Source: a virus (taxonomy: Duplodnaviria > Heunggongvirae > Uroviricota > Caudoviricetes). From it: a stretch of DNA of 12,357 nt. Location of the stretch: the IMG/VR virus record IMGVR_UViG_2703718790_000029; one strand, written 5' to 3'. Every line of letters starts with the position of its first letter. The first letter of the stretch is position 1. A program made the translations under genes and the position numbers. This document shows, one piece after another, positions 1 to 12,357 of this stretch. The notes below the pieces were generated by a model. The model was not told the DNA's origin. It searched no databases and worked only from the letters and a program-made list of their open reading frames with translations.

Positions 1-228
1 TCACTCACTGTTAACCTCCTGCAACGCTACACGATACGCCTTCTTTATCCACGCCTTACTGCCATATAATTTCGTCTTCATAATAAACACACCTGCACGA
101 CTCGCCGATATCCCCGGACAGGTTAACAGCACAGCATCCACCACACGGTTATGCTTCCGAAACTCCATTACAGTACTGCTGATAACCACCTGCCCCACCG
201 GGCCGTAATCCTGATACAGGATTTTCAC
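1..228 (-). CDS. Hypothetical phage protein, 3'-truncated by the window edge
   Basis: ORF runs off the left edge. GTG start at 228 overlaps the upstream stop (GTGA) and is preceded by AGGAGG (revcomp of 236-241), suggesting translational coupling. No family recognised. Confidence 0.45.
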   Translation of the reverse strand: MKILYQDYGPVGQVVISSTVMEFRKHNRVVDAVLLTCPGISASRAGVFIMKTKLYGSKAWIKKAYRVALQEVNSE

Positions 229-506
229 GCAGACACCCTCCTGTCGAAATAAACGTAGTTATTCACTATGCGCAGCGGCATGCCTAATTTTCTGGCAATT
301 TCCCTTCTTTGCATGCCTCTCTGATGCAGTTGCCGCGCCAGCTCAATATCACGCTGAGAATATTTTGCCGACGGGTGAAAATCACCACGTAACATCATGC
401 TGATGCCCAGCTCCCGTGCCTTCGTTCTCACTGCCGCTTCAGTTCGTCCGATAAGTGCGCCAACGCTTTTTACCTTCATCGTTCCCGCACACTGCCGGAG
501 TATCAT
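225..506 (-). CDS. Hypothetical small protein with a C-terminal HTH-like segment (REIARKLGMPLRIVNNYV)
   Basis: Start is ambiguous: ATG at 506 (GGCGGA upstream), ATG at 479 (GGGA upstream) or the ORF-track start at 629, which would overlap the upstream gene by 90 nt. Function not recognised. Confidence 0.4.
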   Translation of the reverse strand: MILRQCAGTMKVKSVGALIGRTEAAVRTKARELGISMMLRGDFHPSAKYSQRDIELARQLHQRGMQRREIARKLGMPLRIVNNYVYFDRRVSA

Positions 507-538
507 GATTTCCGCCCGGCACCACGTCTTCCACCCAC

Positions 539-1300
539 TCACCGCTGCTGTTCTCTGGTGGCGGTAATATCCCGGAGAATATCCCGGCACTTGTTCAGCT
601 CCCGCAGCGCGGCGCAGACTCGCTCCCACTTCTGAACCTGACCTTTTGCCCGGCGCAGCTCGCGGTTAGCCACATGCAGCGATGGTAAAATCAGACCATC
701 CGGATGCTTTCTGGTGAACGACGGCTGTGACTGCACTGTGACCGCCACACTTTCCGTTTTTATTTCTTCCTGTGTTGCGGCTTCCCGGACTGGTAACGCA
801 GCACCTGCTGGCTGAGGAAAGGCCTTACCATCATTTTTCGTTACCGGCGCGGCTTTCGGATCTGCTGGTAAATTACCCCCCGACATGCAGTAACGAAATT
901 TACCGTTCTGATTAACGCGTGCCAGCCGCCCCGTTGCGGTTACCACCGCCAGCGTGGAAGCAACCTTGCGAGTACTGACGCCGAACTTACCCGCCAGTTC
1001 CTCACACGTTTTAGCACCATCCTGACCGATAAACTCAACCATCATGTCTGCGGTAACTTTTGGAGCGACCTCTTCGGTTACCACATCCGGCGCTTCAGGT
1101 TGTAGTGCCTGCCCTTCGGTTACCCCGGCTTCACCTTCGACAGCCAGAAACCAGGTGTGACCCGTTTTATCAACAACGCCATTTTTTTTGAGTTCCCACA
1201 GTTCGTTAAGAACTTCTTCACGGCTGATATCAAGCCGCGCCGCCAGTTCAACAGAATTGGCTTTTCCCATCGCTTTCAGTGCATGCAATACAGTTTCCAT
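539..1300 (-). CDS. Hypothetical phage protein with two winged-helix-like segments
   Basis: 253-aa ORF with ATG at 1300 and GAGG about 11 nt upstream; sits downstream of the helicase-loader gene where lambdoid phages carry nin-region genes. Possibly a DUF1627-type protein; not verified. Confidence 0.55.
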   Translation of the reverse strand: METVLHALKAMGKANSVELAARLDISREEVLNELWELKKNGVVDKTGHTWFLAVEGEAGVTEGQALQPEAPDVVTEEVAPKVTADMMVEFIGQDGAKTCEELAGKFGVSTRKVASTLAVVTATGRLARVNQNGKFRYCMSGGNLPADPKAAPVTKNDGKAFPQPAGAALPVREAATQEEIKTESVAVTVQSQPSFTRKHPDGLILPSLHVANRELRRAKGQVQKWERVCAALRELNKCRDILRDITATREQQR

Positions 1301-1325
1301 CGAAAATTTACCTCGTCAAAAATTC

Positions 1326-2057
1326 TCACATACCCTGACGTCCAACGTTTGACCGCCAGCTCTCCCAGTTAAAATTCACCCAACGACCACCATTCATGGT
1401 CATACGGTCCATCACCCGATCTCCGAGGAGTGTGCTCATCGCTGCGTGATTCAGGTTCGTCAGCATTCCGACACTACGCATCGAAGCCGTTCTGCGGTCG
1501 ACTATCTGGTTCAGCGTGACCTGCTCGTTGCGCGTATCCCGCTGCATGCCAATTTCATCAAGGACCAGAAGGTCAACTCCACAAAGCTCCTGTAAAAATT
1601 TTTCCCCGGACTGGCCGTTGTCGTAGCCGTCATGCAACACGCTCATGACATCGGACACGGTGACGATAATCACGCTTCTCCCCTTCGCCATCAGCCGATT
1701 GCCAATCGCTGCTGCCAGGTGATTTTTACCGGTACCAGGTTTACCGCTGAACACGAAGTTTGTACATCCGGTCATCAATTCATCGGCAATGGATTTCGCC
1801 TGGCTCAGAGCATGGCGCTGACCGTCGTTCTGCACCCGGTAGTTCCCGAATGAGCACTTCCTGTGAAGCGGCTGGATGCCCGCACGGTTCAGGATTTTTT
1901 CAACCCGCACCTGATGATTCAGGCGGTTAATCTCCTCGCTGCGTTTTCGTCCTTCAGCAAGTTGCCATTCCCGCCACTCCTCCACCGTCCGGTACGGTGG
2001 AACCGCCCCCCTGTGGTGCAAGTCTGCGAATACGTTCAAGAACCCCAACTGCCGCAA
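1326..2057 (-). CDS. DnaC-like replicative helicase loader (phage P analogue, YdaV-like)
   Basis: Walker A motif FSGKPGTGKNHLAAAIGN, Walker B LLVLDEIG, and near-collinear similarity to E. coli DnaC as I recall it (e.g. CSFGNYRV, LNQIVDRR, RVMDRM). Start is TTG at 2057 in the ORF track; the true start is uncertain. Confidence 0.85.
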   Translation of the reverse strand: MRQLGFLNVFADLHHRGAVPPYRTVEEWREWQLAEGRKRSEEINRLNHQVRVEKILNRAGIQPLHRKCSFGNYRVQNDGQRHALSQAKSIADELMTGCTNFVFSGKPGTGKNHLAAAIGNRLMAKGRSVIIVTVSDVMSVLHDGYDNGQSGEKFLQELCGVDLLVLDEIGMQRDTRNEQVTLNQIVDRRTASMRSVGMLTNLNHAAMSTLLGDRVMDRMTMNGGRWVNFNWESWRSNVGRQGM

Positions 2058-2073
2058 TGTTTTTCATGACACG

Positions 2074-3036
2074 TCACCCCCTGAATCCCGGCGGTATTTC
2101 AGTGTCCGGTTCAGAAATGTGATTCACGCAACGCTGCGCGGGCGAACGCCCCAGGCGGATAACCAGTTCATCCCATTTTTCCCGGAGTTTTGCCGGACTC
2201 ATGATGTTTTTTACCCAGAACGAATCCCGCTGGAGACGCCCAAACATTTCACAAATTTGTCTGTGAGTTCTGCCATCCAGCATCCGCATTGTCCGCACGT
2301 CATTGGCCCATGCAGTCCAGTTGGGTTCTTTCGGTCTCGTGATCTCGCCATCATCGCTGGCCGCCTGCTCGTAAAGACTCACGATTCGTCCCCAGATCCA
2401 CTGTGCGCACACCAAATCTTCCTGACTTCCCCACTGGCGTTTTTTCGCACTGAACACAACCGCGTCAGGGTGTCGGGTTAAAAAATCCTGTTCAGCCGTC
2501 TGCGGGTCCGGTTGCGAAGCGTCCGGACAAGAAGATCTTTTATCTGACGGATCAGGTTTTAATACTGACGGATCGGGGTCAATCATCGCCCCCCTAATCG
2601 GCAGTTTGTTATCAACAGTTGATCCATCAAAATTTGACGGGTCAACCGTTGAGGGGGCAATATTTGACGGGTCAACTGTTAACGGGTCATTTTTTGCCGG
2701 GCTAATTTTTCTTTTCGGTTTATATGACTCACGCGCCGCCGCCGCAGCTGCTTCGAGTTTTTCCACATTAAGCCGATAGATATTGCTTACATTACGCCCA
2801 CCGACCTTACGCTCTTCCTTCGTCAGCCAGCCCTCTTTCGCCAGTTCTGCAATAGCCGATTTCACTGTGGATTCACTTCTTGCACCGATCTGACGCCGGA
2901 TAGTTTCAATGGCAGGCCATGACACGCCCTCGTCATTGCTGTAGTCTGCAAGACGGGCCATAACCGCCACCCTGGATAAGATCATGCCGGTGAAGGCGCA
3001 CCCTTCCCAGACAAGACCATGAAGCTTGCTGCTCAT
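2074..3036 (-). CDS. Replication initiator, O-like, with N-terminal winged-HTH and DnaT-like C-terminal domain
   Basis: C-terminal ...NHISEPDTEIPPGFRG resembles the C-terminus of E. coli DnaT as recalled. Iteron-like DNA repeats lie inside the gene. ATG at 3036 is preceded by GGGGG; the ORF track's GTG at 3051 is an alternative. Confidence 0.7.
   Translation of the reverse strand: MSSKLHGLVWEGCAFTGMILSRVAVMARLADYSNDEGVSWPAIETIRRQIGARSESTVKSAIAELAKEGWLTKEERKVGGRNVSNIYRLNVEKLEAAAAAARESYKPKRKISPAKNDPLTVDPSNIAPSTVDPSNFDGSTVDNKLPIRGAMIDPDPSVLKPDPSDKRSSCPDASQPDPQTAEQDFLTRHPDAVVFSAKKRQWGSQEDLVCAQWIWGRIVSLYEQAASDDGEITRPKEPNWTAWANDVRTMRMLDGRTHRQICEMFGRLQRDSFWVKNIMSPAKLREKWDELVIRLGRSPAQRCVNHISEPDTEIPPGFRG
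2540..2730. repeat. Putative replication origin: iteron-like direct repeats plus a flanking AT-rich tract inside the O-like gene
   Basis: CTGACGGATC at 2543-2552 and 2564-2573; ATTTGACGGGTCAAC at 2631-2645 and 2661-2675; related GGGTCAA copies near 2575 and GGGTCAT near 2683; T-rich tract 2687-2725. Lambda ori likewise lies within O. Confidence 0.45.
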
Positions 3037-3058
3037 AAAACCCCCGAACACCGTGCTT

Positions 3059-3484
3059 TTAGTGCATCACCACAGCATTCCCTGCCGGGCCGCCGCGATT
3101 CATCTGGTCATACAAAACAACCGCTGACGCAACAAAATCATCGACATCCTTCACCAGCCGATCCCTCCGTTCGACGATCTCACGGTAATATTCAGAACTG
3201 TGGCTGCGCATACGGGCCACCAGCAAAGGCGGCATCGCCTTTTCGATCGCCGGTAACAGAGCCTGCATTTTTTCAACAGCATCAGGGGTGTCTTTATCCA
3301 GCCAACGGAAAATTTTCTGGGTATTACGGGCCAGGGCTTCCGGATGGCTGTCGTCATACAGTTCCGGGAACGTCATTCCCAGCTCGAAATACGCTTTGGT
3401 AATTTTCGCAGCCGGTACTTTTTCGCCGTCCGGATGCGCCCAGACATTCATCGCCATGCGGATGTGTTCATGCTTGATTTTCAT
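3059..3484 (-). CDS. YdaT-like protein (second gene of the cro-side operon)
   Basis: 141-aa ORF starting MKIKHEHI; its ATG overlaps the stop of the upstream YdaS-like gene (ATGA), as in the Rac ydaS-ydaT arrangement. Family assignment from position and size. Confidence 0.55.
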   Translation of the reverse strand: MKIKHEHIRMAMNVWAHPDGEKVPAAKITKAYFELGMTFPELYDDSHPEALARNTQKIFRWLDKDTPDAVEKMQALLPAIEKAMPPLLVARMRSHSSEYYREIVERRDRLVKDVDDFVASAVVLYDQMNRGGPAGNAVVMH

Positions 3485-3783
3485 GAATCAACTCCATCAG
3501 ATAAGCATGCACTACAATCACCTTCAGCATGAACTACATGTGTTTGCCCCAAACGAATGCCGCTCGCATACTCAGGCCAAATAAGCTCCCAATCATGAGG
3601 TCGTAGCTCCGCCCTACTTACTTGGCCTTCCGTCGCAGATTCGATCATAAGGGCGCGGGTTGGAGATATAGCTGTTCGTCCAGACGCCATTTGCGATAAG
3701 TAAGATGGCGATACACCAAGTCTGGCCGCGAATTTCTTAGCATCACCAACCCTTAATGATTTAATAAACTCTTTTAATGTCAT
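3481..3783 (-). CDS. YdaS/Cro-like HTH regulator
   Basis: HTH-like segment AARLGVSPSYLSQMASG and ...GQVSRAELRPHDWE motif; GAGGAAGG Shine-Dalgarno just upstream of ATG 3783; divergent from the repressor-like gene. Confidence 0.65.
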   Translation of the reverse strand: MTLKEFIKSLRVGDAKKFAARLGVSPSYLSQMASGRTAISPTRALMIESATEGQVSRAELRPHDWELIWPEYASGIRLGQTHVVHAEGDCSACLSDGVDS

Positions 3784-3880
3784 ACCTTCCTCGGTTTAGT
3801 GTTTTTTTGCGAGTTTAGTGTTTAATAAACCATTAAGTCAAGTATTTGCTTGTTTAGTGATTACTAAAGATAATTACCAC
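3784..3880. promoter_or_regulatory. Divergent promoter/operator region (OR-like)
   Basis: Three direct GTTTAGTG copies (3794-3801, 3813-3820, 3852-3859). Candidate plus-strand promoter TTGCTT 3846-3851, 17-bp spacer, GATAAT 3869-3874, putting the start at about ATG 3881 (leaderless). Candidate minus-strand promoter TTGACT (revcomp of 3836-3841), TAAACT (revcomp of 3812-3817). Confidence 0.5.
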
Positions 3881-4252
3881 ATGCAAAAAAAAGAAATTCG
3901 CCGTTTACGTCTCAAGGAGTGGTTTAAAGATAAAACTCTGCCACCCAAAGAGAAGAGCTACCTATCTCAACTAATGAGTGGGAGAGCCTCGTTTGGAGAA
4001 AAGGCTGCCAGAAGAATAGAGCAAACATACGGGATGCCGGAAGGGTATCTGGATGCGGAATACGCAGAACAACCGGGGGTTTCTCCACCACATGCAGGGT
4101 TAACGTCTAATCAACTGGAATTATTGCAGATTTTTTCAGCCTTCCCTGAGGATGAGCAACGCCAGATAATCAGCGAGTTAAAGCAGAAAAAAGAATCAAT
4201 GGAAGATCTCATAGCGAGATGGATTGCGGCGCAAAAATGCCGCCGCGCCTGA
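3881..4252 (+). CDS. paaR2: PaaR2-like HTH regulator; candidate prophage repressor (cI position)
   Basis: First gene of a three-gene operon with the PaaA2/ParE2-like pair; N-terminal XRE-type HTH-like segment; no Shine-Dalgarno before ATG 3881. The ORF-track start (GTG 3818) is probably an over-extension. Confidence 0.55.
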   Translation: MQKKEIRRLRLKEWFKDKTLPPKEKSYLSQLMSGRASFGEKAARRIEQTYGMPEGYLDAEYAEQPGVSPPHAGLTSNQLELLQIFSAFPEDEQRQIISELKQKKESMEDLIARWIAAQKCRRA

Positions 4253-4272
4253 GTTATAAAACCGGAGGAAAC

Positions 4273-4464
4273 ATGAATAGAGCCCTTTCACCAATGGTTT
4301 CTGAATTTGAAACCATTGAACAAGAAAACAGTTACAACGAATGGCTGCGTGCGAAAGTAGCAACGAGCCTTGCAGATCCGCGCCCAGCAATTCCCCATGA
4401 CGAAGTTGAGCGCAGAATGGCAGAACGCTTTGCTAAGATGCGCAAGGAACGGAGCAAGCAGTAA
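4273..4464 (+). CDS. paaA2: PaaA2-like antitoxin (63 aa)
   Basis: GGAGG at 4264-4268 before ATG 4273; 63-aa product MNRALSPMVSEFETIEQENSYNEWLRAK... matches my recollection of E. coli O157 PaaA2; sits immediately upstream of the ParE-like toxin. Confidence 0.7.
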   Translation: MNRALSPMVSEFETIEQENSYNEWLRAKVATSLADPRPAIPHDEVERRMAERFAKMRKERSKQ

Positions 4465-4465
4465 A

Positions 4466-4744
4466 ATGTTACCCGTGTTATGGCTTGAAAGCGCAGATAC
4501 CGACCTAGATGATATAACTAGTTATATTGCTCGTTTCGACATAGATGCGGCTGAACGCTTATGGCAGCGATTAAGGGGTTGTGTGCTGCCGTTATCCGAA
4601 CATCCGTATTTATACCCACCAAGCGACAGAGTACCTAGCTTGCGTGAGATTGTAGCCCACCCTAACTATATAATTCTATACCGCGTAACAACATCAAGCG
4701 TTGAAGTAGTAAACGTGATCCACGCAAGACGCCAGTTTCCCTAA
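4466..4744 (+). CDS. parE2: ParE2-like toxin (RelE/ParE superfamily, 92 aa)
   Basis: ATG at 4466 lies 1 nt after the antitoxin stop; size and antitoxin-then-toxin order are typical of ParE family modules. The ORF-track start at 4370 overlaps the antitoxin and is unlikely. Confidence 0.7.
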   Translation: MLPVLWLESADTDLDDITSYIARFDIDAAERLWQRLRGCVLPLSEHPYLYPPSDRVPSLREIVAHPNYIILYRVTTSSVEVVNVIHARRQFP

Positions 4745-4762
4745 CTTTCACTACCAATAGAA

Positions 4763-4826
4763 ACATAACAACCGCAACGACTTTATCAAAAGCGTTGTGT
4801 TTGTTATGTCCCGCGGTTTAGTTTTT
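4763..4826 (+). terminator. Long imperfect hairpin downstream of parE2 (possible operon terminator or stabiliser)
   Basis: 4763-4779 ACATAACAACCGCAACG pairs with 4793-4809 CGTTGTGTTTGTTATGT (17 bp, one mismatch, one G-U); loop of 13 nt; T-run at 4822-4826 is not immediately adjacent to the stem. Confidence 0.4.
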
Positions 4827-4860
4827 ACTTGACTTAAGTTTAATGTTTATTAAACTAAAA
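4826..4860 (+). promoter_or_regulatory. pL-like promoter with an operator-like element (OL-like)
   Basis: TTGACT 4829-4834, 16-bp spacer, TAAACT 4851-4856. The segment 4826-4855 is an inverted copy of 3820-3844 (shared TACTTGACTTAA ... TTTATTAAAC). Confidence 0.45.
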
Positions 4861-5030
4861 ATACCACCCCGCCCCACAGAACGCAGGGAAATACTTCGAG
4901 TTACCCGGCAGTGGTCAGGGGTTAAGTAGCCAGCCCGAGGCGTATGAACATGACGGCAGGGTTCAACTTTAATAACTATGCAGCAGGTTTTTGTTCCGCT
5001 ACCCCGGCGTTAAGGGGAAATGAGGTCAGC

Positions 5031-5183
5031 ATGGATACTATCGATCTTGGCAACAACGCATCTCTGGTGTACGGCGTGTTTCCAAACCAGGACGGCACGT
5101 TCACCGCAATGACGTATACCAAAAGCAAAACGTTTAAAACCGAAAATGGTGCCCGTCGCTGGCTTGCCAAAAATACCAGCTAA
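5031..5183 (+). CDS. Small hypothetical protein (50 aa), possibly YdaF/YdfA-like
   Basis: GAGG at 5022-5025 is 5 nt before ATG 5031; an in-frame ATG at 4944 would give 79 aa. Family guessed from size and position only. Confidence 0.4.
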   Translation: MDTIDLGNNASLVYGVFPNQDGTFTAMTYTKSKTFKTENGARRWLAKNTS

Positions 5184-5381
5184 ACCATTTATTGGATTAA
5201 TTCAATATTCTTGCTGTAGGGGTATAGCCGAGGCCACCAAAGCCCGGAGGTGGTGAAATAAAACCGGGCACAACACGAAGGCGCATTTCCGGTATCCATA
5301 AAGAGTCGGTCTTGTCTGTTAAATTTAAATGGTGGGAGTGCGCCTCCGGTTGTGAATAACAACACTGCTGTGTGTAGTCTT

Positions 5382-5428
5382 GGCGGCATCAGTTTTTTCT
5401 TGAAGTTCGACTGATGTCCGCCCTTTTT
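5382..5428 (+). terminator. Intrinsic terminator-like hairpin
   Basis: GGCGGCATCAG (5382-5392) pairs with CTGATGTCCGCC (5411-5422), followed by CTTTTT (5423-5428). Confidence 0.55.
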
Positions 5429-5603
5429 AAAGTGAATTTTGTGATGCGGTGAATGCGGCTAAGCGCACGCGGCACAGTTAAAAGTCATGTTAGTCCTTAT
5501 TGGTTTGGGTGGGAAAGCCGACTGTAATTGTTAACTGGTTGCAGTCACCTGGAGGCACCAGGCACCGCATCAACAAAGTTCATTTGTAAAAATGGAGATA
5601 ATT

Positions 5604-5825
5604 ATGATTGCACATCACTTCGGAACTGATGAAATACCACGTCAGTGTGTGACTCCTGGTGATTATGTTCTTCATGAAGGCCGGACATATATCGCCTCGG
5701 CAAACAATATTAAAAAGCGAAAACTTTATATTCGTAACCTGACTACAAAAACATGCATTTCTGACTGCATGATTAAAGTCTTCCTCGGTCGTGATGGTTT
5801 ACCTGTAAAGGCGGAGTCATGGTGA
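5604..5825 (+). CDS. kilR: KilR-like cell-division inhibitor
   Basis: GGAG at 5594-5597 before ATG 5604; 73-aa product; sits upstream of ydaE-racC-recE as in Rac. Identity from size, order and partial sequence recollection. Confidence 0.6.
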
Positions 5826-5995
5826 TGACTAAGAAAATAAAATGTGCTTACCACCTTTGCAATAAAGGAATTGAAGAAAGCAAAAGCATTAAAAGACCAC
5901 TTCATTTCATGCGTGGAGTTATCCCAACGACGGAAATGAAAAAATATTGTAGTGAAAATTGTGCCGAAAAAGACCAGATGGCACACGAACTTTAA
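5825..5995 (+). CDS. ydaE: YdaE-like small zinc-binding protein (56 aa)
   Basis: Not in the ORF track (under 60 aa). Its ATG at 5825 overlaps the kilR stop (ATGGTGATG); product has two Cys pairs (KCAYHLC ... YCSENC); 56 aa matches Rac YdaE. Confidence 0.55.
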   Translation: MTKKIKCAYHLCNKGIEESKSIKRPLHFMRGVIPTTEMKKYCSENCAEKDQMAHEL

Positions 5996-6068
5996 TTAAC
6001 TGACTATGCGAAACTGAATTTATGCCAGCAATGGCAGGGATTCGCTCAACCTTAATTAAGGAGAAAAA

Positions 6069-6344
6069 ATGATTACCAATTATGAAGTCACTGTTGTAAC
6101 TACCGATGACATTGTTCACGAGGTTAATCTGGAAGGAAAGCGTATTGGCTACGTGATTAAAACAGAAAATAAAGAAACCCCATTCACTGTGGTTGATATT
6201 GACGGTCCATCAGGCAACGTAAAAACACTTGATGAAGGTGTCACAAAAATGAGTCTGGTTCACATCGGAAAGAATCTGCCCGCAGAAAAAAAAGCCGGAT
6301 TTCTGGCAACTCTGATTGCAATGAAATTAAAAGGTGAAATCTGA
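6069..6344 (+). CDS. racC: RacC-like protein (91 aa)
   Basis: AAGGAG at 6057-6062 before ATG 6069; 91 aa, immediately upstream of recE as in Rac. Confidence 0.55.
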   Translation: MITNYEVTVVTTDDIVHEVNLEGKRIGYVIKTENKETPFTVVDIDGPSGNVKTLDEGVTKMSLVHIGKNLPAEKKAGFLATLIAMKLKGEI

Positions 6345-6442
6345 AAAAAGAAAGCCTGCACAACGTGCAGGCCTGAGTGAAGAACCTGGGACATTTATTC
6401 ATCACTCGCAGTAATTTTAATCTGAGTTGAGGTTAAAAAACA

Positions 6443-8960
6443 ATGAGCACAAAACCACTCTTCCTTTTACGGAAAGCGAAAAAATCATCCGGTGAACCTG
6501 ACGTCGTCCTGTGGGCAAGCGACGATTTTGAATCAACCTGTGCCACTCTGGACTACCTGATCGTTAAGTCAGGTAAAAAACTGAGCAACTATTTTAAAGC
6601 TGTTGCCACAAATTTTCCTGTCGTTAATGACCTTCCCCCTGAAGGTGAGATCGATTTTACCTGGAGTGAACGCTATCAACTCAGCAAAGACTCCATGACC
6701 TGGGAACTAAAACCGGGAGCAGCGCCAGACGACGTTCACCATCAGGAGGATGCACCGGAAACCGAAGAACCGACGGGAGGCCAGGAAGAAAACGCGCAGG
6801 CAGACGCCCACGAGGATTGCCAGGATTGCGAAGTCTCTGTAGCCACTTTGCGGTTCACACAGCGTCTTCTGCACATTTTTACGTATGCAGCCGGGGATCG
6901 AAAATACCTGCATCATGCCACCCGTGAACAACGCAAACACATTACTGCTCTTGAGATGGATCAGGAAAACAGCTATGTCCAGAATCTGCTGTTGGCCATA
7001 CGCAGCATGGCAGAACCGACAACTCTGGATAATGCCGCCCTGCTCCGCCTGACTGATGCAATTAAGGCAGTGTTCTCTATCACGAAAAAACATCAGCCCT
7101 ATGAATTTAAGAATTTCATTTCAGCCTGGCTGGATACCGAACACATTGATCGCGGTCTTCTGACAAAAGAATGGCGAAAAGGGAATCGTGTTTCACGCAT
7201 CACTCGCACGGCTTCCGGTGCTAATGCTGGCGGCGGGAACCTCACCGATCGCGGCGAAGGTTTCGTCCACGATCTGACATCACTGGCGCGCGATGTAGCC
7301 ACTGGCGTACTGGCCCGTTCAATGGACGTGGACATCTATAACCTTCATCCGGCACACGCTAAACGCATTGAGGAAATTATCGCTGAAAATAAACCACCCT
7401 TTTCTGTTTTCCGCGACAAATTCATCACCATGCCTGGCGGGCTGGATTATTCCCGCGCCATCGTGGTTGCGTCCGTGAAAGAAGCACCAATTGGGATCGA
7501 GGTCATCCCCGCACACGTCACTGAATATCTGAACAAAGTACTGACTGAAACCGATCATGCCAACCCTGATCCGGAAATCGTGGATATTGCCTGCGGTCGC
7601 TCCTCGGCCCCGATGCCGCAACGAGTAACAGAAGAAGGAAAACAGGACGATGAAGAAAAACCACAACCATCTGGCGCAATGGCAGATGAACAGGCAACGG
7701 CTGAAACAGTGGAACCGAATGCAACTGAACATCATCAGAACACGCAGCCGCTGGATGCTCAGTCACAGGTAAATTCTGTTGATGCGAAATATCAGGAACT
7801 GCGGGCAGAACTCCATGAAGCCCGGAAAAACATTCCATCAAAAAATCCTGTCGATGCCGATAAATTGCTTGCTGCATCACGTGGTGAATTTGTTGACGGA
7901 ATTAGCGACCCGAACGATCCGAAATGGGTTAAGGGGATCCAGACTCGCGATTCTGTGTACCAGAACCAGCCAGAAACGGAAAAAATCAGCCCGGATGCGA
8001 AACAACCTGAGCCAGTAGTGCAACAGGAACCGGAAATAGTCTGCAATGCCTGCGGTCAGACTGGCGGGGATAACTGCCCTGACTGTGGTGCGGTGATGGG
8101 CGACGCAACATACCAGGAAACATTCGGTGAAGAGAATCAGGTTGAAGCTAAGGAAAAAGATCCGGAGGAAATGGAAGGCGCTGAACATCCGCACAATGAG
8201 AATGCTGGCAGCGATCCGCATCGCGATTGCAGTGATGAAACTGGCGAAGTCGCAGATCCCGTAATCGTAGAAGACATAGAGCCAGGTATTTATTACGGAA
8301 TTTCGAATGAGAATTACCACGCGGGTCCCGGCGTCAGTAAGTCTCAGCTCGATGACATTGCTGATACTCCGGCACTGTATTTGTGGCGTAAAAATGCCCC
8401 CGTGGACACTACAAAGACAAAAACGCTCGATTTAGGAACCGCTTTCCACTGCCGGGTACTTGAACCGGAAGAATTCAGTAACCGCTTTATCGTAGCACCT
8501 GAATTTAACCGCCGTACAAACGCCGGAAAAGAAGAAGAGAAAGCGTTTCTGATGGAATGCGCAAGCACAGGAAAAACGGTTATCACTGCGGAAGAAGGCC
8601 GGAAAATTGAACTCATGTATCAACGCGTTATGGCTTTGCCGCTGGGGCAATNNNNNNNNNNNNNNNNNNNNNNNNNNNNNNNNNNNNNNNNNNNNNNNNN
8701 NNNNNNNNNNNNNNNNNNACGGTTATGAAGCACAGTTTGGCGTGCTGCCAACTTTCGTTTTTCTGGTTGCCAGCACAACTGTTGAATGCGGACGTTACCC
8801 GGTTGAGATTTTCATGATGGGCGAAGAAGCAAAACTGGCAGGCCAGCAGGAATATCACCGCAATCTGAGGACCCTGGCTGACTGCCTGAATACCGATGAA
8901 TGGCCAGCTATTAAAACGTTATCACTGCCCCGCTGGGCTAAGGAGTATGCAAATGACTAA
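6443..8960 (+). CDS. recE: RecE exonuclease VIII, interrupted by an assembly gap
   Basis: Long acidic N-terminal region and a C-terminal nuclease domain (...[36 protein letters not shown]...[17 protein letters not shown]...). The post-gap reading ends ...[10 protein letters not shown] at 8960 and overlaps the recT start (ATGACTAA). Frame across the gap cannot be verified. Confidence 0.8.
8652..8718. other. Assembly gap (67 N)
   Basis: Run of N characters inside recE. Confidence 0.99.
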
Positions 8961-9762
8961 GCAACCACCTATCGCAAAAGCCGATCTGCAAAAAACCCAG
9001 GGAAACCGTGCACCAGCAGCAGTAAAAAATAACGACGTGATCAGCTTTATTAATCAGCCATCAATGAAAGAGCAACTGGCAGCAGCTCTCCCACGCCATA
9101 TGACGGCTGAACGAATGATACGTATCGCCACCACAGAAATTCGTAAGGTTCCGGCGCTAGGAAACTGTGACACCATGAGTTTTGTCAGTGCGATCGTTCA
9201 GTGTTCACAGCTCGGCCTTGAGCCAGGTAGCGCCCTCGGCCACGCATATTTACTGCCTTTTGGTAATAAAAACGAAAAGAGCGGTAAAAAGAACGTTCAG
9301 CTAATCATTGGTTATCGCGGCATGATTGATCTGGCTCGCCGTTCTGGTCAAATCGCCAGCCTGTCAGCCCGTGTTGTCCGTGAAGGTGACGAGTTTAGTT
9401 TTGAATTTGGCCTTGATGAAAAGTTAATACACCGCCCGGGAGAAAACGAAGATGCACCAGTGACCCACGTCTATGCTGTCGCAAGACTGAAAGACGGAGG
9501 GACTCAGTTTGAAGTTATGACGCGCAAACAGATTGAACTGGTGCGCAGCCAGAGTAAGGCTGGTAATAACGGGCCATGGGTAACTCACTGGGAAGAAATG
9601 GCAAAAAAAACGGCTATTCGTCGCCTGTTTAAATACCTGCCTGTCTCAATTGAAATCCAGCGTGCAGTATCAATGGATGAAAAGGAACCACTGACAATCG
9701 ATCCGGCAGACTCCTCTGTATTAACCGGGGAATACAGTGTAATCGATAATTCAGAAGAATAA
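8953..9762 (+). CDS. recT: RecT single-strand annealing protein (269 aa)
   Basis: AAGGAG at 8939-8944 before ATG 8953; product [18 protein letters not shown]... matches Rac RecT as recalled over its full length. The ORF-track start at 8896 is an upstream extension. Confidence 0.9.
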
Positions 9763-9818
9763 TTCAGCCTGGCGGTGTAATGCACCGCCAACGTGAGACA
9801 GTTTTTATGACAAAAATT

Positions 9819-10013
9819 ATGAGATATGACGATGTTAAACCATGTCCGTTTTGTGGTTGTCCATCTGTTACAGTGAAAGCAATTTCAGGATATTACCGGG
9901 CAAAATGCAACGGATGCGAATCCCGAACTGGCTATGGTGGAAGTGAAAAAGAAGCACTCGAAAGATGGAATAAACGAACTACTGGAAATAATAATGGAGG
10001 TGTTCATGTATAA
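9819..10013 (+). CDS. ralR: Lar/RalR-like restriction-alleviation protein (64 aa)
   Basis: Zinc-ribbon motifs CPFCGC ... CNGCES; position between recT and xis as in Rac. Alternative start at ATG 9807. Confidence 0.6.
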   Translation: MRYDDVKPCPFCGCPSVTVKAISGYYRAKCNGCESRTGYGGSEKEALERWNKRTTGNNNGGVHV

Positions 10014-10194
10014 AATAACTGCCACTATTGAAAAAGAAGGTGGCACTCCTACTAACTGGACAAGATATTCAAAATCTAAATTAACGAAATCAGAATGCGA
10101 AAAAATGCTCTCAGGGAAAAAAGAAGCAGGCGTGTCCAGAGAGCAGAAAGTAAAGCTGATAAATTTTAATTGCGAGAAACTTCTGTCCTCGTGA
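10006..10194 (+). CDS. YdaC-like small protein (62 aa)
   Basis: GGAGG at 9995-9999 before ATG 10006, which overlaps the ralR stop (ATGTATAA); sits between ralR and xis as ydaC does in Rac. Confidence 0.45.
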   Translation: MYKITATIEKEGGTPTNWTRYSKSKLTKSECEKMLSGKKEAGVSREQKVKLINFNCEKLLSS

Positions 10195-10300
10195 GTTGCA
10201 TTATATACAAATTAGAACTTCATAGCTGATTATTAAAAATCAACCACACCCGCCAGTATTCTGTATATTTACTGGCGGTCATATCGTAAGAGGTATGGCA

Positions 10301-10582
10301 ATGAATCTTGTGACACTCAAAACGTGGGGAAAACTCAGATATCCGGATAACCCACCATCAATATCAACGCTGAGACGATGGGCAAGGAATGGAAACATTT
10401 ATCCTGCACCTGAACTACACGGGAGGAGTTACAGGGTGGTTCCGGAAGCTTTCTATATCAACCCAAATAAGGTTGATACCGATATAACACACCATCAGCC
10501 TAATGGGCGACAAGGGAGAGACAGTCCGTTACTGGAGAAGTTAAAACATGCAGCGGAAAAAATACGATCCCAATTTACCTAA
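10301..10582 (+). CDS. xis: Excisionase (Xis)
   Basis: Small basic protein immediately upstream of int, overlapping it by 35 nt; AAGAGG at 10288-10293 favours ATG 10301 over 10295. Confidence 0.7.
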   Translation: MNLVTLKTWGKLRYPDNPPSISTLRRWARNGNIYPAPELHGRSYRVVPEAFYINPNKVDTDITHHQPNGRQGRDSPLLEKLKHAAEKIRSQFT

Positions 10583-11663
10583 AAACTTAACATATCGAAG
10601 GAGGGACAAAGCATATTACTGGCGCAACCCTCTGACGAAAGAAGAATTTACACTAGGTAAAATTTCAAGAAGAGATGCAGTAGCGCAGGCAATTGAAGCA
10701 AATCATTATATATACAAAAACTACTCTCCTGCTGCCTTAATTGAAAAACTAAAAGGGTTCGACTCATTTACTATGGCAGACTGGATTGAACGTTACAAAA
10801 CGATTCTTATAAGGAGAAAAGTGTCCAGAAATACTTATAAAATTCGGGTAAATCAACTGGAGACAATAAAAGAAAAATTAGGAGGGGTTTTACTGACAGA
10901 AATAACCACTCGCCATATTGCCGAGTTTCTTGATTTGTGGATTGAAGGAGGGAAAAACACGATGGCAGGATCAATGCGTTCTGTGTTATCTGATATGTTC
11001 CGCGAGGCCATTGTTGAAGGACGTATATCTCAAAATCCAGTAACGCCAACAAGAGCACCGAAAATAGTAGTTACAAGAGAACGGCTGAAACTAAAGACAT
11101 ACAACTGCATCAGGGAGGCAGCAGATCAACTTCCGACATGGTTCCCATTAGCTATGGACTTAGCCCTTGTAACAGGACAACGTCGCGAAGACATAACAAA
11201 TATGCGGTTCAGTGAGATTTATGATGATCGTCTCCACATCAGGCAAATTAAGACAGGAATGATGATTGCTATCCCCCTGTCACTCAGCCTTCCTGTCGCT
11301 GGTTTACGACTTGGTACAGTAGTTGAACAGTGCCGCATGGTAAGTAGGGGGGATTATCTAATCAGTGCCGGGATTAGAAAAAACAGCCCTGACGGCAGCA
11401 TTCACCCGGACGGCCTGACAAAGAAATTTGTCGCAGCCAGAAAATTAACAGGTATCCAGTTCAGTGAAAACCCACCAACTTTTCACGAGATCAGAAGCCT
11501 GGCTGGACGATTGTACAAAGAAACATGTGGGGAAGAATTTGCTCAACGTCTACTTGGCCACACATCGGAGAAGACAACAAAAATGTATCTTGATGAGAGA
11601 GAAAAAACGTACTACTGCTCTGATTTTAACGTAAATGGATTGTTAAATGTGTTTTGGTTGTGA
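10548..11663 (+). CDS. int: Lambda-family tyrosine integrase
   Basis: N-terminal arm-binding-like region ([27 protein letters not shown]); catalytic-region motifs [23 protein letters not shown] and a C-terminal Tyr in [10 protein letters not shown], paralleling lambda Int as recalled. Confidence 0.9.
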
Positions 11664-11690
11664 TATAACCAAAAAAGACCGGAATACAGA

Positions 11691-11712
11691 AATTCGAGTA
11701 AATTTCGAGTAA
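11691..11712 (+). repeat. Tandem ~11-bp repeat (ATTTCGAGTAA x2) in the P'-arm region; candidate arm-type Int sites
   Basis: AAATTCGAGTAA followed by ATTTCGAGTAA, between the int stop and the inferred core. Confidence 0.3.
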
Positions 11713-11754
11713 TTTCGGGGAGACGTTTGCAACTAATTGATTTTAAATACAATT

Positions 11755-11777
11755 AAAAAAAGACCGAATACGATTCC
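11755..11777. other. Putative attL core (3'-terminal ~23 nt of sdsR)
   Basis: Placed from the recalled report (Balbontin et al. 2008) that the last ~23 bp of ryeB serve as a phage attachment site. The exact crossover cannot be set without the other prophage end or an unoccupied site. Confidence 0.4.
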
Positions 11778-11857
11778 TGTATTCGGTCCAGGGAAATGGC
11801 TCTTGGGAGAGAGCCGTGCGCTAAAAGTTGGCATTAATGCAGGCTTAGTTGCCTTGC
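11755..11857 (-). ncRNA. sdsR: SdsR (RyeB) small RNA
   Basis: Revcomp of 11755-11857 reads GCAAGGCAACTAAGCCTGCATTAATGCC...CTGGACCGAATACAGGAATCGTATTCGGTCTTTTTTT, matching SdsR as I recall it, including the 10-bp terminator stem and U-tract. Confidence 0.7.
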
Positions 11858-11986
11858 CCTTTAAGAATAGATGACGACGCCAGGTTTTCCAGTTTGCGTG
11901 CAAAATGGTCAATAAAAAGCGTGGTGGTCATCAGCTGAAATGTTAAAAACCGCCCGTTCTGGTGAAAGAACTGAGGCGGTTTTTTT
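11760..11986 (+). ncRNA. ryeA: Possible RyeA/SraC antisense RNA (ends approximate)
   Basis: RyeA is known to be antisense to and longer than RyeB. A plus-strand promoter-like TTGCAA (11727-11732) ... TACAAT (11748-11753) and the terminator at 11948-11986 would bound a transcript of about 230 nt. Inferred, not directly supported. Confidence 0.3.
11858..11900 (-). promoter_or_regulatory. Candidate sigma-S-type promoter of sdsR
   Basis: Revcomp of 11865-11871 reads CTATTCT, resembling the extended sigma-S -10 (CTATACT), a few nt upstream of the inferred 5' end. Confidence 0.4.
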
Positions 11987-11990
11987 ATTG
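11946..11990. terminator. Bidirectional intrinsic terminator
   Basis: AACCGCC (11948-11954) pairs with GGCGGTT (11975-11981), extended by GTTCT/AGAAC; A-run 11943-11949 on one side and T-run 11980-11986 on the other. Confidence 0.7.
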
Positions 11991-12015
11991 GAAATCAAAA
12001 GGCTATTTTAGGTAA

Positions 12016-12357
12016 TTAACAGAGTTTTTCAGCTCGTTCTATAAACGGTGCCAGACTCATTTTTTCGCCGGGATTGTTAGGATCATCAATCTGAATCACC
12101 GAAATGGGTTGGGCTTTAGTCTTCCCACTGGCAACTTCCTTTTGTGCGATATCGTTTAAAGGATACTGCACGAGGGTACTTGGGTTAATGACATACAAAG
12201 CATTACCCGGTCTGCAAGTCAGCATCACCTCTTCGCGATTAAACGCCCATTTGTCTTTACCCACTTCAAAACGACTGACGGTAATCACCTGCGGTGCAGC
12301 CAGCGCCGCTGCAGAACTGGTGAGTAACAGAAACGTCAGAATACTTTTTTTCATCAT
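12016..12357 (-). CDS. yebY: YebY-like small secreted protein (host gene)
   Basis: 113-aa ORF with an N-terminal signal peptide ([22 protein letters not shown]); start at the window edge. Matches my recollection of E. coli YebY, which neighbours the ryeA/ryeB locus. Confidence 0.65.

Follow-up and report, generated by a model that had tools for sequence, protein, structure and literature searches.

Among described systems, the closest to the locus examined here is the immunity region of prophage CP-933P of E. coli O157:H7, in which PaaR2 occupies the cI position and acts as a CI analogue (Jurenas et al., mBio 2021, PMC8630535). The locus was earlier described, according to the account given in that paper, as a three-component toxin-antitoxin system (Hallez 2010, via PMC8630535). 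The paaR2 mRNA is leaderless: the PRM933P start mapped by 5' RACE coincides with that of translation, and the protein begins MQKKE according to N-terminal sequencing and mass spectrometry (PMC8630535). PaaR2 and the Cro-like YdaS both footprint the 97-bp paaR2-ydaS intergenic region, of which PaaR2 protects about 78 bp, and both repress PR, PRM and PL, with PL933P repressed about 100-fold; PaaR2 activates PRM933P at low dose and represses it at high dose (PMC8630535). The operators were described as four equally spaced palindromes, and PL933P, which adjoins parE2, as carrying the same -35 and -10 elements as PR933P together with three operators; 5' RACE was 'in line with' the predicted PR933P, and the exact sequences bound by PaaR2 and those bound by YdaS could not be told apart (PMC8630535). 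The CII-like YdaT is an activator of a PRE-like promoter. The locus shows bistability, with the majority of cells ydaST-on, not PaaR2-on, in a plasmid reporter (PMC8630535).

ParE2 is reported to be toxic, PaaA2 to neutralise it and the pair to be addictive, all for the G58 allele of the toxin, and a ydaST-RAE2 segment stabilises a mini-F plasmid (PMC8630535). PaaA2 has no DNA-binding domain. PaaR2 carries no RecA-cleavage motif or domain and showed no response to mitomycin C (PMC8630535), so that the classical SOS induction route is missing. CP-933P/Sp12 itself is cryptic, and mitomycin C does not induce it; in the authors' proposal, the toxin-antitoxin pair restrains rearrangements of the immunity region (PMC8630535). 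Subsequent work described paaA2-parE2 as replacing rexA-rexB, and YdaT as a POU-domain tetramer (Prolic-Kalinsek et al. 2023, PMC9986795) that binds TTGATTN6AATCAA.

We analysed a stretch of viral DNA of 12,357 nucleotides (hereafter the window), whose positions 3784-4860 had been read in a first-pass annotation as a lambda-like switch with PaaR2 as the repressor. The open reading frame list and the sequence bear out its description of the gene content: paaR2 (3881-4252, + strand, 123 aa), paaA2 (4273-4464, + strand, 63 aa) and parE2 (4466-4744, + strand, 92 aa, starting 1 nt past the paaA2 stop) stand alone between the divergent cro/cII-like operon, formed by ydaS (3481-3783, - strand) and ydaT (3059-3484, - strand), and the early-left genes. 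Besides these three, no other credible gene was found between ydaS and the DUF1391 gene (5031-5183), the next gene on the + strand past parE2. A GTG-started frame at 3818-4252 (144 aa) was considered as the true paaR2 and rejected, since the published N-terminal sequencing and mass spectrometry (PMC8630535) place the start at MQKKE, which the window encodes at 3881. The wider layout is also that of lambda: replication genes follow on the right of ydaT, and the left side of PL has kilR, recE, recT, xis and int.

The encoded proteins match those of CP-933P closely. Residues 1-66 of PaaR2, the putative CI-analogue repressor, are identical to PDB 7nkv/8c3k, titled 'Phage repressor protein CI', and the protein matches phrog_5736, a transcriptional regulator. 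It had no Pfam family match at E <= 0.01, neither HTH_3 nor Peptidase_S24, and by sequence it falls outside the Lambda CI/LexA-like family, having no recognisable XRE/HTH_3 domain and no C-terminal Peptidase_S24 autocleavage domain. The antitoxin PaaA2 is identical to PDB 3zbe (PaaA2) over residues 2-63 and matches PF21217 (E 1e-19), and by these Pfam and PDB matches it is an antitoxin of the PaaA2 type, without a DNA-binding domain, as in the three-component RAE2 locus. The toxin ParE2 is identical to PDB 5cw7_B at 91 of its 92 residues (S58 here, G58 there) and belongs to PF05016 (E 2.9e-16); a ParE-family toxin gene directly downstream of the antitoxin and a paaR2 regulator gene upstream on the same strand complete the RAE2 arrangement. 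YdaS, the Cro-like regulator, matches PF15943 and HTH_3, while YdaT, the CII-like activator, matches PF06254 and phrog_163 ('CII-like transcriptional activator') and is identical over residues 2-141 of 141 to PDB 8bt1, the CP-933P protein. There is in addition a weak similarity between the N-terminal domain of PaaR2 and the helix-turn-helix of YdaS (35% identity over 46 residues, including SYLSQxxSGR; E 3e-4 in a single-pair comparison), and a shared DNA-binding motif of this kind fits two proteins reading the same operators.

Genes, gene order, promoters and operators are the same as in CP-933P/Sp12. Across 3400-5020, the window differs from O157:H7 FRIK2455 by three substitutions (3598, 4080 and 4637) and a 5-bp indel after 4863, all of which leave the OR interval, OL palindromes and promoter hexamers unaltered. 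The substitution at 3598 falls in ydaS, and paaR2 differs by one codon (V67 here, G67 in O157:H7), as does ParE2 at residue 58, with S58 in place of the G58 of CP-933P. Furthermore, 28 of the 30 locus-specific primers of PMC8630535 map exactly to the window, which allowed us to place on it the fragments used in the published EMSA, footprint, PRM, PR, PL and PRE experiments. Primer R-CP933P-Sal has no match in the window (9 mismatches), because the similarity to CP-933P stops at about 5020; the O157:H7 locus as a whole is homologous to the window over 578-5020 only. We note that the window is nevertheless not CP-933P/Sp12 itself: its backbone is that of a Rac-like prophage (a DUF1391 gene, kilR, recE/recT, ralR/RalA and an intact integrase) at ryeA/ryeB-yebY, whereas the CP-933P backbone carries ydfC, dicB, another exonuclease and a broken integrase and adjoins ynfA.

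The operator region OR (3784-3880) is 97 bp long, as reported for CP-933P (PMC8630535), and the EMSA primers FL1 and FL2 map exactly to its ends (3784-3803 and 3859-3880). Two well-conserved palindromes lie in it (3813-3830 and 3852-3869), and there is another GTTTAGTG unit at 3794. As in a lambda-type switch, two promoters stand back to back in this gap between the divergent paaR2 and ydaS. PR, on the - strand (3841 to 3812), would drive ydaS-ydaT from a -35 TTGACT (3841-3836), an 18-nt spacer and a -10 TAAACT (3817-3812), with transcription probably starting near 3805. PRM, on the + strand (3846-3881), has a -35 TTGCTT (3846-3851), a 17-nt spacer and a -10 GATAAT (3869-3874), and the transcript would begin at the A of the paaR2 ATG (3881). 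The GATAAT ends 6 nt before this ATG, which is preceded by CTAAAGATAATTACCAC and has no Shine-Dalgarno sequence; the suggestion that paaR2 is transcribed from its own start codon thus fits the sequence, and agrees with the 5' RACE and N-terminal sequencing carried out on identical CP-933P DNA (PMC8630535).

Beyond the paaR2 operon, OL/PL (4816-4862, + strand) presents palindromes at 4816-4833 and 4838-4855 and a promoter, PL, with a -35 TTGACT (4829-4834), a 16-nt spacer and a -10 TAAACT (4851-4856), hexamers identical to those of PR; a transcription start is predicted near 4863. The published PL933P reporter fragment maps exactly to 4745-4862. The outward-facing promoter-like sequences that had been proposed to overlap two operator-like elements were therefore both found, and repeated operators overlap PR and PRM, with a second cluster at the PL-like promoter, as in a lambda-type switch.

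The elements themselves, 3820-3844 and the reverse complement of 4826-4855, had been described as two inverted repeats of about 25 bp, and they are indeed related. An inverted-repeat search found arms at 3820-3843 and 4832-4855 (24 nt, 79% complementary) and at 3833-3844 and 4826-4837 (12 nt, 100% complementary), and when the reverse complement of the 97-bp intergenic region was aligned locally, with gaps, to 4745-4943, both pairs were joined (3844 to 3814 against 4826-4859) with a score of 30, which none of 2000 shuffles reached (mean 15.7, maximum 27). OR and OL align with a higher score still in direct orientation (3789-3830 against 4811-4855, score 37), because the units are themselves palindromic 18-mers. 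Only four 18-mers of the window agree with the published palindrome (half-site GTTTAGTAA) in at least 13 of 18 positions; they start at 3813, 3852, 4816 and 4838, two in each cluster. The similarity is real, and the picture of two inverted elements simplifies what are rather two operator arrays.

A second route to paaR2 expression is suggested by the region at the ydaS stop and ydaT start. Here TTGATTTTCATGAATCAA (3474-3491), the putative YdaT operator OM, is the sole exact match within the window to the published TTGATTN6AATCAA site (PMC9986795). It lies within the PRE933P reporter fragment (3456-3575, + strand; primers F-PRE and R-PRE map exactly to 3456-3475 and 3557-3575), which carries a promoter directed towards paaR2, antisense to ydaS, and activated by YdaT in the published assays (PMC8630535). 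A CII-type activator with its site at a PRE-like promoter antisense to cro is thus represented here by YdaT, the exact site and the PRE fragment.

At the other end of the operon, a long imperfect hairpin lies between the parE2 stop and OL (4763-4809, + strand; an inverted repeat with 22-nt arms, 82% complementary), and the RNA fold of 4745-4825 has an energy of -24 kcal/mol (z = -4.5). By analogy with lambda tIMM, this hairpin may form the 3' end or terminator of the paaR2 operon; it has no adjacent T run, and the terminator scan made no call there. A search of the whole window against Rfam at E <= 1 gave nothing real within 3784-4860, the match of the hairpin to mir-4703 (E 0.69) being meaningless. 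The segment that follows (4864-4950, + strand), 87 bp shared with Rac, marks the end of the immunity cassette and the predicted start of the early-left transcript. The fold of the conserved leader at 4863-4950 (z = 0.04) gave no support for a structured RNA of the antitermination type.

Taken together, we regard it as highly probable that a lambdoid Rac-like prophage has in this region its immunity (lysis/lysogeny-type) switch, which is of the CP-933P type and wired as follows. PaaR2, translated from a leaderless PRM transcript beginning with the paaR2 ATG, would bind palindromic 18-bp operators of the above half-site in OR and OL (4816-4855). At OR it would repress PR, and with it ydaS, ydaT and the replication genes, and would stimulate PRM at low dose and repress it at high dose; at OL it would repress PL, and thereby the early-left genes (here kilR, recET, xis and int). 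YdaS would act on the same operators, favouring PRM first, and the sharing of operators by YdaS and PaaR2 would make the switch bistable, while YdaT, at its site, would switch on PRE. The paaA2-parE2 pair would share the paaR2 transcript, just as rexA-rexB share that of lambda cI, and, having no regulator of its own, would depend on the phage switch. It probably serves for addiction, killing cells that lose or replace the immunity cassette. The PRM start, the occupancy of OR, the repression of PR, PRM and PL, YdaT binding and PRE activation, bistability and plasmid stabilisation have all been shown on near-identical DNA. The exact operator-to-protein assignments, OR-OL looping by the reported octamer and any control of real prophage induction by PaaR2 are inferred.

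That the likeness between OR and OL arose by chance is extremely improbable. Both regions are AT-rich, and the 9-mer half-site with two mismatches is not strongly enriched across the window (44 occurrences against 32.9 expected, a count reached by 5 of 200 shuffles), a test too permissive to be informative, for which the 18-mer palindrome test was substituted. Against coincidence stand the failure of every shuffle to reach the alignment score, the identity of the PR and PL hexamers, the confinement of full 18-mer palindromes to OR and OL, and function demonstrated on the same fragments (PMC8630535), which together refute it. It also seems very unlikely that PaaR2 is merely the third component of a toxin-antitoxin system, a split-off DNA-binding domain of the antitoxin, with autoregulatory repeats and the true repressor encoded elsewhere. 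This would accord with the historical three-component description as relayed in PMC8630535, and with the want of a DNA-binding domain in PaaA2 reported there. However, PaaR2 represses PR (ydaS-ydaT) and PL, promoters beyond its own operon (PMC8630535); no other repressor-like gene was found in the immunity position of the window or is annotated nearby in the O26 prophage; and Klebsiella phage 5 LV-2017 has a homologue of PaaR2 without a significant match to PaaA2 or ParE2 in the 5.4-kb locus. This explanation is therefore largely refuted, and PaaR2 in the cI position of a lambda-like switch, as first proposed, is upheld by the published footprints and promoter repression on near-identical DNA (PMC8630535).

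A weightier question concerns the biological role of the switch, the molecular wiring being the same in either case. The switch may be a fossil in this prophage, which would be defective and take no lysis/lysogeny decision, with the regulated, addictive toxin-antitoxin pair guarding the cassette and the prophage from loss or replacement; we consider this quite possible, while leaning somewhat against it. The DnaC-like replication gene in the window has a 1-bp insertion at 2006 relative to O157:H7 and is annotated as frameshifted in O26:H11 strain 11368, so that the prophage is possibly defective. The cryptic, non-inducible state of CP-933P/Sp12, its authors' view of the toxin-antitoxin pair as limiting rearrangement, and the stabilisation of mini-F all point the same way. 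On the other hand, the O26 prophage retains its integrase, excisionase, recET, Q, lysis, terminase, portal and head genes, and the isolated coliphage Evi, which has the same 5-bp insertion exactly after 4863 as O157:H7, carries the complete cassette with intact reading frames, so that this switch very probably operates in a live phage elsewhere.

The reading of the region as an immunity switch is thus correct, and was already published in 2021-2023 (PMC8630535, PMC9986795) for essentially the same DNA, including the placement of the toxin-antitoxin pair in the rexAB-like slot, which PMC9986795 states. The additions made here are small: a copy in a different, Rac-like prophage at ryeAB/yebY, and the same cassette in Evi. 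Of 5,426 complete E. coli genomes, about 595 contain the cassette, which occurs at no fewer than three integration sites and with different replication and early-left modules. Tentatively, and as a proposal we rate unlikely as a whole, the cassette would act in viable backbones (Evi, and perhaps the O26 prophage at ryeAB/yebY) as a working lysogeny switch whose repressor is not RecA-cleavable; the unit from ydaT to PL, with its junction at about PL +1, would move between unrelated lambdoid backbones; and paaA2-parE2 would kill recombinants that swap in another immunity cassette. If this is true, paaA2-parE2 would make the cassette a selfish 'immunity allele', unlike rexAB, a host-defence passenger. 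A toxin-antitoxin pair without autoregulation that is wired into a lysis/lysogeny-type switch would couple addiction to immunity, and a mobile mosaic module of this kind, present also in an isolated phage, offers a natural system for studying a possible role of PaaR2 in the upkeep of lysogeny and the way in which such a phage is induced.

Among relatives, the Rac prophage of E. coli K-12, a prophage of like kind, has racR and ydaS-ydaT in the corresponding slot. Of the interval 3750-4950, about 2,800 further E. coli genomes contain only 4864-4950; K-12 Rac is among them, and there this leader sits downstream of racR and is followed by genes that are also common to the window. The Rac YdaS and YdaT are distant homologues of the window proteins (YdaS, 40% identity over 58 aa; YdaT, 31% over 144 aa), and regulation by YdaT has been reported to differ (PMC11879457). 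Homology between PaaR2 and RacR was considered and rejected (BLASTP E 0.055, no similarity), so that the two appear to be alternative alleles of the slot, not homologues; Rac, moreover, has no toxin-antitoxin pair after racR. In Klebsiella phage 5 LV-2017, the PaaR2 homologue (44.6% identity) lies opposite a YdaS homologue and beside a CII-like gene, and neither PaaA2 nor ParE2 had a significant match in the 5.4 kb of this locus, which extends 2.5 kb to each side, indicating that the PaaR2 repressor family also exists without the toxin-antitoxin pair.

The likeness to lambda lies in the architecture. In both, a leaderless repressor gene diverges from cro, with PR and PRM back to back in a short operator region; a second cluster of operators and promoter past the repressor operon faces the early-left genes; accessory genes are co-transcribed with the repressor; a CII-type activator serves an antisense promoter within or after cro; and PRM is activated at low and repressed at high repressor dose, as reported for PaaR2 (PMC8630535). 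The parts, in contrast, have no detectable sequence relationship. PaaR2, of only 123 aa, is without Pfam HTH_3 or Peptidase_S24 domains and without RecA-mediated cleavage, four equally spaced palindromes are described for CP-933P (PMC8630535) instead of three operators, YdaT is a POU-domain tetramer and does not have the CII fold (PMC9986795), and the passengers are a ParE-type toxin-antitoxin pair in place of the RexAB exclusion system.

The interval 3784-4860 contains three genes, all on the plus strand: paaR2 (3881-4252; 123 aa), paaA2 (4273-4464; 63 aa) and parE2 (4466-4744; 92 aa). To the left of paaR2, on the minus strand, lie ydaS (3481-3783), ydaT (3059-3484), an O-like replication initiator gene (2074-3051) and a DnaC/IstB-like ATPase gene (1326-2057); to the right of parE2, on the plus strand, lie a DUF1391 gene (5031-5183) and kilR (5592-5825), followed by recE, recT, ralR and the excisionase and integrase genes. 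This matches the lambda order of replication genes, cII, cro, repressor operon and early-left genes with int last. Over residues 1-66, PaaR2 shows 100% identity to PDB 7nkv/8c3k, entered there under the name 'Phage repressor protein CI'; the same holds for PaaA2 over residues 2-63 against 3zbe and for YdaT over residues 2-141 against 8bt1 (CP-933P YdaT), and ParE2 shares 91 of its 92 residues with 5cw7_B. Pfam matches were obtained to PaaA2, ParE_toxin, YdaS_toxin/HTH_3 and YdaT_toxin; PaaR2 had no Pfam match, and the PHROGs label is transcriptional regulator for this protein and CII-like activator for YdaT.

This locus has been studied by Jurenas et al. (mBio 2021; PMC8630535) in CP-933P, a cryptic prophage of E. 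coli O157:H7 EDL933, where paaR2 occupies the cI position, as the first-pass annotation had proposed for the regulator. When the oligonucleotides of that paper were placed on the window, 28 of 30 locus-specific primers matched exactly; one other has a single mismatch, at a ydaS substitution, and the last has no site, as homology stops short of it. The published EMSA fragment thereby maps to 3784-3880, and the PRM/PR, PL and PRE reporter fragments to 3808-3881, 4745-4862 and 3456-3575, respectively. Aligned to O157:H7 FRIK2455, 3400-5020 shows only four differences: one in ydaS (3598), one in PaaR2 (4080; V67 here, G67 in O157:H7), one in ParE2 (4637; S58 here, G58 in O157:H7) and a 5-bp insertion in O157:H7 and phage Evi directly after 4863. 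The operator region OR (the 97-bp paaR2-ydaS intergenic region), both palindromes of the second cluster, OL, and every promoter hexamer are identical. The proposed interpretation is supported yet already published in detail, including the leaderless start, the operators at PL and the analogy of the toxin-antitoxin pair to rexAB.

The two flanking elements had been described as inverted relatives, and this relationship is real: arms at 3820-3843 and 4832-4855 (24 nt) are 79% complementary, those at 3833-3844 and 4826-4837 (12 nt) perfectly so, and a gapped inverted alignment of 3844->3814 with 4826-4859 scores 30 (shuffle maximum 27; 0 of 2000 reached 30). It needs refinement, however: in direct orientation OR and OL align better still (score 37), since the element that recurs is an 18-nt palindrome in its own right. 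Within the 12.4-kb window, only four 18-mers agree with the published palindrome (half-site GTTTAGTAA) in at least 13 of 18 positions; they start at 3813 and 3852 (OR) and 4816 and 4838 (OL). Each element also holds the expected outward-facing, sigma-70-like promoter, with identical hexamers: PR (TTGACT-18-TAAACT, 3841->3812, minus strand) and PL (TTGACT-16-TAAACT, 4829-4856, plus strand). In PRM (plus strand), GATAAT (3869-3874) ends 6 nt before the paaR2 ATG, with TTGCTT 17 nt farther upstream; inspection of the upstream sequence bore out the lack of a Shine-Dalgarno 5' of this ATG. We infer a PL start near 4863, and also which palindrome would bind which protein first. The PaaR2 N-domain (3881-4020) and the YdaS helix-turn-helix (3640-3783, minus strand) are 35% identical across 46 residues, SYLSQxxSGR among them, a likeness consistent with two proteins reading one operator set; the recognition helices of the repressor and its Cro-like antagonist may be related. 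Between the parE2 stop and OL lies an imperfect hairpin (4763-4809; 22-nt arms, 3-nt loop), and RNA from 4745-4825 folds at -24 kcal/mol (z = -4.5). The hairpin has no adjacent T run and shows no covariation in phage Evi; by analogy with lambda tIMM, it may form the 3' end or terminator of the repressor operon.

In CP-933P, the PR933P and PRM933P promoters lie inside the 97-bp intergenic stretch, and 5' RACE placed the PRM933P start at the paaR2 start codon, which upholds, on near-identical DNA, the suggestion that transcription starts at the regulator's ATG; N-terminal sequencing (MQKKE) and mass agree with leaderless translation (PMC8630535). In EMSA and DNase I footprints on this region, PaaR2 protected ~78 bp and YdaS ~65 bp; both proteins repress PR and PRM, the latter being activated at low PaaR2 dose. 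PL933P adjoins the operon, has the same -35/-10 as PR933P plus three operators, and is repressed ~100-fold by either PaaR2 or YdaS. The same study reported a PRE-like, YdaT-activated promoter between ydaS and ydaT, bistable, heritable states, an mScarlet reporter at the operon 3' end showing paaA2-parE2 to be carried on the repressor operon, and a toxin-antitoxin pair that is addictive and may shield the immunity region from recombination (PMC8630535). YdaT was later mapped to a TTGATTN6AATCAA repeat at the ydaS end (Prolic-Kalinsek et al. 2023; PMC9986795), and the published site occurs exactly once in the window, at 3474-3491.

Published experiments on near-identical DNA show that a leaderless PRM transcript yields PaaR2, which occupies OR, turns off PR (ydaS, ydaT and, judging from their position, the replication genes), modulates its own promoter and also silences PL and with it the early-left genes. 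YdaS is a competitor at these operators, so that two states are stable, and YdaT switches PRE on. As position and the mScarlet reporter show, paaA2-parE2 ride on the repressor operon without a regulator of their own; the reported PaaR2 octamer might loop OR to OL. Since PaaR2 has no S24 autocleavage domain (no Pfam match; also PMC8630535), CP-933P is cryptic and the prophage here is possibly defective, we infer lysogeny maintenance by PaaR2 only from promoter control.

The prophage in the window is not CP-933P. Its 3400-5300 interval matches a prophage carried by O26:H11 strains at 100% identity, with zero differences from strain 11368 anywhere 5' of a masked run at 8652. This run (67 N, 8652-8718) masks part of recE; coordinates 3' of it are ~134 nt shorter than in the 11368 record, so it stands in for a longer piece. 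The O26 prophage adjoins the ryeA/ryeB sRNA locus and yebY; its early-left arm is of the Rac type, its integrase is apparently intact, and genes for Q, lysis, terminase, portal and head follow farther on, whereas CP-933P adjoins ynfA, has dicB-type early-left genes and is homologous only to 578-5020. The host pair SraC/RyeA (11751-11895, plus; 179 bits) and SdsR/RyeB (11755-11854, minus; 118 bits) begins 88 nt past the integrase stop (11663), with yebY (12016-12357, minus) coming next; this places the integration beside the ryeA/ryeB locus. An extra C at 2006, relative to the intact O157:H7 gene, causes a frameshift near the start of the DnaC/IstB-like gene, annotated as frameshifted in strain 11368, so this prophage too may be defective, in replication. 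A full-length RalA antitoxin sRNA (Rfam RF02694; 219 bits; 10012-10190, minus) adjoins a ralR-like ORF (9780-10013, plus), a second toxin-antitoxin system (type I) likewise present in Rac. Just 5' of kilR, within the PL operon, are matches below gathering score to DicF (5369-5423, plus; 42.8 against 48 bits) and STnc100 (5425-5611, plus; 37.4 against 47 bits); the Rac-type arm may thus hold a DicF-like sRNA.

The cassette also occurs at potC in three other genomes; no two of these share the same replication module, and none has the one in the window. The genes ydaT, ydaS, paaR2, paaA2 and parE2 are kept together in each of the five prophage contexts examined (the window-matching O26 prophage, CP-933P and the three at potC). 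At least 80% of 3750-4950 is held by ~595 of 5,426 complete E. coli genomes, and ~2,800 further genomes hold 4864-4950 alone, among them K-12, in whose Rac prophage it lies just downstream of racR. This 87-bp segment starts right after the PL -10 and is found at ~90-99% identity in ~3,400 complete E. coli genomes, the majority without the PaaR2 cassette; the RNA structure predicted for it does not surpass that of shuffles (z = 0.04). Its distribution indicates that the cassette stops at about the start of PL, and that a single slot is filled either by racR or by paaR2-paaA2-parE2; the segment marks, at about PL +1, the mosaic junction of the immunity cassette.

Coliphage Evi (LR597642.1), described as an isolate from infant faecal samples (PMC10910852), holds the complete cassette from ydaT to parE2 at 23510-25192 (PaaR2 98.4%, PaaA2 98.4% and ParE2 98.9% identical), with one substitution in OR; its parE2 is intact, and is missing from the record's annotation. 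In the immunity position of Klebsiella phage 5 LV-2017 (KY271399.1, 1602-2860), a PaaR2 homologue that the record leaves unannotated (44.6% identity) faces a homologue of YdaS (55.6%), adjoining an annotated 'CII decision making protein'; neither PaaA2 nor ParE2 gave a significant match within this phage's 5.4-kb locus, leaving no toxin-antitoxin pair behind the repressor. Both phages fit the view of Jurenas et al. that PaaR2 is a phage repressor first, behind which the toxin-antitoxin pair was inserted.

Follow-up and report, generated by a model that had tools for sequence, protein, structure and literature searches.

The paaA2-parE2 gene pair

The window, the whole stretch of DNA analysed here, comprises 12,357 nucleotides of a Caudoviricetes virus record (IMG/VR IMGVR_UViG_2703718790_000029). 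Positions 4273–4744 hold two open reading frames (ORFs) on the same strand, delimited by direct reading of the sequence. The first, paaA2 (4273–4464, plus strand), runs from an ATG at 4273 to a TAA at 4462–4464 and encodes a 63-aa antitoxin without a DNA-binding domain (MNRALSPMVSEF...KERSKQ). The second, parE2 (4466–4744, plus strand), runs from an ATG at 4466 to a TAA at 4742–4744 and encodes a 92-aa ParE-family toxin carrying serine at position 58 (MLPVLWLESADT...HARRQFP). A single A (4465) is the only base between the paaA2 stop and the parE2 start, which are coupled, and a Shine-Dalgarno sequence, GGAGGA, lies at 4264–4269 just 5' of the paaA2 ATG. The original prediction had described a 63-aa antitoxin-like gene and a 92-aa toxin-like gene separated by a 1-nt gap, and re-reading the sequence reproduces the coordinates, lengths, and spacing exactly to the base.

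It had further named the antitoxin as PaaA2 type and the toxin as ParE family, proposing a similarity search against PaaA2 and ParE2 as a check. This search was run and finds strong matches for both proteins in the PDB and in Pfam. Residues 2–63 of PaaA2 align with PDB entries 3ZBE, 5CW7, and 5CZE over 62 positions with zero mismatches (E 5.5e-37), and the protein scores 70.7 bits against Pfam PF21217 (PaaA2; cutoff 27) and 84.1 bits against NCBIfam NF050103 (cutoff 50). Its accession, WP_001302048.1, is common to O26 and O157 records. At E ≤ 0.01 Pfam returns PaaA2 alone and neither an RHH nor an HTH domain, and published work likewise describes PaaA2 as having no DNA-binding domain (PMC8251345). 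According to published work on the O157:H7 locus, free PaaA2 is mostly disordered and folds around ParE2, neutralising the toxin. Its proteolysis is carried out by ClpAP and ClpXP (PMC8630535).

ParE2 is identical to the crystallised ParE2 of PDB 5CW7 and 5CZE at 91 of 92 residues (E 5.7e-59), the only difference being G58S. Its score against Pfam PF05016 (ParE_toxin) is 60.2 bits with a cutoff of 23, the match covering profile positions 1–89 of 89. With Pfam scores above cutoff for both products, paaA2 and parE2 can be regarded as true genes and chance ORFs are excluded on this sequence evidence.

The family of the toxin deserves closer consideration, as RefSeq labels the corresponding genes of E. 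coli O26:H11 str. 11368 'type II toxin-antitoxin system RelB family antitoxin' and 'RelE/ParE family toxin'. These names, together with a weak match of the toxin to the RelE_StbE model (TIGR02385), would suit a RelE-like mRNA interferase instead of a ParE-type toxin acting on DNA topology. However, the RelE_StbE match reaches 20.7 bits, under its cutoff of 27.9, while that to Pfam ParE_toxin is far over cutoff, and the solved relatives recovered for ParE2 in the PDB search, including the nearest after ParE2 itself, are ParE toxins throughout. A published structure-based comparison also finds that RelE activity needs a C-terminal helix which ParE toxins do not have, and ParE2 of O157:H7 reportedly associates with the nucleoid and triggers the SOS response upon overproduction (PMC8630535). 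An mRNA interferase is accordingly so improbable as to be negligible, and RelE-type identity was rejected on the match falling under the NCBIfam cutoff.

As a ParE toxin, ParE2 shares its fold family (PF05016) with the canonical two-gene parDE systems, such as those of RK2, Caulobacter crescentus (ParDE1, 3KXE), Mesorhizobium (5CEG/6X0A), and Vibrio cholerae (ParDE2). Similarity to the canonical ParE structures is distant, with E values of about 5e-5 to 3e-4. In contrast to canonical parDE, transcriptional control here resides in a separate repressor, PaaR2. The target may differ as well. Gyrase is the target poisoned by canonical ParE, but no interaction between E. coli O157 ParE2 and GyrA was observed (PMC8251345), and this canonical trait may fail in the ParE2 branch of the family. 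The published work on the O157:H7 locus includes both toxicity of ParE2 and its neutralisation. Toxicity of the protein alone, with DNA damage and SOS, is reported for an O157:H7 ParE2 that is one residue off the window protein (PMC8630535).

Repressor, divergent regulators, and operators

The gene directly upstream of paaA2 is paaR2 (3881–4252, plus strand), the first of the operon, which encodes a CI-like repressor of 123 aa. The protein begins with MQKKE, the N-terminal sequence determined experimentally (PMC8630535), and its residues 1–66 are those of PDB 7NKV and 8C3K, 'phage repressor protein CI' (66/66). It is identical to its counterpart in O157:H7 FRIK944 at 122 of 123 residues, with V67 here and G67 there. 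In O157:H7 the paaR2 transcript is leaderless and starts at the ATG, as for lambda cI (PMC8630535).

On the opposite strand lie ydaS (3481–3783, minus strand), a divergent gene for a Cro-like regulator, and ydaT (3059–3484, minus strand), a gene for a CII-like activator. YdaS matches Pfam YdaS_toxin and HTH_3 and falls in PHROG 35 (transcriptional repressor). YdaT falls in PHROG 163 (CII-like transcriptional activator) and shows zero mismatches to PDB 8BT1 over residues 2–141. Both proteins have accessions common to O26 and O157 records. The Cro-like function of YdaS and the CII-like function of YdaT, which activates a PRE-type promoter, were described for O157:H7 (PMC8630535), and DNA binding by YdaT appears to be the subject of its own paper (PMC9986795).

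The divergent control region between ydaS and paaR2 (3784–3880) contains PRM/PR-type promoters and GTTTAGT-type operator repeats. It is base-identical to that of O157:H7 FRIK944, and its 97 bp equal the length reported for CP-933P (PMC8630535). A consensus scan places a promoter-like TTGACT-18-TAAACT on the minus strand at 3841–3812, corresponding to a PR-like site. Downstream of parE2, a region at 4816–4856 (plus strand) holds a PL-type promoter and OL-type operator repeats. Here the scan finds a promoter-like TTGACT-16-TAAACT on the plus strand at 4829–4856, with the same hexamers as the PR-like site. The -35 and -10 elements of PL933P are reported to equal those of the PR-type promoter (PMC8630535). 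The two putative promoters sit where PR933P and PL933P are described, which fits the published match between their hexamers.

The distribution of the published operator half-site GTTTAGTAA is informative only locally. With up to two mismatches allowed, 8 of its 44 matches in the window fall at 3794–3869, and four operator-like matches lie at 4816–4855. The whole-window count is uninformative, as the 44 matches stand against an expectation of 32.9, and 44 was reached in 5 of 200 shuffles, a marginal enrichment. The PL-type region has no substitutions relative to O157, and a 5-bp indel lies just outside it, beside window base 4863. The indel comes shortly after the PL-type promoter and borders a minus-strand hairpin (4883–4865) that resembles a terminator.

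Relation to the O157:H7 type locus and prophage setting

The paaR2-paaA2-parE2 system was first described in the O157:H7 cryptic prophage CP-933P / Sp12 (Hallez et al. 2010, as cited in PMC8630535). Its literature includes Jurenas et al. 2021 (PMC8630535) and PDB entries 3ZBE, 5CW7, 5CZE, 5CZF, and 7NKV. In the window, the three genes keep the order and spacing that they have in CP-933P / Sp12, with PaaA2 identical and the ydaS and ydaT accessions, the 97-bp control region, and the PL-type hexamers all shared. Direct alignment of window 3059–5020 with O157:H7 FRIK944 leaves three SNPs in addition to the single 5-bp indel. One SNP is silent in ydaS and the other two give V67 for G67 in PaaR2 and S58 for G58 in ParE2, the only protein differences from CP-933P / Sp12 in the operon.

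Window 4273–4744 is therefore almost certainly paaA2 and parE2, which together with paaR2 make up a three-component type II toxin-antitoxin operon. The operon is situated within a lambdoid prophage, in its immunity region, and the host is an O26:H11-type E. coli. All of the system's defining features that can be examined in sequence are present, and at this level the locus is the paaR2-paaA2-parE2 system itself, beyond mere functional resemblance. The system is already known, with its genes, structures, regulation, and addiction phenotype published. Because this exact system has been characterised both genetically and structurally, the result is a correct identification rather than a discovery. 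It carries little weight as the latter, as RefSeq annotates these genes in hundreds of genomes. Since PaaA2 and ParE2 were correctly named from raw sequence, the locus serves instead as a good positive control.

The prophage itself can be placed through the E. coli O26:H11 str. 11368 chromosome, to which window bases 1–8651 are 100% identical and bases 8719–12357 are 99.95% identical. Between these segments, within recE, stands a run of 67 N (8652–8718) where O26:H11 11368 has 201 bases. Judged against that sequence, the run reflects masking or an assembly gap rather than real sequence. The 11368 annotation describes a lambdoid prophage extending from a Q antiterminator, RusA, and replication genes through kilR, ydaE, recE, recT, ralR, xis, and int beside yebY. 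The gene pair sits in its immunity region, in agreement with the prediction that it is carried by a prophage.

The prophage backbone is nevertheless unlike that of CP-933P, with homology limited to window 564–5020 (98.7%). This O157:H7-similar block covers replication genes, the immunity region, the toxin-antitoxin pair, and PL, and ends within a DUF1391 ORF (4944–5183). Past its end, the prophage continues with a Rac-like left arm (kilR, ydaE, recE, recT, ralR, xis, and int beside yebY). In the O157 prophage, which is integrated beside ynfA, the corresponding arm carries ydfC, dicB, and another exonuclease. As similarity to the CP-933P-type prophage is confined to 564–5020, the block bearing the toxin-antitoxin genes has evidently been exchanged between prophage backbones. 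The difference in backbone is ordinary lambdoid mosaicism.

A DnaC-like 'ATP-binding protein' gene within this block (1326–2067, minus strand) carries a frameshift close to its 5' end, whereas the O157:H7 copy is intact, and the RefSeq record of O26:H11 11368 calls the gene a pseudogene. These features point to a replication-defective, i.e. cryptic, prophage.

Taken with the single substitution in the toxin relative to the studied ParE2, an apparently defective prophage could mean that the pair is a decaying remnant, with G58S having inactivated or weakened the toxin and the genes persisting merely because the cryptic prophage awaits deletion. The substitution arises from an SNP, with A4637 in the window and G in O157. 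However, the surroundings of position 58 are variable in three distant ParE structures, and therefore G58S is probably tolerated. One of these relatives, 5CEG, has a serine at position 58 in a pairwise alignment with a gap nearby. Both frames are intact and coupled stop to start, when rapid decay of the pair would normally be expected alongside a dead toxin. The S58 allele also recurs, with at least 17 genomes, mostly O26-type, carrying the sequence at 100% identity. A remnant with an impaired toxin is very unlikely on this evidence. Loss of function by G58S was likewise judged unlikely, given the variable position and the preservation of the S58 allele unchanged in many O26-type genomes.

Across E. 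coli, 633 of 5426 complete genomes contain the 472-bp paaA2-parE2 pair, which is intact at ≥99% identity in 577 of them, with many O157:H7, O26, O111, and O121 strains among the matches listed. One deposited phage genome, Escherichia phage Evi (LR597642.1), contains the whole operon at 98.8% identity. As the operon is intact in this phage, the module is not limited to cryptic prophages, and confinement to such elements was ruled out. The Evi parE2 frame (locus positions 3586–3864) is intact and of the G58 form, and was left out of the Evi annotation, in which only paaR2 ('putative regulator') and paaA2 (hypothetical protein) are called.

A related arrangement is found in E. coli GF60, where a repressor, a 63-aa antitoxin, and a ParE-like toxin stand beside ydaS/ydaT homologues (GF60 locus positions 2573–3477). 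An alignment of 450 bases puts the toxin-antitoxin DNA of GF60 at 91% identity to the window. Its repressor, however, has an N-terminal half unrelated to PaaR2 and a similar C-terminal domain. With the pair placed behind a different repressor, the same toxin-antitoxin cargo has thus been joined to a different immunity specificity. The GF60 pair may be akin to the paaR1-paaA1-parE1 paralogue of CP-933M. PaaA1 and PaaA2 do not cross-neutralise each other's toxins (PMC4803016).

Regulation and proposed function of the module

At the O157:H7 locus, paaR2-paaA2-parE2 form one operon repressed by PaaR2 (PMC8630535). The promoter region in the window is identical to that of O157, hence co-transcription and repression by PaaR2 are very likely the same here. 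The original prediction that the pair is co-transcribed with the candidate repressor is thereby borne out, with paaR2 directly upstream and a single operon published for the near-identical locus. Because the proteins and control DNA are nearly unchanged, the remaining O157:H7 mechanism is inferred to apply to the window locus too. In this mechanism, the CI-like PaaR2 and the Cro-like YdaS compete for operators that overlap, both within the 97-bp region and at the PL-like promoter, and the PaaR2/YdaS region adopts two stable, heritable expression states (PMC8630535).

This organisation resembles that of lambda in several respects. The repressor gene is leaderless, the operators are of OR/OL type, and there are Cro-like and CII-like partners (PMC8630535). 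As in lambda cI-rexA-rexB, the lysogeny repressor gene is followed immediately by accessory genes that the lysogen expresses together with it. The sequences, however, are unrelated. RexAB serves in exclusion, while PaaA2-ParE2 belongs to the type II toxin-antitoxin pairs and has been shown to confer addiction. Lambda CI also has an autocleavage domain, while PaaR2 has none and is unresponsive to mitomycin C (PMC8630535).

The shared position behind a co-expressed CI-like repressor nonetheless raises an anti-phage role. The pair would then act mainly in abortive infection or superinfection exclusion, where an incoming phage stops host expression or triggers decay of PaaA2 and the freed ParE2 aborts the infection. 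The lambda cI-rexA-rexB gene group is described alongside the operon in PMC8630535, and the general literature appears increasingly to tie toxin-antitoxin systems to phage defence. Against this, a PADLOC scan of PaaR2, PaaA2, and ParE2 (E ≤ 0.01) gives zero matches to defence-system models. The titles and abstracts of eight of the 14 papers that mention both PaaA2 and abortive infection reveal no such test of the pair, these eight looking like general reviews or structural papers, and the published phenotype is post-segregational killing (PMC8630535). Defence against phages is therefore unlikely to be the main role.

The evidence from O157:H7 instead favours addiction. An unstable mini-F plasmid is stabilised via post-segregational killing either by the operon alone or by the whole ydaST-paaR2-paaA2-parE2 region (PMC8630535). 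Were the module lost from a cell, the unstable PaaA2 would decay and ParE2 would then kill or arrest that cell. With antitoxin decay and ParE2 killing following module loss, the pair would act as an addiction module that keeps the immunity region, and hence the prophage, in the genome, the published stabilisation having been measured on plasmids. In either expression state at steady state, ParE2 activity, followed as SOS induction, was not detected (PMC8630535).

The authors of the O157:H7 study proposed that the pair keeps rearrangement of the immunity region in check (PMC8630535). A less ordinary reading of the window is that the toxin-antitoxin immunity/replication block (564–5020) moved as a unit into the Rac-like backbone, and that the pair may police exchange of immunity regions by killing heteroimmune recombinants, or abort infection by incoming phages via a non-GyrA target. 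This combined scenario is speculative and is considered improbable.

Two further host-killing genes are located on the same prophage arm. These are kilR (5604–5825), annotated as 'killing protein KilR', and ralR (9819–10013), whose annotation is that of an endodeoxyribonuclease toxin from a type I toxin-antitoxin system. The O26 record also has a hok/gef gene immediately beyond the window.

Follow-up and report, generated by a model that had tools for sequence, protein, structure and literature searches.

The closest described relative of the locus considered here is the small RNA KilS of Escherichia coli K-12, first predicted on the basis of Hfq RIL-seq data and then verified in a northern blot (Bar, Argaman, Altuvia and Margalit, 2021, PMC8175672). 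K-12 KilS is Hfq-dependent, accumulates in stationary phase and was classed as derived from the kilR 5′ UTR, with a promoter of its own considered possible (PMC8175672). Its transcription start site (TSS) was placed at 1418502 and an RNase E site at 1418471 (supplementary table 6, PMC8175672). Only three RIL-seq interactions were recorded for it, with yncL as the named partner, and its sRNA score was low (PMC8175672). In K-12, kilR is also silenced through NusG/Rho-dependent termination (review PMC13501541). A second described system is found in the Qin prophage, where RNase III and RNase E process the homologous dicBF transcript (PMC5069750). DicF goes unmentioned in the paper on KilS (PMC8175672).

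In this study, we analyzed a stretch of 12,357 nucleotides from a Caudoviricetes record (IMG/VR IMGVR_UViG_2703718790_000029), hereafter the window. The original prediction, made from the letters of the window, was that the tract between a small ORF and kilR lacks convincing coding capacity, contains an intrinsic terminator and could hold a small RNA, an antitermination element or the kilR control region. Taking all evidence jointly, we regard the tract as very probably the control region for kilS and kilR in a lambdoid prophage of the Rac type. The experimental facts in this explanation are transferred from the K-12 locus, which is 94–99% identical.

Locus and gene order

The window is an E. 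coli Rac-type lambdoid prophage with the plus-strand order DUF1391 gene, KilS, leader, kilR, ydaE, racC, recE and recT (Table 1). The kilR product is identical to K-12 KilR at 70 of 73 residues, and RefSeq lists the gene as kilR in the identical locus of O26. Loci that match all 420 nt of the tract (100% identity) are found in O26:H11 11368, in O103 and in further strains. RefSeq annotates nothing under it in the identical E. coli genomes checked (including O26, O103 and O157 strains), which leaves a published sRNA and a conserved structured leader unannotated there. Of 5426 complete E. coli genomes, 1755 contain 80% or more of the tract. Megablast matches to the 97-nt sRNA alone were found in 413 genomes; this figure is too low, since the allele of K-12 type has no exact word of 28 nt in common with the window sRNA.

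Homology to K-12 Rac and to phage vB_EcoS-666R9 starts at window position 5209 (query position 26). Both of these carry sieB after the DUF1391 gene and before KilS, in the opposite orientation; sieB is absent from the ORF list of the window. The tract had been described as a variable cargo position of lambdoid phages, and this fits a slot that holds sieB in K-12 and some phages and lacks it here. The spacer that follows is identical to K-12 Rac at 119 of 123 positions (96.7%, aligned over 5209–5331). Its K-12 counterpart sits between the sieB start and the kilS start, and it probably holds divergent control sequences.

Only short ORFs overlap the tract. Neither the minus-strand ORFs at 5189–5389 and 4976–5170 nor the short plus-strand ORFs have Pfam or PHROGs matches, whereas both flanking genes do have family matches (DUF1391 and Kil, respectively). 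This agrees with the original view that the tract has no convincing coding capacity and that its two minus-strand ORFs are spurious.

Table 1. Coordinates of the features of the window (position 1 is its first letter).
Feature	Position	Strand	Basis or remark
Unclassified 144-aa ORF (without Pfam match), then PaaA2/ParE toxin-antitoxin pair	3818-4744 (together)	+	Gene order, family scan
DUF1391 gene (ydaF/ydfA-like)	5031-5183	+	Family match
Tract under study	5184-5603		420 nt
Junction after DUF1391 stop codon	5184-5212	.	Without homology to K-12 Rac; site of sieB elsewhere
Conserved non-coding spacer	5213-5331	.	Homolog of K-12 sieB-kilS intergenic region
Candidate extended -10 promoter TGtTAAATT	5317-5325	+	Start 7 nt downstream at 5332; inferred from sequence
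kilS, 97-nt Hfq-dependent sRNA (by orthology)	5332-5428	+	Ortholog of E. coli K-12 KilS (b4833)
RNase E site equivalent	5363	+	From K-12 1418471; cleavage would leave a 66-nt RNA beginning CACUGCUGUGUG
Proposed seed TGCTGTGTGTAGTCTT	5366-5381	+	Identical to most conserved block of core sRNA RprA; once in window
KilS intrinsic terminator, GGCGG-closed hairpin and U-run	5382-5428	+	Hairpin 5382-5423, U-run 5424-5428; DicF-terminator homolog
kilR 5′ leader, structured RNA element	5429-5603	+	Homology, consensus structure, fold
Leader outer helix, 21 bp	5431-5451/5563-5584	+	RNAalifold consensus
Leader junction helix	5471-5473/5517-5519	+	RNAalifold consensus
Leader hairpins	5455-5459/5465-5470; 5520-5528/5538-5546; 5548-5552/5558-5562	+	RNAalifold consensus
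kilR Shine-Dalgarno GGAG	5594-5597	+	
kilR (FtsZ inhibitor)	5604-5825	+	PHROG phrog_294 Kil, E 2e-36; context of leader
ydaE, racC, recE, recT, ralR and antitoxin RNA RalA	Downstream of kilR	+	
xisR, intR, then chromosomal SraC/SdsR locus	After ralR/RalA	+	

KilS and its terminator

The K-12 Rac locus, once fetched, settled the identity of 5332–5428, since its RefSeq annotation carries an ncRNA kilS (b4833, "small RNA KilS", 1418405–1418502) just upstream of kilR. The global alignment of the two gives 92 of 98 positions identical (93.9%), and the flanks are 96.7% and 98.9% identical to K-12. Judged by this alignment, 5332–5428 is the ortholog of the published sRNA KilS, and the element itself is thus already known. 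The kilR leader of this Rac-type prophage follows it immediately, kilR has the same orientation, and a rho-independent terminator makes its 3′ end. When the K-12 coordinates are transferred, the TSS falls at 5332, the RNase E site at 5363 (through a gap-free alignment of the 5′ part of KilS) and the 3′ end at 5428. A small RNA or other discrete transcript ending near 5428 had been anticipated, and the ortholog of the northern-verified K-12 RNA ends at exactly that base. Discrete Hfq-dependent expression in the strain of the window is carried over from K-12 and would hold by analogy. Between the window and K-12, KilS is less conserved than the leader (93.9% and 98.9%, respectively), with no substitution in the 14-nt core. 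The stretch TGtTAAATT is identical in K-12, where the TSS maps to window 5332, and reads as a putative extended -10 promoter of kilS; a sigma-70 scan omits it because it has no -35 hexamer.

The terminator hairpin, which had been called clear, is confirmed. Its letters GGCGGCATCAGT...ACTGATG(T)CCGCC (in RNA, GGCGGCAUCAGU...ACUGAUG(U)CCGCC) occupy 5382–5422 and are followed by C and by TTTTT at 5424–5428, with a hairpin energy of -19.5 kcal/mol. A simple terminator scan missed it only because the loop limit of the scan is 8 nt. Structure prediction, which had been proposed as a check, gave folds better than those of shuffled sequences for 5184–5428 (z -3.1), for 5332–5428 (-35.4 kcal/mol, z -3.46) and for 5429–5620 (z -3.6).

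Several GC-rich complementary segments had also been reported, with CCGGAGG and CCTCCGG as the example. Both 7-mers exist, each one base lower than first given (5244–5250 and 5343–5349). The enrichment is confined to the GC-rich 7-nt inverted repeats (4 observed; 0.7 +/- 1.1 in shuffles), whereas all perfect 7-nt repeats taken together are not enriched (10 observed; 6.5 +/- 3.2 in shuffles). A long-range helix between CCGGAGG and CCTCCGG is absent from the minimum-energy fold and was rejected. Because part of the pair is also upstream of the start published for KilS, a role in the primary sRNA is unlikely. A local hairpin can be read from the sequence; it differs from the minimum-energy fold of 5332–5428. 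The block GGAGUGCGC(C/U)UCC recurs in distant relatives.

A scan of the whole window at Rfam gathering thresholds gave no match in the tract, and an E-value scan gave two sub-threshold matches there that are clearly non-random. These are DicF (RF00039) at 5369–5423, with 42.8 bits (E 5.1e-8) against a gathering score of 48, and STnc100 (RF02076) at 5425–5611, with 37.4 bits (E 1.4e-6) against 47 over the full model length. The suggested covariance-model scan thus identified relatives of the two parts of the tract, both of them below gathering score. For scale, K-12 DicF itself scores 76.7 bits with RF00039.

The kilR leader

From the terminator to kilR, identity is 98.9% with K-12 Rac and 75% with the spacer between dicF and dicB in Qin. 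Its RNAalifold consensus, built from 16 diverse copies, has 43 pairs, and 10 of the 43 show compensatory double changes. As in STnc100, an outer helix with covariation support encloses three hairpins. The Qin spacer of K-12 matches the STnc100 model at a similar level (34.4 bits), and alignable sequence between Qin and the window begins at the terminator. Conservation and covariation bear out the idea of a kilR control region, in that 5429–5603 is a conserved structured kilR leader. The element of about 150 nt also precedes dicB, at least two other small genes and terB in phage P7. In a rearranged order, it is found with a KilS-like module placed before yfdP/yfdQ-like genes; K-12 CPS-53 was checked for a yfdP-linked copy of the module, which is absent. 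Mapped onto the window, the Qin RNase III cut would fall in the 5′ strand of the outer helix, so by analogy the helix is read as a putative RNase III site.

The RprA-like arm and its relatives

The arm that stands directly before the KilS terminator links this prophage RNA with a core sRNA. In the cmscan alignment, UGCUGUGUGUAGUCUU is identical to the stretch of the RprA consensus that is written in upper case and is most conserved, and the same holds for rprA of K-12. Aligned locally with RprA, K-12 KilS has 24 identities in 26 positions and the window has an exact run of 16 nt, with scores of 38–40 (shuffles: mean 14, maximum 29 in 3000). Some relatives match the RprA block at 20/20. The likeness covers some 26–34 nt of the 3′ block and leaves out the rest of the molecule, including the rpoS-pairing 5′ domain; the whole RprA model (RF00034) gave a non-significant 24.5 bits (E 2.1, threshold 70). 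The mapped RNase E site of KilS lies 2–3 nt upstream of the arm block. RprA is reportedly cleaved by RNase E to a 3′ form, and a second seed domain is said to be used for ricI. We take the A/U-rich site upstream of the shared block of RprA to be this cleavage site, and the shared block may be the ricI seed domain.

Public collections were searched for the arm followed by GGCGG, and this survey yielded 44 genome loci and more than 120 IMG/VR contigs. Most of the 44 loci are in Enterobacterales, including Escherichia, Shigella, Citrobacter, Enterobacter, Klebsiella, Raoultella, Serratia, Pectobacterium, Erwinia, Mixta and Buttiauxella. The remaining minority comes from unrelated or GC-rich genomes and was judged to consist of chance matches or contaminant contigs. 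The arm is followed by 65 different hairpins, all of which fold as GGCGG-closed terminators with U-runs. Compensatory stem changes are abundant (CAUCAG/CUGAUG, UACCAG/CUGGUA, UCGGCA/UGUCGA and CCACGCC/GGCUGG), as read from per-sequence folds rather than from column-based pair counts. Upstream of the arm, different genomic contexts have unrelated sequences. The design of the survey fixes the arm, and loci collected by one hairpin type alone served as the control. Of the 127 sites obtained in this way, about 50 have the RprA-like arm and about 55 have ...CACAAC-AGCCACUGCUUU, with minor variants in the rest. The GCCACUGCUUU within the ...CACAAC-AGCCACUGCUUU arm is presumably the first 11 nt of the RybB seed. 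None of 12 representative related loci is covered by an Rfam family at gathering score.

It is possible, and we put it forward with some doubt, that a single modular superfamily of prophage sRNAs in Enterobacterales includes both KilS and DicF. Its members would combine a GGCGG-closed scaffold, usually with an STnc100-like cassette, and exchangeable arms. The commonest arms would copy seeds of core envelope-stress sRNAs, namely the RprA 3′ block UGCUGUGUGUAGUC and possibly the RybB 5′ seed GCCACUGCUUU, with which prophages would plug into, or compete with, the host RprA and RybB regulons. In the searchable literature (Papenfort et al., 2015 and Faubladier and Bouche, 1994 lie outside it), neither the DicF paralogy nor the RprA-identical arm nor the wide modular family was found, and all three are offered here as hypotheses. 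The letters of the arm occur in three papers, which presumably show RprA itself.

Proposed mechanism and alternative explanations

Pairing of the arm was scored with seed-only duplexes against shuffles. The mRNA of yncL has two sites complementary to the arm, one at -40 to -16 relative to the AUG and one in the 3′ UTR. For this single target the predicted energy is about -19 kcal/mol, a value reached by about 1% of shuffled arms, and the RprA block pairs with yncL equally well. The complementarity is consistent with a seed function, with a modest statistic from one target. In the predicted full-length fold the arm is mostly paired; in the 66-nt processed form (cut at 5363) it comes to lie at the 5′ end, still within a small predicted 5-bp hairpin.

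In the mechanism we propose, KilS would be made from its own extended -10 promoter (5317–5325) and possibly also by read-through from the upstream early operon. RNase E cleavage would remove the 5′ hairpins and bring (C)ACUGCUGUGUGUAGUCUU to the 5′ end of the 66-nt product, beside the Hfq-binding terminator. The seed is predicted to base-pair with mRNAs in trans, with yncL as the named RIL-seq partner. Since the seed equals the conserved RprA 3′ block, KilS may also reach, and act on, RprA targets. The three RIL-seq interactions and the low sRNA score suggest that its activity in trans may be weak. In cis, the terminator would stop most transcription before the toxic kilR. RNA that reads through would fold into the leader, whose 21-bp outer helix would be the counterpart of the Qin dicF-dicB RNase III site, and RNase III would cut within this helix.

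Four other explanations were weighed, each of them less likely than the control region just described. The one that survives best holds that KilS RNA is a mere by-product of a cis-acting attenuator that silences the toxic kilR, with no function in trans. The K-12 classification as 5′ UTR-derived, the few RIL-seq interactions and the low score would all be expected from such a by-product; kilR is known to require tight silencing, and the leader is better conserved than KilS between the window and K-12. Nevertheless we consider it unlikely. KilS is Hfq-dependent and builds up in stationary phase, and its arm equals a conserved block of an established sRNA (RprA). Moreover, the same 14-nt arm precedes 65 different terminators, with unrelated sequences upstream and varied genes downstream (yfdP-like, dicB-like and kilR), and this recurrence is left unexplained by an attenuator specific to kilR.

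It is very improbable that KilS is a DicF ortholog that represses ftsZ translation as Qin DicF does. The sub-threshold score argues against canonical DicF even though its E-value (5e-8) is low, and so do the replacement of the 5′ arm UUUCUGGUGACG by CACUGCUGUGUGUAGUC and a loop that differs from the ftsZ-complementary one; operon position, terminator base and downstream leader are the same in both. With its different arm and loop, KilS is not expected to act on ftsZ. Pairing of the KilS loop and arm with the ftsZ initiation region was no better than that of shuffles (z +0.3; 56–62% pair as well or better) in a crude and insensitive test, in which the DicF loop itself reached -18.8 kcal/mol and only z -1.0.

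A nut- or put-like antitermination RNA, by which early transcription would pass the terminator into kilR-recET, had been among the original suggestions and is now given very little credence. The position of the leader in the early-left operon would suit it, as would the invariant 5-bp stem with a pentaloop (CCUGG-AGGCA-CCAGG), and a boxA-like CGCTCTTTAACA follows the terminator in some distant relatives (loci L223 and L265). A lambdoid nut site, however, has a boxA beside a boxB hairpin, and no boxA-like match occurs in or near the tract with up to 2 mismatches allowed. Nor is the loop GNRA-like, as a boxB loop would be; the window has no identified N-like protein, and the leader lies downstream of the terminator that it would have to suppress. 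The homologous Qin element, for its part, is a documented RNase III substrate. We rejected this candidate on the boxA, position, loop type and N-like protein.

The least credible explanation, that the tract encodes a small protein (the 66-aa minus-strand ORF at 5189–5389 or a short plus-strand ORF), was rejected: the minus-strand ORF is open in 12 of 12 distinct homologs, as would be expected anyway at their 95–100% identity, but it has no ribosome-binding site, its ATG lies within the terminator stem, it matches no Pfam or PHROGs family and RefSeq annotates nothing there in identical genomes, while about 12 of 60 aligned residue positions vary among these homologs (each at most about 11 nt in 220 from the window) and most substitutions look non-synonymous by eye, a variability that may point to an absence of purifying selection on the protein.

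Implications

The kilS-kilR control region bears on how cryptic prophages control host cell division, since KilS, as a sister of DicF, precedes the gene for a toxic FtsZ inhibitor. If seed identity with RprA means shared targets, KilS would be a prophage sRNA that mimics a core stress sRNA rather than sponging it, and the RprA-like seed would then give a testable handle on the otherwise uncharacterised function of KilS. With the KilS element itself already known, the parts of specialist interest are the DicF paralogy, the RprA-identical arm and the modular family.

Comparison with known systems

K-12 KilS is the nearest system. The promoter stretch is identical, the terminator and the 14-nt core are the same, and the 3′ end falls at the equivalent base. 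The window copy differs by five substitutions and one loop indel, and its arm is flanked as CAC-UGCUG...UCUU, in contrast to CAU-UGCUG...UCCU in K-12. In addition, sieB is upstream on the opposite strand in K-12 and absent in the window.

DicF of Qin is placed as KilS is: it follows a DUF1391 gene and precedes the gene of a cell-division inhibitor, in an operon of dicBF type with a conserved spacer. It shares with KilS the terminator scaffold UUGGCGG.AUCAGUUUU...CCGCCCUUUUU and, further downstream, the AAAGUGAAUUUUGUGAUG... leader, which contains a helix of RNase III type, and in both RNAs a short form arises from an RNase E site. The differences are that the 5′ arm UUUCUGGUGACG and the ftsZ-complementary hairpin loop are replaced in KilS, that kilR replaces dicB, that ydfB and ydfC are absent here, and that K-12 KilS starts at a TSS of its own, whereas DicF has been described as a processing product of the operon transcript. 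Among IMG/VR loci collected by the shared stem pattern there are three kinds of arm: that of DicF, that of KilS and a rare third. The shared slot, scaffold and leader, together with the different arm and loop and the mixing of arms on one scaffold, lead us to the hypothesis that KilS is a paralog of DicF rather than its ortholog.

The leader can be compared with STnc100 (RF02076) and the PasD prophage RNAs (Zhu, Shabalina and Storz, 2026, preprint). It matches the STnc100 model end to end (positions 1–206) and shares its outer helix, its GGUGAAUGCGGC...GCGCACGCGG hairpin and its CACC-GGAGGCACC-GGCACC hairpin. It differs in that it forms the 5′ leader of a gene, placed after an sRNA terminator, and is no free-standing sRNA.

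RprA (RF00034) is a core-genome RNA induced by Rcs and Cpx, whereas KilS is borne by a prophage. In both RNAs the shared block is immediately followed by the terminator and immediately preceded by an A/U-rich site, which in KilS is cleaved by RNase E according to published data (PMC8175672). The 5′ domain of RprA, which pairs with rpoS and hdeD, is unrelated to KilS, as are its terminator, its promoter and its regulation.

Other features of the window

Besides KilS (the sRNA) and the structured leader of kilR, several elements could be placed in the window. The toxin-antitoxin module is an insertion, with the repressor-side region on one side and the DUF1391 gene on the other; it is missing from the O26 11368 locus, which otherwise matches the window. 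A Pfam search with the 144-aa ORF upstream of the PaaA2/ParE pair returned no match; this ORF looks like PaaR2, the regulator of the PaaR2-PaaA2-ParE2 system. At the other end, the chromosomal SraC/SdsR pair beyond intR marks the prophage integration site. The promoter-like sequence TTGACT-16-TAAACT upstream of the DUF1391 gene is a candidate early-operon promoter, and transcripts reading through from it would supply KilS and kilR as well; sites of this kind are no more numerous than in shuffles.

Further features of the window and their positions
Feature	Position	Strand	Basis	Context
PaaA2 antitoxin (PF21217) and ParE toxin (PF05016), preceded by a 144-aa ORF	3818-4744	+	Pfam	
Promoter-like TTGACT-16-TAAACT	4829-4856	+		5′ of the DUF1391 gene
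Run of X in the recE translation (masked run of N)	~8650-8720			Inside the recE reading frame
RalA antitoxin sRNA	10012-10190	-	Rfam RF02694, 219 bits	Adjoins ralR
SraC/RyeA (+) and SdsR/RyeB (-), overlapping chromosomal sRNA pair	11751-11895	+ and -		Just past intR

Arrangement of the modules in related loci

At a Shigella flexneri locus (CP182557.1; L164 5330-5540), an STnc100-like structured element comes first and a KilS-like arm with its terminator lies downstream, so that the modules stand in the opposite order to those of the window; a second long helix and yfdP/yfdQ-like genes follow further downstream. This region has been lost from CPS-53 of K-12. The leader cassette is also not limited to lambdoid phages, since phage P7 has the STnc100-like leader core too (L126 2500-2616, corresponding to NC_050152.1 72453-72568): it lies just 5′ of terB and a TciB-like gene for cell division/colicin resistance, within the ban operon of the P1 family.

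In two IMG/VR loci (L223 and L265), a boxA-like CGCTCTTTAACA directly follows the terminator U-run of the KilS-like module, which suggests that an N-type antiterminated operon can open with this module. A boxA like that of these two loci was not found in the window.

Variation of the terminator and its arm

Many KilS-like terminators, including those of the genome loci L128, L129, L131 and similar ones, form a long composite hairpin with a conserved GAAGAUAAUGUUC. This motif resembles a Shine-Dalgarno sequence plus AUG, and the frames that it opens range from 2 to 184 aa; because their length is not conserved, GAAGAUAAUGUUC is probably an RNA motif.

The arm on the GGCGG-closed scaffold varies as well. 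When IMG/VR loci were gathered by one hairpin type alone, with the arm left free, about 55 of the 127 sites carried a CACAAC-AGCCACTGCTTT arm, situated directly 5′ of GGCGGTACCAG... in examples such as L278 and L277. Within this arm lies GCCACTGCTTT, identical to nucleotides 1-11 of the RybB 5′ seed. The arm is a possible second case of a prophage sRNA copying the seed of a core sRNA.

Follow-up and report, generated by a model that had tools for sequence, protein, structure and literature searches.

Probable Int-mediated integration of a lambdoid prophage inside the terminator of the sdsR small RNA gene in Escherichia coli

Positions 11664–11860 of the window (the whole stretch of viral DNA analysed, 12,357 nucleotides, from IMG/VR record IMGVR_UViG_2703718790_000029) very probably correspond to the int-proximal junction of a lambdoid prophage of ~49 kb that Int inserted by site-specific recombination within the intrinsic terminator of sdsR (ryeB) (probability roughly 0.93; Table 1). 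By lambda convention, this junction is attL (B-O-P′). Attachment at the 3′ end of ryeB had been suggested in a first-pass annotation, and Balbontin et al. 2008 (J Bacteriol 190:4075) are said to have described ryeA/ryeB as an insertion hot spot of the Salmonella phage PhiW104. In the proposed mechanism, the final ~26 bp of sdsR would also be present in attP, with two base differences, and this phage copy would hold the descending arm of the terminator stem plus the U-tract. Strand exchange would take place within the 11 bp common to attP and attB (ACGATTCCTGT), so that sdsR would be complete after integration and ended by a hybrid hairpin of equal stability. The 91-bp phage arm would contribute a site of IHF type and three tandem arm-type repeats to be bound by Int through its N-terminal domain, and the xis-int-attP module, unrelated to IntR/ttcA of Rac, would have been joined at ~10244/10245 to a Rac-like recET-ralR early region.

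Table 1 Features of the prophage/chromosome junction and neighboring regions of the window.
Feature	Position	Strand	Basis
Rac-like early-left block: kilR, ydaE, racC, recE, recT, ralR/RalA, rcbA-like DUF1187	5209–10244		blastn, Pfam, Rfam
Excisionase gene xis, overlapping the start of int	10295–10582	+	Pfam Exc PF07825, E = 6.5e-14; RefSeq excisionase in E2865
Lambda-type tyrosine integrase gene int, 371 aa	10548–11663	+	Pfam domains; 38% identity to lambda Int
Phage-derived att arm, equivalent to lambda P′ arm	11664–11754		contiguous with far arm in attP of PP818812.1
Partial second copy of left half of core, AAAAAAGACCGGAATACAG	11671–11690	+	direct repeat D1 with 11756–11766
Three tandem 11-bp repeats, AAATTCGAGTA, AATTTCGAGTA, ATTTCGGGGAG	11690–11722	+	candidate arm-type Int sites; family D2
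IHF consensus match AATCAATTAGTTG, candidate H′-like bending site	11730–11742	-	exact match to WATCAANNNNTTR
Duplicated att core, 26 bp	11755–11780		four-way alignment of attB, attL, attR and attP
sdsR (ryeB) small RNA gene, complete	11755–11858	-	K-12 annotation register, Rfam; last 26 nt are the att core
Strand-exchange block ACGATTCCTGT	11770–11780		sole block identical in attB, attP and both junctions
ryeA (sraC), chromosomal body	11770–11988	+	K-12 ryeA is L001 5067–5338; downstream of int, same strand
yebY, chromosomal flank	12016–12357	-	Pfam DUF2511, E = 4.8e-45; RefSeq annotation

The elements found at the sdsR/int junction are far beyond chance. The Rfam SdsR_RyeB model (RF00111) matches 11854–11755 on the minus strand over its full length (1–100 of 100) with 118.1 bits (gathering threshold 38; E = 4.4e-23), and SraC/RyeA (RF00101), antisense to sdsR, matches 11751–11895 on the plus strand with 179.1 bits. 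The extent of sdsR was set by the K-12 annotation (L001 5105–5208) plus an offset of 6650. A consensus scan placed its intrinsic terminator, GGACCGAATACAGGAATCGTATTCGGTCT followed by TTTTTTT, at 11789–11761 (minus strand), directed at int, with 91 bp separating the int stop codon from the sdsR 3′ end. This arrangement agrees with the first-pass description of an intact SdsR-like small RNA gene lying after int on the opposite strand, its terminator facing int. Aligned with K-12, the region is 100% identical across 11770–12114, and the match breaks off leftward of 11754; the body, seed and promoter region of sdsR thus belong to the chromosome. The gene order yebY, sdsR and antisense SraC/RyeA is the same as in K-12.

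The window carries one prophage end; for the far end, E. coli E2865 served as a proxy genome, to which the window is 100% identical except for a run of 67 N (8652–8718, inside recE) that stands for 201 bp. E2865 is a complete Shiga-toxin-producing genome, and outside the N run the window is also 100% identical to others of this kind, such as RM10386 (serogroup O26). In E2865 the prophage spans pphA to sdsR and includes a full lambda-like late region, with the effector gene nleG7 at the pphA side. A search of this other end for the duplicate of ~23 bp anticipated from the ryeB literature identified a core of 26 bp, comprising the final 23 bp of sdsR plus 3, the two copies lying 49,365 bp apart. 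These copies, AAAAAGAGACCGAACACGATTCCTGT at the pphA side of E2865 (L003 21994–22019) and AAAAAAAGACCGAATACGATTCCTGT in the window (11755–11780), differ by two mismatches, the window having A at 11760 and T at 11769 where both the pphA-side copy and K-12 attB have G and C, respectively. At the pphA side of E2865, K-12-type sequence continues up to AAAAAGAGACCGAACACGATTCCTGT and then changes to TTTCGTCAACAAAC; the corresponding end in the source genome of the window would read GACCGAACACGATTCCTGTTTTCGTCAAC directly after K-12-type sequence.

The two remaining att forms are found in other records. The K-12 locus, in which pphA-ryeA/sdsR-yebY is uninterrupted, supplies the empty attB for comparison. 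In the free-phage record PP818812.1 (L004 1085–1330) the window arm, the core and the far arm of E2865 are contiguous, forming an attP directly after an int gene that shares 97% DNA and 98% protein identity with that of the window. Duplication of the core at the pphA-side end of E2865, together with this attP, bears out attachment at the ryeB 3′ end. After excision, the attP junction of the circular form would read GATTCCTGTTTTCGTCAAC.

In the four-way alignment, core positions 11760 (G/A) and 11769 (C/T) segregate with the bacterial and phage arms, respectively. Strand exchange is confined to ACGATTCCTGT, because this is the only block identical in all four att forms. The block consists of the 7-nt terminator loop GATTCCT (11772–11778) plus two base pairs of the stem on each side, and the stem arms GACCGAATAC and GTATTCGGTC (11762–11771 and 11779–11788) form a perfect inverted repeat (I4). 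By analogy with lambda and with integrases of tRNA genes, the stem arms may act as inverted core-type Int sites and the loop as the overlap region; a 7-bp overlap is placed only to within the 11-bp identical block. At least 13 IMG/VR contigs carry a relative of Int and the core followed by a flank other than sdsR, and these could represent attP or tandem insertions.

The first-pass expectation that integration leaves sdsR intact is confirmed, with one correction: the last 26 bp of the gene are partly supplied by the phage and differ from K-12 at two bases, 11760 and 11769. The 3′ end of sdsR reads UCUUUUUUU in place of UCUCUUUUU of K-12, and the hybrid terminator pairs A with U at a position that is G-U in K-12 and has seven uninterrupted U. 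The predicted fold (−15.8 kcal/mol) is equal in stability to that of the K-12 version.

Int has the three domains of lambda-type integrases, all above Pfam cut-offs: Arm-DNA-bind_1 (arm-binding; PF09003, E = 1.8e-6), Phage_int_M (core-binding; PF22022, E = 4.9e-10) and Phage_integrase (catalytic; PF00589, E = 3.7e-16). It is 41% identical to HK022 Int. All six catalytic residues of lambda Int are retained in the alignment, where R212, K235, H313, R316, H338 and Y347 correspond to R212, K235, H308, R311, H333 and Y342 of lambda. Near the 3′ end, int carries a 1-nt deletion (GTACTACTGC versus GTACTTACTGC in 21 related loci), as a result of which the ...EKTYLLL* ending is lost and the terminal LLL is replaced by 16 unrelated residues. 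The altered tail starts just past the residue aligned with W350 of lambda Int, around which the lambda tail modulates catalysis. This deletion allele (371 aa) is present in 38 of the 228 genomes that carry int, the common allele encoding 355 aa.

The integrase tail bears on a less probable, but real, possibility: that the junction arrived by the Int mechanism and that this copy is now unable to excise, leaving the fixed boundary of an island. The unrelated 16-residue tail, its position just after the W350-aligned residue and its status as a minority form are all consistent with such a fossil, as is the condition of the E2865 prophage, in which an IS66-family element is inserted and the tape-measure and replication genes are frameshifted. 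However, defects in virion genes are no bar to excision, and nothing is missing from the catalytic set of six residues, from xis, from the candidate IHF site and arm repeats or from either core copy.

The distribution of the module argues for Int-mediated insertion. The pphA-sdsR-yebY locus is uninterrupted in 5,191 of 5,426 complete E. coli genomes, while int plus the arm of the window are present in 228 of the 5,426, and int, sdsR and yebY are contiguous in 228; these equal counts, compared as totals only, are taken to mean that the module sits only at sdsR. The host lineages are mainly Shiga-toxin-producing E. coli of serogroups O26, O103 and O111. Other interruptions of the sdsR site, in the few that were inspected, are IS insertions. 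An exact search of IMG/VR with GACCGAATACGATTCCTGT identified at least 120 loci. Among the matches listed, 77 of the 78 contigs in which the core continues into sdsR have an Int homologue on the same strand (46–100% identity), mostly ending 48–158 bp from the core (328–1,304 bp in four cases).

Insertion of the prophage beside sdsR by homologous recombination or by chance, without Int, is very unlikely. The lambdoid prophages of pathogenic E. coli do recombine extensively, as the Rac-like block of the window illustrates, but the junctions here are precise to the base and bounded by a short duplicated core, and the polymorphisms on either side sort in the pattern expected from a crossover within 11 bp. 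Matching totals for genomes with int and for those with int, sdsR and yebY contiguous (228 each) also stand against it, as does the near-constant presence of an integrase of the same clade in core-then-sdsR viral contigs (77 of 78 among the matches listed). That the phage instead carries a whole sdsR as cargo and is inserted elsewhere, for which adjacency alone and the carriage of small-RNA or tRNA genes by some phages could be cited, is refuted by the attP of PP818812.1, which has the 26-bp core only, without an Rfam SdsR or RyeA match, and by the K-12-identical segment 11770–12114, which continues into yebY in chromosomal order, while pphA flanks the other prophage end.

Relatives of the Int-mediated system extend to Salmonella. 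A scan of species-representative genomes with the Int protein found two close relatives only, in Shigella and E. coli. A Salmonella element (L008) beside a sopE-type gene has the same attP layout and a frameshifted Int that is 69% identical; its layout fits the published repeated use of the sdsR site in Salmonella.

The arm between int and the core (11664–11754) is phage DNA, because it is part of attP. Three tandem repeats are found at the same position in nearly all arms adjoining Int relatives (49–100% aa identity), one exception being locus L059, in which DNA between the partial core copy and the core is deleted. In the window, matches to the repeat motif lie at 11691, 11702 and 11712. Repeat types differ between groups of arms (TTCGAG, TTCGGG, TTCGTG, TTCGGA or TTGGTG), the pattern, as read from the arm sequences alone, that would be expected of arm-type sites that co-evolve with the integrase. 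The repeats lie 53–85 bp from the loop centre (11775), compared with 52–81 bp for P′1–P′3 of lambda, and the IHF site lies 33–45 bp from it, compared with 31–43 bp for H′, the lambda distances being read from the lambda sequence itself. An IHF consensus match is also seen at the same place in the sequence of the Salmonella relative L008. Counts alone are uninformative for both motifs: the repeat motif ATTTCGRG (one mismatch allowed) shows no excess in either the window or the far-end locus, and the IHF consensus occurs twice in the window against 0.69 expected, a number reached in 37 of 200 shuffles. Position and conservation mark these as candidate arm-type and IHF sites.

At the arm's outer edge, the partial left-half core copy also occurs in the attP of PP818812.1 and is kept in divergent relatives and in many arms. 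Its interpretation as a relic of an earlier tandem insertion was rejected, since the copy belongs to the attP of a free phage.

The region preceding xis is Rac-like. Positions 5209–10244 match kilR-rcbA of K-12 Rac with 92.9–96.5% DNA identity (blastn), and Pfam identified Exonuc_VIII, RecT, Lar_restr_allev and DUF1187 domains in this block, with RalA at 10012–10190 on the minus strand (Rfam, 219 bits). Homology to Rac ends sharply just before xis, the last aligned base, 10244, corresponding to L007 4503. By sequence comparison, 10244 is the mosaic joint with the xis-int-att module, which locates the pairing of a Rac-like gene set with a different int/att module that the first-pass annotation had proposed. 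The same annotation held that the integrase is not the one at the Rac site, as is the case: BLASTP of Int against IntR of K-12 Rac revealed no similarity (E = 1.9), and the homology to Rac stops short of xis.

The attachment site resembles that of PhiW104, a phage whose insertion into the final 23 bp of ryeB, with alteration of ryeA, is summarised in PMC7380047 and PMC3333887. The PhiW104 site and that of the window both fall in the final ~23 bp of ryeB (sdsR), inside ryeA; in each case the small RNA gene is rebuilt, the 5′ part of ryeA is replaced and the site is used repeatedly. This likeness is drawn on the attachment site; for the integrases, the Salmonella element L008, with its 69%-identical Int and its matching attP layout, offers an indirect link. 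The differences are that the host here is E. coli, mainly of the O26, O103 and O111 Shiga-toxin-producing lineages, and that the int/att module is joined to a Rac-like recET-ralR region, with nleG7 at the far end. No paper on an sdsR attachment site in pathogenic E. coli was found in the literature searched. This kind of site is already known from Salmonella, and the case in E. coli pathogens extends the catalogue but leaves understanding unchanged. What is added here, as refinements rather than surprises, is the crossover block of 11 bp, the arm layout resembling that of lambda, the position of the mosaic joint (10244), the extent of the sdsR-targeting integrase clade and the int frameshift.

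Like lambda, the element in the window has a heterobivalent tyrosine integrase with three domains and the R-K-H-R-H-Y set, a xis gene overlapping int and an int-proximal arm with an IHF consensus and three repeats of ~10–11 bp, at distances within 1–4 bp of those in lambda. The two Int proteins are only 38% identical, however, and other features set the systems apart: integration is directed to the sdsR terminator instead of the gal-bio attB; the core has 26 near-identical bp, of which an 11-bp block is exact; the repeats are of TTCGRG type, those of lambda being C/AAGTCACTAT (read from sequence); and the arm has the extra half-core copy at its outer edge. With Rac of K-12 the element shares the kilR-ydaE-racC-recE-recT-ralR/RalA-rcbA block (93–96% DNA identity), but Rac has IntR/XisR and is located at ttcA, while the Int of the window is unrelated, the element lies between pphA and sdsR, and the late region, as seen in E2865, is a full lambda-like set.

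Targeting of tRNA and tmRNA genes at their 3′ ends is known for other integrases (Williams 2002, as cited in PMC3603311). As in those systems, the stem-loop of a structured RNA gene is hit, the phage supplies the 3′ end so that the gene survives, and recombination falls within or next to a 7-nt loop between symmetric stem arms. The target here, however, is the rho-independent terminator hairpin of an Hfq-binding small RNA rather than an anticodon or T-loop, and the sdsR locus is bidirectional, with the antisense ryeA disrupted.

With the att core now defined to within 11 bp, a prophage boundary carried by about 4% of complete E. coli genomes can be annotated correctly. Results obtained in K-12 on the SdsR/RyeA/pphA circuit need not hold in these pathogens. 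The K-12 start of ryeA is 38 nt past the 3′ end of sdsR, so the ryeA promoter and first ~50–64 nt are left at the pphA-side junction. Taken with published K-12 work, the sequence indicates that ryeA would lose its sigma-70 promoter and 5′ end upon integration. For pphA, read-through from the sdsR promoter is reported as the main source of transcripts (PMC6610125), and on the same grounds the gene would be uncoupled from this promoter when moved 49 kb away. In Salmonella, lysogeny by PhiW104 is reported to lower expression of ryeA and raise that of ryeB (PMC7380047), and similar changes may be expected by analogy in E. coli lysogens.

No terminator was seen between int and the ryeA body, which lie on the same strand. 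Transcription of xis-int would enter the ryeA body, giving a RyeA-like antisense RNA that would deplete SdsR, while RNA polymerase passing the sdsR terminator, the event that normally yields pphA mRNA, would give an RNA antisense to int and xis in stationary phase. It is conceivable, though improbable, that through the junction prophage control and the sigma-S small-RNA circuit act on each other, the geometry being the one part that is observed. The half-core copy bordering the arm on its outer side might contribute to this control or serve as an additional Int site. A possible phage promoter for ryeA (TTTGCA-16-TACAAT; 11726–11753, plus strand), upstream of the ryeA body, was rejected, as shuffled sequence gives such matches no less often and the element is not conserved in the Salmonella-type arm. 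At the pphA-side junction, the displaced ryeA promoter and 5′ end read into the prophage.

Two records deposited as phages carry an int and attP related to those of the window. In PP818812.1 ('Actinobacillus phage vB_Apl-pPE4'), a free-phage record with a contiguous attP, the int/attP module is 97% identical to that of the E. coli prophage in the window. Its att core is of the enterobacterial sdsR type and the host assigned in the record is Actinobacillus pleuropneumoniae, an assignment that looks doubtful. OK490361.1 ('Salmonella phage ZC-S1_prp'; 19.6 kb) is a circularised 'phage' record with the same attP layout as the window prophage, a frameshifted integrase gene (product 69% identical to the window Int) and a gene for a SopE-type exchange factor. 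Rather than a complete phage, this record appears to be what is left of an island at the Salmonella ryeB site.

In the arm, the phage DNA between int and the att core, the left half of the core is partly repeated (see table); among the IMG/VR matches listed, many related phages keep this extra copy in their own arms. One IMG/VR contig (L059) lacks the 85 bp that separate the two AAAAAAGACCG copies, with consequent loss of the candidate arm repeats and candidate IHF site. The adjacent int gene varies by a 1-nt deletion; the deletion allele, carried by 38 of the 228 E. coli genomes with this int, encodes a product of 371 aa, with a differing 16-residue C-terminal tail in place of the ending LLL*.

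Features of the window and of the pphA-side prophage end
Feature	Location	Strand	Remarks
Run of 67 N	window 8652-8718		inside recE
RalR/RalA type I toxin-antitoxin pair	window 9819-10194		as in Rac
RalA RNA	window 10012-10190	-	219 bits, full model
1-nt deletion in int	window 11625-11663		versus 21 related loci
Partial second copy of left half of att core (AAAAAAGACCGGAATACAG)	window 11671-11690
pphA-side prophage end	L003 (locus in E2865) 21910-23464

The RalR/RalA pair lies to the immediate left of position 10244, the mosaic joint where Rac-like DNA gives way to the xis-int-att module, and RalA RNA overlaps the 3′ end of ralR and the rcbA-like DUF1187 gene. Further left, the listed recE ORF (6443-8728; 761 aa) is an artefact of the gap, since the run of N replaces 201 bp present in E2865, a complete E. 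coli genome, and in other complete genomes; recE of E2865 encodes 883 aa.

At the pphA-side end in E2865, the ryeA promoter and 5′ end, cut off from the rest of the gene, are directed into the prophage; the effector gene nleG7 follows on that strand, ~800 bp further downstream. Insertion sequences break up the pphA-sdsR interval in a few prophage-free genomes (ISApl1 and IS1, in NZ_CP051158.1 and NZ_CM128592.1), the insertion point of ISApl1 lying just before the sdsR 3′ end.
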